A DNA stretch of 64,000 nt, from IMG/VR virus record IMGVR_UViG_3300023174_000053, positions 1 through 64,000 of that record; one strand, given 5' to 3'. Position 1 is the stretch's first letter; the number at the start of each line of letters is the position of its first letter. This document shows, one piece after another, positions 1 to 64,000 of the stretch. The notes under the pieces were generated by a model, which worked only from the letters and a program-made list of their open reading frames with translations, was not told where the DNA came from and ran no database searches. A program made the translations under genes and the position numbers. Origin of the DNA: a virus.

Positions 1-198
1 AACACCAGAAACAAAAATATTAGTAGCAGTTAAGAATCCTACTGTTGCAACTCCAACATAAGCATTAGTAGCAGTTAAGAATCCAACTGTTGTAACACCA
101 GAAACAAAAATATTAGTAGCAGTTAAGAATCCTACTGTTGCAACTCCAACATAAGCATTAGTAGCAGTTAAGAATCCAACTGTTGTAACACCAGAAAC
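1..198. repeat. Perfect 93-nt tandem repeat (31 aa) inside the fibre gene
   Basis: Unit aacaccagaaac... starts at 1, 94 and 187; it encodes VSGVTTVGFLTATNAYVGVATVGFLTATNIF. Confidence 0.9.
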
Positions 199-1131
199 AT
201 AGGCATCACCTTGAACGTAAAGTTTTGAAGTTGGATTTGTAGTTCCAATACCAAGATTGCCACTAGAAGGATTATATACTAATAGTGTAGTTGCTCCAAA
301 ACCTGTTGTGTTGCCAAATGAAATTGCATAAGAAATATATTGTGCTTGATTGGTCGTATTTGATGAAATAGAAACACTTGAACCTCCACTAACACTACTA
401 CCAGAAATAGTAACATCAACAACTTTAGTTGTAGAATTATAACTAAAAGTATTACCAGAACCAATAAAATTAATAGCAGTAATTACACCAGTAGTAATAT
501 TAGTTCCACCAGACTGAATACCAATACTAAATCCACCAGTAGCAGTTATAATACCAGAAGTATTAACACTAGCAGTTGTAGAAAAACCAAGAGCAGTTGT
601 AGCAGTAGTTGCTGTACCTTGAAAAGTTGGAGCAGTAACAGTACCTATAAATCTTCCAGTACCATTTACATCTAAATTTGCTGTTGGACTATCTGTTCCA
701 ATTCCTAGTCTTTTTGAATTTGGATTATAATAGATGTAATTATATGATGATGATACAGTTGAACTAGTCCCAGATTGAGATTTTGTAAGTAAAATATAAT
801 GAGGTTGAGCATCGTCAATTGAAACAAGTTGATTTGATACCAATCCTGTTAAACTAGCACCAGAACCAACAAAACTAGTAGCACTTACAATACCTGAAAT
901 ATTTGCATTTCCACTTATATTTAATTTTTCAGTTAGAATAGTAGTTCCAATACCAACTGAATAAGAATTTGATACAATTATATTTGATACAACTTTTCCA
1001 CCGATGGAAACATCTGTGCTAATAGCAACAGTTGTTGCATTGATATTTAAATTATTAGGACTTATGATGGTCGGCGTTCCAGTTTGCCCTATTAGGTTTA
1101 AACCTCTTACGCCAAAATCTTTATCTGCCAT
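1..1131 (-). CDS. Tail fibre-like structural protein (N-terminal part; runs off the window edge)
   Basis: Absent from the ORF track. Manual translation from the ATG at 1131 gives MADKDFGVRGLNLIGQTGTPTII..., with GNLGIGTTNPTSKLYVQG motifs and a Thr/Gly/Val-rich 31-aa repeat. Confidence 0.75.
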   Translation of the reverse strand, partial: MADKDFGVRGLNLIGQTGTPTIISPNNLNINATTVAISTDVSIGGKVVSNIIVSNSYSVGIGTTILTEKLNISGNANISGIVSATSFVGSGASLTGLVSNQLVSIDDAQPHYILLTKSQSGTSSTVSSSYNYIYYNPNSKRLGIGTDSPTANLDVNGTGRFIGTVTAPTFQGTATTATTALGFSTTASVNTSGIITATGGFSIGIQSGGTNITTGVITAINFIGSGNTFSYNSTTKVVDVTISGSSVSGGSSVSISSNTTNQAQYISYAISFGNTTGFGATTLLVYNPSSGNLGIGTTNPTSKLYVQGDAYVSGVTTVGFLTATNAYVGVATVGFLTATNIFVSGVTTVGFLTATNAYVGVATVGFLTATNIFVSGV

Positions 1132-1146
1132 CGGTTTTTTAGTTAT

Positions 1147-3063
1147 TTATGTCTGAGTGAAGTAACATCCCGAAAGTATTACACCATTAATTGATGGAAC
1201 TACATCATTCGAGTATGGGTCATATAAAATTCTATTCTCTGCTCCTCTCATATTATAATATCCAGTCCAATATGTTGTTTGTGTATCGTCTATGTACTGG
1301 TCTTGATATAAATTTGTCCCAACCCCAACAGAACCATATGTTTTTAACCATTCTTTTACTTCTTTTGAAGATGCAGTTGGTTTTGTTTGTAAGTAAAGAG
1401 CAACTAATCCAGTCACAACAGGGGCAGCAGCAGAAGTTCCATTAAAATAATGATCGTAAAATCTATTATCATCATATCTTTGATAATCAGTGTAACCAGA
1501 AATACCATTTGTTCCTGGTGCTAAAGTCTCATCTGCAGGTGCCCATACATCAATACCAGGACCATTATTAGAATAATATGCTTTTCTTTCTGTGTAATTA
1601 GAATTTACAAAATCATCCATTGCACCAACACAAACAACAGGATGAAAATCTGTTGTTGAATTAAATCCAATTCCTTGAGGGTTCATCCAATCTCGATGAT
1701 TGCAGGGGCAATTAATCCCACCGAATTCAGGTCTAGGGTCTCCATATAAAAAATACTCATCTTCCATATAATTTAATCTGTCTGGGTCATTAGCACCTAT
1801 TCCCAATCTTTGATTATTATTGCCTGCAGCAGCAACATAAATCACACCTTCTGCCATCATTTCATTAGCGGCAGTATTTGTAGAACTTGAACGAGATGAA
1901 GATGACCAAGACTTATAAGCTCCACTAACTTGATTGGTCAATCCATCTTTCATTGCAGTTACTTGATTTGTAACTGATGCATTACCAACAAAAGTTCCAG
2001 TCACACCTCTAAATTTATATCCAACCGTATTTCCAGATCCAAAAGCTGCTTGATATCCCCAACTACCATTAATTACTGTAGGATTTTTAATACCTGTTTG
2101 TGAATTGATTGATTTATATTTGTGAAACAATTTCATTAAGTTATAATTTAGTTCAATATCCATACCAGTATTATCACTGATACCAGGCATATTCCAAATA
2201 TTTGCTTCAAATGCAAGACCCATGTATTTTCCAGCGGCAAGACCAGCACAAGAAGTTCCGTGACCACTAATTAGAGAATTAGTTCCATTCAATTGTTCTC
2301 CCATTGCTCTGGCAACAGTATATGTTGCTGGAATAGATACTGTTCCTATCGATGCAAATTGTGCTGACCTTTTTGCTCCATTCTCCCACCATTCTTCTGC
2401 AGAAGTTGTTGCAATTCCTACTCTTCCATCTGGTTTTGTATACTTAACTCCAGGTATTACATTATTAAAATAGTCTGGGTCAATATAATAAGGTCCATCT
2501 AAAACAACATCTCTAACTCTAGATTGACCATTTGAATCCAAAAACTCTGGATGATACTGAAGAACACCAGAGTCGTGAATAATAACATCAACATTCTTTC
2601 CAGTCAAACTATAACTTACATCTCCACTTTTTTCTGCAAGTTGTCCAGTCACAGCATTCCAAAAATCTCCATTTGTTTTTATTCCTACTCTTTTAATTGC
2701 CCAATTAGTTCTGCGATTTTCTGCTGAGGTTGGATTTGTTGCTGGAGGACCATTTGGGGAATCCAAATCCCGATAAATTTTTACATTACTTTTAAATCTT
2801 TTTGTGGCGGGTTGAGGTTTTGGATATACTTCTGGATGATCAGTTGGGGATAACTCTATCCATTCAACATAAGGATGATTTTTTAATTTTTCTACTTCAT
2901 CTTCATCTAATTCAAATGTTCCTCTAGTTGGACTATGTAATTTTTTATCAACACACAAAACTTCTCTATCTGGAATGTGCTCACAATTTGAAACTCCACA
3001 TAAAGTATCGTGAATTTCTTTCCAATACTCTGGTTCCGTAACTTTTATTGTATATTTTTTCAT
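1147..3063 (-). CDS. Subtilisin-like (S8) serine protease
   Basis: Catalytic motifs VIIHDSG (Asp), GHGTSCAG (His), AAAGN (oxyanion Asn) and FNGTSAAAPVVTG (Ser). Probable start MKKYT at 3063. Confidence 0.9.
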   Translation of the reverse strand: MKKYTIKVTEPEYWKEIHDTLCGVSNCEHIPDREVLCVDKKLHSPTRGTFELDEDEVEKLKNHPYVEWIELSPTDHPEVYPKPQPATKRFKSNVKIYRDLDSPNGPPATNPTSAENRRTNWAIKRVGIKTNGDFWNAVTGQLAEKSGDVSYSLTGKNVDVIIHDSGVLQYHPEFLDSNGQSRVRDVVLDGPYYIDPDYFNNVIPGVKYTKPDGRVGIATTSAEEWWENGAKRSAQFASIGTVSIPATYTVARAMGEQLNGTNSLISGHGTSCAGLAAGKYMGLAFEANIWNMPGISDNTGMDIELNYNLMKLFHKYKSINSQTGIKNPTVINGSWGYQAAFGSGNTVGYKFRGVTGTFVGNASVTNQVTAMKDGLTNQVSGAYKSWSSSSRSSSTNTAANEMMAEGVIYVAAAGNNNQRLGIGANDPDRLNYMEDEYFLYGDPRPEFGGINCPCNHRDWMNPQGIGFNSTTDFHPVVCVGAMDDFVNSNYTERKAYYSNNGPGIDVWAPADETLAPGTNGISGYTDYQRYDDNRFYDHYFNGTSAAAPVVTGLVALYLQTKPTASSKEVKEWLKTYGSVGVGTNLYQDQYIDDTQTTYWTGYYNMRGAENRILYDPYSNDVVPSINGVILSGCYFTQT

Positions 3064-3064
3064 A

Positions 3065-4735
3065 TCAAAGCAACGTATTTCTCGCAAATCTATAAGTTGT
3101 CAAACCACTAACACCAGTTTGTGGAGTTGCTTGAAGAATACAATTCCCTCCACTAATTGTTGCTCCAATAGAAACAAGTAATGAATTATCATACATTACT
3201 GCATATTCTTGCGAATATGCAGTAGTTTGATTTTGCGTTATAAGAACCTTTTGTGCCTGAATATAAGAACCAAAACCAATATGAACTGTGTATTCGGCAA
3301 TCTTAAAGTCAGTAGAAGAAACAGAGAAACTATCTAATGTTGTAGAAACACCAACAGATGCAGTAAATGTTCCAACTCCAGTTTTTATTCCATAAGTCTC
3401 AACTTGAAGAGATGTCTTTGGATTTGTGGTTCCAATACCCAAATTTCCACTTGATGGAATATAAGTTAATGTACTACTTACTAAATTAGATGTTATAGTT
3501 CCACTAGTGGCACTTATAAACCCAATATATTGTGGAACAGTTGTAGAAGAAGTTGATACTGTATTAGATAATAAACCAGTTAGATTGGAACCAGAACCAG
3601 AAAATGAAGTTGCAGTAACTACTCCAGTAAATCTACCACCACCAATAACATGAAGGTTTGATGTTGGATTTGTGGTTCCAATACCAACAAAACCTGTGAT
3701 AAAAGTATCTCCAGATACTTGAAGTTTTGAGGTTCCTGTTTGTATTCCAGAACCAATTACTACTGGTCCACTAGTGAATGTAGAAAATCCAGTAACGGTC
3801 AAATTATCAAGTATTTGACCAGTGTTTGCTATAGACCCAGTAATATTAATATCATAAGTTCCAGTCAATCTTGCTCTTGCTATTGTACCAGTTGTTATGC
3901 CAGATGCGTCGGCAAGATTTGTAGCAGTAATTGCTGTTGATGCTATACCAACAAGACTTCCTACAAAACTAGAAGCAGTTATAATACCAGAAGTATTGAT
4001 ACTAGAAGTCGTAGAGAATCCAAGAGCAGTTGTTGCTGTTGATGCTATACCAGTAAGACTTCCTACAAAACCTCCAGTAGAAGTTATAATACCTGTAGTA
4101 TTAATACTAGCAGTTGTAGAGAACCCAAGAGCAGTTGTTGCTGTGGTAGCAGTTCCAGTAATTGTTCCTGATACTTTCATACTACCAACAACTTCAAGAG
4201 TTGCTGTTGGAACTGTGGTTCCTATACCAACACTTCCACTTGAATATACAAAATCAGTTGCTCCTGCCAAAAATCCATTACTTGCCTTGTAGGGTATTGA
4301 ATTTACGTTTCCTGGTCCAACTAAATCTGTTACAGTAATTCTAACTGTTGCAATGCCAGTTTGTAAGTTTGGATCAGAACTAACTGAATCAACGGTTACA
4401 CCACTACCAACAAAATTAAACTTATTAAAACTATTTGCAGCACCAACTTGAATATTATTATTGAATACAGTAAAAGAACCAGGAATTAGACCAGTACTAC
4501 TGAGAGATGAAGTATCAACCCAATATCTTTTTCCAGTATTTCCACCAGCAGCAATTAAAACATATTTACTTCCACCAATTGGAGCAGGATTTGCTCCAAT
4601 AGAAGAAAGTCCAACTAATGGATCTCCTAAATCTGGTTCTGCTTGATCTAGACCCAAAAATTCATAACGGTCTGTCGTAAGACCAGTTTGAGATTTCTTT
4701 TTAACTCTCTTGCTGAGAAATCCTGGAGTTGCCAT
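3065..4735 (-). CDS. Tail fibre-like structural protein
   Basis: Repeated VGIGTTNP...L.V.G motifs and TATTALGFSTT repeats; C-terminal domain of the kind seen in cyanomyovirus fibre proteins. Confidence 0.7.
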   Translation of the reverse strand: MATPGFLSKRVKKKSQTGLTTDRYEFLGLDQAEPDLGDPLVGLSSIGANPAPIGGSKYVLIAAGGNTGKRYWVDTSSLSSTGLIPGSFTVFNNNIQVGAANSFNKFNFVGSGVTVDSVSSDPNLQTGIATVRITVTDLVGPGNVNSIPYKASNGFLAGATDFVYSSGSVGIGTTVPTATLEVVGSMKVSGTITGTATTATTALGFSTTASINTTGIITSTGGFVGSLTGIASTATTALGFSTTSSINTSGIITASSFVGSLVGIASTAITATNLADASGITTGTIARARLTGTYDINITGSIANTGQILDNLTVTGFSTFTSGPVVIGSGIQTGTSKLQVSGDTFITGFVGIGTTNPTSNLHVIGGGRFTGVVTATSFSGSGSNLTGLLSNTVSTSSTTVPQYIGFISATSGTITSNLVSSTLTYIPSSGNLGIGTTNPKTSLQVETYGIKTGVGTFTASVGVSTTLDSFSVSSTDFKIAEYTVHIGFGSYIQAQKVLITQNQTTAYSQEYAVMYDNSLLVSIGATISGGNCILQATPQTGVSGLTTYRFARNTLL

Positions 4736-4742
4736 TTATCTA

Positions 4743-5105
4743 TTATTGATTTGAGGTTTCAAGAATGCTTGTAATAAACTTAAGTTTTGCTGGAGTTGTA
4801 CTTGCACTTCCGCTGATTGAAATGAAATCACCAGTTTCCAATACCAATTTACCAGGTAATAGATTTGCTGTATCGTTTGCTGGAATATAAAAATCTTTTA
4901 CGATTTCTGTGGTTACAGTTGAACCAGAACTTACACGATTATGATACCAACTAATCGATTGAGTACTAGTACTAATATTAGCACACTGTGCTAATAGAAA
5001 TACTCCAACATATCCTGCGGGTGCTGTATAAACAAGATCAGTCGTCAACCCAACAACTTTGGTATATGTTTTAAAATTATTTACTGCTGCTGCCGCAATT
5101 GCCAT
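4743..5105 (-). CDS. Small virion structural protein (fibre-associated)
   Basis: 120 aa, beta-rich, with a GKLVLETGD motif; lies between fibre genes. Confidence 0.5.
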   Translation of the reverse strand: MAIAAAAVNNFKTYTKVVGLTTDLVYTAPAGYVGVFLLAQCANISTSTQSISWYHNRVSSGSTVTTEIVKDFYIPANDTANLLPGKLVLETGDFISISGSASTTPAKLKFITSILETSNQ

Positions 5106-5120
5106 TTCTAATAATCCTCC

Positions 5121-8100
5121 TTAATCTGATAGTGCAAGAATAAATGGTGTCATAGTAGTGAATAGTGCTTTTGTAAAATCTCTACCTGATATTTGACCTG
5201 TTGATTGGTTAATCACAACACCATCACCAATATTAAAATTACCTGATTGGTCTGTACTTGTATAAGTTACAGTTCCACCGTCAATTTGAACTACTTTATT
5301 TTCAGGGATTACAACACCACCAAGAGCAGGTTTTGCTGTAAAAATGTTTGTACCAGCACCAACGTGTTCGAATGAAATTGTAGATGCGAGTTGTAAACTT
5401 CCCCTTGCAAAATAGACAGTTGTTCCAGCACTAACTGTATTATTTAGTGTCTGTAAAAATGTGACCGTAGAAATACCAGCAGACGGTAAAGTTGCAGCAG
5501 CAACCTTATAATAAATTGGTTGATAATTAGAAATAGATGCTGTTGCTGTTGTTCCTGCTCCTGCTGGACCTGCGATTGTAACTGATGCCCCAACCCCCAA
5601 ATATTGAGAACCAGCATTCAAAACGTTAATTGCAGTGACTGAACCATTTACAACTGTTGCTGATGCTTGTGCTGCAACTCCATTTGGACCAGTTGGAGCA
5701 CTAATCGTAACAGTTGGTTGTCCAGTATAACCAGAACCACCACCATCTACTCGAATGGAATTGATATTGTAATATAAAGTTCCAAAATAGCAAGACTGGC
5801 CATCATAAGGACGATTGGTTCCAACACCAGAAATCGTAATTACATTCGATCTTACTGTTGCTTCTGTTGTTGCTGTTCCAGTATAACGGTAAATTGACCT
5901 TGTTGTATTATTTCCCACACCAGTCGCATAAAGTCCATAGTTACCAAAGGACGAATTGGAGTTTGTAATATCACACTGCCCACCAGATGATGTATAAATC
6001 GCAATATCATCACAAATCGTAAAGATAGAAACTAACTGTGCATATCCACCATTTGTAATTGAAACTCCAATACCACCTTGATTGTATTGTGTATAACTAT
6101 CGACACTCATTGAACCAGTTACACCAATATCAGTTTGGTCTCCTGGTTCTGCATCAAATCCATTAACTTTGAGACCAATACTATTTGCAATAAAGTTAGT
6201 GCAGTTACGAATATAAGGTCCCTTATCAATATTTCCAACACCTGGTGAATATGTATTTACTCCAATTTTTGATGAAGACCAATTATTACTTGTTTGTCCG
6301 TCATAATCTGCTGGATATGTAGTATTAATTCCTGCACCACCAAGAGCACCCAATCCGTTATTAATAACTGTTGTAATAATACCAACACAAGAGTAAATTG
6401 CTGATGTAACATTCGCACAACCACTTATACTTTGATTACCATATGCACCATCGGGTTGCATACTCAAATCTTTTACTTGTGTGTAATACGTTTGATAATT
6501 TCCACCAGTTGTTTTTGCAAAAGAAACATTATTGATACAAGACCTTGCAATTCCAACAGCATAATTTAGTGCATCAATTGTCTCTGTCTTCACTCCGACA
6601 ATATGTTGAAGTGCTCCTGCTTCTGTATAATATGATTTACCTGCTCCAACAGACTTAGAATTCCCACCTCTCGTAATATCAAAACAAACTGCTTTAAAAA
6701 TTGATACAATATCTTCCTTACAATTTCTTATTGTACTTACACCAATTGTAAATGCTGGACTTCTATAATCAGTACTTGTCAAATACCCTACAGTTTCATT
6801 TGCAATAAAATCAAGATTCAATCTAATCATTCTTGCACCATCAAAGAATCTATTTGATGAAACACCAGATAATGGAACAAATGATACAACTGATGCACCA
6901 TTAGTTGCAGGAGAACCATTAAAATTCAGGTTCGTCATATGACAACCGTTATTCACATAGAACAAATCCAAACCTGGATTTTGAGGAGTTACGGTACAGT
7001 TGCGAAGTTCTGTTCCTTGAATAGAAACATTTGCTGCTAATGTGATTGGGTTATTCTCAACAAAAGTTCCAGGAAAGACTTTAATTGTATCACCAGGTAA
7101 TGCAAGTGCTGCTGCTGCCTTTATTGTTCTCTTTGCATCACTTTCCACCAAACCAGTATTTGTATCACTTCCCAAATAAGAAACATAAATTGTTTTTCCA
7201 ATTGAAGTTTTGATTCCAACTTGAACTGTTCCTTTTCCAAGTAACTGAGAAGACGTTAAAGTAATACCAGTCCCTACCGTAAGTTGCGTTACAATTCCAA
7301 CTAAATTAATACCACTTCCAGAAAAGAAAGACCCAGTAACAATTCCAGCAGAACTCAATTGACTTACAGTAGTAACACCAAGAGTTGTAATTCCAGAAAC
7401 ATAAAGACTAGATGCTGTAATAAAACCTACTGTTGTGATACCAGGACCAACAGAAAGTTGTGTTACGGAAGCAATACCACCAATAACATTTACTGCTGTC
7501 GTTGCTGTGGATGCTTGAGAATCACCAGTAATACTTATATCATAAGTTCCAGTTAATCTTGCTCTTGCTATTGTGCCAGTTGTTATACCAGATGCATTTG
7601 AAAGATTACTAGCAGTTGTAGCAGTTCCAGTAAGATTTCCACTAAATGTGGTTGCAGTAATTATACCTGTACTAATATTAATTTCATTTATAGTTGCAAC
7701 ACCAATATAAGCATTCGTAATTGAAGCAAACCCAATAGTTGCTATTCCAACACTTGCAATTCCGGTATTGATATAATCAAGAGAAGTAATACCTAGTCCT
7801 TTGATATAGTCGGCACTTAAACTAGTAATACCAGCATTACTGATATTTTCTAACGTAGTTGCTGTTAAGACTCCAATTCTTGCATTTGGTGTAGAAATAC
7901 TAGATGCCGTTAAAAATCCTACAGTCGAAGTTCCAGAAACTCTAATATTAGTTGCGGTTAAAAATACTACAGTCGCAAGTCCAATATAAGCATTTTTTGT
8001 TGTAGAAAATCCAATCGTTGCGGTATTTGTTACTGTTAGTGATGTAACTGTTGTAATACCTAAAGTAGAAAATCCAGTAATGTTTAGACTTGTTCCAGTA

Positions 8101-8645
8101 ACATTACCACCAGAAAGATTTGTAGCAGTAGTCGCAGTTCCTGCATTTCCCAAAATGCCAATATTATAAGTTCCTGGTGCTAAATTAGATGCAGTAGCAG
8201 CAGAAGAAACAGTAATATTATATGTTCCAGTTAATCTTGCTGGATTTATAGTACCAGCAAGAATATTTTCCGCATAATTTAAAGAATCTGCTGATGCCGC
8301 ATTACCTTTAATATTAATATCATAAGTCCTACCATTCAATCTATCACTACTAATAAAACCAGAAGTTATATTCGCAGCATTTGTAAGTATATTTGCACTA
8401 TTTACATCAATTCCATAATAACCAGATAGTCTATCACTACTAATAAAACCAGAAGTTATATTCGCAGCATTATTTAATCTATCAGCAGTTGCTGCGTTTC
8501 CTTCTAAACTTCCAACAAACTTAGTTGCGGTTATAGTTGTAGCACCAACAATACCACTATTTTGGAGATTTAAATTATCACCAGAAGCCAACTCCTCAAT
8601 TTGTTTGGATGTTGGATTGGCTATAAGTGGAAATCTGTCCGTCAT
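5121..8645 (-). CDS. Long tail fibre/tailspike with a beta-helix (pectin-lyase-like) domain
   Basis: N-terminal repeats, followed by IYVS..GSDTNTG...KRTIKAA...PGDTIKVFPGTFVENNPI (typical beta-helix cap) and a GGSGYTGQPTVTIS repeat. Confidence 0.7.
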   Translation of the reverse strand: MTDRFPLIANPTSKQIEELASGDNLNLQNSGIVGATTITATKFVGSLEGNAATADRLNNAANITSGFISSDRLSGYYGIDVNSANILTNAANITSGFISSDRLNGRTYDINIKGNAASADSLNYAENILAGTINPARLTGTYNITVSSAATASNLAPGTYNIGILGNAGTATTATNLSGGNVTGTSLNITGFSTLGITTVTSLTVTNTATIGFSTTKNAYIGLATVVFLTATNIRVSGTSTVGFLTASSISTPNARIGVLTATTLENISNAGITSLSADYIKGLGITSLDYINTGIASVGIATIGFASITNAYIGVATINEINISTGIITATTFSGNLTGTATTASNLSNASGITTGTIARARLTGTYDISITGDSQASTATTAVNVIGGIASVTQLSVGPGITTVGFITASSLYVSGITTLGVTTVSQLSSAGIVTGSFFSGSGINLVGIVTQLTVGTGITLTSSQLLGKGTVQVGIKTSIGKTIYVSYLGSDTNTGLVESDAKRTIKAAAALALPGDTIKVFPGTFVENNPITLAANVSIQGTELRNCTVTPQNPGLDLFYVNNGCHMTNLNFNGSPATNGASVVSFVPLSGVSSNRFFDGARMIRLNLDFIANETVGYLTSTDYRSPAFTIGVSTIRNCKEDIVSIFKAVCFDITRGGNSKSVGAGKSYYTEAGALQHIVGVKTETIDALNYAVGIARSCINNVSFAKTTGGNYQTYYTQVKDLSMQPDGAYGNQSISGCANVTSAIYSCVGIITTVINNGLGALGGAGINTTYPADYDGQTSNNWSSSKIGVNTYSPGVGNIDKGPYIRNCTNFIANSIGLKVNGFDAEPGDQTDIGVTGSMSVDSYTQYNQGGIGVSITNGGYAQLVSIFTICDDIAIYTSSGGQCDITNSNSSFGNYGLYATGVGNNTTRSIYRYTGTATTEATVRSNVITISGVGTNRPYDGQSCYFGTLYYNINSIRVDGGGSGYTGQPTVTISAPTGPNGVAAQASATVVNGSVTAINVLNAGSQYLGVGASVTIAGPAGAGTTATASISNYQPIYYKVAAATLPSAGISTVTFLQTLNNTVSAGTTVYFARGSLQLASTISFEHVGAGTNIFTAKPALGGVVIPENKVVQIDGGTVTYTSTDQSGNFNIGDGVVINQSTGQISGRDFTKALFTTMTPFILALSD

Positions 8646-8703
8646 TACTTATTGCGGGTACTTTTTTTCTTATAATATATAGGTTTCATTCTATAGAGCA
8701 TTT

Positions 8704-10599
8704 TTAAACAGTTCCAACACCAACAGTAGAAGAAGATGTTTTCCCAGTATCGGGGTTGAAATAATATGTTGGTGGTTCATATTGTTTCAAGTCTGTTGCT
8801 CGTAATGCTGCGAGTTCTGTTTTGAGTTTATTAATCTCAACATCACCATAAACTCTTCCTTGAAGAACAGCAAATGCCTGTCCTTCCATCTTATCTCGTA
8901 TACTTCTCAAAGCACTTGCTGATGCGATTAAACTATCAATCTTCGGAGTGTTTCTAGCAATAATCGCATCTCTACTTAATTCTTCGTTATCAATAGCAGT
9001 TTGTAAAGCAGAACAACCAGAGAAAGTAGGATTATTTGAAGATGTGCCTGTATAACCAATACCAAAAGGAGATGTAAGACCAACTCCAACATTAACTATA
9101 GTTCCCTCTTGTACATATGAAGATGATATTCCTGTTATAGGTAAAGAATGTCCACTAGTATCATAAGTGTAAGTAATCATAACAGGCCAAGAAGTGTTGC
9201 CTGGATAATATCTTGCATACCCAGCACCACAAGCAGGTTCTGGGTATGTTGCTCTTAAATATCTTTCATTATCATTTAATTGTGCGTCTGTTTTGTCTTC
9301 AAAACTAGAAGTCATTACCGATTTCCATTGAAAAGGACCAACGGAACTTCCATTATTCACTCTTACTAACTTATGACCCAAACCAAGTGTATTATTTCCC
9401 ATAATTCCAACAGTTACTGGGTCTATAGGATTATTGGAATAATCAAATGTAGTTGCTTCAGTTTGCGTAGTTCTTATATCTGTAAAATTAGTATTAGTTG
9501 CTGCCTTTATAGAAGTACCACTTAAAATTACTGACGGAAATGTGGATAAAATACCAACAGTAAATATTCCATTTGTAGTGCTGCCAATTGCTGCAACACT
9601 TACAATTAAACTTTTTACAGATACTGATGTGCTTATCATTGACCCAATACCAGCACCACCATAATTTGGGTTCCAAACAGTTTGAGTTGTAGTTGTAGTT
9701 CCAATTCCAGCAACTTTTGTATTTGATACCAAAACACCAGAAAGACTTATCGTATCTCCAACATTAATAGCACCAGTAGTTCCAATTCCAGTATGTGCGA
9801 TAATTGTAGAACCAACACTAATTTTACCACTAAATTGTGTAGAAGTTCCTACAATTGCTGTAGTTCCAAATCCAACAATTGAAGGTAAGTTCGCAGAAGA
9901 AAATACTGTTGGATTATCTACATTATCAGTAATTGTATCTCCAACTTGTAAATTGGATGTACCATCACTACTTATTATTGCTAAACTTGTACTTCCTATA
10001 CTAATAGTGCCTAAAAATTCCTTAACAATATTTGCACCATAATCCTGGTTCTGTGGTTTTCTGTAATACTTTGCCCCATAATAACCATAATCGGTTCTTA
10101 CATTTGGATTTTTCTTACATTCATATATCGTATCATAGGAAGTAATCCCAAACCAATCATATTCTTTTGTTCCTATAAGTTCCCAATACAAATCACTTTT
10201 ACAACCAGCAGTAATTCTAGTATCATAAGCAGTTTTTACTGATCCAATCGCAACATTAATCTCTTCAACAAGAGGTATAATTTCTCTATCAATATTTTGA
10301 ATAAGAGCATCAAAACGATCAATCTTAACATCCATAATTGTTAATTGATCTTTTAGCATCTCAACTTCTGCGAGTTTTCTGTCTAATTCTGTTTGGTGAT
10401 CTGCTATAATAGTTGCTGTAATTGATGTATCACTATTCCCTACACCTAATCTTTTGTTGTCTAATTGTCCTTGAAGAGCATTTACATTATTTGATGGTTT
10501 CTTATAATATTCTTGAGATTGTCCAGTAGATGCAAAGTATTGCGAAACTGTGGAATTAATCTCTTGTATTTCAGCAATATAATCTCTTTCATTAGCCAT
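8704..10599 (-). CDS. Putative virion structural protein (coiled-coil ends, Gly/Thr-rich middle)
   Basis: 631-aa ORF in the baseplate/fibre block. Confidence 0.45.
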   Translation of the reverse strand: MANERDYIAEIQEINSTVSQYFASTGQSQEYYKKPSNNVNALQGQLDNKRLGVGNSDTSITATIIADHQTELDRKLAEVEMLKDQLTIMDVKIDRFDALIQNIDREIIPLVEEINVAIGSVKTAYDTRITAGCKSDLYWELIGTKEYDWFGITSYDTIYECKKNPNVRTDYGYYGAKYYRKPQNQDYGANIVKEFLGTISIGSTSLAIISSDGTSNLQVGDTITDNVDNPTVFSSANLPSIVGFGTTAIVGTSTQFSGKISVGSTIIAHTGIGTTGAINVGDTISLSGVLVSNTKVAGIGTTTTTQTVWNPNYGGAGIGSMISTSVSVKSLIVSVAAIGSTTNGIFTVGILSTFPSVILSGTSIKAATNTNFTDIRTTQTEATTFDYSNNPIDPVTVGIMGNNTLGLGHKLVRVNNGSSVGPFQWKSVMTSSFEDKTDAQLNDNERYLRATYPEPACGAGYARYYPGNTSWPVMITYTYDTSGHSLPITGISSSYVQEGTIVNVGVGLTSPFGIGYTGTSSNNPTFSGCSALQTAIDNEELSRDAIIARNTPKIDSLIASASALRSIRDKMEGQAFAVLQGRVYGDVEINKLKTELAALRATDLKQYEPPTYYFNPDTGKTSSSTVGVGTV

Positions 10600-10642
10600 A
10601 ATAATTAATTATATTCTCTTTTTTTATAATAATTAAACATAT

Positions 10643-11545
10643 TTATTGAACTATTGCTGCTGTACCAAAAGAAGTATATTGTCTATTATCACCAGGATAA
10701 TCATTATAAGTTCCTTCATATTCTGGGATATTTTTATCTGTATCTGCTCTTTCACCATAAACAGTATAATAACAATTTACACCAGAACCACAATTATTTT
10801 TAATTAAAATCCTAGTTCCCCATTCAATCTTATCCACATACAATTCTTGATGTGTTCCAACTGGTGTTAAATTTACCGTAATTGTTTCTGGGTCTACTAA
10901 TCTTCTCCAATATTCTGGTAATTCAATTACATTTGAGTTATTCAGTCTTCCTCGTACATACACATCCGCACTTGGACCTTCAATACAAACGTGCCTCAAT
11001 CTCCACCCTTCTTTTGTTGGATGTGGAATATCGAATGGTTTTTTTGCAAAAACTAATCCATCACCACTAACACCAGCTAAAGTACCAGCTTTAGCAACAA
11101 TAGTGGTAAAAACTCCTGCTTGTGCTTGTATTAATGGGGTTGTAGTAACTGCCTGACAGACCTTTGGTCCTTGTGTTATTTGTACCGCAGCATTTGATTT
11201 GAGGGCAAAAATTGATTTGAATGCTGCTTGAATTTCAGCACCAATTTTACTAGTAAATCCAAAAATATTTGATACTGCTAAATCGTTTATAGTTCCTGCT
11301 GTATTTGTAATACCAGCAAAATTAGACATTCCAGTTACTTCAAGAGAAACAGGCACACCTTTTAATGGTGGTCCAATCATACAAGTTGCTCTCGCAACTC
11401 CAATCTGTGGAGTTAATCCAATATAACAAGGTCCATTTATAACTGCTGTTCCAGGAAAGACTTTATCATCAACAGTCGAAAAAGCCATATCTAGTTGTCC
11501 TACAAGTAGTTTTTCGCCTACATTAGCAATAGTTAAATCAGACAT
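10643..11545 (-). CDS. Baseplate hub/spike-associated protein (gp5 C-terminal-like)
   Basis: Beta-repeat region, then the KPFDIPHP...LRHVCIEGP...VYVRG C-terminal domain common in phage fibres and spikes; lies downstream of the gp5-like gene. Confidence 0.55.
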   Translation of the reverse strand: MSDLTIANVGEKLLVGQLDMAFSTVDDKVFPGTAVINGPCYIGLTPQIGVARATCMIGPPLKGVPVSLEVTGMSNFAGITNTAGTINDLAVSNIFGFTSKIGAEIQAAFKSIFALKSNAAVQITQGPKVCQAVTTTPLIQAQAGVFTTIVAKAGTLAGVSGDGLVFAKKPFDIPHPTKEGWRLRHVCIEGPSADVYVRGRLNNSNVIELPEYWRRLVDPETITVNLTPVGTHQELYVDKIEWGTRILIKNNCGSGVNCYYTVYGERADTDKNIPEYEGTYNDYPGDNRQYTSFGTAAIVQ

Positions 11546-11550
11546 AATTA

Positions 11551-12141
11551 TTATCCCTCTGGTTTGTTTTCACAAATAGAATTAAAGAAGTTTTTAAATC
11601 TTTTAATTGCATCTAATATTTGCCCCATTAATGAAGAATTATCTGTTTCAGCACCAGAACTTATATCTGGTGGTGTAGCACCGTGTACTGTAGTGGTACT
11701 TCCAGCAACACTAGCATTTTGAGCCGCAGCTAAAGTTACATTTGTTCCTTGTGTTGTTACGGTAGGAGCATTCGTAAGAATTTTTTTTGATGCTTGAATT
11801 GTAATTTCTCCTTCTGTACCATCAACACCAACAAGACGAATATTTTTTGCTTTAAGTGTTATAGTTCCATTTAATGCTTGAATAAGAATACTCCCATTTG
11901 TAGCATCAATAATTCTCGCAAATTCCTCTGGATTTTTAACCTTAAAACCAGATACTTCTTTTAATGTTCCATTAATAGCAAAATCACAATTTCCATTTTT
12001 ATACATATTAATTCCTTGTTTAGTTGGTGTTGATAATCCCAACTCTATATCACCATTTGCAAAACTTTTAGTTCCAGCTTCAAATCTGTACCAATCTGTT
12101 TGCGTTACTTGTTGATTTTCGTTACATCCACTCATACACAA
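11551..12141 (-). CDS. gp5 beta-helix-like baseplate protein
   Basis: I.I.A.NG.ITL.AKNI.L repeats; overlaps the stop of the gp5-like gene. Confidence 0.5.
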   Translation of the reverse strand: MCMSGCNENQQVTQTDWYRFEAGTKSFANGDIELGLSTPTKQGINMYKNGNCDFAINGTLKEVSGFKVKNPEEFARIIDATNGSILIQALNGTITLKAKNIRLVGVDGTEGEITIQASKKILTNAPTVTTQGTNVTLAAAQNASVAGSTTTVHGATPPDISSGAETDNSSLMGQILDAIKRFKNFFNSICENKPEG

Positions 12142-14990
12142 TCCACCACTGATGTTACAATTCCAGAAATTGCTGCTTGATTTACTTGATCTTGATTGAT
12201 CGTAGTATATGTTGGAGTAAACCTCATAATTGGGATAACATCCGCAGCAATTCCTGTTCTGGTATTTATAGTTAATGTGGGTGTTGTTTCAAATCCACAA
12301 ATTGGATTTGTAAGTGGTTGAATACCAATAATCGCACCAGAACCAGGAGTTACTATTGGAATATAAGTATTCTTACCATCTGTGATTGTATCCCCAGTTG
12401 TATAACCATATCCAGGAGCAGTCACAATTATATCCCGAACACAAGCAGTCACATCACTACCTATTCCTGGTTTTGGTTTATTTGGATCAATTATTGGTTT
12501 GATTAATACCGAAACTAAAGACAATTTGTTATTAAGGGATAGTTTAAATATTTCACTAGCTTTAAGTATCCCTTCATTTGTATCGATATTGATTTTTGAT
12601 TGATTGTTCAAAACAGTAAAAGAACCACTTAATGATTGATTTTTCAACAATCCATCTGTTATGCCAGTAATTGTATATGGAACTATTGTATCATTTTCGA
12701 CATTTTGTGTTACCAAATTGACAACAAAAGATTGACCTTCTGTAATTACAGATTTTGATGAAGTCAAATAATATTGTTGTTTTCCTGTTTGTGGTTTGTT
12801 TAATTTATTAATAAAAATTTCTACCGACTTATTATATTCTGGTAATGAGAATTTCAATACTTTAGAAGTATCAATTACATCTTTAAATGTATCAATAGTA
12901 ATTGAAGATTTATTATCCCCAACAGTAAGATTTCCAGTTAAACTTTGATTGATTGCTTTATTGCTTATTCCTGTAATTTCATATTCAATTGGTGTGTTGT
13001 CTAATATGTTTTCACTAGTTGTATTAATATCAAAACTATCACCTTCATTAATTGCATTTTTTGTTGAAGTAAGATTTATACTTGTCGTAATACCAGGGTT
13101 ATTTGGGTCAAAAAGATTTGTATAATTTCCAGGACAATACCCAGACCCTACATCAGTCAAATAAATTGAAGTTATAGAACCATCTACAATAATTGCTTTT
13201 GCATATGCTCCAGTTCCATATCCTGAATTATCAACAATAGAAATCGTCGGTGGAATTGTATATCCAACACCACTACTTAATATTTCAACTGAAAATATTG
13301 ATCCAGTACTATCCACAATTGGAATAGCACTTGCACCCACACCATCTCCAAAAATATTAACAATTGGTGGAATACAAGTAGAATACTTTGACCCAACTGG
13401 TAATGGGACAATATCATATTGACTTGTTGGATTTTGAACTTTTTGATTACATTGACTAAATGCATCATTAAACACCCCAGTTATTCCAGCATAAAGTGGA
13501 GTTTCACCTAAAGCATCTTCAATTGAACCCAACCCATCACTTACACCTTTAAATACATTCACACTACCAACCATTTTTTCCCAATCATCTGCATCTTTTT
13601 CACTTGGGCCAAATTTGGAAGCCCATACACTTGGAGCTTTACAAGCAAGACCAGTACATTCAAGAAAACTAAAAATTTGTGATGCTAATGAATTTGCATA
13701 ATTTAAAATTCCAGAAACAGTCTTAATACCACCAGTCAACCAACCAATTCCAGACATAATAGTGGAAAGTGCATTTTCAATACTATCCATTACTTTTGCT
13801 AAAATTCCAGCAGTCCATTGCTCTACTGCACATATTGGGGCATTAATTGTATTTGCTGCTAAATCACCAAGCAATCCTTCGATATAATCAATAATTCCAC
13901 CAGGTAGTTTTTCAAGAATACAAAAAATAATATCCAAATATCTTTTCATCGCTTCCAAAATAATTTTTTGTTGCGAAAGTGGAACTTTTATAGCAACAAG
14001 TTTTCTAAAAGCCCAAGTAATACATTTGAAAATTGTATTTCTTAAATTATTAATAATTAACTTTACAATTCCACCAATTTGTCTAGCACAATTTTTAATT
14101 GAATTTCCAATATCTACAATTTCATTTAATACTGGATCAATAAAAGCACCCAAATACTGATCCAATCCATTTGTAATTGCGATAAAATCTTGAAGTACTT
14201 GTGTAATTTGACCAATTAAATTATTTTCACACCCATTCACTCCAATATAAGTTTTATCACATTTTTTTTCTATACCATAAGTTGATTGAGCCTGACAGAC
14301 CAATTTATCCCCAAATAAATTTAATTTGGGATCAAATGCGTTGATATTTGTTGTAAATCCTTTTACACTATCCCAAGAAACACTGTTTTTTGGAACACCA
14401 CTAGTATCAAGTCCTAAGTCAAGATTTGCTGCATCAGCAAAAGAAATTGGTATTGGTGAAGTTTCTGCGGATTGTTCGTTTCTTTGTTCTGTAGTTGTAG
14501 TTTGATCTATTTCTTTATTTTGTCTTACTTCTCTTTGTGTTGATTGTACTTTATTTCCAGGATGACCAGTAAATGGTTTAAATCCTGAACTCATATCTGC
14601 TTTTACATTCTGCTCACTAATTAAATTCTTAACTCCATCACTTCTATGAAGAAGACCAAGAACTACTGGTTGTTGTGCGTCATCACCATCCAAGAAAAAA
14701 CCAAAGCAAGTTTCTCCACCTTTTAAATCTAATGTTTTTCCTGTTCCACCTTGAGCACTACCAAAGGCAGGATCAATCATTACCTGTGCCCAAGGCAAAT
14801 CTTCATCACTTAAAACAGAACCAGAAAAGGGATGATAACCAATAATTCTTACTTTACAACGATAGTTCCAATCACCATTGAAATAATCTGCTGCCTTTTT
14901 CCAATAATCTGGATGTGCGACTTGGCCTATCCACCAACTGAAACCATCCTTTCCAATATAATTGGATTTTAATAAAGCCTCTTCAATCAT
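12132..14990 (-). CDS. gp5: Baseplate hub subunit, gp5-like (OB-fold N-terminus)
   Basis: GFSWWIGQV...RCKVRIIGYH...LPWA...GFFLDGDDAQQPVVLG matches the gp5 N-terminal signature. Confidence 0.8.
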   Translation of the reverse strand: MIEEALLKSNYIGKDGFSWWIGQVAHPDYWKKAADYFNGDWNYRCKVRIIGYHPFSGSVLSDEDLPWAQVMIDPAFGSAQGGTGKTLDLKGGETCFGFFLDGDDAQQPVVLGLLHRSDGVKNLISEQNVKADMSSGFKPFTGHPGNKVQSTQREVRQNKEIDQTTTTEQRNEQSAETSPIPISFADAANLDLGLDTSGVPKNSVSWDSVKGFTTNINAFDPKLNLFGDKLVCQAQSTYGIEKKCDKTYIGVNGCENNLIGQITQVLQDFIAITNGLDQYLGAFIDPVLNEIVDIGNSIKNCARQIGGIVKLIINNLRNTIFKCITWAFRKLVAIKVPLSQQKIILEAMKRYLDIIFCILEKLPGGIIDYIEGLLGDLAANTINAPICAVEQWTAGILAKVMDSIENALSTIMSGIGWLTGGIKTVSGILNYANSLASQIFSFLECTGLACKAPSVWASKFGPSEKDADDWEKMVGSVNVFKGVSDGLGSIEDALGETPLYAGITGVFNDAFSQCNQKVQNPTSQYDIVPLPVGSKYSTCIPPIVNIFGDGVGASAIPIVDSTGSIFSVEILSSGVGYTIPPTISIVDNSGYGTGAYAKAIIVDGSITSIYLTDVGSGYCPGNYTNLFDPNNPGITTSINLTSTKNAINEGDSFDINTTSENILDNTPIEYEITGISNKAINQSLTGNLTVGDNKSSITIDTFKDVIDTSKVLKFSLPEYNKSVEIFINKLNKPQTGKQQYYLTSSKSVITEGQSFVVNLVTQNVENDTIVPYTITGITDGLLKNQSLSGSFTVLNNQSKINIDTNEGILKASEIFKLSLNNKLSLVSVLIKPIIDPNKPKPGIGSDVTACVRDIIVTAPGYGYTTGDTITDGKNTYIPIVTPGSGAIIGIQPLTNPICGFETTPTLTINTRTGIAADVIPIMRFTPTYTTINQDQVNQAAISGIVTSVVDCV

Positions 14991-15192
14991 CGTAAATTCT
15001 ACACTCCAGTGCGTGTGGGTTTAAATCACAAAATAATTCTAATACACTTGGAATACCAATAGCATCAGGATTGTTCTTTTGGTATTCTAAAAGTTCTTCT
15101 AGATATGCATTTAAATATCTTTTTCTTTGTTTATTTGATGAGGATGTTTCTAGTTCCTCACAAATATCGTTAATAAGTTCTTGCAGTTCCAT
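14983..15192 (-). CDS. cp12: CP12 Calvin-cycle inhibitor
   Basis: C-terminal LELFCDLNPHALECRIYDD is the CP12 C-x8-C-xxYDD motif. Confidence 0.85.
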   Translation of the reverse strand: MELQELINDICEELETSSSNKQRKRYLNAYLEELLEYQKNNPDAIGIPSVLELFCDLNPHALECRIYDD

Positions 15193-15197
15193 TTCTC

Positions 15198-16487
15198 TTA
15201 TTTATTTGAACTATAAAGACCGTAACTATCACGAAGCAATCTTAAACTTGTAACCATTTGTCCACCCTCAAAATGATGTCTTAATTCTTTAATTAAATAA
15301 TATCCACTTTGCTCTTCATCTGATGTCATATTTGTATTTCTATCTATTCGTGGAAACTCTGCGTGAATAATTCCACCAACCTTCAAATTAACATTACAAG
15401 GAACAACCATATTTAGTGCCTGTGTGAACAATAAATTGTACCGAGAATAAGACATAGCCATATCAGCACCACTTCTCAACTTATCACTCACTGAACCATC
15501 TGGTTTTAATGCTCCCCTATCTGATGTTCTCACCATAATACGAGAAATACTATCACCAAATTCATCAGATACGGCAATACTTTCAGCACCGCCCAATTTA
15601 TTCTTAACTTGGTCTTTTACTTTATAAGTATACAAATCCAAAGTATTGGAATACAAATCATAAAAATAAGTTTTATTCACATACATACCAACTCTTAATG
15701 ATTTCATTAAGTCAATATTCTTTTCATAATTATAATTTAATATATTAAAATTAGTTTTTGCCTGGTTTTCCTCAATTACCTGTGTAAAAAGATAATATGG
15801 TATATTTTCTTTATCGGCACTATTAGTTTGTATCTTTGTACTTGAAACTAAACTATCAATACTTCTAAAATTAAATCCATCTTTGTTTTCATAAAATAAG
15901 AAACCAGCAGTTCCCCTTGCTTCTTCACCAGAAGTTCCCGAATTTTGTCCGTTTGCTGGAACTGCTTTTGGACCTAACCAAGTTAAAATGTGAAATGGTT
16001 TGCGATTATTTCCAATAAAAGAATAATCATTTGATGTTCCTTCTATATTTTCACTCTTATACTTTTTAGTCTTCAAATCATCTTTAAGAATTTTAGTTAC
16101 GGTAGTTTGTAAATTTCCTCTATAAATTGTTTGACACCTTGAAGTTTCATTTGTTAATCCTTCACGAGAAACAAGATTCAAAGTAAACATTTCATTTGAA
16201 TGTTGTGCATCAAGATTGCTGACTTTATAAACATATAAGTCATCAAGCACAAATTCACCAAAAGCAGTATCAACACTAATTGTAACTTTCTCTCCACCAC
16301 GAATTGGTAAGATGTTAAACAAAGACGAACTATTGATTAGTTGTGCGATAGCAGTAACACAAGGAGATAAAATATCTTCAAAATAATCAAAGAACAAACA
16401 AGAGTTTGTAACATCAACAGTTGTCTTGCCATCCAAAGTTTGAATGGTAAAATAATTTGGTTTAAATGCGCCTACTGCTGCTGCCAT
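15198..16487 (-). CDS. Baseplate hub protein (gp27-like)
   Basis: YFEDILSP, FLFYENKDGFNFRSID and SGYYLIKELRH motifs; position in the baseplate block. Confidence 0.6.
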   Translation of the reverse strand: MAAAVGAFKPNYFTIQTLDGKTTVDVTNSCLFFDYFEDILSPCVTAIAQLINSSSLFNILPIRGGEKVTISVDTAFGEFVLDDLYVYKVSNLDAQHSNEMFTLNLVSREGLTNETSRCQTIYRGNLQTTVTKILKDDLKTKKYKSENIEGTSNDYSFIGNNRKPFHILTWLGPKAVPANGQNSGTSGEEARGTAGFLFYENKDGFNFRSIDSLVSSTKIQTNSADKENIPYYLFTQVIEENQAKTNFNILNYNYEKNIDLMKSLRVGMYVNKTYFYDLYSNTLDLYTYKVKDQVKNKLGGAESIAVSDEFGDSISRIMVRTSDRGALKPDGSVSDKLRSGADMAMSYSRYNLLFTQALNMVVPCNVNLKVGGIIHAEFPRIDRNTNMTSDEEQSGYYLIKELRHHFEGGQMVTSLRLLRDSYGLYSSNK

Positions 16488-18613
16488 TACGTTGCGGAAA
16501 GATTAGTGAGTAACATTGTTTTCATAAGACTATTTACCACTTGACCTTCAGATGGTCCAGGCATAATCACAGTTCCACCACCTCCACCCCCTCCAACGGG
16601 AATATAGACGGGTCTTTGTTGTCCTCCACCACCTCCACCCATCATTATAGGCATTACAGTCATACTTGATTGTGGTTGATTATAAGATGGATAAGTTTGT
16701 ATTTGAGGTACTGGTGGGGCAGCAGCAGGAACAACTTGTGCTTGTGGTGCTGGTTGTACTATTGCTTGTATAGCAGTTAATTGCTTATTATATGCCGCAG
16801 CATCAGCAGGATGTACATTATCTGCTCCTGGAGTAAATCCACCACCAAACTTTACAAATCCAGGGTATTTTGCTGCTAATGCAGCAAGTTCTTTATTTGC
16901 TTGTATTTGGTCTTTTCTATTTCCAGATTTAGCAGTTCCTGACAATAAAACAGAAGCAGCACCCATATACTTCAATAATTCAAGTTGCTTTTGAACATTT
17001 CCAATATCTTTTACATTATTTGCAAGTCCAGAAGATAACTCAACTGTATTTCCTTTTATTCTTCCATTTTGGTTCAGTTCATTAATATATCCCATCACTT
17101 TATCTGGAGAAGCACCAACAACTGCCTTTCCTTTTTTTCCAGTCGCATCCATTTGTCCCTTTGCAATACTATCACCAATTACTACATTTTCCTTTCCTTG
17201 TTTTATTCCTGCCGTAATATCTTCTGCTTGTTGAGTTGAACTTTTTATGATCTTTGCTTCATCAGTTTTTTTGGAACCTTTCATTCCATGACCAACAAAA
17301 GCATTAGTACCCATAATTCTAGCAGCGTTTCCAAATCCATGAACACTAGAAACAACATCCCCAACAGGTAGGGGCATTCTTAATCCAGGTGCTCCAGCTA
17401 TGTCAAGACCACCCCAAGAACCACCACCACTTCTATTTGCATGTGCGTTCTGTTCTTTTTCCACATATTTCATCAAGGTATCATCATCCAATTTAGATCC
17501 AGGATTAACATCAATTCCAGCATTGGTGAATCTGAAATATTTTTTTCTCTGCATAAGAGATTTTGCAACTTTAAAGGCAGCTTCTCTTGCATCTTTTTTT
17601 CCTTGTTCTGTTGTTTTGCCAACCCACTTGTCTCCTACTGGATCATATAATTCTGTCGGTCCTATATGAAAATGTGGTCCTGTTGATTGTCCTGTTGATC
17701 CTTGAATAAAAGTTCCTTCTCCATCTAGTGTAAGATTTTCACCACTTGGAGTGTTGCCTTGGTTTTGGGAGGCATTTGGATCAATATTTTCACCATATTG
17801 TTCCCCAGAAGCATCCCCCATAGTCTGTTCTGTACCTGAGAATAAACTTAATTTGACAATTCCCCTTTCAAATTTACCAACTGCTTGGTCAAATTTAGTT
17901 ATGGAATCAGCAAAAGATCCAGAACCACCAGTAAGTGTTTTTTGTTTTGCTTCTTGTCCTTTTAATTTTTCAGAAAGTTTTTGTTTAAGGGCACTTCCAC
18001 CTTCATATACCCTATCAGCAGCATATCCACCAAGAAAACTACCAGCCATACTTCCAACAACAAAACCAAGTCCAGGAATAGGAATAAGTGTTTGACCAAT
18101 TGCTCCTCCAAGAAGACTACCAGCAAGTGCTCCACCTGCTCCTGCTGCTGATTTTCCTACACTTTCACCTTCCGCAAGACCAGTCGCAAAATCAAGTCCA
18201 GCAAAGAGTGCATTACCAACACCAACTGCTCTCATACCACCCAATTTTAATTTTGGTCCTTTAATTGTTGGTTTTGGTGGTTTTAATTTTGGTGGTCTTT
18301 GTGGTTTTCCAAATTTTCCTCTACCTGGAAACATATTACCAACAAATCCACCAAGGTCTAATGCTCCACTAAACAAAGAACCTAATAGATTTCCTGGTCT
18401 TCCAAAATTACTTGCGATATTTAAACTCGCAAGTGCTCTTATTTTTTTCTTGTCTGGTAGTTTTAATTTTTCTAATGACTTTTTTTCTACTTCTAAAAAT
18501 TTACCAAAATCTTTATACTCACGTTGAAATCTCGGTAAGGAGTTTGACCTTGAACCAAGTGAAACAATATTATTTGCCGCAGCAACTAATGGAGAAGAAA
18601 GTGTTTTTTTCAT
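16487..18613 (-). CDS. Tail/baseplate structural protein (tape-measure-like) with an M23-like motif and an SGNH-hydrolase-like domain
   Basis: Gly/Ala-rich hydrophobic segment; GSTGQSTGPHFHI; VVIGDSIAKG ... GLANN ... DNVHP. Confidence 0.55.
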   Translation of the reverse strand: MKKTLSSPLVAAANNIVSLGSRSNSLPRFQREYKDFGKFLEVEKKSLEKLKLPDKKKIRALASLNIASNFGRPGNLLGSLFSGALDLGGFVGNMFPGRGKFGKPQRPPKLKPPKPTIKGPKLKLGGMRAVGVGNALFAGLDFATGLAEGESVGKSAAGAGGALAGSLLGGAIGQTLIPIPGLGFVVGSMAGSFLGGYAADRVYEGGSALKQKLSEKLKGQEAKQKTLTGGSGSFADSITKFDQAVGKFERGIVKLSLFSGTEQTMGDASGEQYGENIDPNASQNQGNTPSGENLTLDGEGTFIQGSTGQSTGPHFHIGPTELYDPVGDKWVGKTTEQGKKDAREAAFKVAKSLMQRKKYFRFTNAGIDVNPGSKLDDDTLMKYVEKEQNAHANRSGGGSWGGLDIAGAPGLRMPLPVGDVVSSVHGFGNAARIMGTNAFVGHGMKGSKKTDEAKIIKSSTQQAEDITAGIKQGKENVVIGDSIAKGQMDATGKKGKAVVGASPDKVMGYINELNQNGRIKGNTVELSSGLANNVKDIGNVQKQLELLKYMGAASVLLSGTAKSGNRKDQIQANKELAALAAKYPGFVKFGGGFTPGADNVHPADAAAYNKQLTAIQAIVQPAPQAQVVPAAAPPVPQIQTYPSYNQPQSSMTVMPIMMGGGGGGQQRPVYIPVGGGGGGGTVIMPGPSEGQVVNSLMKTMLLTNLSAT

Positions 18614-20448
18614 TATCCGTCAACGATATTATAGACCATTCTAGAATAAAGAACTAAGAAATTATTAGGATTTCCTGCTGGTAAAAATGAAACTGATGGA
18701 CCACTACCTTGCGAACCCCCTCCACCTCCACCTCCACTACTGCCTCCTCCTGATTGTTGTTGTCTTCCACCACTCATATCAATAGGAAGATAATTTACTT
18801 GTGGTTGAGATTGTGCTGTTTGAGAAACTGCTGCTGCTCTTTGTGCTACTTGAGTTTGTGCTGTTTTTGCTGCTTCTACTTGTGCTGCTTGTGCTTGTGG
18901 TGTTGCTGCTACTTGTACTCCTGGTTTTTGTGCTGCTTGTGCTTGTGCTGCTTGTGCTTGTGCTGCTTGTGCTTGTGCTGCTTGTGCTTGTGGTGATTGT
19001 GTAGATTTTTTAAGTTCTCCTGTCTTGTGTAATTGGTTGTAAGTTAATTGTATATCTTTAGATCTGGATTGATATTCTGAAGATGATGGGTTATCATAAC
19101 CTAAAAATCTCTCTCCTCCAAAAAATGCATTTTGGACTTGTTTGAGATCAGTAGATTTTTGTGCTGCTTTGATTGCTGGAGTTGCTTGGTCCTTCTCAGT
19201 TTCAGTAAAATATTGTATTTGCAATGCAAGTGCTTTCTTTTGTAGTTGTTTATCGTTTCGTCTTGGATCTTTTGAATTTGTAAAAATTGCTTTTGCATTT
19301 GGAATTCCATTTGCTTCCAAATATTTTATCATTTGGTCCCCTCTTCCGGCACGAAATTGAAAAGTTCCATATGAAGGGGCTCCCATATCATTTGGATTAT
19401 ATGCAAAAGGATTTCCTCCAGATTCGTGACTTACTTGAGTCAATAACCCCGCAGTAAATTGTTCTGAAAATCCTTTTTGTTGTGCATATTCAATTACTCC
19501 CTTTTTTCCACTAGAACTTAAATCGGGTGTAGATCCTGGTGGAGTTTCTCCTGGTGCTGGTCCTGCTGATGGGGCACCTTTTTCTTTTTTCTCTCCTTTA
19601 CCACCAGAAGATTGTTGCTGCTGCTGCTGCTTTGATTTTTGTTTGTTAGTTTCAAATAACTTACTAATTGCATTTGCAAATCTATCAACAATTGAAGAAA
19701 ACCTATCAGCAATATCCCCAGGAATTTCTGGTGATGTTCCTGCTGCTTGTACTTGTGGACTATCAGAAAGAGCATTCACCGCACCAGCACCAGCAGCACC
19801 AAGTCCTAATGCACCAGCACCAAGAGCAAGCATTTTCCCTTTACCTTTCATCATTCTTCCAAGTCCTCTTGGGGCAGATTTCTTCAATCCACCACCAGGA
19901 ATATCAACATCAAGGTTCAATCCTCCACCACCAGAAGGTGAAGCAACAGGAAGATTAGATAATTGTTTTACGATTTTAATTATAACTTGACGAATTAATT
20001 TCGCAACCTCAAAACTTTCAGTAAATGATTTTTTAAGTGCTTCTAAATTATCTCTTACCTTATCAATATTTTTTTTATTACCAAAGAAGTTTATAAAACC
20101 TAATGCAGTATTATAAACATTTAAAAACTTACCAAGAATTCCAATTGGTTTTGCATCATCTACTTGTTTTAGTCTTCTTTGATAATCAGCAGAAAATCCT
20201 TGAAGTGTTTTGTTAATTGTGCTCGTTACATTATTATTAATATTTGTAGATATTGTGCTTACAATACTACCTGTTGCCGAAGGTGCTGGTTGAACTCCTG
20301 TTCTTTGAAACCCTACAATTTTATTCGCAGCACCATTCACAACAGAAGCACCAAGTACAGAACCACCCGAAATAAAGTTCTGTGCTGCTGCTTTATTTGT
20401 ATTCTGTCTTCCTACTACTTTTTCTGGACTAAGAACAGAACTAACCAT
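18613..20448 (-). CDS. Tail structural protein with a phage-tail-lysozyme-like domain
   Basis: AGLLTQVSHESGGNP...SYGTFQF motif; Q/A-rich linker. Confidence 0.6.
   Translation of the reverse strand: MVSSVLSPEKVVGRQNTNKAAAQNFISGGSVLGASVVNGAANKIVGFQRTGVQPAPSATGSIVSTISTNINNNVTSTINKTLQGFSADYQRRLKQVDDAKPIGILGKFLNVYNTALGFINFFGNKKNIDKVRDNLEALKKSFTESFEVAKLIRQVIIKIVKQLSNLPVASPSGGGGLNLDVDIPGGGLKKSAPRGLGRMMKGKGKMLALGAGALGLGAAGAGAVNALSDSPQVQAAGTSPEIPGDIADRFSSIVDRFANAISKLFETNKQKSKQQQQQQSSGGKGEKKEKGAPSAGPAPGETPPGSTPDLSSSGKKGVIEYAQQKGFSEQFTAGLLTQVSHESGGNPFAYNPNDMGAPSYGTFQFRAGRGDQMIKYLEANGIPNAKAIFTNSKDPRRNDKQLQKKALALQIQYFTETEKDQATPAIKAAQKSTDLKQVQNAFFGGERFLGYDNPSSSEYQSRSKDIQLTYNQLHKTGELKKSTQSPQAQAAQAQAAQAQAAQAQAAQKPGVQVAATPQAQAAQVEAAKTAQTQVAQRAAAVSQTAQSQPQVNYLPIDMSGGRQQQSGGGSSGGGGGGGSQGSGPSVSFLPAGNPNNFLVLYSRMVYNIVDG
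18929..18990. repeat. 15-nt tandem repeat encoding AQAAQ
   Basis: About four copies of tgtgctgcttgtgct. Confidence 0.85.
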
Positions 20449-20620
20449 TTTGTTGTTGCTGCTGTTTTAATTTTTCTTCTTCAATATGTTGCTGTAAAAG
20501 TGCTAAGTAGATGTCCCTTTCCCAAGGCATCATATTTTCAATCTCAGTTAATGAATATTTATGGAACTGCATTAAGGCAAAATTGATTCTAAAATATGAC
20601 TCTAGTTCCATATGAGCCAT
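20441..20620 (-). CDS. gp51: Baseplate hub assembly catalyst gp51
   Basis: Below the ORF-track cut-off. Manual translation: MAHMELESYFRINFALMQFHKYSLTEIENMMPWERDIYLALL... Confidence 0.8.
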   Translation of the reverse strand: MAHMELESYFRINFALMQFHKYSLTEIENMMPWERDIYLALLQQHIEEEKLKQQQQQNG

Positions 20621-20622
20621 AC

Positions 20623-21351
20623 TTAACCGAAAAAAGATGTTAAACCCTCCAACGTCACATCACTTTCAACTTTAGTTTTTGGATTTATAACTTTCACAGT
20701 ATGAGAAAGTCTAGGCATCGTATCAAAGAACTTCTCAATTTCCTTAAACTGATTTGGGGTTAAAGTTTCAATCCAATCAGTCAATTCTTTTTTGGTGGAA
20801 TCAGCAGCAGACCAACTTTCTTCTGCATTAAAAATAACATCAATACAAGAAGAGATTATATCAAAAGACCTATCAATACTTGATGAACTTTGTTCTGCAC
20901 TAAAATCAAAATTAGTTTTAATGAATTGGTCTAATGAAGGATACTTCATTCTCAAAACCAAATCAGTATCAAGTTGAATATCCCTCTTATGTTCTGGGTC
21001 TTCTTCAACTTTAATTTGGTCTATAAAAACTGTAATTGGAACTTGTGTTTCTCCATCATCACCACAAGTTATAATCAAGTCAAGACTTTCTCCAACTGAC
21101 TTACCACGAACATTTAAGAAAATATACTCAATATCAAAAGTAGGTAGTTCTTCTACTTTAATACCTTTGGTTACAATACAATCTTTTAATACTTGTTTGA
21201 TTGCATTTGTAATTTCTTTTGTGCTTTGACTTTCAAGAGCAAGAATCAATATCTTCTCTTCTTTGACTAGAAATGGTCTGTATTTAATTGTTTTTCCAGT
21301 TGATGGTAAAACCAATTCATACGTTGGTGTAGAAATCTTAGGTAATGGCAT
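20623..21351 (-). CDS. gp26: Baseplate hub subunit gp26
   Basis: MPLPKI.TPTYEL.LPSTGK.IKYRPFLVKEEK...FDIEYIFL..RGKSVGE. Confidence 0.9.
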   Translation of the reverse strand: MPLPKISTPTYELVLPSTGKTIKYRPFLVKEEKILILALESQSTKEITNAIKQVLKDCIVTKGIKVEELPTFDIEYIFLNVRGKSVGESLDLIITCGDDGETQVPITVFIDQIKVEEDPEHKRDIQLDTDLVLRMKYPSLDQFIKTNFDFSAEQSSSSIDRSFDIISSCIDVIFNAEESWSAADSTKKELTDWIETLTPNQFKEIEKFFDTMPRLSHTVKVINPKTKVESDVTLEGLTSFFG

Positions 21352-21375
21352 AATTTATTCAGTTATTAAATTTAT

Positions 21376-22140
21376 TTATTTACGCAAATTGCCGTAATTC
21401 TTCTCCATTACATATCTTATATACTGGAATGTGACTGTTGTTTTTACAATTTGACTTCCTTCATAAGTTAAAGGCATCGCAGTAATATTTGTTGGGAATG
21501 CTTCAAGCATTCTATAAGTTAATTGTGGTGAGAATCTTATATCATTTGGTTTTGAACTATCAAAATTTCTCTCAAACTTTGTAATTGATATAATTCTCTT
21601 ATAATCATCTGGGTATCTAAAACGAAAGAAATCTCTTCTATCTTTTCCTAGATTATTACCTTGTCCTTTTTCATTTGCTGGTAATAAACCAGCATCACTA
21701 TATAATGGATTGATAAAGTTCATCCATTCTTCAAAAAGACGAATTAAATTATATTCATTATCAACATAAAAAGTCATTGTAAATTCTGGGAAAAGTCTTC
21801 TCGTTGGAAATCTTTCAATTGTTCCTTGACGACTTCCCATTTCTTCGGTCACATCAAAAGATATTCCAGGAATAACTGCTTCGGCACAATAAAAGTCATA
21901 GATAAAAGGATTTTTTCTATTATATTTGGGATTATTAATTACACCAGAATTTTTTAACCAATCCATCAACTCACTTCCACCATCCGTCAAATGCAATGAT
22001 ACTTTGAATTGACTAGTGAGAGATAAATTACCAAAAATCTCTCTTGCTGACGGCATCCTATTCTGCGGGGTGCCTTCAGTCATCTTAAGATATATTGGTC
22101 CTATATGTGGAGACCCTCTTCCTTGAGTTGGAACAGCCAT
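21376..22140 (-). CDS. Tail tube/baseplate-tube initiator-like protein (gp19/gp54 family)
   Basis: C..A.IPG, MTFYVD, FEEWMNFI, AFP.NI...PL.Y and TVTFQY motifs. Confidence 0.65.
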   Translation of the reverse strand: MAVPTQGRGSPHIGPIYLKMTEGTPQNRMPSAREIFGNLSLTSQFKVSLHLTDGGSELMDWLKNSGVINNPKYNRKNPFIYDFYCAEAVIPGISFDVTEEMGSRQGTIERFPTRRLFPEFTMTFYVDNEYNLIRLFEEWMNFINPLYSDAGLLPANEKGQGNNLGKDRRDFFRFRYPDDYKRIISITKFERNFDSSKPNDIRFSPQLTYRMLEAFPTNITAMPLTYEGSQIVKTTVTFQYIRYVMEKNYGNLRK

Positions 22141-22141
22141 C

Positions 22142-22149
22142 TATAAATA
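22142..22149 (+). promoter_or_regulatory. T4-type late promoter
   Basis: Exact TATAAATA just upstream of gp4. Confidence 0.7.
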
Positions 22150-22155
22150 TCTAAA

Positions 22156-22638
22156 ATGCCTATACTATGTATGCCTCGTAACGAAGATAGTAAATATAGA
22201 CAGGGTAAATATAGACCACATAATCCCCAAAAGTATGGTGGAGACCCATCAAATATTGTCTATAGGTCTTCTTATGAATTGAAATTTATGCAATATTGTG
22301 ATTTGACTGAAAGTGTGAATTCTTGGAAAAGTGAAGAGTTTTTTATTCCTTATCGTTCTCCAATAGATAATAAGTATCACAGATACTTCCCTGACTTCTT
22401 TGTGAAATATAAAGATAAGGACGGAAATAATAGAACTCTTGTTGTTGAAATCAAACCAGCAAAAGACTTAAAAATGCCCGAAACAAACCCAAAACGAAGA
22501 ACTAAGTCTTGGGCTTATTCAGTAAAAATGTGGGCAATCAATCAAGCAAAATGGGAAGCAGCAAAGAATTGGTGTGCTGATAGGAAATATGAGTTTAAAA
22601 TATTCACAGAAAAGGACTTGGGGATTAATGTAAAATGA
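22156..22638 (+). CDS. gp4: Head completion nuclease gp4
   Basis: YRSSYE, W.SEE..IPY.SP.D...HRYFPDF, EIKP, NQAKWEAA. Confidence 0.9.
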   Translation: MPILCMPRNEDSKYRQGKYRPHNPQKYGGDPSNIVYRSSYELKFMQYCDLTESVNSWKSEEFFIPYRSPIDNKYHRYFPDFFVKYKDKDGNNRTLVVEIKPAKDLKMPETNPKRRTKSWAYSVKMWAINQAKWEAAKNWCADRKYEFKIFTEKDLGINVK

Positions 22639-23132
22639 TTGCAGACGATATTAGAAAACAAGCAGGCAACAAATATCGTAGTAGTGATTGGTGGACCAAT
22701 TCACTAATGAATGAATTAAGAAACAAACAAAAGAGAGATATTAATGAAGAAGATACTGGATTTATAAAACCAGGAGATTTGGTTTTCTTTTTATATTCCG
22801 CAAAGTATCCACAAAAATACGAATATTGGGATAAACACCCTTTATCTTATGTTTTGGATATTAATCTCAGTGAAGGTTCGTTTCTTGGAGCAAATCTTCA
22901 TTACCTCAATCCACAATATCGTGGAGGTGTCGCACAATCCTTTCTAAATAAAGAAGGAATTGTAAATGCACCCAAGAAAACTTTACACAAATACCTCTTC
23001 TCTGGAGTAATAACTGAATTCTTTAAAGTGCCTGAAAAAGAATGGAGAGAAGTATCATTGCTTCCAACAGAGAAGTTTGTTGATAAAAGAGGACAACCAG
23101 TATTTAAAACCAAAGTTTGGGACGCACCATAG
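22635..23132 (+). CDS. gp2: DNA end protector gp2-like
   Basis: FFLYSAKY...YWDKHPL...FLGANLHYL...LHKYL. Confidence 0.75.
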   Translation: MIADDIRKQAGNKYRSSDWWTNSLMNELRNKQKRDINEEDTGFIKPGDLVFFLYSAKYPQKYEYWDKHPLSYVLDINLSEGSFLGANLHYLNPQYRGGVAQSFLNKEGIVNAPKKTLHKYLFSGVITEFFKVPEKEWREVSLLPTEKFVDKRGQPVFKTKVWDAP

Positions 23133-24734
23133 ATGGCATATGAAGTATTAAAAGATAATTACTATCGTTCATCTGTGGGACCATTGGGCCTTGATCTTGG
23201 TATTAGATATGATGCAAAAACTGGTGATTATGAATTGAAAGAAAAAAATGCACTTGGTTATGATGCGTTAACGGGAAATGCAATATTTTATAAAAATGGT
23301 AGTTATACAAGTGATGCAATAAAAGATCCAAAATTGTTTGTAGATGGTGACCCAAACAAACCAACAGCACTAGCGCAACAACTCTCAATTGATATAAGAA
23401 AGAAGGTATATGCAGCATATCAAGCAAAAGGAGGTACTGCTGGGGGAAATGTAGTCAATACTACCGCAACACCAAAACATCAAAATGATCCAGCAGGAGT
23501 TAATAATAGTGCTGCAGGAACAAATCCAGGAATAGCAACAGCAGTACCAGGAACGGCTGGATTAGCAGCACCACCAGGACAAGGTAATATTTTTGATCCT
23601 ATGAACCTTGATTTTAATAGCAAAACCGAAGAAAGAATTTTTAAAGATGGTGGCCTTTTAAAATACCCAATTGATATCTTAGAAAATCAACAAGATACAT
23701 TACAAATTACAATGTATCGTTATCGTCCACCAACTGGAAACCTATTTCTGTCTTCTCCACTATCAGTTGGAGGAGTTATTGATACAATCGGCAACATAGT
23801 TGCTCCCCTTGCTCCTAGTCTTGGTATTGGTTCAAAGGGTGGAGAAATTGCCACTAAAGGATTACAAAGAAATAGTGCTTTAAAAAAAGTTATAGCAACT
23901 ACTATTTTACCAATTCCTTCTGGTATCCAAGATAATAATGCTATAAGTTGGGGTGATGATAGTATGAATAATTTGACGGCAGCAGTTGCTAGTAATATTT
24001 ATGACAAGCCAGGGAGAGCATTGGGTGGGAACCTTACATTAGACGTTGGAGCTGCTGTAGCAAAAACATTCGGAGTCAATTTGGACCCTGGAGCTATAAA
24101 ACAGATAGGAGCAATGGCAGACGCCGTAGGAATTACAAATCTACCTGATTTACTGAAAAATCCGCAAACCAAAGCAGCAATAACTTCATTAATAGCAAAA
24201 AGTGCTGGATTTGAAATTCCACCAGAAACAATTTTAGCAAGAGGATTTGGAATTGTTCCAAACTCAAATATAGAACTGCTATTCCAAGGACCAACACTTC
24301 GTTCATTTGGTTTTACTTGGCGTATGAGTCCAAGAAGTAAATTAGAAGCAAGAAATGTAAAAAGAATTATTCGTATGTTTAAACAGGGTAGTGCCCCAAG
24401 AAAATTAAACTCACAATCTGGTGCTGGGGCAGCATCTGTTTTTCTTGGAACTCCAAATGTTTTCAAACTTTCATACAAAACAGGAAATAAAGAAATATCT
24501 GGGTTAAATAAATTTAAGATATGTGCTCTTGTTAATATGAGTGTTGTTTATGCCCCTGACGGTCAATGGGCTGCTTATGCTGAAGGACAACCAGTATCCA
24601 TACAGATGTCTCTAAGCTTCCAAGAAATTGAACCTGTATATGAAAGTGATTATCAAACAGATATTTTTGATAACTTTAAGAAAGACGGCACAGGCGATTA
24701 TTCAATAGTCAAAGACGACGACGTAGGATACTAA
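23133..24734 (+). CDS. gp48: Baseplate tail-tube cap gp48
   Basis: LPIP..IQD.N...W, N.ELLF.GPTLRSF.F.W...PRS..EA, Y.PDG, L.FQEIEP.Y. Confidence 0.85.
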   Translation: MAYEVLKDNYYRSSVGPLGLDLGIRYDAKTGDYELKEKNALGYDALTGNAIFYKNGSYTSDAIKDPKLFVDGDPNKPTALAQQLSIDIRKKVYAAYQAKGGTAGGNVVNTTATPKHQNDPAGVNNSAAGTNPGIATAVPGTAGLAAPPGQGNIFDPMNLDFNSKTEERIFKDGGLLKYPIDILENQQDTLQITMYRYRPPTGNLFLSSPLSVGGVIDTIGNIVAPLAPSLGIGSKGGEIATKGLQRNSALKKVIATTILPIPSGIQDNNAISWGDDSMNNLTAAVASNIYDKPGRALGGNLTLDVGAAVAKTFGVNLDPGAIKQIGAMADAVGITNLPDLLKNPQTKAAITSLIAKSAGFEIPPETILARGFGIVPNSNIELLFQGPTLRSFGFTWRMSPRSKLEARNVKRIIRMFKQGSAPRKLNSQSGAGAASVFLGTPNVFKLSYKTGNKEISGLNKFKICALVNMSVVYAPDGQWAAYAEGQPVSIQMSLSFQEIEPVYESDYQTDIFDNFKKDGTGDYSIVKDDDVGY

Positions 24735-24735
24735 A

Positions 24736-25569
24736 ATGGGATACTTTAGAGAACTTCCAAATTTCCAATATATTGCGAATTTTCCTAATCAGTCATTCAA
24801 TACTGATTATGTCGTAGCAAAAAATATATTCAAAAGAGCAAAATTAAGAACTGATATTGCGAGTGCTATAACTGCCTTTAATTATTATCAAATTGTTGAT
24901 AATGAAAGACCAGACCAAGTTGCTGCAAAAGTTTATGATAACGCAGAACTTGATTGGGTAATTTTAACAACCAATAATATTACAAATATTAATCAACAAT
25001 GGCCTTTAGATAATAATAGTTTTTATAAGTATCTTATTGATAAGTATGGAAGTGACGAAGAACTTGGAAAAATTCATCATTATGAGACTGTAGAATTTAG
25101 AGACGAATATGGACGTGTTGTAGTTCCTGGTGGTTATCAAGTTGATCCGACAAAAGCACTATCAGTCACCACTTCTGAAGGTCAAAATGACTATGTTTTA
25201 AGTGAGTTTCCAAATGAAAATACAAATTATAGTATTACAATTAATTTAAATCAATATCTTCCTGTTTATAAAAACAATACAGAAACTACACAAGCAATTA
25301 TAACTGATATTACTACTAACTTTTCTAAATTAAAAGTTGCTGGAAGAGAAAATAAAATTGATATCAAGATCACAAATATTTTAACTAATTGGCCCACAAG
25401 TTGGGGTGGAAACACAATAGTAAAAAGAAGAACTGGAAATACTACAGTTCAAGTTCTTGATATTGTATTTGAAAATGATGTAGTCCTTTCCCCATTATTA
25501 TACGAAATTGTCGGTGAAGAAGTTAATGGTGTAATTGTCCCAGTATTTAAACTCAAACCACAAATCTAA
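24736..25569 (+). CDS. gp53: Baseplate wedge gp53, N-terminal part
   Basis: YFRELPN, ERPDQVA..VY....DWVIL..NNI, WPL, IHHYET. Confidence 0.85.
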   Translation: MGYFRELPNFQYIANFPNQSFNTDYVVAKNIFKRAKLRTDIASAITAFNYYQIVDNERPDQVAAKVYDNAELDWVILTTNNITNINQQWPLDNNSFYKYLIDKYGSDEELGKIHHYETVEFRDEYGRVVVPGGYQVDPTKALSVTTSEGQNDYVLSEFPNENTNYSITINLNQYLPVYKNNTETTQAIITDITTNFSKLKVAGRENKIDIKITNILTNWPTSWGGNTIVKRRTGNTTVQVLDIVFENDVVLSPLLYEIVGEEVNGVIVPVFKLKPQI

Positions 25570-25585
25570 ATAAAATAAAAACCAT

Positions 25586-25882
25586 ATGTCTACCCCAACT
25601 CCTATAATTGGTGTAAAAATAAAAATATCAACGGACGTTCAACCAATTTCTATTACAAATACAAATGCGTCTAAAATTACAACTACATCCATCAAAGAAG
25701 TAAGTAATTATGAATATGAAGTTTTGGAAAATGAAAAGAAAAGAAAACTTTTAATCCTAAAACCAGAATACTTAGCAGTCTTTATAAGTGATATGAAGAA
25801 TATTATGAAATATGCGGAATCTTCACAATACGTAGATCAAAATACTAAACGTGGTTATAATCCAAAAGTAACAGGGGTATGA
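25586..25882 (+). CDS. Baseplate wedge gp53, C-terminal part (separate ORF)
   Basis: VSNYEYE..ENEKKR.L.ILKPEYL..F..D....M.Y resembles the usual C-terminal block of cyanophage gp53. Confidence 0.65.
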   Translation: MSTPTPIIGVKIKISTDVQPISITNTNASKITTTSIKEVSNYEYEVLENEKKRKLLILKPEYLAVFISDMKNIMKYAESSQYVDQNTKRGYNPKVTGV

Positions 25883-25893
25883 ACCCTACAGAC

Positions 25894-25927
25894 AAAAAAA
25901 TACCCCCGATTTTTTTCGGGGGTAAAA
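25894..25927. terminator. Probable bidirectional intrinsic terminator between convergent genes
   Basis: tacccccga / tcgggggta hairpin with an A-run on its left. Confidence 0.6.
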
Positions 25928-25951
25928 TGGATTTAAAAGTCGATTTTGAAA

Positions 25952-26848
25952 TCAGGACTCTGCCAACTTCTGGAAGTAAGACATCGCATCATCGTCCTCG
26001 TCATCACTAGAAGCAGAAGGACGAACTGAAACAGATTCCTTTACAGGACGTGATACTTCATCTTCTTCCTCTTCACCAATCGTCTCGGGGTCTTGATACT
26101 TAGGAGTTCCTTTAATACCAAGTGTATAATCAAGGCGTTTCTTCAAATCTTCATAAGACTTGAACTCACTTGGAGCAATAAACTCATTCAAGTTGTTGAG
26201 TGATTTGTAGATTGTTTCCAGTTCATCATCATCATCAAGAAGAGCAGAAGGTGGTGCAAACTCTGACTTATCATAGTTCCAATAACCATCTTTCTTCACC
26301 AACTTCAGTTTGAAGTTAGCACCCTTCCAGAAATCAAAAGGATTGATTGGTTCTTCATCATCAAACTCTGGTTGCATAGAAGCCATAATCTTATCAAAGA
26401 TTTTCTTACCAAACTTATAAAGGAACACTCGTCCTTCATTCTCAGGGTTGGCAGGATCTTTTACAACATAGATGTTTGCAAAATAAGAAAGCTTACGCTT
26501 ACGATCACGAACAATGTTTTGATTGTCCTTACTACCAGTATTCCAAAGTTCACGGTTTGCTTCACATACAGGACAGTTTTGTCCCAAAGTAGTGAGGCAA
26601 TTATCAATCATCCATTTTCCATTTGATTGAAATGCGTGAGACCAAACCTGTGCCCAAGGAAGATCACAACCCTCTGGTGCAGGAAGAAATCGAATGATTG
26701 CGGAACCAGTACCACCCTTATCCATTACAGGTTTCCAAAAACGTTCGTCATCTTTGGACCCATTATCATTCAATTTTTCAACTTGTTTGATGAGTTTTTC
26801 AGTCAAAGAACCCATTTTTGATTGCTTCTTCAAATCAGCAAATGACAT
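25952..26848 (-). CDS. gp32: Single-stranded DNA-binding protein gp32
   Basis: DERFWKP, IRFLPAP, CPVCE, FDFWKGANFKLK, NYDKSEF and an acidic tail. Confidence 0.95.
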   Translation of the reverse strand: MSFADLKKQSKMGSLTEKLIKQVEKLNDNGSKDDERFWKPVMDKGGTGSAIIRFLPAPEGCDLPWAQVWSHAFQSNGKWMIDNCLTTLGQNCPVCEANRELWNTGSKDNQNIVRDRKRKLSYFANIYVVKDPANPENEGRVFLYKFGKKIFDKIMASMQPEFDDEEPINPFDFWKGANFKLKLVKKDGYWNYDKSEFAPPSALLDDDDELETIYKSLNNLNEFIAPSEFKSYEDLKKRLDYTLGIKGTPKYQDPETIGEEEEDEVSRPVKESVSVRPSASSDDEDDDAMSYFQKLAES

Positions 26849-26919
26849 TTGTATTCTCCGTATTTTTTGTATTGAGAGTATTGGATATATTATCCGTATT
26901 AATCATAGCAGGTATAAGG

Positions 26920-27252
26920 TTAGTCGTCAAGGGTCTTTTCAAGTTTTTCAATTGACTCTTCCATCTTCGCAAAGAATGTATTAATATCATCTCCTGGTTC
27001 TAACCCAAACAGTAAAGCAGAATCAAGAATTCGATTTCTCATTTCTACTGCTTCTGGGTCATCAGATAGAGACATTCTAAAAATAAAAACTTTTTGTTTT
27101 TCCAAAAATAGTTTCATCGTTTCTAGATGTTCCCTTTTTTTATCTGAATCTGAAAAAGGAAGTTCCATCAATTCAGTAAAGAGTTTATGTTGTAATTCAT
27201 CAAGTTCAAACAAAGATTCTCTGACTTGTTCTGAATCAAAAAATCTACTCAT
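26920..27252 (-). CDS. Conserved cyanophage protein (DUF1825-like)
   Basis: FFDSEQV...LEKQ....RMSLSDDPEA. Confidence 0.7.
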   Translation of the reverse strand: MSRFFDSEQVRESLFELDELQHKLFTELMELPFSDSDKKREHLETMKLFLEKQKVFIFRMSLSDDPEAVEMRNRILDSALLFGLEPGDDINTFFAKMEESIEKLEKTLDD

Positions 27253-27839
27253 AAAACAATCTCCTTGAGAATTTCTTTATACTTTGCTACGTCAATATTT
27301 AGGAATGGTTGATACTTTCGAATTCTTAAACTGACGGTTTCCCACACTGGGTCTGTTAATTTCTTATCAAACTTTTTTACATAACCCAATATCATATCCA
27401 ATATCACCATGGTCTCTAAACTGATTGCTTTTTGAAAATACTTTTTGAGAATCTCTGGATGTTGATTATTTTTTATCTCAAATAATTCTACAAAACTATC
27501 TTTGTTTATAAAAACTTCTGCTTCTGTTTTGAATAAGTAAAAAAGACTTTGAGATTTCTTTAACCAATTTGTATAAATTTTTTCTCCATTTTCAATGATT
27601 TCACCAATCCACAAAGATTGAGTATCATTACATTCAGCAAAGTTTGCTACAAAATATGCTTTGATTTCATCATCATTCTTCTGCCTAGAAGTTCGTTCAA
27701 AGAAATATCTATCCTTTCTCTTATGAAAAGAGTCCAGAGATGCTCTGGACTTTCCACAATACTTAAAGTAGTCGTAATTTTCTTTTGTAAAATGATTTTT
27801 GAATGCTAAGTAAGTTTTATATACATCAAAGGGTGTCAC
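27249..27839 (-). CDS. gp59: Helicase loader gp59
   Basis: YLAFKNHFT...YDYFKY.GK...F.KRKDRYFF. Confidence 0.9.
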   Translation of the reverse strand: MTPFDVYKTYLAFKNHFTKENYDYFKYCGKSRASLDSFHKRKDRYFFERTSRQKNDDEIKAYFVANFAECNDTQSLWIGEIIENGEKIYTNWLKKSQSLFYLFKTEAEVFINKDSFVELFEIKNNQHPEILKKYFQKAISLETMVILDMILGYVKKFDKKLTDPVWETVSLRIRKYQPFLNIDVAKYKEILKEIVL

Positions 27840-28093
27840 AACGGCAATTTAGCAGCACGAGTAGTTTTTTTCAAAAAATTTAATTCCGTTGCATCATTTT
27901 TAAGTTTCTCCTTCAAAGGTTTAGAAACTAATTTAGATATAGTATCAATTTCAATACTATTTTCTTCACAATACGTGACGATTGCATCAATATAATTGAT
28001 TTTAGATTCTTTGACAATATTCTCTATATCCTGAGCAAACTTTTGGGGACACAAAAATTTGCTGTCTATTTCTTCCTTGATTTTATCATTCAT
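27836..28093 (-). CDS. gp33: Late transcription coactivator gp33
   Basis: YIDAIV.YCEEN.IE......KL.SKPLKEKL...A..LNFL; probable start MNDKI. Confidence 0.85.
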   Translation of the reverse strand: MNDKIKEEIDSKFLCPQKFAQDIENIVKESKINYIDAIVTYCEENSIEIDTISKLVSKPLKEKLKNDATELNFLKKTTRAAKLPL

Positions 28094-28826
28094 ATTGCTG
28101 AAGTTTATCTCTAACAAATTCTCTAATATATTCGGTGAGTAACTTGATGTACTTTCCTTTGTCGTATTCTTCATAAATTTCACATTCTCCGTTTTCACAA
28201 GCCATTATAATTACAAACTTCTTTACCATTATACCAGTCATCTCGTATAACATGCAAGCATAGGCAGCACACTGTACGAAATAATGCTCAATCCAATCTC
28301 TTGGTTTTGGTTTCTTAGAAGTCTTAAAGTCAATAACTGCTAATTCACCATTATATTCTGCAATACAATCAACAGTTCCCGCAATACCTAAAACTTTGCT
28401 ATACAAAGAGTTTTCAAGTGCATGAATATTATTTATCTTATTCAAATAAGGTTTCGCTATCCCAAATAACATTTGCGAAATTGGAAGAACCTCAGAATTA
28501 AACTCTTCATTCTTCAAATACATTTCGGCAAGTGTATGCATATCAGTCCCACGACTGGTTGCTTGCTTTGTGATTTTGTTTGCCTTTTCTTCTCCTACTT
28601 TCTTTCTCCAATCAGCAAAGAACTGACGGTTCTTATGACTGGTTACAGAAGTAATAGAGACAAGTCTTAATAACTCATCCTCATTGGGAACTTTATAATA
28701 TCTTACCCCATCAATAGTCTCCCTCTCCAATTGAGGGAGATTCAAATCTACATAATTAAATCTTTCTACTTTCTTTTGCTTTGAACCATATAGTTCATTA
28801 TATTTTTCAATTGAAGGATTTGTCAT
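28086..28826 (-). CDS. PD-(D/E)XK (Cas4-like) exonuclease
   Basis: SITSV, RGTDMH, AGTVDCIAEY.G.LAVIDFKTS, Q..AYA. Confidence 0.85.
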   Translation of the reverse strand: MTNPSIEKYNELYGSKQKKVERFNYVDLNLPQLERETIDGVRYYKVPNEDELLRLVSITSVTSHKNRQFFADWRKKVGEEKANKITKQATSRGTDMHTLAEMYLKNEEFNSEVLPISQMLFGIAKPYLNKINNIHALENSLYSKVLGIAGTVDCIAEYNGELAVIDFKTSKKPKPRDWIEHYFVQCAAYACMLYEMTGIMVKKFVIIMACENGECEIYEEYDKGKYIKLLTEYIREFVRDKLQQYE

Positions 28827-29479
28827 TATGACTCATTATTATGTTTTGTAATTTTTCTTTGTAATGCTTTTTGCTTAATTTTTTCAATAGTTTCAGGTGA
28901 ATGTTTTTTTCCATACATAGGATTATTTTTTCCAGAAATGTCGTGATGATTTTCACTAATTTTTTTCTTAGTTTCATTACTAAGATTTTTGCCTAAATGT
29001 TTTTTTCTAATTTTTTCTTTAGTTTCTTTACTTAGTTTTCTATCCAAACAATATTGTTTGCCTTTATGGGCATCTTTCATTTTTTCAATAGTTTCAGGAG
29101 AATGTTTTTTGCCATACATACCAACTTTTTTTTCTATATGAAGTTTTTTAACTCTTTCAGAGCACTCTTGTCGATATTCTTCTGTTACTTCCCAACCAAA
29201 AATTCCATCACCTCCATCAGTTATATTGTAACCATAAGGAACTTTACTATTATACTCTTTAATATAATACTGTTCCAATTCATATGCTCTTCCGGCAGTA
29301 TCAACTTCTTCAATCAATTCAATAAAAAAATTATCTTCACCATATTTTTTAATTGCTTCAGTTAAAATAAAGCCTCTTTTGGAATGTTGATAAAATCTTT
29401 CAGTAATAGAGAATTTTGTTATTCCAACATACTTCTTTTTATTTTCAAGATTGGTAATTAAGTAAATATTATAAGACAT
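28826..29479 (-). CDS. Free-standing GIY-YIG (Seg-like) homing endonuclease with NUMOD3 repeats
   Basis: NIYLITN...KYVG, GYN.TDGG and repeated MYGKKHSPETIEK. Confidence 0.85.
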   Translation of the reverse strand: MSYNIYLITNLENKKKYVGITKFSITERFYQHSKRGFILTEAIKKYGEDNFFIELIEEVDTAGRAYELEQYYIKEYNSKVPYGYNITDGGDGIFGWEVTEEYRQECSERVKKLHIEKKVGMYGKKHSPETIEKMKDAHKGKQYCLDRKLSKETKEKIRKKHLGKNLSNETKKKISENHHDISGKNNPMYGKKHSPETIEKIKQKALQRKITKHNNES

Positions 29480-29481
29480 AT

Positions 29482-29532
29482 TAGTTCGTGAAATCTAAAA
29501 TTATTTATCTAAATTACAACTTACACGAACTA
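29482..29532 (-). promoter_or_regulatory. Translation-blocking hairpin with a late promoter in its loop
   Basis: 9-bp inverted repeat tagttcgtg (29482-29490) / cacgaacta (29524-29532) ends 2 nt from the ATG; GATAAATA at 29502-29509 on the minus strand. Confidence 0.65.
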
Positions 29533-30297
29533 TCTAGTTGATAATCCCAATTCATGTTTTGCTGTTAGATACTGTTTAACTAAACCAGAACGAACAATAT
29601 CATCAATACCAAATTCAATCAATTCAAATGAATCCATTTTTCTTAAAATATTCATAAAGTCAACAATACCATTTCTTTCATTTGATTTTACTAAATCACT
29701 TTGTTCTGCGTCACCACAGAAACAAATTTTACTATTTTCTCCAACACGAGTAATAATGGAATCCAATTCGTGAAAATTTAAATTGGAAAATTCATCCACT
29801 ATGATGATTGAATTATCAAGTGTTGTGCCACGAATGAAAGATGTGCTCCAGAACTTTACAGTTTCTTGTGATTTGAGATTACCATAAAGCATCTCAAAGT
29901 CAGCATCACTTGGCATCTGGAACATATACTTTACCATATTCTTATAAGGAATTTGATAAAGAGCAGACTTATCATCATGGTCTCCTGGAAGAAAACCAAT
30001 CTCACGAGTTGCTACAAGAGAACGAACCACATAGATTTGTTCGTATGGTGTTGTCTCGTCAAATACATCTTTGAGTGCGTTATAAAGAGTAATAAAGGTC
30101 TTACCTGTACCAGCAGCACCATAAGCAACTAAATGCTTACCTTCTTTGTATGCTTCAAAAAGTTTCCTTTGATTTTCTGTAAGAGGTTCAACATCAACCA
30201 AATACTCAGCACTAATTGGTTTCTTTCTCTTTGTTTGCCTAGTCGTCAAACCAACTCCAATTGGGTGGTTATCATTGCTCCTTCTTTTTCTTGCCAT
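29530..30297 (-). CDS. phoH: PhoH-like ATPase
   Basis: G.AGTGKT, REIGFLPG, FIRGTT, DE..N, GD..QSDL, DIVRSGLV. Confidence 0.95.
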   Translation of the reverse strand: MARKRRSNDNHPIGVGLTTRQTKRKKPISAEYLVDVEPLTENQRKLFEAYKEGKHLVAYGAAGTGKTFITLYNALKDVFDETTPYEQIYVVRSLVATREIGFLPGDHDDKSALYQIPYKNMVKYMFQMPSDADFEMLYGNLKSQETVKFWSTSFIRGTTLDNSIIIVDEFSNLNFHELDSIITRVGENSKICFCGDAEQSDLVKSNERNGIVDFMNILRKMDSFELIEFGIDDIVRSGLVKQYLTAKHELGLSTR

Positions 30298-30299
30298 AG

Positions 30300-30539
30300 T
30301 TAAATAGGTTTTACGTTTGCGCCTGGAACTTTTGAAACCTTGTGTAGAACATCATTCCATCCAGGGTTTCTTCTAACGTGTCTACTCAATAAATCACCCA
30401 CCTCCCCAACATTCATTTGTGTGGGAATGAGTGGTTTGATATTTGGATTTTCTTGGAGAAAAGGTTCCTTTTCCGCCATATACATCCATTTTTCAAAGAT
30501 TTCACCAGTTTCTGTATTTTCGAATCGATAAGTTGGCAT
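30300..30539 (-). CDS. Conserved hypothetical phage protein (FmdB-like N-terminus)
   Basis: MPTYRFEN.ETGE...GWNDVL.KVSKVPG. Confidence 0.6.
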   Translation of the reverse strand: MPTYRFENTETGEIFEKWMYMAEKEPFLQENPNIKPLIPTQMNVGEVGDLLSRHVRRNPGWNDVLHKVSKVPGANVKPI

Positions 30540-30563
30540 TATTTTAATAATATGTAAAGATAT

Positions 30564-31253
30564 TTATTCCAATGTAATAGAAGGTGCATCCATACATTCA
30601 GGGCAGTTTTTTCTACTCCAACCAAGAGCAGAAGAGATTGTAGGAAACTGACAGGTAAAGATACAACGGATTGCTTCAGCAACCTCCATATGCTCCTTCT
30701 GGGTGCCGTGAGCACTACGAAGGTCAATATAGTGCATCCATGACCTTAGAGAACCCGACATATACAAACGGGTCTGTGTTGCCTGTGGGAGCACGAAACG
30801 GGCACATTCTTTTGCTACTCCTTGAGCAAGAAGAAGATTGTAGATATTCAAACTCTCTTCAAAATGATTTTTAATCAACAAACTCATAGTTTCTGTTAGA
30901 TCACTTCCAAGATCGTCCGTACTATTTTGTCTATTTTTTGTATCTTGTCTCCGCAGATCAGGTACAGGAAGTTCAACTTGAAGTTCCGTACTATCGGCAT
31001 ATCTTTGACTGAATTGTTGGAATGTGAAAGACCTATGACGCAAGATTTGCGTAGCAATCGCCAACGAGGTATTAATTTCAACTGTGAGGAATGCATGTTC
31101 AAAGATGCTCCAGTGTTGATTCTTAATACAATATTTAAGCAATCCTTCAAAGTTTGAGTTCTCTTGATTTTTTGGATTACTTACACGGGCACAATAAGCA
31201 ATATGTTGTTCTGCGTTTGGTGTGGCAGAAATGAGTTTAACTTCTGGTTTCAT
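30564..31253 (-). CDS. thyX: Flavin-dependent thymidylate synthase
   Basis: AYCARVS, HWSIFE, QILRHRSFTFQQFSQRY, ECARFVLP, TQKEH. Confidence 0.95.
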   Translation of the reverse strand: MKPEVKLISATPNAEQHIAYCARVSNPKNQENSNFEGLLKYCIKNQHWSIFEHAFLTVEINTSLAIATQILRHRSFTFQQFSQRYADSTELQVELPVPDLRRQDTKNRQNSTDDLGSDLTETMSLLIKNHFEESLNIYNLLLAQGVAKECARFVLPQATQTRLYMSGSLRSWMHYIDLRSAHGTQKEHMEVAEAIRCIFTCQFPTISSALGWSRKNCPECMDAPSITLE

Positions 31254-31414
31254 TTTCCAAATCCTTTTGATGTAAGTTTTTCTAATTGAACAAGTTCAGT
31301 TTCTACCACCCTCAATTGTGATTTCATTTCTTTCAGTTGTTTATCTGAATACAAATGTTCCTGTTTGATTAATTTTTTAAGTAGTTTAACCAATTGTTTT
31401 GATCTGCTAGTCAT
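31250..31414 (-). CDS. Small conserved hypothetical protein
   Basis: MTSRSKQLVKLLK...SKGFGK; overlaps the thyX start. Confidence 0.6.
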   Translation of the reverse strand: MTSRSKQLVKLLKKLIKQEHLYSDKQLKEMKSQLRVVETELVQLEKLTSKGFGK

Positions 31415-31562
31415 CATTATCCTCAAATACTTCATCGTAATCAATAATTCGTTGATTACTCTTTACTTTATGTGCTTGAACGTCTGTATAGATTTCTGCT
31501 TTCAAAGAATCTAAAAGCAGTTCCATATTTCTTATAATCAATTTAACTTTTTCTCTATCCAT
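31407..31562 (-). CDS. Small conserved hypothetical protein (51 aa)
   Basis: Manual translation MDREKVKLIIRNMELLLDSLKAEIYTD...DYDEVFEDNDD; overlaps the next gene. Confidence 0.6.
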   Translation of the reverse strand: MDREKVKLIIRNMELLLDSLKAEIYTDVQAHKVKSNQRIIDYDEVFEDNDD

Positions 31563-31593
31563 ATTATAAAGTTATCTTCAGTTATTCTAGCAT

Positions 31594-31620
31594 AAAAAAA
31601 GGAGGGAATCAATCCCTCCT
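31594..31620 (-). terminator. Intrinsic terminator after the downstream peptide
   Basis: aggagggatt / aatccctcct-type hairpin followed by a U7 run on the minus strand. Confidence 0.75.
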
Positions 31621-31626
31621 AGATTA

Positions 31627-31740
31627 TCAACGCATTGCCATTGCTAGTTTTGCTTGATGTTCACGTTGTTCTTTTTCTTTTTGTTGCTTGATTAAAACAA
31701 GCTGCCAGTTATTATTAGTTTTTACTTTTACTTGTGACAT
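31627..31740 (-). CDS. 37-aa peptide downstream of the riboswitch-like RNA
   Basis: MSQVKVKTNNNWQLVLIKQQKEKEQREHQAKLAMAMR; strong SD AAGGAG at 31749-31754 and its own terminator. Confidence 0.7.
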   Translation of the reverse strand: MSQVKVKTNNNWQLVLIKQQKEKEQREHQAKLAMAMR

Positions 31741-31773
31741 TAGGTTTTCTCCTTAGTTGTTTAGATTAAAGAG

Positions 31774-31942
31774 CGTTCCTTCAGTCGGCGTTTGCGTCTA
31801 TTTTACACCTTTTGGGAGTAATCTTTTTGATTTCCCAAATTAAATCATTACGAGTTTGTGGAGGCATATTTGCCTTCATAACTCTTCCAATAATCAATTG
31901 TGCCTGAAGACAACTGAGTAAGAGTGTTTCCATAGATGAACG
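31774..31942 (-). ncRNA. Glutamine riboswitch-like aptamer 2 (Downstream-peptide type) with a 130-nt coding loop
   Basis: CGTTCA-TCTAT-[130 nt]-ATAGA-CGCAAACGCCGACTGAA-GGAACG. Confidence 0.65.
31781..31933 (-). CDS. 50-aa ORF nested inside aptamer 2
   Basis: METLLLSCLQAQLIIGRVMKANMPPQTRNDLIWEIKKITPKRCKIDANAD*. Confidence 0.55.
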   Translation of the reverse strand: METLLLSCLQAQLIIGRVMKANMPPQTRNDLIWEIKKITPKRCKIDANAD

Positions 31943-31945
31943 ATC

Positions 31946-31987
31946 CGTTCCGCGTCGGCTTACTTCCGACCCAAAATGGGTTGAACG
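31946..31987 (-). ncRNA. Glutamine riboswitch-like aptamer 1 (glnA/Downstream-peptide family)
   Basis: CGTTCA-ACCCA-TTT-TGGGT-CGGAAGTAAGCCGACGC-GGAACG. Confidence 0.65.
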
Positions 31988-32055
31988 TACTGTATATATT
32001 AGCATAAAAATAAAAAAATAGCAACAGATGCTTTAAGTGTATCGTGCTGCTACTT

Positions 32056-32334
32056 TTATCTGCGTTTTTTCGTTTCTTTGGGAACATATCCATACATCTT
32101 TGGACTTACTTTTCCGTCAGTCCATTTAATTTCTTTAAGTGCTCCCTTTCCATACTCATCATAATAAGTATCAAACACTTCAACCTTACCACCTGCTTGT
32201 ACTATATCATATTTTTCTGTATCTTTTACAAGATACGTCACAAGATAAGAATTAATAGGAAGACTTGTATCTTTTGATAATGATTTATCGCAGTCTTTAT
32301 GTATAATATTCAACATTTTTCCTCCAGTTTTCAA
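32056..32334 (-). CDS. Conserved hypothetical protein
   Basis: ORF track; compact operon packing. Confidence 0.55.
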   Translation of the reverse strand: MKTGGKMLNIIHKDCDKSLSKDTSLPINSYLVTYLVKDTEKYDIVQAGGKVEVFDTYYDEYGKGALKEIKWTDGKVSPKMYGYVPKETKKRR

Positions 32335-32897
32335 CCTCTATTTCCCCAAACAATATCAGGGTATGCTTCCGAAATAATCTCTTTATTGACTTTATATCTA
32401 CTTTCAAGTTTCTTATCTTTACATAAACAAAGAATTTCTGCTTCCAAAGGATGCAAACCTTCCAAAAGATTTACAAAAATATTTTCTCTACGAATTCCAT
32501 TCAGTGTATCGTTTCCACCTTTAATGAAATTATAAAACTTAGTATATTCTTTACGAATTGTAGAATATCTTTGATCAAGTGCTCCTATTGATGAACCATT
32601 CATTTGTTTGATTGCATCTTCAATTCTTTCAGACATTGTTGATGTCTTCATATCATTCTCACCAAAAAATGGAACATCACCTTCTGGTAAAACAGATATT
32701 ACCGATTCATCAAAATTCCAAATAAAAATTGCTTTTAACGAATCGTGCTCGTATGTTTTAAGAACTTCTACTTTCTTTGCCTTTGATCTTTGTTTTGAAG
32801 CAAGAGCAAGGATTTCAAATATAAATGGATTTGTTGGAAGAATTTCGAGTTCAGTCTCTGTCTTCTTCGTCGTCGTTGTCGTCGTCATAATTTTCAA
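32331..32897 (-). CDS. Conserved T4-like hypothetical protein
   Basis: LPEGDVP, RRE..F..LLEGLHP.EAE.L.L.KDK. Confidence 0.65.
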   Translation of the reverse strand: MKIMTTTTTTKKTETELEILPTNPFIFEILALASKQRSKAKKVEVLKTYEHDSLKAIFIWNFDESVISVLPEGDVPFFGENDMKTSTMSERIEDAIKQMNGSSIGALDQRYSTIRKEYTKFYNFIKGGNDTLNGIRRENIFVNLLEGLHPLEAEILCLCKDKKLESRYKVNKEIISEAYPDIVWGNRG

Positions 32898-33081
32898 ATC
32901 GTACTGCTAAAATTTCGTCTGGTATGAGATTACCGTTCTCATCAAACATTTCTGGATGAGTATAAAATTGTCTAACTTGATTTTCATACAAGTGAGACTT
33001 CGTTAGCCAACCTATTACTCCGCCCACAAGTAAAAATAAAAAAGTTAATATAGTGAAAATGGTGAGTTCTGATGCTAACAT
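32851..33081 (-). CDS. Small membrane protein
   Basis: N-terminal TM helix; HPEMFDENGN. Confidence 0.6.
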   Translation of the reverse strand: MLASELTIFTILTFLFLLVGGVIGWLTKSHLYENQVRQFYTHPEMFDENGNLIPDEILAVRFENYDDDNDDEEDRD

Positions 33082-33098
33082 TTTTTTTCTCCAAGAGA

Positions 33099-33284
33099 TT
33101 ACGTTTTCTTTGCCACTCTTAGTTCAATTTTAAAATGTATCTCTCGTTTAAAAAGAGAAAACATTTTCCCAAAACTGAACTGTCTGGAATCCAATTCTGG
33201 TTGATTTGTCCCTCCTTTTTTGCGAAGTAATAACTCAACACCACGATTGATGTCTGTTCTTCCAGAATTATTTATAGTACTCAT
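33099..33284 (-). CDS. Hypothetical protein
   Basis: INRGVELLLR motif; operon packing. Confidence 0.5.
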   Translation of the reverse strand: MSTINNSGRTDINRGVELLLRKKGGTNQPELDSRQFSFGKMFSLFKREIHFKIELRVAKKT

Positions 33285-33532
33285 TAAAACATATTATTCT
33301 CTTGTAAGTACTTCACGGTATCACTACATCCACCAATATGTTTTTGTTCAAAAACAACTTGTGGAAATGTAGAACCTTCTCCAAATTCAGCATAGAATTG
33401 CTCTCTTGTAAATTCAGTTCCAAGTTCATAACAAATGACTGGGTATCCTTTTTTGACACTCAAATCACCTAAAACCATTTTAATTTTGTCACAATAAGGA
33501 CAACCTTTTTTTGAATAAACTGTAAAACTCAT
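33284..33532 (-). CDS. nrdC: Glutaredoxin
   Basis: CPYC, TFPQV, IGGC.D. Confidence 0.9.
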   Translation of the reverse strand: MSFTVYSKKGCPYCDKIKMVLGDLSVKKGYPVICYELGTEFTREQFYAEFGEGSTFPQVVFEQKHIGGCSDTVKYLQENNMF

Positions 33533-33629
33533 AAAATTATTAATAAGGGTATAAGAATTATTAAAATTGAAATTAAGGTCCCCATTACATTTGCTGCAAT
33601 GGGGTAGATACTACCATCATCCATGAATA

Positions 33630-34001
33630 TTAAGACGCATTATTTCTTCTTGGTCTATACTTATATAGATTTGAATTTTCTTCTGGTTTCATCCATTTTA
33701 CTATAGCATCTCTTTTTGCTTCTGTAAAGAAGTCTTGATTATAATACCACTGTTCCCAAGGAGTATGTCCCTTGGATTGATTACAAGAATGACAACAAGC
33801 AATTACATTTGTCTTAATATCTAAACCACCTTTACACTGGGGAGTAATATGGTCTAGTGTGATATTTTCTTCTGAGTCACAATAGGCACACTTATGTTCC
33901 CATTGTTCTTTTATAATCCTCCTCCACATTCGTTTTGCTTCTGCTTTACTTGTTGTCTCTAGATTAAACAGATAGTCCTTAAAAGAATGTAGAGGAACCA
34001 T
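33630..34001 (-). CDS. HNH endonuclease
   Basis: CAYC...LDHI.P...GG....N...CC..CN..K; probable start MVPLHS at 34001. Confidence 0.85.
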   Translation of the reverse strand: MVPLHSFKDYLFNLETTSKAEAKRMWRRIIKEQWEHKCAYCDSEENITLDHITPQCKGGLDIKTNVIACCHSCNQSKGHTPWEQWYYNQDFFTEAKRDAIVKWMKPEENSNLYKYRPRRNNAS

Positions 34002-34020
34002 AAGTATTTGCAACTTATGA

Positions 34021-34215
34021 TTATTTATTGCCGTTTTTCTTCTTACAGGCATCTCGTGCCCATGCTCTCAATAAACTATTTACATAAGAACATCCTTTTT
34101 TAGATTCCCCACAGTATGGACATTTTGTATCTGGGGGATCTTTTAGGTAACCCTCAGGTGTGTACATCCTCTTCTTTTTAAGATTATCAGATTGTTTATG
34201 CTTTCGGTAATTCAT
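34021..34215 (-). CDS. Hypothetical protein with a CPYC motif
   Basis: ORF track. Confidence 0.45.
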   Translation of the reverse strand: MNYRKHKQSDNLKKKRMYTPEGYLKDPPDTKCPYCGESKKGCSYVNSLLRAWARDACKKKNGNK

Positions 34216-34526
34216 ACCCTAAAAGGTTCTTGTTGCCTTTCTGGTAGTTTGATTTGCGGTAATTGATTAATTTTCTCAACCATCCATTCATCTTGATGTT
34301 CTTGATAAGGTTTAGGGTTGATAGTAATTTCATTGGTAGGAAGTGCTTTGGGCATTTCAATATCAATCACCTGACCCATCAGAAACTTATTTCTTGTAAT
34401 TGTCCGATTGGCAGGGTCAAATGCAACCATTGCATGAGCATCTTGTTCATCACCACAATCTACAATTTTTCTACCAGTCTTAGTCTCAATGACGGAAAAG
34501 TAATCTTCGGTATTATACTTGTTCAT
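34212..34526 (-). CDS. Hypothetical protein
   Basis: ORF track; operon packing. Confidence 0.55.
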   Translation of the reverse strand: MNKYNTEDYFSVIETKTGRKIVDCGDEQDAHAMVAFDPANRTITRNKFLMGQVIDIEMPKALPTNEITINPKPYQEHQDEWMVEKINQLPQIKLPERQQEPFRV

Positions 34527-34635
34527 TTTTTGAAGTTTTTTGATTATTATACTCCCTTTTCATCGGTCTGTAAAGTTGTGGCCATGTATCTCTGATAATC
34601 TCTGCGAGTTTGTATGGTGTGTGTGAGGATATCAT
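34513..34635 (-). CDS. Small hypothetical protein (40 aa)
   Basis: Manual translation MISSHTPYKLAEIIRDTWPQLYRP... Confidence 0.4.
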   Translation of the reverse strand: MISSHTPYKLAEIIRDTWPQLYRPMKREYNNQKTSKNEQV

Positions 34636-34697
34636 AATAGGGACATTAGAAAGAGGAACACTCCGAAGAGTTGGAATGCTAGGAGGATGAGGAGCAT

Positions 34698-34723
34698 AAA
34701 AAAAGGAGTTCTAGGAACTCCTC
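34698..34723 (-). terminator. psbD terminator
   Basis: aggagttc / gaactcct hairpin plus a U-run. Confidence 0.75.
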
Positions 34724-34732
34724 TTATTTATT

Positions 34733-35794
34733 TTAGAGTGCGTTCCCGCGAGGCAATACCTCATCAGGAAATACGAACCGTTCCCCTGGCTGGTCTATTG
34801 GTGCTAACCAAGCACGTAAGCCTTCGTTTAAAAGCACGTTTTTTGTGTAAAAGGTCTCGAATTCAGGGTCTTCAGCAGCACGAATCTCTTGACTCACGAA
34901 ATCATATGCACGAAGATTAAAGGCAAGGCCAATAATGCCAATGGAAGAAGTCCAAAGCCCCATGACTGGAACAAATAACATTAGAAAATGAAGAAATCTT
35001 TTATTACTAAAAGCAACACCGAAGATTTGCGACCAGAAACGGTTAGCAGTCACCATACTATAAGTCTCTTCCTCTTGAGTCGGTTCAAATGCTTTGAAGG
35101 TGTTTGCCTGGTCACTGTCCTCAAAGAGTGTATTCTCCACAGTAGCACCATGAATGGCACATAACAATGCTCCACCAAGAATACCTGCAACACCCATCAT
35201 ATGAAAGGGGTTGAGTGTCCAGTTGTGGAAACCCTGCAGGAATAGGAGGAACCTAAAAATCGCTGCAACACCAAAACTCGGCGCAAAGAACCAACTCGAT
35301 TGTCCGAGTGGATACATGAGAAACACACTGACAAAAACAGCAATAGGCCCAGAAAACGCAATAGCATTGTACGGTCTAATCCCTACTAAACGAGCAATCT
35401 CAAACTGACGAAGCATAAATCCAATTAGAGCAAAGGCACCGTGGAGAGCAACAAAGGGCCAAAGCCCTCCAAGTTGGAACCACCTGACGATATCCCCCTG
35501 AGCTTCAGGACCCCAGAGAAGCAGAAGAGAATGACCCATAGCGTCTGCTGGAGTACTAACTGATGAAGTAAGAAAGTTTGCACCCTCAAGATAGGAAGAT
35601 GCAATGCCGTGAGTGTACCAACTCGTAACGAAAGTTGTCCCAGTAAGCCAACCACCAAGAGCAAGATAAGCAGTGGGAAAAAGAAGAAGTCCAGACCATC
35701 CAACAAATATAAAACGGTCGCGTTTAACCCAGTCGTCCAAGACATCAAACCATCCTCTCTGTGAAACTGGTTGTGAAAGTGTAGATGAAACCAT
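34733..35794 (-). CDS. psbD: Photosystem II D2 protein
   Basis: [41 protein letters not shown]; ATG at 35794. Confidence 0.98.
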
Positions 35795-35862
35795 AAGCAC
35801 CTTTAGTATTTCTCATATTTATGTTATCATATCATAACATAGAAGTCAATGAGTGCTTTTAT

Positions 35863-36651
35863 TCAGTTTTTGATTTTCATTCCAGGTATCCAATTATCAC
35901 CAGGGCATTCTATACTCATTTTAAGATTTCCACAACCATCATTCCACCACTTTTTGCCTTTCATTTTGTCTCTCCTTTTTTTTCTGGTTTCTTCACTTAC
36001 TACATTTCTTCTTCCAAGAACCCAACCATCTCCGGGGCATTCATTAGACATACAGAATTTATTTATTGATAGATTATGCCACCATTTTTTTACTTTCATT
36101 TTGTCTCTCCTTTTTTTTCTGGTTTCTTCACTTACATTTCTTGATTTTTCCCCCAATTTCTTTCGTGTTTCTTCCGAAACAATTTTTCCTTTATGCACCT
36201 TACTCAATTTAAGTTTATGTTCTTCGGAAATGGTTTTACCATACTGGGGATGATTTTCTCCTTTCGATGCTTCACTTATTTTCCTTATATTTTCTGGGGT
36301 ATGTTTTTTTCCATAAAAAGGATTATTTTCACCTTTTTTTGACTCACCCATTTTTATTTTAGTTTCTTCACTTCGTATAGCACCAGAAGTCCCCTCACCC
36401 CCATCAGTTTTATTTCTTAAAATGCCTGTCCCCAAATCCTTTCTACCAAAGACAGCAATCATATACTTTTCGTGTTTGAATGCTTCTTGTTCTGTTAAAT
36501 TTTGTTTGAGAAATATTATTCTCGATTTATCATTTGGTAAAATAATACTTTCTTTTTTACCTTTTTTATATGCTCTATTATCTTTCCCCTTACCAATATA
36601 ATAGGGGGTTCTGTCTTCTCTCAAATAGGCATAAGTGTAAAAATCATTCAT
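35863..36651 (-). CDS. GIY-YIG-like homing endonuclease with NUMOD3 repeats
   Basis: YTYAYLREDRTPYYIGKG, LRNKTDGGEG, FYGKKH and a duplicated SEETRKKRRDKMK..KWW module. Confidence 0.8.
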   Translation of the reverse strand: MNDFYTYAYLREDRTPYYIGKGKDNRAYKKGKKESIILPNDKSRIIFLKQNLTEQEAFKHEKYMIAVFGRKDLGTGILRNKTDGGEGTSGAIRSEETKIKMGESKKGENNPFYGKKHTPENIRKISEASKGENHPQYGKTISEEHKLKLSKVHKGKIVSEETRKKLGEKSRNVSEETRKKRRDKMKVKKWWHNLSINKFCMSNECPGDGWVLGRRNVVSEETRKKRRDKMKGKKWWNDGCGNLKMSIECPGDNWIPGMKIKN

Positions 36652-37174
36652 AATTTTTGTATTTTTTTAGGTATAATACTGCGGATTGTAAGGTACTTAT
36701 ATTATCACCAACTAGTCCTAACATACGATTACAATTACTACAGAGCAACCCACGAACTTTACCTGTAGAGTGGTTGTGGTCTACATAAAGACTATTACTA
36801 TCTTTTCTACCATTAGTATTTGGATTTAAGCAAATAGCACATACCTCGTTTTGTTCTTGGAGGATATTTTCATACTGTTCCAATCCAAAATCTTTACCAT
36901 AAGTATACTTTAACATATAGTCCTTCTTCTCACTATAAGAAGGTCTCTTATCTCTATAAGTTTCACTATAACAACTCTTACATCTCTTATGACCTTTATA
37001 GTATTCTGATATTGGTTTTTCTACACTACATTTATTACAAGTAATATGAGTTTTACTAGACCAGTTTTCAGCATAAGTTTTTTCTTCGCATCTTATACAT
37101 CTTCTACGACCTTCTCTAAAATCAGAGGTAGGAAGTTCTTTGGTGCAAGTTCTACAAATCTTCGTGGTTCTCAT
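36644..37174 (-). CDS. Endonuclease VII-family homing endonuclease (F-CphI-like)
   Basis: CAIC...VDHNHSTGKVRGLLCSNCNRMLG; directly downstream of psbA. Confidence 0.85.
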   Translation of the reverse strand: MRTTKICRTCTKELPTSDFREGRRRCIRCEEKTYAENWSSKTHITCNKCSVEKPISEYYKGHKRCKSCYSETYRDKRPSYSEKKDYMLKYTYGKDFGLEQYENILQEQNEVCAICLNPNTNGRKDSNSLYVDHNHSTGKVRGLLCSNCNRMLGLVGDNISTLQSAVLYLKKYKNYE

Positions 37175-37175
37175 T

Positions 37176-37219
37176 ATGGTGTTTAATCTTTTAACTATTT
37201 ATAAAATATTAAACTCCAT
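37176..37219 (-). promoter_or_regulatory. Translation-blocking hairpin with a TATAAATA late promoter in its loop
   Basis: Arms atggtgtttaat (37176-37187) / attaaactccat (37208-37219); exact TATAAATA at 37196-37203 on the minus strand. Confidence 0.7.
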
Positions 37220-37226
37220 TATACCA

Positions 37227-37254
37227 CAAAAAAAGAGACCCGTAAAGGGTCTCT
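37227..37254 (-). terminator. psbA terminator
   Basis: agagaccc / gggtctct hairpin plus a U-run. Confidence 0.8.
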
Positions 37255-37261
37255 AATGTTA

Positions 37262-38552
37262 TCAACCGATTGTTGGTGCAGTAAGAGCAACTTGTGTTGT
37301 CTCAGCAGCAGCAAGGTCTAAAGGAAAGTTATGTGCATTCTTAAACTTTTCTTAACTATCTGGTATTACTACCAGGATTGGACTATATCATCACCATTTC
37401 TGGTGTCGGACGCTTATTCCTGTTATTAAGGGAACTGTATCCCTCAGGTAGTCTCTGAACCTTTCTCAGATGTATCTGAGACTTGGCTGCTGATTGTCCC
37501 GTAGGATTTCCAGCAATTCATCCGATTTAAAGAGCGCAAAGCACAACTTGACGCTCATGAACCACTTCCAGTCCCAAATTTGCCCGATTAAGCACATCTG
37601 CCCAAGTAGGAATCACTCTACCTTGATGGTCAAGAATTGATTGATTAAAATTAAGACCATTAAGATTGAAAGATGAAACTGCAATACCCATAGCAGCACA
37701 CCAGATACCAAATACTGGAAGTGCAGCAAGGAAAAAGTGAAGACTACGGGAGTTATTGAAGGAAGCATATTGAAAAATAAGACGACCGAAATACCCGTGT
37801 GCAGCAACTATCGAATAAGTTTCTTCTTCTTGGCCAAACTTATATCCATAATTTTGAGATACTTGTTCGGTAGTTTCACGAACAATAGAAGAAGTCACAA
37901 GGGAACCGTGCATTGCTGATGCCAAAGCACCACCAAAAACACCAGCAACACCTAACATATGAAATGGATTCATAAGAATATTATGCTCTGCAGAAAATAC
38001 AAGCATATAATTAAAAGTTCCAGAAATACCAAGAGGCATTCCATCACTAAAACTTCCTTGACCAAAGGGATAAATCAAGAATACTGCGGTTGCAGCAACA
38101 GCAGGAGCACTATAAGCAACTGCAATCCAAGGACGCATACCCAAACGGTATGAAAGTTCCCATTCCCGACCAAGATAGCACCAGACACCAATCAAAAAGT
38201 GGAATACCACTGCTTGATATGCCCAACCATTATAAAGTGCTTCGTCAATAGAAGCAGCATCCCAAAGATTATAGAGATGCAGTCCAATCGCATTAGAAGA
38301 AGGAACAACAGCACCAGAGATGATGTTGTTTCCCCACATTAGAGACCCAGCAACAGGTTCTCTAATGCCATCAATGTCTACAGGGGGATTTGCAATAAAT
38401 GCAATAATAAAAACCGAAGTAGCAACAAGAAGGCAGGGAATCATCAGAACACCGAACCAACCAACATAAAGACGATTATCGGTAGAAGTCACCCAGGAAC
38501 AAAATTCGTCCCAGGCATTAAAAGTTTTGCGTGTAGCAATTGTAGCAGTCAT
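37262..38552 (-). CDS. psbA: Photosystem II D1 protein, spliced: exon 1 37551-38552 (334 codons), exon 2 37262-37339
   Basis: Exon 1 ends ...EVVHER; exon 2 reads [25 protein letters not shown]; the spliced product is 359 aa. Confidence 0.97.
37340..37550 (-). mobile_element. Group I self-splicing intron in psbA (211 nt, no internal ORF)
   Basis: The 5' exon ends in U and the intron ends in G. P1 GAGCGU/GCGCUC has the U.G pair at the splice site. Core elements P (AATTGCTGGAAA), Q (AATCAGCAG), R (GTTCAGAGACTA) and S (GATATAGTCC) are all present. Confidence 0.92.
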
Positions 38553-38700
38553 TTTTCGTTAAAGGGGTAGGTAATAGTTCAGGAGGTGCTGAACGGTAAA
38601 AGTATTCCTACGCAACCCTCCTGCGTAGGTATAAGGACGGATTTTACTTGCCTATTCCTGGTGCGGCAAGGTTAAGAAATGTGTTGATTCCTTAACATCT
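38553..38700 (-). ncRNA. Structured psbA 5' leader (PhotoRC-II-like motif)
   Basis: Four hairpins: gttaag/cttaac, cttgcc/ggcaag, cctacgca/tgcgtagg, gttcag/ctgaac. Preceded by the late-promoter-like site GATAAATA. Confidence 0.65.
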
Positions 38701-38737
38701 ATTTATCATACCACTGGGTGCCAATGGTGTCAAGGCA

Positions 38738-38762
38738 TAAAAAAAGTCCCCCTTCGGGGACC
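38738..38762 (-). terminator. Intrinsic terminator
   Basis: gtcccc / ggggac hairpin plus U7. Confidence 0.75.
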
Positions 38763-38767
38763 GTAAA

Positions 38768-38992
38768 TCATTCTGCTTCTGTCTCAGTTTCTTCTGTTTC
38801 TGGTAGTGGGATTTCTTCGGGTTCTGGTTCTGGAAGAGATACTCCTGTTTGCGTAAGATACTCAATCGCACCTTGTACTTTCAAAAATAGTTCTCTTTTT
38901 ACTGTAGCCTTGTTTTGTAGTCCTTCCAATTCAAGGGATAGGTCTTGTGCTTGCTTTACAAGATTTGCAAGATGTTCTTGTTGTTCAGTCAT
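38768..38992 (-). CDS. Small acidic hypothetical protein
   Basis: Preceded by TATAAATA (39014-39021) and followed by a terminator. Confidence 0.6.
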   Translation of the reverse strand: MTEQQEHLANLVKQAQDLSLELEGLQNKATVKRELFLKVQGAIEYLTQTGVSLPEPEPEEIPLPETEETETEAE

Positions 38993-39089
38993 AAAAATTT
39001 AATAAGTTTGACTTATTTATACTATACCATAAGTAATCAAATTTGAAAAGTAGTATCCATAAATACTAATAGTCCTATAAAATAGAACA

Positions 39090-39584
39090 ATGAAAAGACT
39101 TCTATTAGCCTTTTCGTTATTCCTTACGACTCCTGTTTTTGCAGGTGAAATTACATCAACAATCACTGATTCCGTTCAATTAACAGTACAGGGTGCAGCG
39201 GTACAAACAGAAAGAATTGGTAGTTCCTATGCAGTTTCGGGAACTAATATTGGAGTTTCAGCATTAGGTGGATTGACTGGTGGTACATCAAGTGCAGCAG
39301 CAACAATGAGTGCTGGTACTTATGCTATTAATAATGATGGTCAAGCATTCACATTTGCAGAATCACTAACTGTTGGAGACAGCACTGTTTCATCACAAAC
39401 AGTATCTAATGGTGCGATTACATCACCAACTCTGTATGGTAAAAATACCACACAGGCAGCAGGTGATAAAGGTACTCTTGCAGGTACAATTAATACCTCT
39501 ACTGGTGCTCTCACATTTACTGCTGGTGGTGCTGGAACCACTGCTATTGGTCAACGTAGTGTAGAACTGAGCGTATTCAAGTGA
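39090..39584 (+). CDS. Secreted beta-rich hypothetical protein
   Basis: Signal peptide MKRLLLAFSLFLTTPVFA. Confidence 0.6.
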   Translation: MKRLLLAFSLFLTTPVFAGEITSTITDSVQLTVQGAAVQTERIGSSYAVSGTNIGVSALGGLTGGTSSAAATMSAGTYAINNDGQAFTFAESLTVGDSTVSSQTVSNGAITSPTLYGKNTTQAAGDKGTLAGTINTSTGALTFTAGGAGTTAIGQRSVELSVFK

Positions 39585-39940
39585 AACATATCCTAGCAGG
39601 CATTTGTCTGCTAGGGTTTTCTTTACCATCCCTAGCAGCTCCAGTCACACCAAACTTTACTAGTGGTACTGTAACTTCTCATACTGAATCCACCACAACA
39701 GTAAATGAGATAATTAGACAACAAGATTTCCAAACTGGATTTAGTTATACAGTTACTGGAACAAATATCAATATTCCAGGAACTCCAACTCTTGGAGCAG
39801 GATATTCTATTGTAAATCAAGGACAACCATTTCAGTTTTCAGAAACTTATATGGGTCCTGGATTGATTAAAGATACAACAGTCAATAGAACCACGACAAT
39901 TCAATCTGTCACAGATTCAATGTCAGTATTTACCCAATAA
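39581..39940 (+). CDS. Secreted beta-rich hypothetical protein
   Basis: Signal peptide ...SLPSLA; PVTPNFTSG. Confidence 0.6.
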   Translation: MKHILAGICLLGFSLPSLAAPVTPNFTSGTVTSHTESTTTVNEIIRQQDFQTGFSYTVTGTNINIPGTPTLGAGYSIVNQGQPFQFSETYMGPGLIKDTTVNRTTTIQSVTDSMSVFTQ

Positions 39941-39941
39941 A

Positions 39942-40664
39942 ATGAAATGCCTACAAACAATCCTTGCTCTAGGTGTCTTTGTTCTCCCTGCGTATGCAGA
40001 GGGGGATACTCCTGTAACTGCAATTGCAAATCCTCAGGCAACATCAACAGGAAGTGTAACAAACCAAGCAGTACAAGTCTTACAAGGTCCATACGTGACC
40101 AATTCATACGGTGGTGGAGTAAGTTGTCAGGGACCAACCTTTAATCTTACTCCCTTTATGACCACATCCAAAAGTGGTTCAAGACCTTTTGAAGCATATG
40201 CGGATATTGATAATGACCCAACCACAGGAATAAATGGATTAGAAAGAACTGGTCAAAAAGATACATTCTCAAATAACTTTGGTCTGTCAGCAACTCTTTC
40301 ATTTCCATTAGATGGTGGATTACAGGAAAGATGTAAGACTGCTGCAGATACTTGGACTGCTAGACAAAGAGCAGAAACAGATAAGGCGAGATTAGATTTT
40401 GAACTTGTAAGATTATTAAAATGTGGAGAAGCAAAGAAAGCAGGTATTTTCTTTATTCCTTCTTCTCCCTACGCAAGGATATGTGCGGATGTCGTCGTGA
40501 TTCAGCAAATTCCTGCCTCTGGCGTAATTTCTCAGCCTTCTGTTCCTTCTTCAAAAGTTTCAAAGTCTTCTTATCCAGTTCCAAAGCAAACAACATCTGA
40601 GTCTCGTAAGGCGTCAGATCTCGGTTCAACAATTGCTTCCCCCGAACAAAAGTTTGCTCAATAA
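39942..40664 (+). CDS. Secreted hypothetical protein
   Basis: Signal peptide ...LPAYA; SGSVTNQAVQ-like motif, CQGPT, LDFEL.RL..CG. Confidence 0.6.
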   Translation: MKCLQTILALGVFVLPAYAEGDTPVTAIANPQATSTGSVTNQAVQVLQGPYVTNSYGGGVSCQGPTFNLTPFMTTSKSGSRPFEAYADIDNDPTTGINGLERTGQKDTFSNNFGLSATLSFPLDGGLQERCKTAADTWTARQRAETDKARLDFELVRLLKCGEAKKAGIFFIPSSPYARICADVVVIQQIPASGVISQPSVPSSKVSKSSYPVPKQTTSESRKASDLGSTIASPEQKFAQ

Positions 40665-41181
40665 TAGGTTTTAAAACTTTTACCAACTGTTCAACCAAAG
40701 ATTTGCCAATAAGAGCCGCAGCGACACTAGCAGTAGCAGTGGTGCCAGATAATACAACCGTTTGTGTAGAGGGGACTGGAATTGGTCCAATATAAGGAAC
40801 ATTAATAGTCGGAGCATCTATTTCTGGTGTTGAAGAATCAATCTTCTGTTGTTGTGGTGGTAATGAAATTGGTGCTTGTTTTAAAGTATCAGTAATTGAT
40901 TTAGTGTCTGGAAGTCCTCTGGATTTATCTTGTATTTCTTCTTCTTTCTTTGGTTCTTGTTGGGCATTTACCATTTTCCTAAACTCTTCAGTTGTAGGAG
41001 CATCAATAGGTTCATAGTTTGGAATACCATCCATAGGAACATCCACAATAGGTTTTGGAAGTGTTCTATTAATTGGTATAAGAATAGGTGGAGGTTCCAA
41101 ATTACGAATAACTGGAACCTCCACCCTTGGTGTTTCTATACTATTTGTTTTTATATCAGGAATTTCTGGTACGTTTGGCAT
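40453..41181 (-). CDS. Proline-rich membrane-associated hypothetical protein
   Basis: Pro-rich N-terminus and a hydrophobic TTATASVAAALIG segment. Confidence 0.55.
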   Translation of the reverse strand: MPNVPEIPDIKTNSIETPRVEVPVIRNLEPPPILIPINRTLPKPIVDVPMDGIPNYEPIDAPTTEEFRKMVNAQQEPKKEEEIQDKSRGLPDTKSITDTLKQAPISLPPQQQKIDSSTPEIDAPTINVPYIGPIPVPSTQTVVLSGTTATASVAAALIGKSLVEQLVKVLKPIIEQTFVRGKQLLNRDLTPYETQMLFALELDKKTLKLLKKEQKAEKLRQRQEFAESRRHPHISLRREKKE

Positions 41182-41575
41182 CTAATTCAGCAAAGTTTTT
41201 CTTTTTTGTACCTCCATCGTAAGACCAGGCCATGCCAGCATCAATCATTTGTTCATTAAGTGAGTTTGTTTGGTCATTAATGAATAGGTGACCAATAATT
41301 CTTCCATACTTCTCAGTACTATCTGGAAGCTCAGTTTTAATTAAAATGTTCTTAGCATTTTCTATTTTATGCTTCAACCATTCTTTTGACTCAATCCCAT
41401 ACTTTTTCTCATTAACATCTGCCGTTCTTGATTCGGGAGTATCTACACCAGCAAGACGAATTCTTTTTTCTAATGCAATATCAAACCCCAAATCTATTGA
41501 TGCGTCAATCGTATCACCATCAACTACTTTTAAAATCTGTTTGATTCTGTAAATATAAGGATCCTTATTATCCAT
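41156..41575 (-). CDS. Staphylococcal nuclease (thermonuclease) family protein
   Basis: KVVDGDTI, RIRLAGVDTPE, KYGRI, G.AW.Y. Confidence 0.9.
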   Translation of the reverse strand: MDNKDPYIYRIKQILKVVDGDTIDASIDLGFDIALEKRIRLAGVDTPESRTADVNEKKYGIESKEWLKHKIENAKNILIKTELPDSTEKYGRIIGHLFINDQTNSLNEQMIDAGMAWSYDGGTKKKNFAELDAKRTRNS

Positions 41576-41799
41576 CAGAATGGTAACTTAAACTTCGAAG
41601 TATTTAGGTTGGGAATGGGTAATTTTTGAAATGCTTTGCCGACTTGTTCTTCCACAACTTTATCTACGATGGAACTTACAAAGTCTTCTGGGTGATTGAT
41701 AATCGTTTCTGCTTTTTTGTAGGTTATATAAGCACCAACTGCTAAACCTAAAGATACAGTTAAACTGAGTGCTGATAGAATTAGTGATAGTTCTTTCAT
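41575..41799 (-). CDS. Small membrane-anchored protein
   Basis: Probable start MKELSLILS; N-terminal TM helix. Confidence 0.5.
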   Translation of the reverse strand: MKELSLILSALSLTVSLGLAVGAYITYKKAETIINHPEDFVSSIVDKVVEEQVGKAFQKLPIPNLNTSKFKLPF

Positions 41800-41906
41800 T
41801 CCCTTTCCTCTAAATATGCCATTCTTAGTATATAGTAAATACAATAACAAGTAAAAATTAAACCAGAACCGAGAATTATGCAAACTCCCCAAGGAAAATC
41901 AGTCAT
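41796..41906 (-). CDS. Small membrane protein (36 aa)
   Basis: Manual translation MTDFPWGVCIILGSGLIFTCYCIYYILRMAY...; ATGA overlaps at both ends. Confidence 0.5.
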   Translation of the reverse strand: MTDFPWGVCIILGSGLIFTCYCIYYILRMAYLEERE

Positions 41907-42097
41907 TCTCTTCCTTCCTCTTTGTGTATAAAAACTTTTAAATCTTTAACATACTTTCTTAGTATCTGTGCCTGTTCCTCATGCCAAAAATTACCCGTCT
42001 CCAAATGAAGACGGGTGTGGTTATCTATGGCTTTCAGAATTTGATGTATTGGTTTATTCCAACACTCACGTTTGGGAGTGTTCCACTCTCTTGCCAT
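41903..42097 (-). CDS. Conserved hypothetical protein
   Basis: REWNTPKRECWN.PIH..LKAIDNH. Confidence 0.55.
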   Translation of the reverse strand: MAREWNTPKRECWNKPIHQILKAIDNHTRLHLETGNFWHEEQAQILRKYVKDLKVFIHKEEGRE

Positions 42098-42103
42098 AAG
42101 TCC

Positions 42104-42208
42104 TCATTTTTTCTTGCCACCATTCTTTGCTTTCTTTGCTGTAGCATTCCCTTGATTCTGTTTGGAACCATTGGAATCTTTCTTGCCTTTGTTTGATGAT
42201 TTTGCCAT
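42104..42208 (-). CDS. Small Lys-rich basic protein (34 aa)
   Basis: Manual translation MAKSSNKGKKDSNGSKQNQGNATAKKAKNGGKKK. Confidence 0.45.
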   Translation of the reverse strand: MAKSSNKGKKDSNGSKQNQGNATAKKAKNGGKKK

Positions 42209-42552
42209 TATGCACCAGTTGTACGAGGTTGAACTTGTCCTTCCTCAAGTGCTTCAACTCTTTCTTCAAGAGATACAGTTGTTTCGTCAATTGTTGAAAC
42301 AGGTGGTTCGGGAGGTGCTTCTACAACTGTCTCAGTTCTTGGAAGTTCCTTCTTTTCATCTTCATCATCACCACCTTTCTTCATTGTATTAATACCAAAA
42401 GTAGCAGCAGAAGCAGTAAATACTGTAGCAATGAATGTGGGATCCATTTTAGCAAACATACCAGCATAACTTGCGGTAAGTAGTGCGGCAGACCAACTCA
42501 AAATCACAACACGAATTAGTTGTCCCATACCATTTTCCTTTTTGTTGTTCAT
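42208..42552 (-). CDS. Two-TM membrane protein (holin-like)
   Basis: Two hydrophobic helices and MDPTFIA.VF; directly after the endolysin gene. Confidence 0.45.
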   Translation of the reverse strand: MNNKKENGMGQLIRVVILSWSAALLTASYAGMFAKMDPTFIATVFTASAATFGINTMKKGGDDEDEKKELPRTETVVEAPPEPPVSTIDETTVSLEERVEALEEGQVQPRTTGA

Positions 42553-42570
42553 TTTTGTTAGTTTAATAGG

Positions 42571-43242
42571 TTAACCTTTTTTCCAAGATTCACCTTCTGC
42601 TTTTCTTCTACGAGCAAGTCCTGCTTCTACATTAGATCCAGGATTTCTGTACAAGTAAATCGCATCGGGAACTAAGTCCCATTCTTTATTCTTCAGTGTG
42701 CGTGTAATAGTATTGAAATTATCACCACCATAAAAACCAGCACCAAGATTATAAGCAAAGGAGAGAAGTGCTCCTCTTTTGCCGTCAGACATTTCATTCC
42801 AGTGTGGAATTTTACGAAGTGATGGAAGAAACTGGTTCTTACATTGAGTAATCAATAACTCATCTGCTTCCTGTTGAGTGATGGTATCACCCATATGGAA
42901 TGGTGATCCATCCTTCTTACGGGTAGTTCCCCAACCTATGGTGATTGGAAGTCCACCTGAGAGAGGATCTGGATATGCTTTGAGATGGCATCCTTCAAAC
43001 TCTTTAATGAGTTTTAGACCTGTCATGGGCATATCATCACCACCTGCTACAGGAGCGGCAGCAGTTGATGTAGATGCTGGTGTCGCATTACCCCTTTTTC
43101 CTCTATAAATCTCCGCCCAATCTACAGTATCATCAAGATACTTAACCGGGAGATTATCTTCTAACCACTGAACTGCTTTGATGTGATTAGGGTTCTTCTC
43201 GTCATAAAACTTGAAGAAGTTGTGTAAGTCGATACGTGCCAT
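42571..43242 (-). CDS. Endolysin, GH24 lysozyme
   Basis: LIKEFEG...AYPD...TIGWGTT, ALLSFAYNLG, GLARRRKAE. Confidence 0.9.
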   Translation of the reverse strand: MARIDLHNFFKFYDEKNPNHIKAVQWLEDNLPVKYLDDTVDWAEIYRGKRGNATPASTSTAAAPVAGGDDMPMTGLKLIKEFEGCHLKAYPDPLSGGLPITIGWGTTRKKDGSPFHMGDTITQQEADELLITQCKNQFLPSLRKIPHWNEMSDGKRGALLSFAYNLGAGFYGGDNFNTITRTLKNKEWDLVPDAIYLYRNPGSNVEAGLARRRKAEGESWKKG

Positions 43243-43260
43243 TAGTTTTCTCCTTATGTA

Positions 43261-43932
43261 TCAATCGAAAATGCGACCCCAACCATCGTTGCCACCTGGG
43301 CACCAACGATGCTTAAGAACTGCTTTGGTGTAAATGGTCTTCTTACCATTTTCTACTGGTCCAGTATAGTTATCATTTAACGAACCATAAGGATCGTTAA
43401 CATAATATCCTTTACCATCTGGTGTCTTACCAATAATTACACACATGTGCCCACCAGTAGGTGAAGAAAGAGAACCCCTATGAAGAATACCAATAACAAC
43501 AGGTTTACCAGCATCCAAACTCTTATCAATATCAGAGAAAGAAAGATTGTAACTAAAGTGTGACTTAACACCAAAACCTTGTAGAACTTTGGTTTGAACT
43601 GAGTGATCAGTTGTGTCACCAATGGCAAATACTTTCTTAACATACTCATCATCACCTTTGATGCTTCCTGGTTTTAGGAACGCAAGGCACATAGCACACG
43701 ATGAAGAGTTACATGTGCGGTGAGCATCTCTGTAGTTGTCTACTTGATTAAAGTAAGGAACCGACAATACTGATGGTGTTGGCGGTTTTGTTCTAAACAT
43801 TCCTATCCACTCGGTTTCAGAATCATCAAGGAATTCAGCAGGTAGGTTATCCTCTAACCATTGAACTGCTGCTACATGATTTGCATTACCATCATCATAA
43901 TACTTAAAAAAGTTATGAAGATCCAGTGTCAT
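43261..43932 (-). CDS. Peptidase C39-like protein
   Basis: VPYFNQ.D....RTCNSSSCAM, GGHM, VNDPYG. Confidence 0.8.
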   Translation of the reverse strand: MTLDLHNFFKYYDDGNANHVAAVQWLEDNLPAEFLDDSETEWIGMFRTKPPTPSVLSVPYFNQVDNYRDAHRTCNSSSCAMCLAFLKPGSIKGDDEYVKKVFAIGDTTDHSVQTKVLQGFGVKSHFSYNLSFSDIDKSLDAGKPVVIGILHRGSLSSPTGGHMCVIIGKTPDGKGYYVNDPYGSLNDNYTGPVENGKKTIYTKAVLKHRWCPGGNDGWGRIFD

Positions 43933-44039
43933 TTTACCTCGTTTGTAACACTATCCTATTTAGATGATGCTGTTTTTATTAACAAAACAACAACAAAAAT
44001 TGAAAAATAAATTTGGAAAATATGATAAATCATCCAAAT

Positions 44040-44071
44040 AAAAAAATCCTCACCCTATTTAGAGTGAGGAT
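44040..44071 (-). terminator. Terminator after the hli cluster
   Basis: atcctcac / gtgaggat hairpin plus a U-run. Confidence 0.7.
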
Positions 44072-44100
44072 AAGTATGATTACCTATTTGTGTTAGTGTT

Positions 44101-44220
44101 TTAAAACACGCCAGGAAGAATCTGCCCAGTTGTGAGATATGTTCCAACTGCGATTACGAATCCAAGCATAGCAAGTCGTCCGTTTAAAATCTCTCCCTCA
44201 GGTGTAAATCCAAATTTCAT
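44101..44220 (-). CDS. hli: High-light-inducible protein (39 aa)
   Basis: Manual translation MKFGFTPEGEILNGRLAMLGFVIAVGTYLTTGQILPGVF (ExxNGRxAM motif). Confidence 0.9.
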   Translation of the reverse strand: MKFGFTPEGEILNGRLAMLGFVIAVGTYLTTGQILPGVF

Positions 44221-44231
44221 TTTAGTTCTCC

Positions 44232-44318
44232 TTAATAAGTTTCTGAAAGTTGATCAATAGAATGTGCAAGAAGCACAAAGAAGGCAATGCTTGTGATGGT
44301 AAAGATTGCTTCACTCAT
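44232..44318 (-). CDS. 28-aa single-TM peptide between the hli genes
   Basis: MSEAIFTITSIAFFVLLAHSIDQLSETY; tightly packed between the two hli genes. Confidence 0.5.
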   Translation of the reverse strand: MSEAIFTITSIAFFVLLAHSIDQLSETY

Positions 44319-44527
44319 CATACTACACCAAAGAAGAGATGTCCAGTAATAGCATAAGATACAAGTCCAGCAATGATGCCAAGCATTGCCCAACGACCGT
44401 TAGCAAGTTCTGCTCGTTCGTTATGAGTCATCATACCATACTTGATGGCATCGGCATCAGAGATGTACATCTTGGGTTCTTTAGCAAACATGTTTTGTTG
44501 CCCGAACTCATTAGTCGTTACAGTCAT
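44318..44527 (-). CDS. hli: High-light-inducible protein
   Basis: AELANGRWAMLG. Confidence 0.92.
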   Translation of the reverse strand: MTVTTNEFGQQNMFAKEPKMYISDADAIKYGMMTHNERAELANGRWAMLGIIAGLVSYAITGHLFFGVV

Positions 44528-44587
44528 TTTCCGTTTTGTTACGAAACATTACACAATTATATAGCAAATATAAAGGGGTGTCAAGTC

Positions 44588-45382
44588 TTACTTGCCTTCC
44601 CATCCTGGGGGAAGGGTTCCAAAGTAAGGATCATAATCAAATATTTCATTCCAATCAGAAATATCAACTGCTTGATTTCTCCAAAAATGCCACAATCCTT
44701 CATAACTTGATTTGTGAAATACATCTACATGCTCTGTATGAATGGAAGATCCCAATTCAATTCTATAAAGAAATAAAGGTATAGCAAAAGTATTTCCTGA
44801 GTTATAAATCAAATCATCCGCAACTGCTCTTGGTTTAACTCCATTATCAAGCTTATACTTATCACCACGAACGTGAAGATTGATAATTTTTTGTGCATGA
44901 TATCGAGTAATTAAATAGCAAGCAGTCGAAAAATCATTTACAAATCTGCGGTGCATCTTGAGATGGACTTGTGCAGGATTAATAATCGCAAGTTGAATGA
45001 CATCATAATCATAAGGAACTTTAGAAAAGAAATCTTTCCAAGTAAATCCCCAATGCTTTACCGTATCAAGATCACAATCATCTTCCATAATTAAGGCATA
45101 AGGTGAATCAGAAGTTTCCAAAAAATGTTGAAGGGCCTTCAGGTGCGATGTCACGCAACCAACCTCACTAGAGGACATATTATCAGGATAACGACCTTTA
45201 AGAATATCTCCAAGGTCTCTCCCGTCCCTTCCATCATAAGCAGAGATACGAGTATAATTTTCAATCTCCCAATACTTGAATTGATCCTCCATATATTCTC
45301 TTCTTTCTGGTTGCCCATCAAGATTTAAATAATAGATTGGACCAATACCTTGAAGTTTATAAGTTGATTTGTTTTTATCCAT
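44588..45382 (-). CDS. Glycosyltransferase family 25
   Basis: YYLNLD..PERR, RISAYDG, GC..SH, IMEDD, TACYLI. Confidence 0.85.
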   Translation of the reverse strand: MDKNKSTYKLQGIGPIYYLNLDGQPERREYMEDQFKYWEIENYTRISAYDGRDGRDLGDILKGRYPDNMSSSEVGCVTSHLKALQHFLETSDSPYALIMEDDCDLDTVKHWGFTWKDFFSKVPYDYDVIQLAIINPAQVHLKMHRRFVNDFSTACYLITRYHAQKIINLHVRGDKYKLDNGVKPRAVADDLIYNSGNTFAIPLFLYRIELGSSIHTEHVDVFHKSSYEGLWHFWRNQAVDISDWNEIFDYDPYFGTLPPGWEGK

Positions 45383-45397
45383 TATTATAATTTATAT

Positions 45398-47131
45398 TTA
45401 AGAATTTAAAATTTGTTTTTTATCATAAGGTGAATGTATAATTCTGGATTTAAAATTAAATTGATCATCAGGATAATCTCCAGGTTTTGCAAATGAAGGA
45501 CTTAAAACATTAAAATTATCTATATTTTCTATTCTATATTTGTTTAAATAACTTTCATCATGAGCAACAGTGATAATTTCATTTTTTAAATCTTCTAATA
45601 TTCTATCATCTAATTCTTCAATCATATCGATGATATCTGGAATTTTTCCTCCCCACACACACCCCTGAAGATACAAATCGTCTTTTTGATCTTCTATTTT
45701 AACACATGCTAAAGACTTTTCATTTCTTTCAAATGGAAGTTTTTCTCCAGATGATGAAGTAAATTTACATAAATTTGAATTTTGGCAAGGATGCTGAACA
45801 CCAAAAAATGACTTACTTTCATCAAAAAATTCTTCATATCCAATAACTTCGGAACAACAATACATATCAGCATCAAAATATACATACCAATCATAATTTA
45901 AAAGTTGTTTTTTAATTTTTTTGAGTTCACCAAATCTTCTCAATCCACCAATACTATTATAAGTCAACTTATATCTATCAGAATAATCCGATATAGTTAT
46001 TTCATCATTTTCAGATACTGGTATTATTTTAATATTTTCTGGGAGATTTCCATCAAGATCACCATCAGTAAAGACGAAAAAATCTTTTTCACATTCAGGA
46101 ACAAAATATTCCATAAATGTTTCATAATACTTAGGGAAAAATTTAAGATAATTTCCACTACCAATAAAATTAATTGCTATTTTCTTTTTGGACATCATTT
46201 TTTCAATATTTGGTAAGTAATAGTTTTGAATGACTGTTTCCCAATCAAATTGTTTTGCATATTCCAATATTTCTTCCCTATGTGAAATTGAATATTCTCT
46301 ATTTTTTACAATTTGATTTTCAATATAATTTATATCATTTATTTTATCTTCAGAAATAATAGTAATAAACTCTTTATTTGGATCTAAATTTGCTTTTCCC
46401 CATTCACAAACAACTACACCAAGTCCAGCAGCAAGTGCTTCCATACAAACTAGAGGATGTGCTTCTCCATCAGAAAGAAGTACAAGATTTCCATAGTCAG
46501 TTAAATTTTCATACAAATATTGTTTGTCCCATTCTCCAAGATAATTTTTATTTTTATCAAATCTATCATCTCTAATATTTCCAGCATACCAAAGAGATTT
46601 AATATCTTGAAATAAAAATTGCCTTTTTCTGTGATCTATAGTTGCCAAATAAATTGATTTATGAAAAAATTTTGGATTTTTAGATATTTTAAAATTTTCA
46701 AAATTTACACCATTGGGATTCAAAAATAATTTATTAGATGGAATATCACATACATCTTTATAAACTTTATTGATACTATCAGAGAGTCCAAATAAATTAG
46801 GTTTAATTTTTGAATATACATCAAATACTCTTTCTTTATATGGACCCATCATTTCAGGTCTTTCTAAATATGCAAAGTGTGTTGTTATAGCGCATGGATA
46901 CTTTATATGGGGATAAAGATATACATAATCATCATAATGAATGTGAACAAAATCTGGATTAAATTTATCTATTTGTTCTATAACTTCATTTAAATTTTGT
47001 GTATTAATAATTTGAATTTCATGCCCCAACTTTTCTAAAGTTAGTTTATAATCCCATATCAAAATTTCTATTGCACCCCAACCAGTAGGTGGGATAGGCA
47101 TAATACCTGGACCGATTAAAGAAATTTTCAT
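45398..47131 (-). CDS. Fusion of a GT-B (GT4-like) domain and a family-6 glycosyltransferase
   Basis: N-terminal part: GPG..PIPP.GWGA.E...EALAAGL. C-terminal part: KIAI.FIG.GNY, FFVFTD, FDADM, GCVWGG, HDESYLNKY (GT6 signature). Confidence 0.8.
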   Translation of the reverse strand: MKISLIGPGIMPIPPTGWGAIEILIWDYKLTLEKLGHEIQIINTQNLNEVIEQIDKFNPDFVHIHYDDYVYLYPHIKYPCAITTHFAYLERPEMMGPYKERVFDVYSKIKPNLFGLSDSINKVYKDVCDIPSNKLFLNPNGVNFENFKISKNPKFFHKSIYLATIDHRKRQFLFQDIKSLWYAGNIRDDRFDKNKNYLGEWDKQYLYENLTDYGNLVLLSDGEAHPLVCMEALAAGLGVVVCEWGKANLDPNKEFITIISEDKINDINYIENQIVKNREYSISHREEILEYAKQFDWETVIQNYYLPNIEKMMSKKKIAINFIGSGNYLKFFPKYYETFMEYFVPECEKDFFVFTDGDLDGNLPENIKIIPVSENDEITISDYSDRYKLTYNSIGGLRRFGELKKIKKQLLNYDWYVYFDADMYCCSEVIGYEEFFDESKSFFGVQHPCQNSNLCKFTSSSGEKLPFERNEKSLACVKIEDQKDDLYLQGCVWGGKIPDIIDMIEELDDRILEDLKNEIITVAHDESYLNKYRIENIDNFNVLSPSFAKPGDYPDDQFNFKSRIIHSPYDKKQILNS

Positions 47132-48024
47132 TTAAAAGAAATCCAATTAATTAAATTTACTTGAGGTTTCCACTCAAAAACATTTTTAATTTTATCTATA
47201 TTTGCAAGTGTTGTTTTTGCTTCTCCAGATCTTGGGGGAATAAAAACATAATTATCGGAAATAATTTTAGCAATTTCTATTATAGAAATATTTTCTCCAG
47301 TTCCAACATTATAAACTTGTCCATAATATTTCTCATCAATCTCTTTTGTTGCCGCAACTATATTTGCATTCACTACATCATAAACATGAACAAAATCTCT
47401 TTTTTGCATCCCATCATCTACAATTGTCAATGATTGATTATTTCTTTTTTGTTTTTGAAAAATACCAATCACTGGGGCATATTGTCCTGTTGTAGGACAT
47501 CTTTCTCCATAGACATTAAAATACCGAAGTATAATTGTCTTCAATCCATACAAATTAGTATACATCTTACAGAGTTTCTCTCCAGCAATTTTAGATACCG
47601 AATAGGGATTTAAACAATCATCAGGTTGATTTTCAACATTTGGGTATGGATTCATTCCATATCCAGAAGAAGTAGAAGAATAAATGACTTTTTTTACTCC
47701 TGCTTCTCTTGCACATTGAAGAACAGTACATGTTCCAACAGCATTTTTTGTTACTGCTTCAATAGGATTTAAGATTGCTGGTTGAAGTCTTGATTCTGCG
47801 GCAAGATGAAAAACATAATCAACTCCATCATAAAGAGATCTAGTTTTTTTATAATCACAAATATCATACTTATAATTTTGCGATTTATCATTCCAATAAA
47901 ATTTTTCATTACATTCAGAACTTTCATTATCAATTGTGATAACTTTATGTCCCTGTTTGATTAATTCATCAACAAGATTTGAACCAATAAATCCTGCTCC
48001 ACCAGTCACTAAACATTTAGTCAT
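47128..48024 (-). CDS. NAD-dependent nucleotide-sugar epimerase/dehydratase
   Basis: TGGAGFIGS, YSVSK, LRYFNVYG. Confidence 0.9.
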   Translation of the reverse strand: MTKCLVTGGAGFIGSNLVDELIKQGHKVITIDNESSECNEKFYWNDKSQNYKYDICDYKKTRSLYDGVDYVFHLAAESRLQPAILNPIEAVTKNAVGTCTVLQCAREAGVKKVIYSSTSSGYGMNPYPNVENQPDDCLNPYSVSKIAGEKLCKMYTNLYGLKTIILRYFNVYGERCPTTGQYAPVIGIFQKQKRNNQSLTIVDDGMQKRDFVHVYDVVNANIVAATKEIDEKYYGQVYNVGTGENISIIEIAKIISDNYVFIPPRSGEAKTTLANIDKIKNVFEWKPQVNLINWISFK

Positions 48025-48757
48025 AATTTTCCATTTCTTGTTTTTTTAATTTTATAGATTCATATATTGAAGTCTTCAATTTAGTAGAAGAATACTCATG
48101 AGATTCTCTATCCAACCAAACAATTTGAATTGAAATATTTTCTCCTGTATAAGGTCTTGTTTTATAATCAGTACCTAAAAACCTTATATTATATTCCCCA
48201 CTTCTCAAATAGTCAAGATATTCTTCTTCTACTTTATAAGTAACCACATCATCAATATATTTGATGCTTCTAAGAATCTCCATCCTTTCTTCAACACTTT
48301 GAACTGGTTGAAGTTTATATGATCGTTCTACTGATGGATCTTCATGAAGTGCAACTGTTAAATGATTACAATACAATTTAGCATCCTTAAACATGCGGAT
48401 ATATCCAGGATGAATTACATCAAAAGCACTCGCAATAATACCTTTTTTTAATGAGCAAGTTTTTTTCCACTCTTCTACATTAATACCCTTATCATCAATA
48501 AACAGATGCGCGTGTGGTTTCACATGCATAATAAGTTGGTGATGATAAACTCCCCAAGCACGTAACTGCTCTTTGGTGAGATCTGAATGATCCACACCAC
48601 TCACGCATCCACGAGCAGTCATAATTATAATTTTATGTCCACAATTAAAAAGACGATTAATCTCTTTAACAACTGTTAAATCGGGAAGTGCGTTTTGATA
48701 CTGACTCCCCTCAACAGAAGTACAGATAGTTCCATCTAAATCAAAACAATAAATCAT
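48017..48757 (-). CDS. HAD phosphatase fused to a cytidylyltransferase-family nucleotidyltransferase
   Basis: FDLDGT...TARG...KP...FIDDKG, then FDVIHPGY...G.DY; probable start MIYCFD. Confidence 0.75.
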   Translation of the reverse strand: MIYCFDLDGTICTSVEGSQYQNALPDLTVVKEINRLFNCGHKIIIMTARGCVSGVDHSDLTKEQLRAWGVYHHQLIMHVKPHAHLFIDDKGINVEEWKKTCSLKKGIIASAFDVIHPGYIRMFKDAKLYCNHLTVALHEDPSVERSYKLQPVQSVEERMEILRSIKYIDDVVTYKVEEEYLDYLRSGEYNIRFLGTDYKTRPYTGENISIQIVWLDRESHEYSSTKLKTSIYESIKLKKQEMENYD

Positions 48758-49257
48758 ACTACTCCATGCAAAAAGATTTGATGAACACACTCAACGATTC
48801 CATAATCTCTACTGTCAATATGATAGTCCCAGAGAGCATTATTGGCAATACTTCTTGCTTTATTTGTAAAGTTAAAACCAGTCAAAATACCATAAGAAAT
48901 CGTGTTACTCTCACAATACTTAATACAGTTAATAATATTTTTAGATTCACCACCAGAACTAATTAAGATGCAAAGAGTTTCTGGTGTTGAATAATATTCC
49001 AGAAATTTTCGATATGCATTCTCCATTCCAAAATCATTAATAAAACAAGTCAACATTGATGGATCAGAAAACACCAAAGAATTCTTATTATGAAATTTTA
49101 CATAATCCTGAGAGATATGTGATGCAACGGAATTGCTTCCACCATTACCAAGAATGATAATATTATTATACTTGTTGAAGGCATCTTTAAATTTAGAAAA
49201 TTGTTCTTCAATATGAGCACCATGAAGTGCATCAATATAATTTGAAAAAGGATTCAT
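48754..49257 (-). CDS. gmhA: Phosphoheptose isomerase (SIS domain)
   Basis: GNGGS.S.ASH, NDFG, ISSGGES.NI, E..HQI.LH. Confidence 0.75.
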   Translation of the reverse strand: MNPFSNYIDALHGAHIEEQFSKFKDAFNKYNNIIILGNGGSNSVASHISQDYVKFHNKNSLVFSDPSMLTCFINDFGMENAYRKFLEYYSTPETLCILISSGGESKNIINCIKYCESNTISYGILTGFNFTNKARSIANNALWDYHIDSRDYGIVECVHQIFLHGVV

Positions 49258-50201
49258 ATTTTTCTACCAACAACTCCATTAGATTCTACATTTATTTTAA
49301 CAGATTGGTATGGAACAGTCAAGGAATCCTTTTCAGAAAACACGAGAAAAAATCCACCATTACCAGCACCACATAGTTTATGAGCAAGAACAGTTTCATT
49401 TTCATTTAATTGTTCGTCTATTTCTTTTATAGTAGAACTCTCAGTAATTGTGGAACTTGTTTTCTTTTTTTGAATCCAACTTTTATTCAAATAATTAAGA
49501 AACTTGCCATAATCTTTTTGGAGAAGAGCATCATATGCCTTATCTACAGTTGCAAGAAGTGGTTTAGACTTATCAATGTTATCAGTAACATCTTTCAAAA
49601 CATTTTTGGAATTGCGAGTTACTCCAGTAAAGACAAGATGAGCATCATATATTTTAAAGAATTCTGTTGGAAGAAAATCATATTTTACGATTCCACCTTT
49701 CTTAAATTCCATTCTTTTGAATCCACCAATACCACATCCATAAGGATCTTGATATCCACAATAAGGATTCATTTCTAGTTCTAATTGATATGCAAGTTCG
49801 CAGATTTCAATATCAGTCATCTGCAAATCATTAAATATAGAAATTGATTTAATTAAACTAATAATATAAGACGAAGATGATGCCAATCCACTTCCCTGTG
49901 AGTAAGCATCACTCGTCATAGAAACATTAATTGGGTGAACTCCAAAATAATTGAGAACAATTCTTACCAATTCATTTTCAATATCTCCAATAAATTCCGT
50001 TTCTTCTCTTTTAGAGTAATTAATAATATATTTGCTCTGATTGTAATTATACCCAATTTTATCCTCATGAAGAGTAATATAGGTTTTTAAATCACAAGTA
50101 AAACTAATTACAGATCCATACCCATACTTTTCTACAAAATATGGATTATCTGTTGAACCACCAAATAAAGAGACTCTTAGTGGACAAGATGATATAATCA
50201 T
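49254..50201 (-). CDS. hddA: GHMP kinase, D-glycero-D-manno-heptose-7-phosphate kinase-like
   Basis: PLRVSLFGGSTD, GSGLASSS, GYQD, KLCGAGNGGF. Confidence 0.75.
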   Translation of the reverse strand: MIISSCPLRVSLFGGSTDNPYFVEKYGYGSVISFTCDLKTYITLHEDKIGYNYNQSKYIINYSKREETEFIGDIENELVRIVLNYFGVHPINVSMTSDAYSQGSGLASSSSYIISLIKSISIFNDLQMTDIEICELAYQLELEMNPYCGYQDPYGCGIGGFKRMEFKKGGIVKYDFLPTEFFKIYDAHLVFTGVTRNSKNVLKDVTDNIDKSKPLLATVDKAYDALLQKDYGKFLNYLNKSWIQKKKTSSTITESSTIKEIDEQLNENETVLAHKLCGAGNGGFFLVFSEKDSLTVPYQSVKINVESNGVVGRKI

Positions 50202-51163
50202 AAATTTATAATATTTTCAATATCATTTACATATTTTTTCATTTTTTCAACCAAGGAAAATGATTCAATTCCATACTCTCTAATTTCATTCCTTCTTTCC
50301 AAAGATACTTTTCTATTTTCAAATATTTTTTTAGAAATATATTCTAAATCATTCAACTTTTCATTAGGAATTACCTCAATAAAATTTAAACTAGTATCAA
50401 GTTCATTTACATTTTGCTCGGAAACTACAACTCCCAAACCAAGAATTAGAGCTTCCATTATAACCATTGCTGTGCCATTTTCACCATCACTAAGATGAAC
50501 AAGATTTGCATATGATGTAATTATACCATTACTTTTCAATTCCCCCAAATAATTTTTATTTTCTGGGTCAAAAGATGTTCCAGGAAAATACTTACCAACA
50601 AAATCTATTCCTGGAATAGATTGATATAGATATTGTTTTTTCCTTTGATGAATTTGACCAAGATAAAGAGATTTATTTGGATTTTCGCATTCACTATTAT
50701 ATCTAAATTCAGAAACTAGGGGTCCTTCTCTTAAATGAAAAATTCTATCTTTTGGAAATCCATTTTCAATAAAAAAATCATAATTTTTTGGAGAAACAGA
50801 AAAATTATAAAATTTATTTCCATTATTTAAAATATAGTCAAAAATTTTATCATATCCATCACGTCTATGCATATTTACCTGTTCAATATATGGGTAATGA
50901 CTGCTAAACAAAATTGGACATTTTACTTTATCATACAAATAATCAACAACAGGATAATGTTGATCATAATGAAAATGAATTACATCATAATCACCATTTA
51001 AACATTCTGCAGTAATCTCATTCATATCTGGAGTATTCAAAATATCCCCCTCATGCCCTAATTCACTTAAAGCACAAGATCTATACCAAATAGCTCTTTC
51101 TACTGCACCCCATCCTGTTGGTGGGATAGGCATTATTCCTGGACCGACTAAACAAATTTTCAT
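50198..51163 (-). CDS. GT-B glycosyltransferase (paralogue of the N-terminal half of 45398-47131)
   Basis: GPGIMPIPPTGWGA.E and LSDGE...MEAL..GLGVVV. Confidence 0.75.
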   Translation of the reverse strand: MKICLVGPGIMPIPPTGWGAVERAIWYRSCALSELGHEGDILNTPDMNEITAECLNGDYDVIHFHYDQHYPVVDYLYDKVKCPILFSSHYPYIEQVNMHRRDGYDKIFDYILNNGNKFYNFSVSPKNYDFFIENGFPKDRIFHLREGPLVSEFRYNSECENPNKSLYLGQIHQRKKQYLYQSIPGIDFVGKYFPGTSFDPENKNYLGELKSNGIITSYANLVHLSDGENGTAMVIMEALILGLGVVVSEQNVNELDTSLNFIEVIPNEKLNDLEYISKKIFENRKVSLERRNEIREYGIESFSLVEKMKKYVNDIENIINL

Positions 51164-51963
51164 TTTGTTAACTCTGTAAATAACTCCATTTGTTTCCAAT
51201 TATTTCTATAAAATATTTCAAAAAATTCTGGTTTATTTTTTACAAGATAACCCAAAGCAATTTGTTCGTTATTTAAATTATTTTTAGAAATCATATCATT
51301 AAAAAGAATATTTTCAATTTCACCTAAAATTTTGGGGTGAATGTTTTTATGCATACCAAAAAAAGTACCACAAACGAATGACCTAGCATCATAAAAGTAA
51401 CTTCTATCTAAAGAATTTGAAGATACAAGATCAGAATAAGATTCCATATTTTGTTGTATAAGAAATTTTTCTCCCAATTCATCCAATTCTTTATTAGCAG
51501 CAACTCCTGGAAATTCTTGTTCCAAATTAAATCCATCAAAAAATCTAGATGCTCCTGCATCAATCCAAAAAAATAATTCACTATTAAAATCATTATTTTG
51601 GATTGATTTTTCAATCCATTTAAATTTAGAATACTGAATAATAGAATAAAGAGAATAATTACACTCTATTCTATCCAAAACTGTCATTTTATTTTTATAA
51701 TCATCGGATTGAAGAATTGAATCCATTTTATCTTTTAAGTAATAATATGGAATTTCGTCAAGTCTTTGGGAAATAATCTTAGTATTTTGATCTTCTCTAT
51801 GACTTTTTACAAAATCCACAAGACTCTCTTCTACAAAAATAACCATAGGGCATTTTAATTTTAACGTCACAGAAAACCATTGAAGATATTCATCCCAGGT
51901 TCTTCCATCCATATTTTCCCTATTAATATTAAATAAAGCCGTGGTAATTGTTATATTTTTCAT
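51160..51963 (-). CDS. HtrL/YibB-family glycan-modifying protein
   Basis: ITTALFNI.R, FWIDAG, F.CGTFFG, NNEQ. Confidence 0.65.
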   Translation of the reverse strand: MKNITITTALFNINRENMDGRTWDEYLQWFSVTLKLKCPMVIFVEESLVDFVKSHREDQNTKIISQRLDEIPYYYLKDKMDSILQSDDYKNKMTVLDRIECNYSLYSIIQYSKFKWIEKSIQNNDFNSELFFWIDAGASRFFDGFNLEQEFPGVAANKELDELGEKFLIQQNMESYSDLVSSNSLDRSYFYDARSFVCGTFFGMHKNIHPKILGEIENILFNDMISKNNLNNEQIALGYLVKNKPEFFEIFYRNNWKQMELFTELTK

Positions 51964-51965
51964 AA

Positions 51966-52784
51966 TTAAATTCTTTCCCAATTTTTAGGTAACTGATCTT
52001 TTAAAATTAAATGTTCCAATTCTGTCCCATACCATTTTTTTGGAGCAATTACTTTTTTATTCTTATTTTTTGACAACCAAGCCCCCCACCAAGAAAATGT
52101 ACTGTTTGCCATAATAAAATCATTACACATTGCCATCAAACAAAGATCAAAATGACCTTTATATATTCTATCAGGTGTATCAACAAAAAATGAATTTCTA
52201 TTTGTAAAAATTTCTTGTTTTTTGCACCATTCAATATCATCAGAAAAAATTAAAATATCTCTACCTTCAAATTTTTCCAAGGCAGTTTTATAATAATCTA
52301 AACTACAAACAGGATGACGATTCAAATGATGTGGTAGTAAAAAATCACCTCTTCTTACAGTCAAAGCAACTGGTTCATTTTTTAATATATCCTTTCCATA
52401 TGATAAACATTTTTCAACAATAAAATCTTTAAATTCATAATTTTTTCTAATTTTATCTTCTACGTGTTTAAAATATTTTTCACTTTCAAAATATCCAATC
52501 AAAGTTACATTATCTGGACACTCATCAAGCAATTCTTCACAAAAATGATATTGATTTAATTCAACAATATCACCATCAACAAATCCATATTTTCCTTCAA
52601 ATTCAGACATTTTAAAACATCCTTGAAGTTCATGGTGTTGAAAACCACCAAAATCATTATATATGGAATGGTCTGGAATGCAATAATCATACTTACGATG
52701 TGCTGCAATTCCTAAAAGTGCAGCACACTGAAACATTTGATTTCCTAGTCTTCCTATTTGTCCTAAATGATTAAATCCTATCAT
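51966..52784 (-). CDS. Alpha-1,2-fucosyltransferase (GT11)
   Basis: GRLGNQMFQ, GYFESEKYF, VRRGDF, FSDDIEWC, ANSTFSWWGAWL. Confidence 0.88.
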   Translation of the reverse strand: MIGFNHLGQIGRLGNQMFQCAALLGIAAHRKYDYCIPDHSIYNDFGGFQHHELQGCFKMSEFEGKYGFVDGDIVELNQYHFCEELLDECPDNVTLIGYFESEKYFKHVEDKIRKNYEFKDFIVEKCLSYGKDILKNEPVALTVRRGDFLLPHHLNRHPVCSLDYYKTALEKFEGRDILIFSDDIEWCKKQEIFTNRNSFFVDTPDRIYKGHFDLCLMAMCNDFIMANSTFSWWGAWLSKNKNKKVIAPKKWYGTELEHLILKDQLPKNWERI

Positions 52785-52789
52785 AATTT

Positions 52790-53539
52790 TTATTTGTCAT
52801 AATATTCTCTAAATTGATGAACTAATGGATTTGTTTTTGTTCTCCAATTAGCATCTCTGGTACATTCAATTATATCTGGATTGAATACTTCTTCTTCTCC
52901 TACCATAGCAAATAGAGTTGGTATCAAAGCATCATGGGCACACATAGCATACCATTCATATGAAAGTTTATCAAGTATTCCATCGTACTCTCTAAATTTT
53001 TTCAATGCTTTTAAAAAAGTTTCAACTTCAAATACACAAGGAGATGCACCCCATCTTGTTAAAATTTTTGCACCATCAACAGATGCAAGAACATCACGAT
53101 ACCCCTTTGGCGAACAACAATTAATTCTTGATCCCAAAAGTTTAGCATCATCTGGAATTGTCAATTTTCCTCTGATTAAAGCATCAGGATCCATCATAAC
53201 CATCCAATCTGGATATTTACAATATTCTATTGCTCTTTCCAATCTATCCAAAACAGTCAGAGCACACTTTTTGATTACATTTTGATAATAATCTTCTCTA
53301 AAATTTCCTGGACCTGCACCATTAGGTCCTGCTGTTATTTTAAATATGTCTGACATTGTATCTTCTTCCAAAGATACAAATAAATTATCATAGATATCTT
53401 TTAAATATGAGAAATCCAATCCACCATCAGAAACCAAATAAATTAAAGAATCTGGGTAATGAATTCTTAATTGTTGAACAGAATAATCAACCGCACGTTG
53501 TTCATTAAAACAACTATACATAAATCCTAATGTTTTCAT
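52790..53539 (-). CDS. Putative GT-A glycosyltransferase
   Basis: LVSDGG and DPD motifs; glycan-island context. Confidence 0.45.
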   Translation of the reverse strand: MKTLGFMYSCFNEQRAVDYSVQQLRIHYPDSLIYLVSDGGLDFSYLKDIYDNLFVSLEEDTMSDIFKITAGPNGAGPGNFREDYYQNVIKKCALTVLDRLERAIEYCKYPDWMVMMDPDALIRGKLTIPDDAKLLGSRINCCSPKGYRDVLASVDGAKILTRWGASPCVFEVETFLKALKKFREYDGILDKLSYEWYAMCAHDALIPTLFAMVGEEEVFNPDIIECTRDANWRTKTNPLVHQFREYYDK

Positions 53540-53540
53540 A

Positions 53541-54149
53541 TTAATTAAATTTTGCAATTATTTCTGAAGGATATTCACTCTCTGATTTTAATTTTTCTAT
53601 TAAAGATTTATCAAATTCAGAAGGATCAATCCACCAATCTTCAAAAGGATATTCTTTTCCTTCATATCCAGATTGTTGGACATACACGTTAGAGCAAAGT
53701 AAAAAATATCCAAAAGATTCTAAAATACTTCTCTGTTGTTCTCTATATTCATCTCCATAAAGATATCCGTCATGTTCAATTGTGATTACTTTAAATCTAT
53801 ATTCATCAAGTGGTAAAATTTTAAGAACATTAAGACTTAAAGTATCTACATCCAAAGAAAGATAATCAATATTTTTAGGAAATTCATATTCTTCAAATAC
53901 TTGTATATAATCAACACCAAGAGCATCTTCATTCAAATGAACACCACTTTTTCTAGTTCCATAACTTTCATTATATGAACTTTCGATCTCAACACTTATC
54001 GATGACCAATCTAGGTCTTGAAAATAAAAAGTATTATTGAAAATGATAGAATGGCAACTTCCAATATCTACACAATATCCATTTTTTTTAAAATTTAAAA
54101 TATTTGCAACAAATTGATCTTGCTTTGCATCAGAATAAAAACGATTCAT
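53541..54149 (-). CDS. FkbM-like methyltransferase
   Basis: QD.FV, VDIG, NNT, IDYLSLDVD, ITIEH. Confidence 0.65.
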   Translation of the reverse strand: MNRFYSDAKQDQFVANILNFKKNGYCVDIGSCHSIIFNNTFYFQDLDWSSISVEIESSYNESYGTRKSGVHLNEDALGVDYIQVFEEYEFPKNIDYLSLDVDTLSLNVLKILPLDEYRFKVITIEHDGYLYGDEYREQQRSILESFGYFLLCSNVYVQQSGYEGKEYPFEDWWIDPSEFDKSLIEKLKSESEYPSEIIAKFN

Positions 54150-54235
54150 AATTTACTTCAAATTGCTTATAATTGTTTCTAAAGTATGTATAAACTTTTC
54201 ATTGGTCCAAGAATTATACTTTTTTAAAAATTTTA

Positions 54236-55006
54236 TTAAAATCCATCTTCATGCCACCCTTCAACGTTGAGATCAAATGGAAAATAATAAATATTATTTT
54301 TTGGCCAAATAAAATCTATTCCTTTTCTTGGAAAAGATTTAAAATATTTTGGCATTACCTCTGTACTAACTTGTTTGGCATACTCCCAATTTACTGCCCC
54401 ATCATACAAATATTTTTCTTGGTCATTTACCATATCAACAACTCTATCATCAAATCTACTACAATAATAAGCACCAATATATGTTTCTGATCTAGTGAAC
54501 AAGTTCATATATGAAGACATATTATTGCGGTTAATTCCCATTTTCTGACACAAATCATTTTGTTCAAATGGTATATCAAACAAATTAATCATATCTTCTT
54601 TATATCCCATAAAAACATGATCTCTCGGATGGAACAGATGTGCAAAAATATTTCCACAAATAAAAATTGTTTCCTTCTTCTTATTTTCAATAAAGTAGTT
54701 AATCATATTATCCATACCTTGATGATTAAACTTTTGATCACTTCTCATCTTAATAATGTATTTTGCTTTAGATGCTTTTACACCATTTAAAGATGTAGTT
54801 AGTTGCATATTAACGTTTCCTACACCAGAATATGGAGGATAAACTGAATTTCTTACGAATTTAACTCTATCCAATTTATATTCTTCTGTCTTGTCTACGT
54901 CCCAACAAGAAATAATAATATTGTCAATTAAATCAATTTTAAGATACAAATCAATAACTTCATCTGTGAATTCTGTATATGGACCTTGAATAACTATGTC
55001 TATCAT
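54236..55006 (-). CDS. WavE-like LPS synthesis protein
   Basis: DIVIQGP, IIISCW, N.N.Q..TSLNG, KMRSDQ, FHPRDH.F.G. Confidence 0.7.
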   Translation of the reverse strand: MIDIVIQGPYTEFTDEVIDLYLKIDLIDNIIISCWDVDKTEEYKLDRVKFVRNSVYPPYSGVGNVNMQLTTSLNGVKASKAKYIIKMRSDQKFNHQGMDNMINYFIENKKKETIFICGNIFAHLFHPRDHVFMGYKEDMINLFDIPFEQNDLCQKMGINRNNMSSYMNLFTRSETYIGAYYCSRFDDRVVDMVNDQEKYLYDGAVNWEYAKQVSTEVMPKYFKSFPRKGIDFIWPKNNIYYFPFDLNVEGWHEDGF

Positions 55007-55007
55007 A

Positions 55008-56066
55008 TTATTTTAAAAACTCTGTTAGATTATCGGAATTTCTTGGAAGATTAATTGATTCACATGCTGGATAGGGATTACTATTAGCAAAATCATTGAT
55101 AATAACTCGTTTACAGTGAGGAAGTCCCATAATAAGTGTATCATATGGAATATTATACTTGTACATCTCATCTATTGTCAACTCTCTAAGTCTTTCTGGT
55201 CTACTTGTTGTCAAAATAATTTTAACTTTTCCAGAATCATAAAGTTTCCTTAAAAGAGAAATATTACTATTCAGTGGTTCTCCAGTTCCAACATATGGTG
55301 GAAAGTGTATTGAAGAATTAAAAACTAGTGTTCCATCAATATCTACAAATAAACAACGGTACTGACTTTTATATTTGTTCCATGCATCAAGAGTTCCCCA
55401 ATCTTTAAAGTTAGTAGTTGACAATCCATTAAATCTAGATCCAGAAAGAATCATTTCAAAAATAATATTGCTAATATAACATTCTCCATCAAGATCTTCA
55501 ATTTGCTCATATGCTTTACAGAATTCTTTGGCATCTTTAAATCCATATCCACCAACAGAAAAAGTAGAACTAATAACTTTTTTCTCAACTATATTAGTTA
55601 CAATACCATTAATGTCAAATTCAACATAACTTTTTGTTTTTGCATTAATATCATCCATGTTATTCAAATCAAAAAATGCAATTTGATTCTCATCATCGAC
55701 TAATTCACATTCATAGTAACCATCAGAGTCTTTAATAAAAATAAATCCTTCAATATTTTCTAATTTAATTGCATTATAAACTGTTTCAGACTGAGAGGAA
55801 GTTTGATTATCCAAAAATATTATTTTTGACTTATTTTCAATTCCACATTCTTCAAGTTCTTCATGAAATCCTTTTGAAAAACCATACTTAATTTCATGCT
55901 CATTTAGGCATATAAAATAGATGGCATCAAAAAAGTCTAGATTAATTCCAGATATTGCATCCATAACCATAAACTTGTTTTTCATTGGATGAGTTAACAT
56001 CCATTTAGGTTTCATATTTGGAAATCTAGATGATTTCCCTGCCATTGGTACAATTAAATTTTTCAT
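55008..56066 (-). CDS. Sugar-phosphate nucleotidyltransferase fused to a C-terminal HAD domain
   Basis: IVPMAGKSSRFP..PK, IVEKKVIS, DWGT; then FVDIDGTL. Confidence 0.7.
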   Translation of the reverse strand: MKNLIVPMAGKSSRFPNMKPKWMLTHPMKNKFMVMDAISGINLDFFDAIYFICLNEHEIKYGFSKGFHEELEECGIENKSKIIFLDNQTSSQSETVYNAIKLENIEGFIFIKDSDGYYECELVDDENQIAFFDLNNMDDINAKTKSYVEFDINGIVTNIVEKKVISSTFSVGGYGFKDAKEFCKAYEQIEDLDGECYISNIIFEMILSGSRFNGLSTTNFKDWGTLDAWNKYKSQYRCLFVDIDGTLVFNSSIHFPPYVGTGEPLNSNISLLRKLYDSGKVKIILTTSRPERLRELTIDEMYKYNIPYDTLIMGLPHCKRVIINDFANSNPYPACESINLPRNSDNLTEFLK

Positions 56067-56868
56067 ATAGATCAGTTTTTAAAATGCTACTATTAAGTAT
56101 ACTTTTTTGTTTTGAATTAATCAAGTAAGGTTCTATTCGCAATAGATTTAAAGAATCTAATATTTTAAATTCATCACTTTCAATATAATTTTGATACCTA
56201 AAATATAAATTTTTCCAAATATATTGATACGATTGTTTGATTCTTATATCATCAATTTTATTTAGTTTCAAATTCCAAAAATAATACAAATCTTGTTTCA
56301 ATTTAACCATATCACACAAGAAACTATCAATATAAGAATCTAAAAAATCTATAAAAAATAATCTATTTTTATGAAATAAAATATTTGAGAAGGTTAAATC
56401 ACCATGACAAAAAGTTTTTGGTATTGATACAATTTCTTTACTCAAGATATTATTTTTTATAAAATTCAAATAACTACCATATTTTGTTTTTTCTTCCAAA
56501 CTTTCAATCTTTGATATTAATTTATTTTTAATATTAGATATTTTTATATTAGAAATTAAAAAATCAAAATATTCAAATAAAGTATGAACAACAAAATCAA
56601 TATTGTTAATACAAGAAGTAGAAAAATATTCTTCAAAAGAAAGTCCAGAGATATACTCCATATCAAAATAATACAAAGAATCAAAATTTGAGTTATAAAT
56701 TTTTGGAGTATCTATATTTTTTAATATAAAATTTGAAAATAATTTTTGCTTCTCAATTTGGGATGATAATCTGGAATTATACTCCATCGAAGATGAATAT
56801 TTTCTCAAACTTAAGTTATCTAATAATTCAAGTTTGCATCCAGATAATCCAGATTTTAAATTACTCAT
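56026..56868 (-). CDS. APH/choline-kinase-like phosphotransferase
   Basis: GLSGC, CHGDLTFSNIL, FIDFLD. Confidence 0.7.
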   Translation of the reverse strand: MSNLKSGLSGCKLELLDNLSLRKYSSSMEYNSRLSSQIEKQKLFSNFILKNIDTPKIYNSNFDSLYYFDMEYISGLSFEEYFSTSCINNIDFVVHTLFEYFDFLISNIKISNIKNKLISKIESLEEKTKYGSYLNFIKNNILSKEIVSIPKTFCHGDLTFSNILFHKNRLFFIDFLDSYIDSFLCDMVKLKQDLYYFWNLKLNKIDDIRIKQSYQYIWKNLYFRYQNYIESDEFKILDSLNLLRIEPYLINSKQKSILNSSILKTDLYEKFNCTNGREII

Positions 56869-56876
56869 GAATGAAA

Positions 56877-57701
56877 TTAATATCCATTTAAATGCAAATA
56901 AGTTACTATTCTTTGCAAATAAAAATCTTTAGAATCATACAAATATTCTTTTCCATAATTCAAATTAAATTCTTCTATTGAAGATTCATGCAATGGATGC
57001 ATTCCTGATGGATGATCATAAGTAGAATCTGGAATATTTCTATCATTCACTGTTTTAATTATATCTTCACCAAGTTCTTTCATATTTAATCTTTTTAAAA
57101 TTTGATTAGTAACATATAAAAATACTAAACTAGTTGGATGATGTGGGATTAAAAATAAAAGTTTATTTGAAAGATTTTCTTCTATAAAATTTGAAACTTT
57201 AATATCTGTCAATGTTTCTTTTTGTTTTAAAATTTGTATACTTTTATCAAACCTATTTTTATAATCCCAGTTTATTTTATTTTTATGATATAAATTGAGT
57301 ATATCATTTCTTTTCAATCCCTTTGAAAGTAAATTCTCAATTACTTCTCCACCAAACCATATGTTTATATTTTTTCCTTTTTGAACAAGTGGCCACATAG
57401 CAGAGGAAAAAATGTAAGGATATGCTATTTTAATAGCATCATTTTTTACATAAGATCCAATAGATCCTTCAACACTTGGATCCGTAGAATAACACCCATG
57501 AACTATTCGCAAAGGATGATATATAAACAGATCCGCATTTTGAATATCATTCATAGGAATTTCACAATTATTTTTAATTAATTGCCAATTAGTATAATGT
57601 TTCATCTCATAAGTTTTATTAAACTCATCACTTTGAGATAGATAATACATTATTCCATCATTTTGGCAATTTCCTATCAATAAGCAATTTAATTTTTTCA
57701 T
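56877..57701 (-). CDS. WcbI-like polysaccharide modification protein
   Basis: IGNCQ, ADLFIY.P, LF....HP. Confidence 0.65.
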   Translation of the reverse strand: MKKLNCLLIGNCQNDGIMYYLSQSDEFNKTYEMKHYTNWQLIKNNCEIPMNDIQNADLFIYHPLRIVHGCYSTDPSVEGSIGSYVKNDAIKIAYPYIFSSAMWPLVQKGKNINIWFGGEVIENLLSKGLKRNDILNLYHKNKINWDYKNRFDKSIQILKQKETLTDIKVSNFIEENLSNKLLFLIPHHPTSLVFLYVTNQILKRLNMKELGEDIIKTVNDRNIPDSTYDHPSGMHPLHESSIEEFNLNYGKEYLYDSKDFYLQRIVTYLHLNGY

Positions 57702-58669
57702 TTTAATATAGAAAGCAAACTATTGACTCTATTGATATAGGTATGATTTTCTTTTACATATTTCATACCATCTAAAATTAACTTTTCATTTTCTCTATTT
57801 TTCATTGCTTCATAAAATAACTCTGATGTATCATCACAATAAACACAATTACCATCAAGTTCTTTGTATATCTCTTCTGAATTAGTCAATCCAAGATGAC
57901 CATAACTTATATTTTTAAAAACTCTACAAGTAAGAAGTTTTTGTTTTAAGTGCTGAAGTCCTCTAATATCAATTCCAAGAAGAGATTCTTGGGTTCTTCG
58001 AATTACTTCTTCATTTGAAAGGGGATTTGTCCAAGGATCATTATGAACAAACCCAATATTATTTTTTTTACATTCTTCTATGAAAGGAAGAAAATTTGAA
58101 TAATTTTCACAAATGCCAAATGAAGATATTGTTCCACAATAATAAACATTTGGTTCTCTTGGAATGTAAATATCATCCTCATTGAATTCATCTGGAAGTT
58201 TATTAGTTGCCCAACTTATATAAACTTTATCATAATCACTCATCTCATAATCAACATAATCATTTTTGACCTTAACTTTTTCAAGTGTTTTGGGGACAAA
58301 ATAACAAGCAGGTCCAATTTTAATTGCAGTGTTTTTATCTAAAGAATATTCTTGAATATGATCTTTAAAGTCAACTGCTGCCATTCGAATATCAATATAC
58401 CTTTCAGCATCTTGATATTTAATAGGAGATGGGCAATACATAATCAAATAACAACTTGTATTATTGATAGGTATTTTTTTATCTGCAAATCCTTCACCAA
58501 CAAAAAGACAATTTGTAAAATCAAATTCTATTGGATAATCATCATCATGAAACCAGTAGACATCATACCCAAGATGTTTAAATGTCCTATAATATGCCTC
58601 ATGAACATACGAATGTGTATGAGAGTATAATGGATGTCCCCAAATAACTACTTTAGAATATTTCATCAA
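57698..58669 (-). CDS. Putative glycosyltransferase
   Basis: HTHSYVH, CRVFKNISYG, VKENHTYINRV. Confidence 0.6.
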   Translation of the reverse strand: MMKYSKVVIWGHPLYSHTHSYVHEAYYRTFKHLGYDVYWFHDDDYPIEFDFTNCLFVGEGFADKKIPINNTSCYLIMYCPSPIKYQDAERYIDIRMAAVDFKDHIQEYSLDKNTAIKIGPACYFVPKTLEKVKVKNDYVDYEMSDYDKVYISWATNKLPDEFNEDDIYIPREPNVYYCGTISSFGICENYSNFLPFIEECKKNNIGFVHNDPWTNPLSNEEVIRRTQESLLGIDIRGLQHLKQKLLTCRVFKNISYGHLGLTNSEEIYKELDGNCVYCDDTSELFYEAMKNRENEKLILDGMKYVKENHTYINRVNSLLSILK

Positions 58670-59901
58670 ATAATTTGAATATAAGGAAGTGGAAAAATGA
58701 ATTTACCCCCAGAATTTAGATAATCTTTCTCTCTTTGAATTATACCATTTTTAAAATGCCATGGCAACACTATCATATAATCTGGTTTCATATCTTTAAC
58801 TTCTTGTTCAGAAATAATAGGAATATTAGTTCCAGGGGTTACACATCCAAATTTGTCAGGATTCACTTCACCAATTGCAGCAATATCATCAGAAGTAAAT
58901 CCACACCATTGCAGAAGAACATTTCCTTTGGTAGATGCACCATAACCATAAATTATTTTTCCTTCTGATCGAAGAGATTTCACTAATTCCACAAGAGAGT
59001 TTCTATGCTCATATGTCCTTTGAGCAAACTCAAAATATGGTTTAACTGTATGAAGACCCATTCTATATTCTTCTTCAATCAACCAATTAATAACTGCAAT
59101 ATTTTTTCCAATGCTTGTATTTTCTGCTTTACATGCAGTCACTGCAAAACTACCACCATTGATGTCATTTAATGTCACATCAACAATTCGCATTCCTGCT
59201 CGATTAAGAATATTTTCAACAGAAAGCATTGAATAATATTCAATATGTTCATGGCATCCAGTATCATAAGACAATGATCTCAAAGTAGATGGAAGATATG
59301 CTTGCTCAAAATGCCACAATCCATCATCTGCAAGAATAGAATGAATATCTTTTACAAATGAAACTGGATCATCTAAATCATAAAAACAAGAAATAGATGT
59401 AACTAATTTTGCATTTTTTGATTTTTCTACAGATCGATAAGCATCTTCGGAAAAGAAATCCGCAACATAAGAAATTTCTTCTGGATAGTAATGACTAAAC
59501 TTTTTAATAGTCGGGTCAATTCCAATTCTTTTTGTAAACACAGGAAGTGCTTTCAAAAAAGTACAATCATTTGATCCAATATCTACTACAACATCACCGT
59601 CTTTAAGATTTGCAAGTTCTGTAAGATAATTTGCTTTTTGAACCAAATGTTGAATCATAGAATTATTCAAACTAGAAAGATAACCATAATTATCTCCATA
59701 CATATCTGTTGGTTCATATGTATGCTTTAACTGTACCAAATAACTAGATGGACTCCAAACAAGTTCAAGTGGACCTGATGCAATTTCTTCATTTGGTTTT
59801 GGAAAAACTCCTGTAAGTTTTTGATTTCCAAGATTCAAAAAAGTAACAAGATCAGATTCACCACTAACTCTACAAGATTGAATTTCAGTATATGCCGTCA
59901 T
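58666..59901 (-). CDS. NDP-sugar C-methyltransferase
   Basis: [38 protein letters not shown]. Confidence 0.85.
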
Positions 59902-60970
59902 AATTTTTTTCCTTTGCTAATTTAAGATCATTCTCACACATTTCTTCAACAAGTTGTTCAAATGTATATTCAGGTTTCCATTTTAGTATTTCTTTTGCTT
60001 TAGAACAATCACCAATAAGTGATTCTACTTCTGCTGGACGATAATATTCTGGATTAATTTGTACTAATGGTTTTCCTACATTTATATCTATACCAATTTC
60101 ATTTATACCTTCTCCAGACCATTCCATATCAAAACCAAAATATTTACAAGATATATTTACAAAATCCCGAACAGAGTGTTGCTGTTCCATACTTATAACA
60201 TAATCATCAGGTATATCATTCTGAAGCATCATCCACATAGAACGAACATAATCTTTAGCATGTCCCCAATCACGTTTCGCATCTAGATTGCCAAGTTCAA
60301 GAGGTGCTTTCTTTTTTCCAATTGAAATTTCTGCAAGTGCTTTGGTGATTTTACGAGTTACAAACAATTCACCTCTTCTTGGTGATTCGTGATTAAAAAG
60401 GATCCCATTACACCCAAACATATTATATGATTCTCTATAATTTTTCACAATCCAAAAACCATAAAGTTTGGATACTCCATAAGGAGAACGTGGATAAAAT
60501 GGAGTTGTTTCTTTTTGGGGTGTTTCTTGTACTTTTCCAAAAAGTTCTGAGGTTGAAGCTTGATAGAATCTTGTTTTTTCTGATAATCCAAGAATTCGAA
60601 TTGCTTCTAAAATTCTCACAACACCAACGGCATCAACATCAGTTGTATAGAGAGAATTTGTAAATGAAAATTTTACATGACTTTGTGCTGCTAAATTATA
60701 AATTTCATCTGGACGAGTTTCTTGAATAATAGAAGTAATATTAGAAAAATCCGTCAAATCTCCATAATGAAGATGAATATTTGAATTACTCAAAAGTGGC
60801 GTAATTCGTCCCGTACTATCTGAAATAGAATTACGACGAATAATACCATGCACATCATATCCTTTATTCAAAAGAAGTTCAGCAAGATAAGATCCATCTT
60901 GCCCAGTAATTCCAGTAATTAATGCTGTTTTCATAAAGTTGTAATCCAACGATTGTTTTGAAGTGTCCAT
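59885..60970 (-). CDS. gmd: GDP-mannose 4,6-dehydratase
   Basis: [44 protein letters not shown]; alternative start at 60934. Confidence 0.95.
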
Positions 60971-60990
60971 TTAGTGACTATTTAGATTAG

Positions 60991-61078
60991 TACGAGTGCC
61001 TGGATTCGAACCAGGTCAAAGCCGCTAATCTGGCGGAAAGAGTTTATAAGGCTCCTCTGACTACCAAGTCTCACTCGC
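60991..61078 (-). tRNA. Non-canonical tRNA, anticodon UAU (Ile AUA by anticodon), long variable arm
   Basis: Acceptor GCGAGTG/CACTCGT-A; T-arm CCTGG-TTCGAAT-CCAGG; anticodon loop CT-TAT-AA; variable stem CCGC/GCGG. Confidence 0.75.
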
Positions 61079-61084
61079 ATAAAA

Positions 61085-61297
61085 TCAACAACCCTCTTCG
61101 TGATCCGTGTGTATTCGAATCAGGTCGTCATGTTCTTCTAAACCATCCACTATGTACTCATAATCCTTTGCTGGCATTATAACTACTTCATTTCCTTCAT
61201 CGGTGACTATAAAAGATTCTCCATTTTCTACTCTTTCTATTAGATTATCAAAGTCTTCTTGGAATTCTTCTACCGTAAACTTTTTCATTTGCTTCAT
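61085..61297 (-). CDS. Phd/YefM-like antitoxin-fold protein
   Basis: FTVEEFQ.DFD.LIERVE.GE.F.VT..G..VVIMP. Confidence 0.6.
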   Translation of the reverse strand: MKQMKKFTVEEFQEDFDNLIERVENGESFIVTDEGNEVVIMPAKDYEYIVDGLEEHDDLIRIHTDHEEGC

Positions 61298-61354
61298 TAA
61301 TATAAGATTATCATATCAGTTATTGAAAGGTCTGTCAATATAATTATAAAAAAA

Positions 61355-61510
61355 TTAAAACTTATTCAAATGGTCTTCCAATCTATGTAATAGTTTTTCC
61401 ATTTTAGGCATATCTGGAACTTCTAAATTTGACGCATAAAGATACTCATCCAATGCGATTGTAAGTAATTCAATATCACCCTTAGACAGGTTTGGGGATT
61501 CCCAACTCAT
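61355..61510 (-). CDS. Small hypothetical protein (51 aa)
   Basis: Manual translation MSWESPNLSKGDIELLTIALDEYLY...; overlaps the upstream gene's stop. Confidence 0.5.
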   Translation of the reverse strand: MSWESPNLSKGDIELLTIALDEYLYASNLEVPDMPKMEKLLHRLEDHLNKF

Positions 61511-61761
61511 TTAATTTCAAACTCCATTTTTCTAACTTTACGGTTTCTTCTTGCTTCTTGATATGCAAGATCTTCTCTTGTAAAAAGAGAAGAAGAATTA
61601 TTTTTTAAATTTGGATTTGATATTAACTCTACCAAACTTAAATCTAATGCAGTAATTTTATCATCTTTTACTGTGGTTAAATTATCACATCCACAACACT
61701 TAGTCTGTGTTTGATGAGAGTGCAACTCTTTGTTGCACATTTTACATCTGACCTTTAACAT
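61507..61761 (-). CDS. Small Cys-motif protein
   Basis: CKMC...CGC.N. Confidence 0.6.
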   Translation of the reverse strand: MLKVRCKMCNKELHSHQTQTKCCGCDNLTTVKDDKITALDLSLVELISNPNLKNNSSSLFTREDLAYQEARRNRKVRKMEFEIK

Positions 61762-61812
61762 TTTATATCATTCCTTTAAATTAGTCAAGTATTTACATTA
61801 TACCATTAATTT

Positions 61813-62256
61813 TTATTCTAGAAAAGATCTCAACATCCAATGGAATTTGCCGTGCGTTTCCATTATAGTTTGAACTAAATTTGAAGTTGCATACTGTTTT
61901 TGTTTATCTGCTTCTTCTGAAATTTCTGTAAATATTTCTACAATCTTTTTATTATCATCTCTCAACTGCCTAACCATTTCCATAGCACCAATATCTTGGG
62001 CACTATTTGATGCTTGTTCAATTTGAGTTACTTCAGTAATTCTTGTGAGAGTGCTGACTGGTTTCATTCCCAAATATCTCATATGTTCTGTGAGAGTATC
62101 AATCTCTTCAAACATTTCATTATATTGTTCACCAAAGACAGTGTGTAGTTGATGAAAGTCTGGTCCAACAACATCCCAATGATAAATCCAAGTTTTTTGA
62201 AATAAAACAAAAAGTGATGCCTGAGCATCACTCAAAGATTTAAATAAAGTTTCCAT
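61813..62256 (-). CDS. dps: Dps/ferritin-like DNA-protecting protein
   Basis: YHWDVVGPDF.QLH..F.EQY....EEID...E, WML; TATAAATA at 62271-62278. Confidence 0.88.
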   Translation of the reverse strand: METLFKSLSDAQASLFVLFQKTWIYHWDVVGPDFHQLHTVFGEQYNEMFEEIDTLTEHMRYLGMKPVSTLTRITEVTQIEQASNSAQDIGAMEMVRQLRDDNKKIVEIFTEISEEADKQKQYATSNLVQTIMETHGKFHWMLRSFLE

Positions 62257-62339
62257 TATACTTTTTGAAGTATTTATAAATGATCAAATACCAAAATCCC
62301 CCTTGTGGGGGATAAATGGTACTTATACCTTAAAGGTTA

Positions 62340-63230
62340 TCAGAACTTGATACCAAGACCAGTTGTGAACACGGGACTATAAGTTCCATTTGAACTACCA
62401 TAACTGTTACCAGCATTGGTAGTGGGGAACTTAAGATCTGCAAAACCAACCAAGGAATCAGTAATACGACCTTCAACACCCAAAGCAAGAACAACTTGAG
62501 TCTGAGAACCAACAGCAGATTGATAATTGGAAGTGGTGTTATTCACAAAAGGAGTTTGAACACCAATACCACCATAGATGTTTGCACGACTTACTTTAGT
62601 TCCATTTGCAAGATTCTTGCGTGAAATGGAATAATCATAAGTAGCAAGAGCACCACCAGCAGCACCAATCTGTCCAGCAGGGTTACCAACAAAGTTGCCA
62701 TAAGGGCGAATTGAAACTTCATTTCCCCAAGCAGTAGCAACAGGAAGACGTGCCTGAACAGTAGCACCGGAGATGGTTTGATTAGTACCATTACCACCGC
62801 CAGCAACTCCTTGCTTATTCAGCAGAACGCCAACACCTACATACTGACCAACTCCTTGTGCCTTACGAGCAGAAGCAACTTCCAGAGTCGTTACACGAGT
62901 ATTAGTGGCAGCAATTTCTTTGGAGAATTGAGCACGAAGCGCGGCAGCAAGAGCAGCATCAGCAGCAGTCTGATACTCACTAATGCGATCCAGGCAAGCA
63001 CTAGTCAGTGCAGCAAGTTGGGCACGAGTGGCAGGTTGTCCTGGTTGAAAAGTTCCATTAGGGAAACCAGCAACACATCCATAACGCGATACCAGATTTG
63101 AAACTGCCTGATAAGACCAGTCAGTAGGTTGCACATCACGCAGTTGAGAAACACTGGTGACTTGTGCCATAGCAGGAGCGGTCATTGCAGAAACAACAAC
63201 GGCACTAGCAAAAAATGATTTAAAATTCAT
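62340..63230 (-). CDS. SLH-domain outer-membrane protein (cyanobacterial porin-type N-terminus, short beta-barrel)
   Basis: Signal peptide; VTSVSQLRDVQPTDW.YQA..NLV.RYGCVAGFP.GTF; C-terminal Phe. Confidence 0.75.
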   Translation of the reverse strand: MNFKSFFASAVVVSAMTAPAMAQVTSVSQLRDVQPTDWSYQAVSNLVSRYGCVAGFPNGTFQPGQPATRAQLAALTSACLDRISEYQTAADAALAAALRAQFSKEIAATNTRVTTLEVASARKAQGVGQYVGVGVLLNKQGVAGGGNGTNQTISGATVQARLPVATAWGNEVSIRPYGNFVGNPAGQIGAAGGALATYDYSISRKNLANGTKVSRANIYGGIGVQTPFVNNTTSNYQSAVGSQTQVVLALGVEGRITDSLVGFADLKFPTTNAGNSYGSSNGTYSPVFTTGLGIKF

Positions 63231-63289
63231 AAGATTGTATTAAGATTTACAACTACGAGGATTATTTAGTATTCCCAAAAAATTGGGAA

Positions 63290-63361
63290 AGCGAAATAGG
63301 AGATTCGAACTCCTGACGTTCTGCTTGGAAGGCAGACATTCTACCGCTGAATTAATTTCGC
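63290..63361 (-). tRNA. tRNA-Gly(UCC)
   Basis: GCGAAAT/ATTTCGC acceptor; TCTGC-CT-TCC-AA-GCAGA; AGGAG-TTCGAAT-CTCCT; U73; no encoded CCA. Confidence 0.9.
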
Positions 63362-63772
63362 ATCTTTTGGGCAGTCATCAACCCAAGGAGAACACAATCT
63401 CATTTCACCTCCAAGAACTGATTGGGCATAAGACCCATCTGGTGGTTTCTCTGAGTATCGTGGTGAAGGTATTTTAACCTTTCCATCATCTCCTGTCAAG
63501 CGTTCATACTCTGCGATTGCTGCATCAACATCACGCTTGATTCTTCTATCAAGTTTTTCTGGATCTTTAATCACAAAGTCGTTGAGAATAGTTTGTGGGA
63601 AATATCTTCTTTGAACTTCGTCAAGTAAGTCCCAAATACTATCTTGCTTAATACCACTACATTGGGAAAGTGTTGCAATAATAGAACTCAATACAATTCC
63701 TATGATTGCGTACTGCTTTATATCTGGTTTTTGTTTTCCAAATTTAAACATAAGAAAGGAGAGCAGTAACAC
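63341..63772 (-). CDS. Membrane-anchored hypothetical protein
   Basis: TM segment followed by QCSG; its 3' end overlaps tRNA-Gly. Confidence 0.55.
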   Translation of the reverse strand: MLLLSFLMFKFGKQKPDIKQYAIIGIVLSSIIATLSQCSGIKQDSIWDLLDEVQRRYFPQTILNDFVIKDPEKLDRRIKRDVDAAIAEYERLTGDDGKVKIPSPRYSEKPPDGSYAQSVLGGEMRLCSPWVDDCPKDAKLIQR

Positions 63773-63784
63773 TCCCCTTATATA

Positions 63785-64000
63785 TTAGACTTCTACTTGA
63801 ACTAGTCGAGATGCATAATCATAAGCATAAGATGTGCGAGCACCATGATGCCCCCAACCAATCCAATTGTACGCATAGTCCATATAACGATTAATTGATT
63901 TACCAGGAGTTTTCATCTTCTCCTCAATTCGTTGCCATTGAACTTCATTTGTAAGATAACGAAGTTGCGTTTGAAGTGATGATGGAGAACCACCATACTT
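63785..64000 (-). CDS. C-terminus of a phage-tail-lysozyme-like/cell-wall hydrolase (runs off the window edge)
   Basis: ...PSSLQTQLRYLTNE.QW...AYNWIGWGHHGARTSYA. Confidence 0.5.
   Translation of the reverse strand, partial: KYGGSPSSLQTQLRYLTNEVQWQRIEEKMKTPGKSINRYMDYAYNWIGWGHHGARTSYAYDYASRLVQVEV

What the first reader, a model, noticed from the sequence alone, without database searches (positions are those of the whole stretch)
31594..31990. Tandem glutamine-riboswitch-like RNA with a whole 50-codon ORF inside the second aptamer, upstream of a 37-aa peptide
Seen (minus strand): two back-to-back units, each bounded by CGTTCA...GGAACG. Unit 1 (31946-31987) has a short P2 (ACCCA/TGGGT) and CGGAAGTAAG. 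Unit 2 (31774-31942) has P2 TCTAT/ATAGA closing a 130-nt loop, followed by CGCAAACGCCGACTGAAGGAACG. The 50-aa ORF (31781-31933) starts in the 5' arm of P2. Its last codons and stop (ATA GAC GCA AAC GCC GAC TGA) are the aptamer's 3' strand. Next come a strong SD, a 37-aa peptide with 6 Gln, and a terminator. Established: these motifs match the glnA/Downstream-peptide glutamine riboswitch families of cyanobacteria and cyanophages, and in cyanobacteria a glutamine riboswitch controls the glutamine-synthetase inactivating factor gene gifB. Inference: translating the nested ORF and folding the aptamer exclude each other, so this could be a ribosome-coupled, nitrogen-sensing switch with two outputs. 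The downstream peptide might modulate host N assimilation.
Basis: partly seen in the sequence, partly recalled or inferred. Interest (0 to 1): 0.85.

Follow-up and report, generated by a model that had tools for sequence, protein, structure and literature searches.

The report
Protein gene inside a glutamine riboswitch
A lake cyanophage carries a double glutamine-sensing RNA switch with a real, conserved 50-codon protein gene inside one hairpin of the sensor, a layout found in hundreds of cyanophages, including laboratory strains, that I could not find described.

Summary
Unit 1 (31946-31987, minus strand) scores 34.2 bits against Rfam Glutamine RF01739 (cut-off 35). Unit 2 (31774-31942) has the same flanks as loop-less second aptamers of related phages, which score 33.5-39.6 bits.

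The 50-aa ORF in its P2 loop is a real gene (phrog_504, function unknown):
- 133 intact copies against 3 broken ones
- only in-frame indels, and median dN/dS 0.36
- two invariant Cys
- 754 protein clusters in public data

The P2 arms covary across lineages. The start codon always lies 3-5 nt after CGUUCA. The last six codons, which double as the aptamer's 3' strand, show no synonymous variation.

Some phages, including P-SSM4, carry such ORFs in both aptamers. The downstream gene is normally a DUF4278 (IF17-like) peptide; the window's lineage keeps only a second module.

An anti-SD directly follows the aptamer, as in gifB. The most likely mechanism (inferred, not shown) is that glutamine-driven folding hides the nested start codon and frees the downstream SD.

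One extra finding: the capping pairs covary between the two aptamers, not within them. This suggests that the P1 strands are swapped between the two units.

I found no paper describing either feature.

The parts
31996..32024 (-). Promoter-like sequence: TTGCTA, 17 nt, TAATAT. It ends about 8 nt before the first aptamer.
   Evidence: Read directly from the sequence. It matches 8 of 12 consensus positions, so it falls below the threshold of the scan. Relatives have a similar arrangement, for example L131 and L139 with TTGACT, 17 nt, then TAATAT or TATAAT. This is an inference; no transcription start data exist.
31946..31987 (-). Aptamer unit 1. P1 is 31983-31987 with 31946-31950. P2 is 31977-31981 with 31969-31973. 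The core is CGGAAGUAAGCCGAC. It lacks the GAAG strand of loop E.
   Evidence: RF01739 34.2 bits, cut-off 35, E 1.2e-5. P2 covaries in relatives, with 4 of 4 pairs showing double changes.
31943..31945 (-). The 3-nt linker GAU between the units. G31945 is the base that follows P1 of unit 1 (a60).
   Evidence: This position pairs with the third base of CGN of unit 2 in 151 of 157 tandems.
31932..31942 (-). 5' half of aptamer unit 2: P1 5' strand CGUUC, an A, then P2 5' arm UCUAU, which holds the A and U of the nested AUG.
   Evidence: This half is covered by the 52.4-bit match of model R1. The first ATG lies 3-5 nt after CGTTCA in 118 of 118 unique expanded units.
31781..31933 (-). Nested gene of 50 aa (phrog_504 family), predicted to form a two-helix hairpin with invariant Cys8 and Cys43.
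   Evidence: 133 intact copies against 3 broken. Median dN/dS 0.36. 754 protein clusters. 33 of 39 relatives hit phrog_504. AF2 pLDDT 83.8.
31774..31801 (-). 3' strand of aptamer unit 2: P2 3' arm AUAGA, linker CGC, AAAC, the mini-P3 GCCGAC, UGAAG and the P1 3' strand GAACG. The same bases are the last 6 codons and the stop of the nested gene.
   Evidence: Identical to the 3' strand of loop-less unit 2 in S-CREM1. That type scores 33.5-39.6 bits against RF01739. R1 matches it at 15.3 bits, E 0.0012. The six overlap codons show no synonymous variation across 90 sequences.
31767..31773 (-). Anti-SD CUCUUUA, directly after P1. Its first base, C31773 (b60), is also the capping-pair partner of G31966 in unit 1.
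   Evidence: The minimum-free-energy folds pair it with UAAGGAG. CTCTTTA follows GGAACG in 85 of 165 unique loci.
31749..31755 (-). Shine-Dalgarno sequence UAAGGAG of the downstream gene.
   Evidence: An SD and an ATG were found downstream in 146 of 165 loci, with the ATG 29-37 nt after P1 in nearly all of them.
31627..31740 (-). Downstream 37-aa peptide carrying only the NW..LIK..KE..AKLAMAMR module. It lacks the DUF4278 YRG module found in relatives.
   Evidence: Only 6 loci, including the window, lack YRG. The same module is fused to DUF4278 in S-CREM1, L034 and L222, and in the reverse order in L036 and L181.
31594..31620 (-). Intrinsic terminator: an 8-bp stem followed by a run of T.

Best explanation
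**What it is.** This is a short early phage transcript of about 400 nt. Its leader is a double glutamine (type 1, glnA-class) riboswitch.

**Shown.**
- The P2 hairpin of the second aptamer is expanded to hold a complete, translated gene for a 50-aa protein with two conserved Cys (phrog_504).
- The same nucleotides serve two roles. The P2 5' arm carries the AUG. The P2 3' arm, the ligand-site linker, the mini-P3 and the start of the P1 3' strand are the last six codons and the stop.
- An anti-SD follows P1 and can pair with the SD of the downstream small gene. Its first base is the capping-pair base.

**Inferred mechanism.**
- When glutamine is high, P1 and its capping pair form and stack on P2. 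This buries the nested AUG, which has no SD of its own. It also pulls the capping base out of the anti-SD helix and so frees the downstream SD, as proposed for gifB. The nested protein is off and the downstream peptide is on.
- When glutamine is low, the leader is open. Ribosomes load on the nested AUG, and their passage over the 3' strand keeps the aptamer unfolded.

The phage would thus read host nitrogen status early in infection and choose between two small proteins. In most relatives one of these is a DUF4278 (IF17-like) peptide, which may act on host glutamine synthetase.
For: **The aptamers are real.**
- Rfam scores are 34.2 bits for unit 1 and 33.5-39.6 bits for loop-less unit-2 homologues with the same strands.
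- S-CREM1 has identical flanks and is annotated as a glnA riboswitch.
- P2 covaries in compact forms.
- Around the ORF, 12 of 15 distinct arm combinations form 5 bp. None of 2000 shuffles reaches that.

**The ORF is a real gene.**
- 133 copies are intact and 3 are broken. Lengths are 49-66 aa, with in-frame indels only.
- Median dN/dS is 0.36 over 1850 pairs.
- Two Cys are invariant.
- The family has 754 clusters, including annotated genes of cultured phages such as PRSM4_206 of P-RSM4 and PSSM4_169.3 of P-SSM4.

**The overlap is constrained at the RNA level.**
- Codons ATA GAC GCA AAA GCC GAC never vary synonymously. Asp is GAC in 90 of 90 copies there, against GAT 57 to GAC 6 in the interior.
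- The protein tail changes to ..GRK, or is missing, when the ORF sits in unit 1.

**Coupling geometry is conserved.**
- The ATG lies 3-5 nt after CGUUCA in 118 of 118 units.
- ORFs nested in unit 1 appear to start only about 12-16 nt from the inferred promoter, with no SD.

**Expression platform.**
- Folding pairs the anti-SD with the SD.
- Klähn 2018 (PMC6212724) showed that the gifB switch is glutamine-ON and proposed the same anti-RBS arrangement.

**Other points.**
- The downstream gene carries the YRG motif in 140 of 146 loci, and 29 of 31 sampled peptides hit DUF4278.
- RNA-library contigs from three studies run unbroken across the aptamers, the nested ORF and the start of the downstream ORF.
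Against: - There is no ligand-binding, translation or reporter data for any member.
- No Infernal hit spans the insert.
- Unit 1 and the closest loop-less unit 2 fall just under the Rfam cut-off.
- Neither unit alone has both loop-E strands, and the in-unit capping pairs are mismatched in the window (G-G and C-C). The sensor is therefore not two textbook aptamers.
- A 5-bp P2 closing 130 nt is weak on its own, and RNAalifold found no conserved structure inside the ORF.
- A ribosome terminating at the UGA could itself open the anti-SD. That would make the two outputs correlated rather than opposite.
- The RNA contigs could come from DNA carry-over.
- The window's downstream peptide is not DUF4278, so any link to glutamine synthetase is indirect here.
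Confidence: 0.6

Rival explanations
1. Passive cargo. The P2 loop is simply a tolerant place where a small gene settled, much as homing-endonuclease genes sit in group I intron loops. The riboswitch controls only the downstream gene. The nested gene is translated independently of glutamine, and the aptamer works only on untranslated copies.
For: P2 loops vary in length and sequence in compact forms. The ORF is absent from 26 compact tandems that otherwise look functional. The ORF occurs in unit 1, unit 2 or both, which suggests modular gain and loss.
Against: The start codon is fixed 3-5 nt after CGUUCA, inside the P2 arm, in every lineage and in both units. No SD precedes it. The ORF almost always runs on into the aptamer core instead of stopping inside the loop. 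A freely placed cargo gene would not be expected to keep this register across such diverged proteins.
Confidence: 0.2
2. Regulatory ORF. What matters is the act of translating the ORF, not its product. Ribosome traffic over the aptamer's 3' strand and anti-SD sets expression of the downstream gene, as a leader peptide or by translational coupling. The peptide itself has no function.
For: The stop codon lies 10 nt before the anti-SD, so a terminating ribosome would cover P1 and begin to open the anti-SD helix. Natural in-frame fusions of the nested ORF to DUF4278 exist (UGA to UGG; P0073, P0074, P0084). These show that ribosomes can run through this region.
Against: The protein sequence is under purifying selection (dN/dS 0.36, two invariant Cys, a conserved helix pattern across less than 20% identity). 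It folds confidently into a helical hairpin. Leader peptides are normally short and conserved only at their regulatory codons. The frame relation to the downstream ORF is random, about one third in each frame. The gap from stop to AUG is about 40 nt.
Confidence: 0.12
3. Relic sensor. The split second unit no longer binds glutamine. Its flanks are kept for mRNA stability, for the protein's C-terminal tail, or for the translation start.
For: The window's in-unit capping pairs are mismatched and each unit lacks one loop-E strand. No Rfam hit covers unit 2 in the window.
Against: The flanks are identical, base for base, to those of ORF-less units that reach the Rfam cut-off. P2 covaries around the ORF. 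The cross-unit capping pairs are kept in 157 of 157 and 151 of 157 tandems, with compensatory changes. The DAKAD tail is dispensable, because unit-1 copies end differently.
Confidence: 0.08

Closest known systems
Type 1 glutamine riboswitch (glnA RNA, RF01739) of cyanobacterial gifB (Klähn et al. 2018, PMC6212724)
   Same: It has the same P1 strands CGUUC/GAACG, a P2 hairpin, a CGN linker and a capping pair. An anti-RBS directly follows P1. The downstream gene is a DUF4278 (IF17-type) gene in most relatives.
   Different: The element here is phage-borne and always double. Complete protein genes sit in the P2 loop(s). The loop-E strands and capping partners are split between the two units. The window's downstream peptide has lost DUF4278.
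Compact tandem glutamine riboswitches (157 doublets in Sherlock et al. 2022, PMC9481103; the S-CREM1 'glnA' annotation, PMC9964418)
   Same: The order of the two units and their conserved cores are the same. S-CREM1 unit 2 has exactly the window's flanks.
   Different: Those have short P2 hairpins. The 2022 survey accepted a tandem only if no ORF intervened, so the expanded forms would have been excluded. It treats the doublets as independent, pseudo-cooperative units.
ORFs in peripheral loops of structured RNAs: group I intron homing-endonuclease genes, tmRNA, dual-function sRNAs such as SgrS/SgrT (own knowledge)
   Same: A protein-coding stretch is carried inside a folded functional RNA.
   Different: Here the host RNA is a metabolite-sensing aptamer. 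Start and stop codons are built from its conserved helices and ligand-site strand, so coding and sensing overlap base for base.
[quoted passage not shown]
   Same: Translated ORFs were seen to overlap riboswitch aptamers, and the interplay of translation and sensing was left open.
   Different: That was a one-sentence observation on short uORFs in one species. No conserved protein family, hairpin-loop placement, covariation or dual-coding evidence was given.
Tandem glycine riboswitch (own knowledge; papers listed)
   Same: Two like aptamers precede one expression platform and interact with each other.
   Different: The glycine aptamers touch through tertiary contacts. Here covariation suggests that capping pairs, and perhaps whole P1 strands, are exchanged between the units.

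Membership tests
Glutamine riboswitch type 1 (glnA RNA, RF01739) | Conserved P1 strands CGUUC...GAACG, with an unpaired A before P2 | tested here: met
   Both units have them. All four strands are invariant in the 117 tandems with a correctly matched unit 1.
Glutamine riboswitch type 1 (glnA RNA, RF01739) | P2 hairpin supported by covariation | tested here: met
   In compact forms, 4 of 4 (unit 1) and 4 of 5 (unit 2) pairs show double changes, and 99% of cells are paired. In expanded unit 2, 12 of 15 arm types form 5 bp, and 0 of 2000 shuffles reach this.
Glutamine riboswitch type 1 (glnA RNA, RF01739) | Score at or above Rfam's gathering cut-off (35 bits) | tested here: inconclusive
   Window unit 1 scores 34.2. 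Window unit 2 gets no hit because of its 130-nt insert. Loop-less unit 2 of the same type scores 33.5 (S-CREM1, L130) to 39.6 (L127, L172, L173, L150).
Glutamine riboswitch type 1 (glnA RNA, RF01739) | Long-range capping G-C pair between the third linker base and the base after P1 of the same aptamer | tested here: not met
   In the window these are G-G (unit 1) and C-C (unit 2). Within units, only 68 and 67 of 157 tandems are paired. Across units, 157 and 151 of 157 are paired.
Glutamine riboswitch type 1 (glnA RNA, RF01739) | Both loop-E strands (GGAAGUA and GAAGG) present in one aptamer | tested here: not met
   Unit 1 has CGGAAGUA but no GAAG. Unit 2 has GAAGGAACG but CGCAAA in place of CGGAAGUA. 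Both states are invariant in alignment A2.
Glutamine riboswitch type 1 (glnA RNA, RF01739) | Selective binding of L-glutamine with a structural change | not testable with these tools
   This needs in-line probing or ITC.
Glutamine riboswitch type 1 (glnA RNA, RF01739) | Sits upstream of a DUF4278 (IF17-like) gene | tested here: not met
   The window's 37-aa peptide has no Pfam hit and no YRG motif. Relatives do meet this: 140 of 146 carry YRG, and 29 of 31 sampled peptides hit PF14105.
phrog_504 (cyanophage small protein, function unknown) | Profile match | tested here: met
   The window protein matches at E 8.8e-4 over residues 6-49. 33 of 39 relatives match, best E 5e-25.
Leader peptide or regulatory uORF | A short ORF whose product is not conserved as a protein | tested here: not met
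   dN/dS is 0.36, two Cys are invariant, and the predicted fold is confident.

The most novel reading that the evidence does not exclude
The double glutamine riboswitch of cyanophages is one strand-swapped, four-way-junction sensor rather than two aptamers in a row. In this reading the 5' strand of unit 1 pairs with the 3' strand of unit 2 (outer P1). The 3' strand of unit 1 folds back on the 5' strand of unit 2 (inner hairpin P1). Each ligand pocket is then capped by a base from the other unit, and the loop-E strands are contributed one by each unit. Protein genes are built into one or both P2 arms. Their start codons are hidden only when the whole assembly closes on glutamine. One RNA would thus give cooperative glutamine sensing with up to three protein outputs of opposite sign.
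Probability: 0.35. Interest if true: 0.92.

Novelty: new variant of a known kind. Interest (0 to 1): 0.85.

Why it matters
- **Riboswitch rules.** Riboswitch aptamers are treated as non-coding 5' leaders, and surveys discard arrangements with intervening ORFs. Here a conserved protein gene lives inside the sensor. Its start, end and stop codons are made of the sensor's own helices and ligand-site strand. This is an extreme case of dual coding and gives a direct physical route for a metabolite to gate translation of an embedded gene.
- **Riboswitches in phages.** A 2017 survey found only two glutamine aptamers in cyanophages. This layout occurs in hundreds of contigs and in at least a dozen cultured cyanophages. 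P-SSM4 was checked in detail and shows the full arrangement.
- **Function for unknown genes.** It gives a testable role to three small cyanophage gene clusters of unknown function (T4-GC 429-431 in P-SSM4): sensing host nitrogen status early in infection.
- **Tandem riboswitches.** If the cross-unit capping pairs hold up, they would change how tandem glutamine riboswitches are thought to work.

Tried and rejected
- **One Infernal hit across the insert.** Rfam cmscan at E up to 10 found nothing for unit 2. My model R1 matched the two halves separately. Infernal cannot bridge 130 nt, so I used natural loop-less homologues as the test instead.
- **RNAalifold on 85 clade-A sequences.** It kept P1 but mispaired the P2 region and found no conserved structure inside the ORF. 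I therefore dropped an extended P2 helix (ACACUC/GGUGU) that had seemed to covary between DSL-LC02 and DSL-LC03.
- **Fuzzy search for natural variants in the P1 strands.** I wanted these to tell swapped from unswapped P1. The strands are invariant, and the variants found were spurious upstream matches.
- **Programmed UGA readthrough into the downstream ORF.** The frames are about equally 0, 1 and 2, so this is rejected as a general feature.
- **Fold search of the nested protein against the PDB.** Nothing scored below E 1.
- **Protein Atlas.** No usable hit.
- **Genome scan for the unit-2 3' strand.** There were only 5 hits. All are MAG or single-cell contigs that look like phage DNA, so no host copy was found.
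- **Literature.** Ames & Breaker 2011 is not held in the library, so I cannot exclude that it mentions large P2 inserts.
- **RNA contigs.** Some leave 31506-31676 and 31977-32069 uncovered in one run. I draw no conclusion from these gaps.
- **The search of earlier findings.** It returned only an unrelated carbamoyltransferase note.

Full report
**Context**

The window is part of a 171-kb T4-like cyanophage record from lake water. It also carries a group I intron and a PhotoRC-II RNA. Its closest cultured relatives are freshwater and estuarine Kyanoviridae: S-SRM01, DSL-LC02, DSL-LC03 and S-CREM1.

**The observation**

- unit 1 at 31946-31987
- unit 2 at 31774-31942, with P2 UCUAU/AUAGA closing exactly 130 nt
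- a 50-aa ORF at 31781-31933
- SD UAAGGAG
- a 37-aa ORF at 31627-31740 with six Gln
- a terminator at 31594-31620

A promoter-like TTGCTA-17-TAATAT ends about 8 nt before unit 1. The whole unit is therefore a transcript of about 400 nt (inference).

**Is it a glutamine riboswitch?**

- Unit 1 scores 34.2 bits against RF01739, whose cut-off is 35 (E 1.2e-5 locally).
- Unit 2 gives no hit, because Infernal cannot bridge 130 nt. A model built from 26 loop-less tandems (A2, R1) matched unit 1 plus the 5' half of unit 2 at 52.4 bits, and the 3' strand separately at 15.3 bits.
- The natural control is decisive. S-CREM1 has the same two units, and its unit 2 flanks are identical to the window's, but with a 20-nt P2 hairpin. 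Its authors annotated the element as glnA.
- Loop-less unit 2 elements of this type score 33.5-39.6 bits.

**Is the nested ORF a gene?**

Two IMG/VR scans were run, one anchored on the 5' junction and one on the unit-2 3' strand. Together they gave:
- 133 intact nested ORFs of 49-66 aa, with only three truly broken copies (L069, L095, L112)
- length differences that are all multiples of three
- median pairwise dN/dS of 0.36 in the window's clade, below 1 in 98.5% of 1850 pairs
- only two invariant residues, both Cys, across lineages down to less than 20% identity, with a hydrophobic N-terminus and two amphipathic helices
- an AlphaFold model of a helical hairpin at pLDDT 83.8
- 754 protein clusters, all unnamed
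- membership of phrog_504 for 33 of 39 representatives

Cultured phages carry the gene as 'hypothetical protein': P-SSM4, P-SSM7, P-RSM4, P-RSM6, P-TIM40, S-TIM4, S-SSM7, Syn30 and others.

**Coding and sensing overlap**

- The first ATG lies 3-5 nt after CGUUCA in all 118 unique expanded units. That places it in or at the P2 5' arm.
- The P2 arms covary between lineages: UCUAU/AUAGA, UCCCA/UGGGA, UCCUC/GAGGA, UCCUU/AAGGA, UCUUA/UAAGA and others. Twelve of 15 combinations form 5 bp, against a shuffled mean of 22%, and 0 of 2000 shuffles reach the observed value.
- In the set anchored only at the 5' end, the last six codons (ATA GAC GCA AAA GCC GAC) never change synonymously. Interior codons vary freely: Cys is TGC 46 to TGT 44, and interior Asp is GAT 57 to GAC 6, against GAC 90 of 90 in the overlap.
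- This is the signature of an RNA constraint laid over a coding one.

**The design is general**

- In L125, L131, L180 and L182 a homologous ORF sits in the P2 of unit 1. It ends at the UAA of CGCAAGUAAG or inside the P2 arm.
- In L010, L012, L013 and the model phage P-SSM4, both aptamers carry ORFs. In P-SSM4 these are PSSM4_169.2 and PSSM4_169.3, followed by the DUF4278 gene PSSM4_170.
- The unit-1 ORFs appear to begin only about 12-16 nt after the inferred promoter, with no SD.
- The unit-2 3' strand was found in only five contigs of 185,579 prokaryotic genomes. All five are MAG or single-cell contigs that look like phage.

**Downstream gene**

- 140 of 146 loci with a recognisable SD and ATG encode a peptide with the YRG motif.
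- 29 of 31 sampled peptides hit DUF4278. DUF4278 is the domain of the glutamine-synthetase inactivating factor IF17 (Klähn 2018).
- The window and five near relatives have lost this module. They keep only a second module (NW..LI..KE..AQLAMAM), which elsewhere is fused to DUF4278 or follows it.
- Some marine phages fuse the nested ORF in frame to DUF4278 through a UGA-to-UGG change. The frames are otherwise unrelated.

**Expression platform**

CUCUUUA directly follows P1 and pairs with UAAGGAG in the minimum-free-energy fold. Its first base is the capping-pair base. Klähn et al. proposed the same arrangement for the glutamine-ON gifB switch.

**Mechanism (inferred)**

- Glutamine stabilises P1 and its cap (Huang 2019).
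- That would bury the nested AUG and release the downstream SD.
- Without glutamine, ribosomes load on the nested AUG and, by crossing the 3' strand, hold the sensor open.
- Whether terminating ribosomes also open the anti-SD is an open point. If they do, the two outputs would be correlated rather than opposite.

**An unexpected feature**

- In single aptamers the third base of the CGN linker pairs with the base after GGAACG.
- Among 157 unique tandems, the within-unit pairs form in only 68 (unit 1) and 67 (unit 2). In the window they are G-G and C-C.
- The cross-unit pairs form in 157 of 157 tandems (G:C 92, C:G 65) and in 151 of 157.
- On alignment A2 the within-unit pairs are 50% paired and the cross-unit pairs 100%.
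- On a tree of 105 loci each site changes at least seven times, and all six independent contrasts covary (p 0.031).
- Unit 1 carries only the 5' loop-E strand and unit 2 only the 3' one.
- The simplest reading is that the P1 strands are exchanged, giving an outer and an inner P1. The P1 strands never vary, so this rests on the capping pairs alone.

**Expression**

Contigs from RNA libraries of three studies run unbroken across 31677-32079 in near relatives. This is compatible with transcription of the whole unit without removal of the insert. It does not prove it, because DNA carry-over cannot be excluded.

**Literature**

- The searches found no description of a gene inside a glutamine aptamer or of swapped capping pairs.
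- McCown 2017 reported only two glutamine aptamers in cyanophages.
- Sherlock 2022 counted 157 doublets but accepted tandems only without intervening ORFs.
- A preprint notes uORFs within other aptamers in M. tuberculosis.
- Ames & Breaker 2011 could not be read.

**Verdict**

- I put the anatomy at about 0.9: real aptamers with a real gene in P2.
- I put the reciprocal two-output mechanism at about 0.5.
- I put the strand-swapped architecture at about 0.35.

Noticed in passing
window 31966 with 31773, and 31794 with 31945 (minus strand); alignment A2 columns 29:107 and 50:86: The capping pairs of the two aptamers covary across units (157 of 157 and 151 of 157 tandems), not within units (68 and 67 of 157). 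Each unit also holds only one loop-E strand. This suggests a strand-swapped double aptamer.
   Followed up: yes
L010, L012, L013 and L139 (IMG/VR); L224:150-740 (P-SSM4, genes PSSM4_169.2, 169.3 and 170): Some phages carry a nested ORF in unit 1, or in both units. The unit-1 ORFs (about 66-75 aa) have a longer, signal-peptide-like N-terminus. They start about 12-16 nt after the promoter-like sequence.
   Followed up: partly
P0073, P0074 and P0084 (108-116 aa; marine metagenomes): These are natural in-frame fusions of the nested protein to the DUF4278 peptide, made by a UGA-to-UGG change in the aptamer core. This hints that the two proteins act together.
   Followed up: partly
window 31627-31740 (-): The window's lineage (with L023, L026, L055, L061 and L107) has lost the DUF4278 YRG module of the riboswitch-controlled gene and keeps only the second module. 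Relatives seen in RNA contigs also lack 6 nt at 31720.
   Followed up: partly
window 37359-37663 (-), 38594-38684 (-), 63290-63361 (-): There is a group I intron (87.3 bits), a PhotoRC-II RNA (47.4 bits) and a tRNA elsewhere in the window. The first two are typical of the cyanophage psbA region.
   Followed up: no
L172:1071-1268 (-), L132:1640-1839 (-): Strong manA RNA matches (161-175 bits) lie a few hundred to a few thousand bases from the glutamine riboswitch in marine phage contigs.
   Followed up: no
window 32025-32056 (-): An inverted repeat (GTAGCAGC...GTTGCTAT) followed by a run of T lies between the upstream gene (phrog_485) and the riboswitch promoter. It is possibly the upstream gene's terminator, and it overlaps the -35 region.
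   Followed up: no

Follow-up and report, generated by a model that had tools for sequence, protein, structure and literature searches.

A viral D1 lineage keeps changed residues at conserved positions under purifying selection

Few proteins are as strongly conserved as D1, and the copies that phages carry usually differ little from the host genes. We analyzed a stretch of 64,000 nucleotides from a virus (positions 1 to 64,000 of IMG/VR record IMGVR_UViG_3300023174_000053; referred to as the window), in which a reading of the sequence alone had picked out a psbA gene with many substitutions in D1. Is this gene decaying, does it encode a D1 of a special class, does it mirror the gene of some unsampled host, or is it a variant that phages maintain? 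We found that the changed residues occur in a viral D1 lineage and are kept there by purifying selection.

The gene and its surroundings comprise the following features.

37551..38552, minus strand: psbA exon 1 (P0001), D1 residues 1-334 (ORF and translation)
37340..37550, minus strand: psbA group I intron, 211 nt, ORF-less, 3' of codon R334 (Rfam RF00028)
37262..37339, minus strand: psbA exon 2, D1 residues 335-359 and stop codon TGA (translation and residue check)
38594..38684, minus strand: PhotoRC-II RNA motif in the psbA leader (Rfam RF01717)
37228..37254, minus strand: terminator-like hairpin, AGAGACCC-TTTAC-GGGTCTCT, then a T run (read by eye)
36644..37174, minus strand: free-standing endonuclease VII-family ORF, 176 aa (Pfam PF02945, 76 bits)
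35863..36651, minus strand: NUMOD3-repeat ORF, 262 aa, putative second homing nuclease (Pfam PF07460, 80 bits)
34733..35800, minus strand: psbD (D2), ordinary phage type (Pfam PF00124)

Exon 1 reads from an ATG at 38552 to its final codon, R334, at 37551. In sequence searches its product was 80-85% identical to other D1s; there was also a 100% self-match to its own 171-kb IMG/VR record. The intron scored 87.3 bits in an Rfam search (threshold 50; E 6.5e-22). By eye, the exon end GAGCGU can pair with an intronic GCGCUC, which places a U.G pair at the splice site; the intron ends in G. Exon 2 encodes H337, D342, A344 and a C-terminal extension of 15 residues past A344 that is S-PM2-like and would be removed by CtpA. 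The spliced product of 359 aa aligns with canonical D1 without an indel, and the residue numbers used here, like those of the sequence-only reading, are canonical. The PhotoRC-II motif (47.4 bits; threshold 39) is also found 5' of psbA in the relatives L210, L218, L236, L245 and L247. The terminator-like hairpin is directly 3' of the psbA stop codon, and the N-terminus of the NUMOD3 ORF looks GIY-YIG-like by eye.

We found that most of the substitutions are rare. The sequence-only reading had listed 19 and placed them at normally conserved positions. All 19 are present in the window D1. We compared them with ~260 other D1s: 80 viral loci ranked by similarity, 80 cyanobacterial loci, 79 viral loci drawn independently of similarity to the window, and 20 second-copy psbA genes of Cyanobiaceae, 19 of them Q130 and of D1:1 type. 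A55N, P95N, W105A, G110W, P111A, Q187S, H195N, N247S, T292V and M293S did not occur in any comparison D1, and F211A occurred once (1/80) and was otherwise absent. The independent viral sample gave zero counts at 14 positions, and the D1:1 isoforms were without the derived residues. Y73W, F300L and M331V were rare (1-9%); positions 278 (W/F) and 285 (F/L) vary among phages, but L278 and C285 themselves are rare. In contrast, F93L (27/80 of the similarity-ranked and 8/79 of the independent viral loci), F182Y (63/80 and 14/71) and T286A (35/80 and 9/61) are ordinary phage residues. The claim of normally conserved positions needs correction for these three.

The list was also incomplete. Additional substitutions are A43V, T46S, C47V, I96L, E98D, L102I, L114A, F124W, V151A, A152V, V281F, S291A, A294S, S309H and M328L. 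Among 160 reference D1s, 187 alignment columns do not vary; the window D1 differs at 9 of these columns and has 18 residues unseen in the references (reference median, 0); approximately 15-20 residues fixed in all comparison D1s are changed in the window lineage. D1 identity did not exceed 82% among 512 GenBank phage records, or 85% among the 80 top-ranked loci of IMG/VR.

The catalytic and cofactor residues are retained, as had been claimed. The Mn4CaO5 ligands D170, E189, H332, E333, H337 and D342, with A344, are complete in the spliced product, and YZ (Y161) with H190 and N298, the P680 ligand H198, and the non-haem Fe ligands H215 and H272 are present. The ChlZ ligand H118, the QB residues H252, F255 and S264, and D59, D61, E65, Q165, S169, T179 and Y246 are also unchanged, and the residue check agreed that E130, G80 and F158 are kept. 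The D1 family feature that the protein lacks is W105: residue 105 is Ala, and Trp is now at 110. Because W105 is a conserved family feature and not a catalytic requirement, we still file the protein as D1.

These residues also place the protein relative to known classes of D1. Glu130 is the mark of the high-light D1:2 isoform type, and the window D1 has E130, as opposed to the Q130 of 19/20 second-copy Cyanobiaceae genes. Microaerobic D1' is marked by G80A, F158L and T286A together. As the sequence-only reading had noted, only one of the three is present: T286A, a frequent change in phage D1 (35/80). With G80 and F158 unchanged, the window protein is not a D1'. Rogue, sentinel and ChlF-type D1s have lost several Mn-cluster ligands. 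The window D1 has lost none, which rules out the rogue and ChlF types, and its position in the tree is within standard D1.

We found that the gene is under purifying selection. Between the window and its nearest relative, L163, dN/dS was 0.072 at a dS of 0.62; ordinary phage psbA pairs of similar dS had a median of 0.064. Eight alleles with the full set of derived residues had a median dN/dS of 0.106 (median dS 0.41), and some pairs within the clade reached 0.37. In the blocks of derived residues (described below), pN within the clade was 0-0.014 versus a pS of 0.12-0.37. These values, 0.07 to the nearest relative and ~0.11 within the clade, are not near 1. Against ordinary phage D1, dS is near saturation (1.1-1.9 or undefined), which closes the stem branch to a test of positive versus relaxed selection. 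Synonymous diversity in block 1 has its minimum at codons 101-120 (pS 0.12); this is low but above zero and makes no clear case for a sweep. Inspection of the codons ruled out AT-biased mutation as the cause of the changes: several derived residues are Ala with a GC-rich codon (GCA at 105, 111, 114 and 211).

It is scarcely credible that the gene is a decaying pseudogene, or that it encodes a rogue, sentinel or ChlF-like D1 that would block or replace water oxidation. One might think so from the unusual number of changes at conserved sites, and an unspliced transcript would stop seven codons into the intron, without H337, D342 and A344. This reading is largely refuted by the intact Mn/Ca ligands, YZ-H190-N298, P680 and Fe ligands and QB residues, by an open frame and an intron that scores as a complete ribozyme, by the leader motif and terminator-like hairpin, and by dN/dS of 0.07-0.11. 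With its ligands intact and its derived residues conserved in the clade, the gene is a distinct, selectively maintained phage variant, in line with the sequence-only reading of it as not decaying.

The window psbA allele is not unique and belongs to a recurrent metagenomic clade. In a phylogeny, the window D1 and P0012 group together (node value 99) inside a viral clade (97) that is nested in Cyanobiaceae D1. P0012 is 95% identical to the window D1 and comes from a cluster of 263 sequences. The A105/W110 motif was found on 20 IMG/VR and 19 metagenome contigs, some of them duplicates. At least nine contigs have the full set of derived residues or all but one or two, with up to 98.8% amino acid identity; P0012 and the loci L212-L216, L226, L227, L233 and L248 are of this kind. 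In many relatives psbA is interrupted by 3-5 introns. The genes of P0012 and P0019 have no intron, and the ~2.4-6 kb of contig sequence downstream of psbA is without psbD in both. A megablast search for close isolate relatives with 25 kb of the window returned only short matches of 72-78%.

Could the allele be a recent capture that mirrors the D1 of an unsampled cyanobacterial host? We consider this very unlikely. Phage psbA genes are host-derived, and the three best cellular matches are metagenome-assembled genomes of freshwater picocyanobacteria, a poorly sampled group. However, no cellular D1 exceeded 84% identity among the best 80 cyanobacterial loci (one genome for each of ~185,000 species), identity was at most 83% across 144 of 151 Cyanobiaceae genomes, second isoforms included, and the cellular D1s examined were without the derived residues. 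The psbA GC3 of 0.25 is below that of all 80 viral psbA loci (0.29-0.86), far from the 0.68-0.92 of the Cyanobiaceae psbA copies found, and near that of the phage genes (psbD 0.37 and structural genes 0.13-0.15 in the same genome). This low GC3 indicates long residence in phage genomes. The close relatives are all on phage-like contigs, and the D1 lineage is, as far as these sequences go, apparently virus-only.

The three best cellular matches comprise a Cyanobium bin from the epilimnion of a lake, a bin labelled 'Loclat' and a third genome. The titles of these records, together with the sample names, suggest a freshwater or estuarine origin.

The departure from other phages is specific to D1. 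The psbD ORF is listed from a GTG at 35800, and comparisons were made from the ATG at 35794. The D2 was described as nearly canonical, and it is 93.5% identical to its best phage match, from DSL-LC03. Against the same seven phages, identity was 80-82% for D1 and 88-93% for D2; in ordinary phage pairs it was 88-96% for D1 and 89-96% for D2. By this comparison, D1 is specifically accelerated, with an ordinary D2 beside it.

We found that the derived residues fall into blocks that are met apart from one another in other phage D1 lineages, a pattern that implies recombination. P0019 has block 1, P0018 and P0024 have block 2, and L072 has block 3, each without the remaining blocks. For positions 105 and 187, and for 105 and 211/278, all four combinations of residues occur, and identical multi-step codons (e.g., TCT for S187) recur across combinations. 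In our model, the window allele would be three such blocks joined by recombination. Block 1 (residues 43-55 and 93-114, including W105A, G110W and P111A) would remodel the site of the strictly conserved Trp bridge between the beta-carotene CarD1 and the peripheral chlorophyll ChlZD1. Block 2 (F124W, V151A, Q187S, H195N and the 285-309 stretch with F285C, S291A, T292V, M293S, A294S, F300L and S309H) would alter the second shell of YZ, P680 and the Mn cluster. Block 3 (F211A and W278L, plus N247S and V281F) would alter the surface of the QB tail, SQDG and the plastoquinone channel.

W105A with G110W had looked like a compensatory Trp swap. The data fit this idea: 20 contigs have both changes, and none has only one. 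Compensation does not follow, as the two codons are 15 nt apart and inherited as one block, and this linkage may be the whole reason why intermediates with A105 or W110 alone are missing.

What is known of the changed positions is consistent with roles at three sites. The strictly conserved W105 connects CarD1 with ChlZD1 (PMC6492235). F211 touches the QB tail (PMC4030317). At the QD site, which is close to PQ channel I, an SQDG tail is surrounded by W278 and L200 (PMC10300377). The residues listed for the shell of the Mn cluster include P111, F182, Q187, S291, T292, M293, A294, M328 and M331 (PMC11784572). Based on these lists, and in part on general features of PSII structure, the changes seem to cluster at the CarD1-ChlZD1 bridge, in the second shell around the Mn cluster and YZ, and at the QB-tail/SQDG site. 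The helical-wheel spread of helix-A changes at 40, 43, 46, 47 and 55 is only suggestive of a carotenoid lining, and the literature gave nothing usable on the CarD1-lining residues C47, A43, I96, L102, I50 and P95. We found no open paper on mutants of H195 or Q187, and a 2026 preprint on high-light adaptation of D1 and D2 in cyanophages does not mention W105, Q187, H195, F211, W278 or M293. The literature on these positions suggests that QB chemistry, lumenal interactions or turnover may be altered, as had been proposed.

Our results are best explained if the gene encodes a functional, water-oxidizing E130-type D1, an AMG of an uncultured low-GC T4-like cyanomyovirus, in the form of a recombined and possibly retuned allele. 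We think that this is probably correct. By analogy with the S-PM2 system and D1 biology, psbA would be transcribed behind its PhotoRC-II leader, and the intron after codon 334 would splice itself out in vivo, restoring H337, D342 and A344. The D1 precursor would enter host thylakoids, where the host C-terminal protease would trim it past A344, and phage D1 would then substitute for photodamaged host D1 beside the ordinary D2 of the phage, so that photosystem II stays active through infection. Through the blocks, photoprotection by side paths may be retuned, as may the energetics of the donor side and the binding of quinones or herbicides, while water oxidation is kept. Such changes may have become possible as a phage needs D1 for hours, not generations; once fixed, the blocks would be held by ordinary purifying selection.

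The residues might instead have no phenotype. Compensated neutral drift could give a functional gene with odd residues that are now frozen by epistasis, in a lineage without psbA recombination with hosts, helped by hitch-hiking and by gene conversion near mobile introns. The base composition of psbA, which has moved strongly toward that of phages (GC3 0.25), fits this, as do the many homing nucleases and group I introns of the clade, elements that favor gene conversion, a within-clade dN/dS like that of ordinary phage psbA, and the tolerance of single F211 and F285 substitutions in Chlamydomonas. We nevertheless hold it to be doubtful. W105, G110, Q187, H195, N247, T292 and M293 are invariant in the ~260 comparison D1s; because these positions are so fixed, and W105 is strictly conserved (PMC6492235), we argue that changing them has an effect. 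Furthermore, replacements of F211 measurably shift herbicide binding and transfer from QA to QB, and the derived blocks have been repeatedly joined and not diluted.

A stronger version of the functional reading is that the clade is a phage-made redesign of PSII that benefits the virus, with the Trp that bridges CarD1 and ChlZD1 moved from 105 to 110, the titratable His195 and Gln187 beside P680/YZ removed, and the QB-tail/SQDG wall opened by F211A and W278L. We raise this tentatively, as something rather less likely than not to be the case. If true, photoprotection by side paths would be altered together with charge recombination and quinone exchange; for example, PSII might pass more electrons or be turned over under looser control in the hours of infection. 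Residues that cells have kept unchanged over billions of years would then serve only the long-term cellular use of PSII.

The lineage offers natural, selection-tested changes at W105, G110, Q187, H195, N247, T292, M293 and F211 plus W278, positions seldom reached by mutagenesis, and the changes are modular across related alleles. They make testable the need for the CarD1-ChlZD1 Trp bridge, the share of H195 and Q187 in donor-side function, and the influence of the QB-tail/SQDG wall on quinone exchange and herbicide binding. The locus also indicates that psbA and psbD can have strongly different histories within one phage genome, and that some viral psbA lineages are decoupled from host genes, which calls for caution in using psbA as a marker of host or ecotype.

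The known system closest in layout is that of S-PM2, in which a group I intron and the free-standing F-CphI take part in 'collaborative homing' (PMC6083498). In both, psbA with an intron is followed by an EndoVII-family ORF, another ORF and psbD; the intron is after codon 334 in both, the introns are 96.2% identical, and the D2 proteins are 92% identical. In contrast, exon 1 has only 71.5% nucleotide and 81% amino acid identity, and identity to S-PM2 shows no rise near the splice site of the kind that exon co-conversion beside a 96%-identical intron would leave. The EndoVII ORF of the window (176 aa) is in the same position as F-CphI (142 aa) with 33% amino acid identity, and the second ORF, a NUMOD3 nuclease, shows no relationship to S-PM2p181 (18% identity).

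Among GenBank phages, the closest D1s to that of the window, all at most 82% identical, are from the isolates S-CREM1, S-CBP4, S-B64, S-H35, S-WAM1, S-RIM32 and DSL-LC03. Like the window D1, these are of the general viral type, with E130, F163 and Y182, but none has A105/W110, S187/N195, A211/L278 or the V292/S293/S294 set. The D1' and rogue/ChlF paralogues are also altered at conserved sites, and T286A is common to D1' and the window D1.

Laboratory mutants of Chlamydomonas that have Ala, Ser, Gly, Thr or Ile in place of F211, or Cys or Leu in place of F285, are viable and have O2-evolving PSII; the F211 replacements, Ala included, confer triazine resistance and slightly slow transfer from QA to QB (PMC3629139). 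Those are single or double changes made in a canonical background, whereas the changes in the window are natural, stand alongside ~30 others, and are conserved in a clade.

We found that psbA in the window is split by a group I intron. The ATG at 38552 (minus strand) starts a frame of 341 codons that matches D1 as far as ...EVVHER, with unrelated sequence beyond. The features are as follows.

38594-38684, minus strand: PhotoRC-II leader motif (Rfam)
38552-37551, minus strand: psbA exon 1, from the ATG at 38552 to the R334 codon ending at 37551 (translation)
37550-37340, minus strand: complete group I intron, 211 nt (Rfam RF00028, 87.3 bits, E 6.5e-22)
37339-37262, minus strand: psbA exon 2, encoding [10 protein letters not shown], then a 15-residue extension and TGA
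35863-37174, between psbA and psbD: two unlike putative homing nucleases, an EndoVII-family ORF and, overlapping it by 8 nt, an ORF with NUMOD3 repeats and a GIY-YIG-like start

The U just 5' of the intron can form a pair with G within a P1 helix (GAGCGU/GCGCUC); the last intron base is G. A GC-rich hairpin and a T run lie 3' of the psbA stop. The spliced D1 has 359 amino acids and zero indels, so canonical numbering can be used. The source record is a 171-kb IMG/VR virus (completeness estimate 89%), of which the window is the initial 64 kb, and phage genes surround psbA (gp26-like baseplate hub, thyX, phoH, lysozyme). The sole plus-strand gene group near psbA (39090-40664) has three ORFs with signal-peptide-like starts; the two searched against Pfam gave no match.

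All substitutions in D1 listed by the sequence-only reading are real, and every residue that it called intact is intact, as are D59, D61, E65, H118, Q165, S169, T179, Y246, H252, F255, S264 and N298. We compared the protein with the top 80 IMG/VR loci, the top 80 loci of cyanobacterial genomes, 30 loci out of 151 Cyanobiaceae genomes, 20 second copies of psbA from Cyanobiaceae, retrieved separately (19/20 with Q130, D1:1-type), and 79 IMG/VR loci selected by the canonical motif at 103-113 and unranked by likeness to the window. N55, N95, L96, D98, A105, W110, A111, A114, S187, N195, S247, F281, V292 and S293 had zero occurrences in all of these sets; A211, L278, C285, S294 and V331 were absent or nearly so. 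F93L, F182Y and T286A are common viral residues. L223I is also ordinary (14/65 in the unranked IMG/VR sample), and positions 278 (W/F) and 285 (F/L) vary among phages. The window D1 is altered at 9 of the 187 columns invariant in 160 references and has 18 residues unseen in them (reference median 0). Its highest identities were 82% (D1 of 512 phage records in GenBank), 85% (best 80 IMG/VR loci), 84% (best 80 cyanobacterial loci) and 83% (the 151 Cyanobiaceae genomes).

The derived residues touch several functional sites. Block 1 (residues 43-55 and 93-114, including P111A) has lost W105 and gained W110; D1-W105 is strictly conserved and links a beta-ring of CarD1 to ChlZD1 (Cardona et al., PMC6492235). 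P111, F182, Q187, S291, T292, M293, A294, M328 and M331 are among the residues of a model of the Mn-cluster surroundings (PMC11784572). All nine are changed in the window, and every first-shell ligand is retained. Close to plastoquinone channel I, D1-W278 and L200 ring the tail of an SQDG in the 'QD' site (PMC10300377), and the QB tail has attractive contacts from F211 (PMC4030317). Chlamydomonas F211 replacements, including Ala, were viable, with increased triazine resistance and slightly slower QA-to-QB transfer, and an F197/F285 double mutant evolved O2 (PMC3629139). The remodelling of three sites plausibly affects photoprotection by the side path, tuning of the donor side and the binding of quinones or herbicides.

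We found that this D1 is recurrent across contigs and not confined to the window genome. A large protein database contained one 95%-identical cluster (P0012, 263 members) and several at 85-86%. Searching with degenerate DNA that encodes [11 protein letters not shown] gave 20 contigs in IMG/VR and 19 in metagenomes, with some sequences present in both collections. At least nine contigs have the full derived set or lack just one or two of its residues, with up to 98.8% amino acid identity (L248). The psbA genes of the window and locus L163 are 87% identical in nucleotides (dS 0.62, dN 0.044, dN/dS 0.072). Median dN/dS was 0.064 (range to 0.095) for 30 pairs of ordinary phage psbA at dS 0.4-0.9, and 0.106 for pairs of full-set alleles (n=8; dS median 0.41). 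In 20-codon windows across the derived blocks, pN was 0-0.014 and pS 0.12-0.37. These dN/dS values are far from 1, which had been set as the refuting outcome, and the gene is therefore not decaying. Decay or a rogue-type role of D1 is essentially excluded.

A maximum-likelihood tree joined the window D1 to P0012 (SH-aLRT 99); the stem is long (0.21), and P0019 is the next row (82). All three lie in a 21-row clade (95), itself part of a viral clade of 69 rows (97) that is nested within Cyanobiaceae D1. The tree is a mere summary, because psbA is a mosaic. P0050, encoded on a 12-kb contig and annotated as the q(b) protein of photosystem II from Synechococcus sp. UW140, clusters with the divergent viral D1 proteins; C285, A291, S293, L300 and H309 are shared. 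Phage DNA assembled along with the culture could explain it, as could transfer of a phage copy to the host.

Capture of the D1 allele from an unsampled host is unlikely. The allele was in none of the cellular genomes searched. GC3 of the window psbA is 0.25, below all 80 IMG/VR psbA loci (0.29-0.86); it is 0.37 for psbD and 0.13-0.15 for structural genes. We take these values to mean that psbA has been in phage genomes of low GC for far longer than psbD, with no re-supply from hosts. Against seven phages with both genes, the window D2 is 88-93% identical and the window D1 80-82%, compared with 89-96% and 88-96% for ordinary pairs. The description of D2 as nearly canonical holds overall (best phage match 93.5%), except for W266F, F270L, A76S and A77S, which are absent from references comprising just 7 phage D2 sequences. 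In psbD (34733-35800, minus strand), W266F and F270L adjoin the Fe ligand H268; D2-F270 is a QA-tail contact (PMC4030317). The closest intronless relatives are P0012 and P0019 (loci L163, L164-L167). In the contig sequence of L163 and L164 (~2.4-6 kb) there is no psbD 3' of psbA, but unknown ORFs and a metallophosphatase instead, so the variant D1 does not appear to be coupled with a phage D2.

The derived residues are blocks found apart in other sequences. L229 has window-type 43-114 and is mostly ordinary elsewhere at the compared sites. P0018 (locus L168) has W73, W124, A151, S187, N195 and the 285-309 block, yet W105/G110. L072, P0026 and P0016 share A211 and L278 but almost nothing else of the set, and L217 and L231 have block 1 and block 2 (F124W, V151A, Q187S, H195N and 285-309) but F211/W278. 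Position 105 is found in all four combinations with 187, and likewise with 211/278. Where a derived state is shared, its codon is the same, including cases that require three base changes (S187 is TCT in the window and L168). The simplest reading of these patterns is recombination among phage psbA alleles. A211 occurs without L278 in P0020 and P0025, and L278 without A211 was never seen; this hints at order or coupling, although a shared recombined segment could also explain it.

A105 and W110 occur together on 20 IMG/VR contigs, and neither occurs on at least 120; IMG/VR patterns for either one alone matched unrelated genes only. Their co-occurrence fits the suggested compensatory Trp swap without proving one, because the codons are 15 nt apart. 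The alterations may be adaptive or may be compensated drift, a reading that we consider possible though less likely than not. The sequence-only reading is confirmed in what it observed and partly supported in what it inferred. Our results are best read as a functional D1 whose lineage is confined to viruses; it would be used as in other phages, keeping photosystem II running during infection. Its interest is moderate and lies mainly in offering a modular collection of photosystem II mutations made by nature.

psbA genes in more pieces were also seen: there are 3-6 pieces in the A105/W110 relatives L210, L211, L236, L245 and L247 (also L213, L218-L225 and L243). Breaks fall after codons ~60, 77, 185-195, 226 and 331-337, the gaps measure 200-950 nt, and Rfam found five group I introns in psbA of L236, four in L245, and three each in L210 and L211. 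In L168 and L169, contigs with P0018, the D1 frame stops after ...HERNAH (337 aa), followed by ~400 nt of non-coding DNA. This would fit an intron lying three codons 3' of the site used in S-PM2, and so would the tblastn alignments of L217, L229, L234 and L235, which break at 337/338. Upstream in L168/L169, a small ORF has a faint Psb34-like Pfam match.

The psbA intron of S-PM2 and the free-standing F-CphI form a 'collaborative homing' system (PMC6083498). The gene order (psbA with intron, EndoVII-family ORF, second ORF, psbD) is the same in the window and S-PM2. However, the window's EndoVII-family ORF is only 33% identical to F-CphI, and the second ORF of S-PM2 is unrelated to the NUMOD3-repeat ORF. 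The window intron (37340-37550) and the S-PM2 intron share 96.2% identity and the two exon 1 sequences only 71.5%, which suggests a recent, horizontal arrival of a mobile intron in a very different psbA; no exon co-conversion tract relative to S-PM2 was visible beside it. The window D1 itself is a variant of the known phage-D1 kind.
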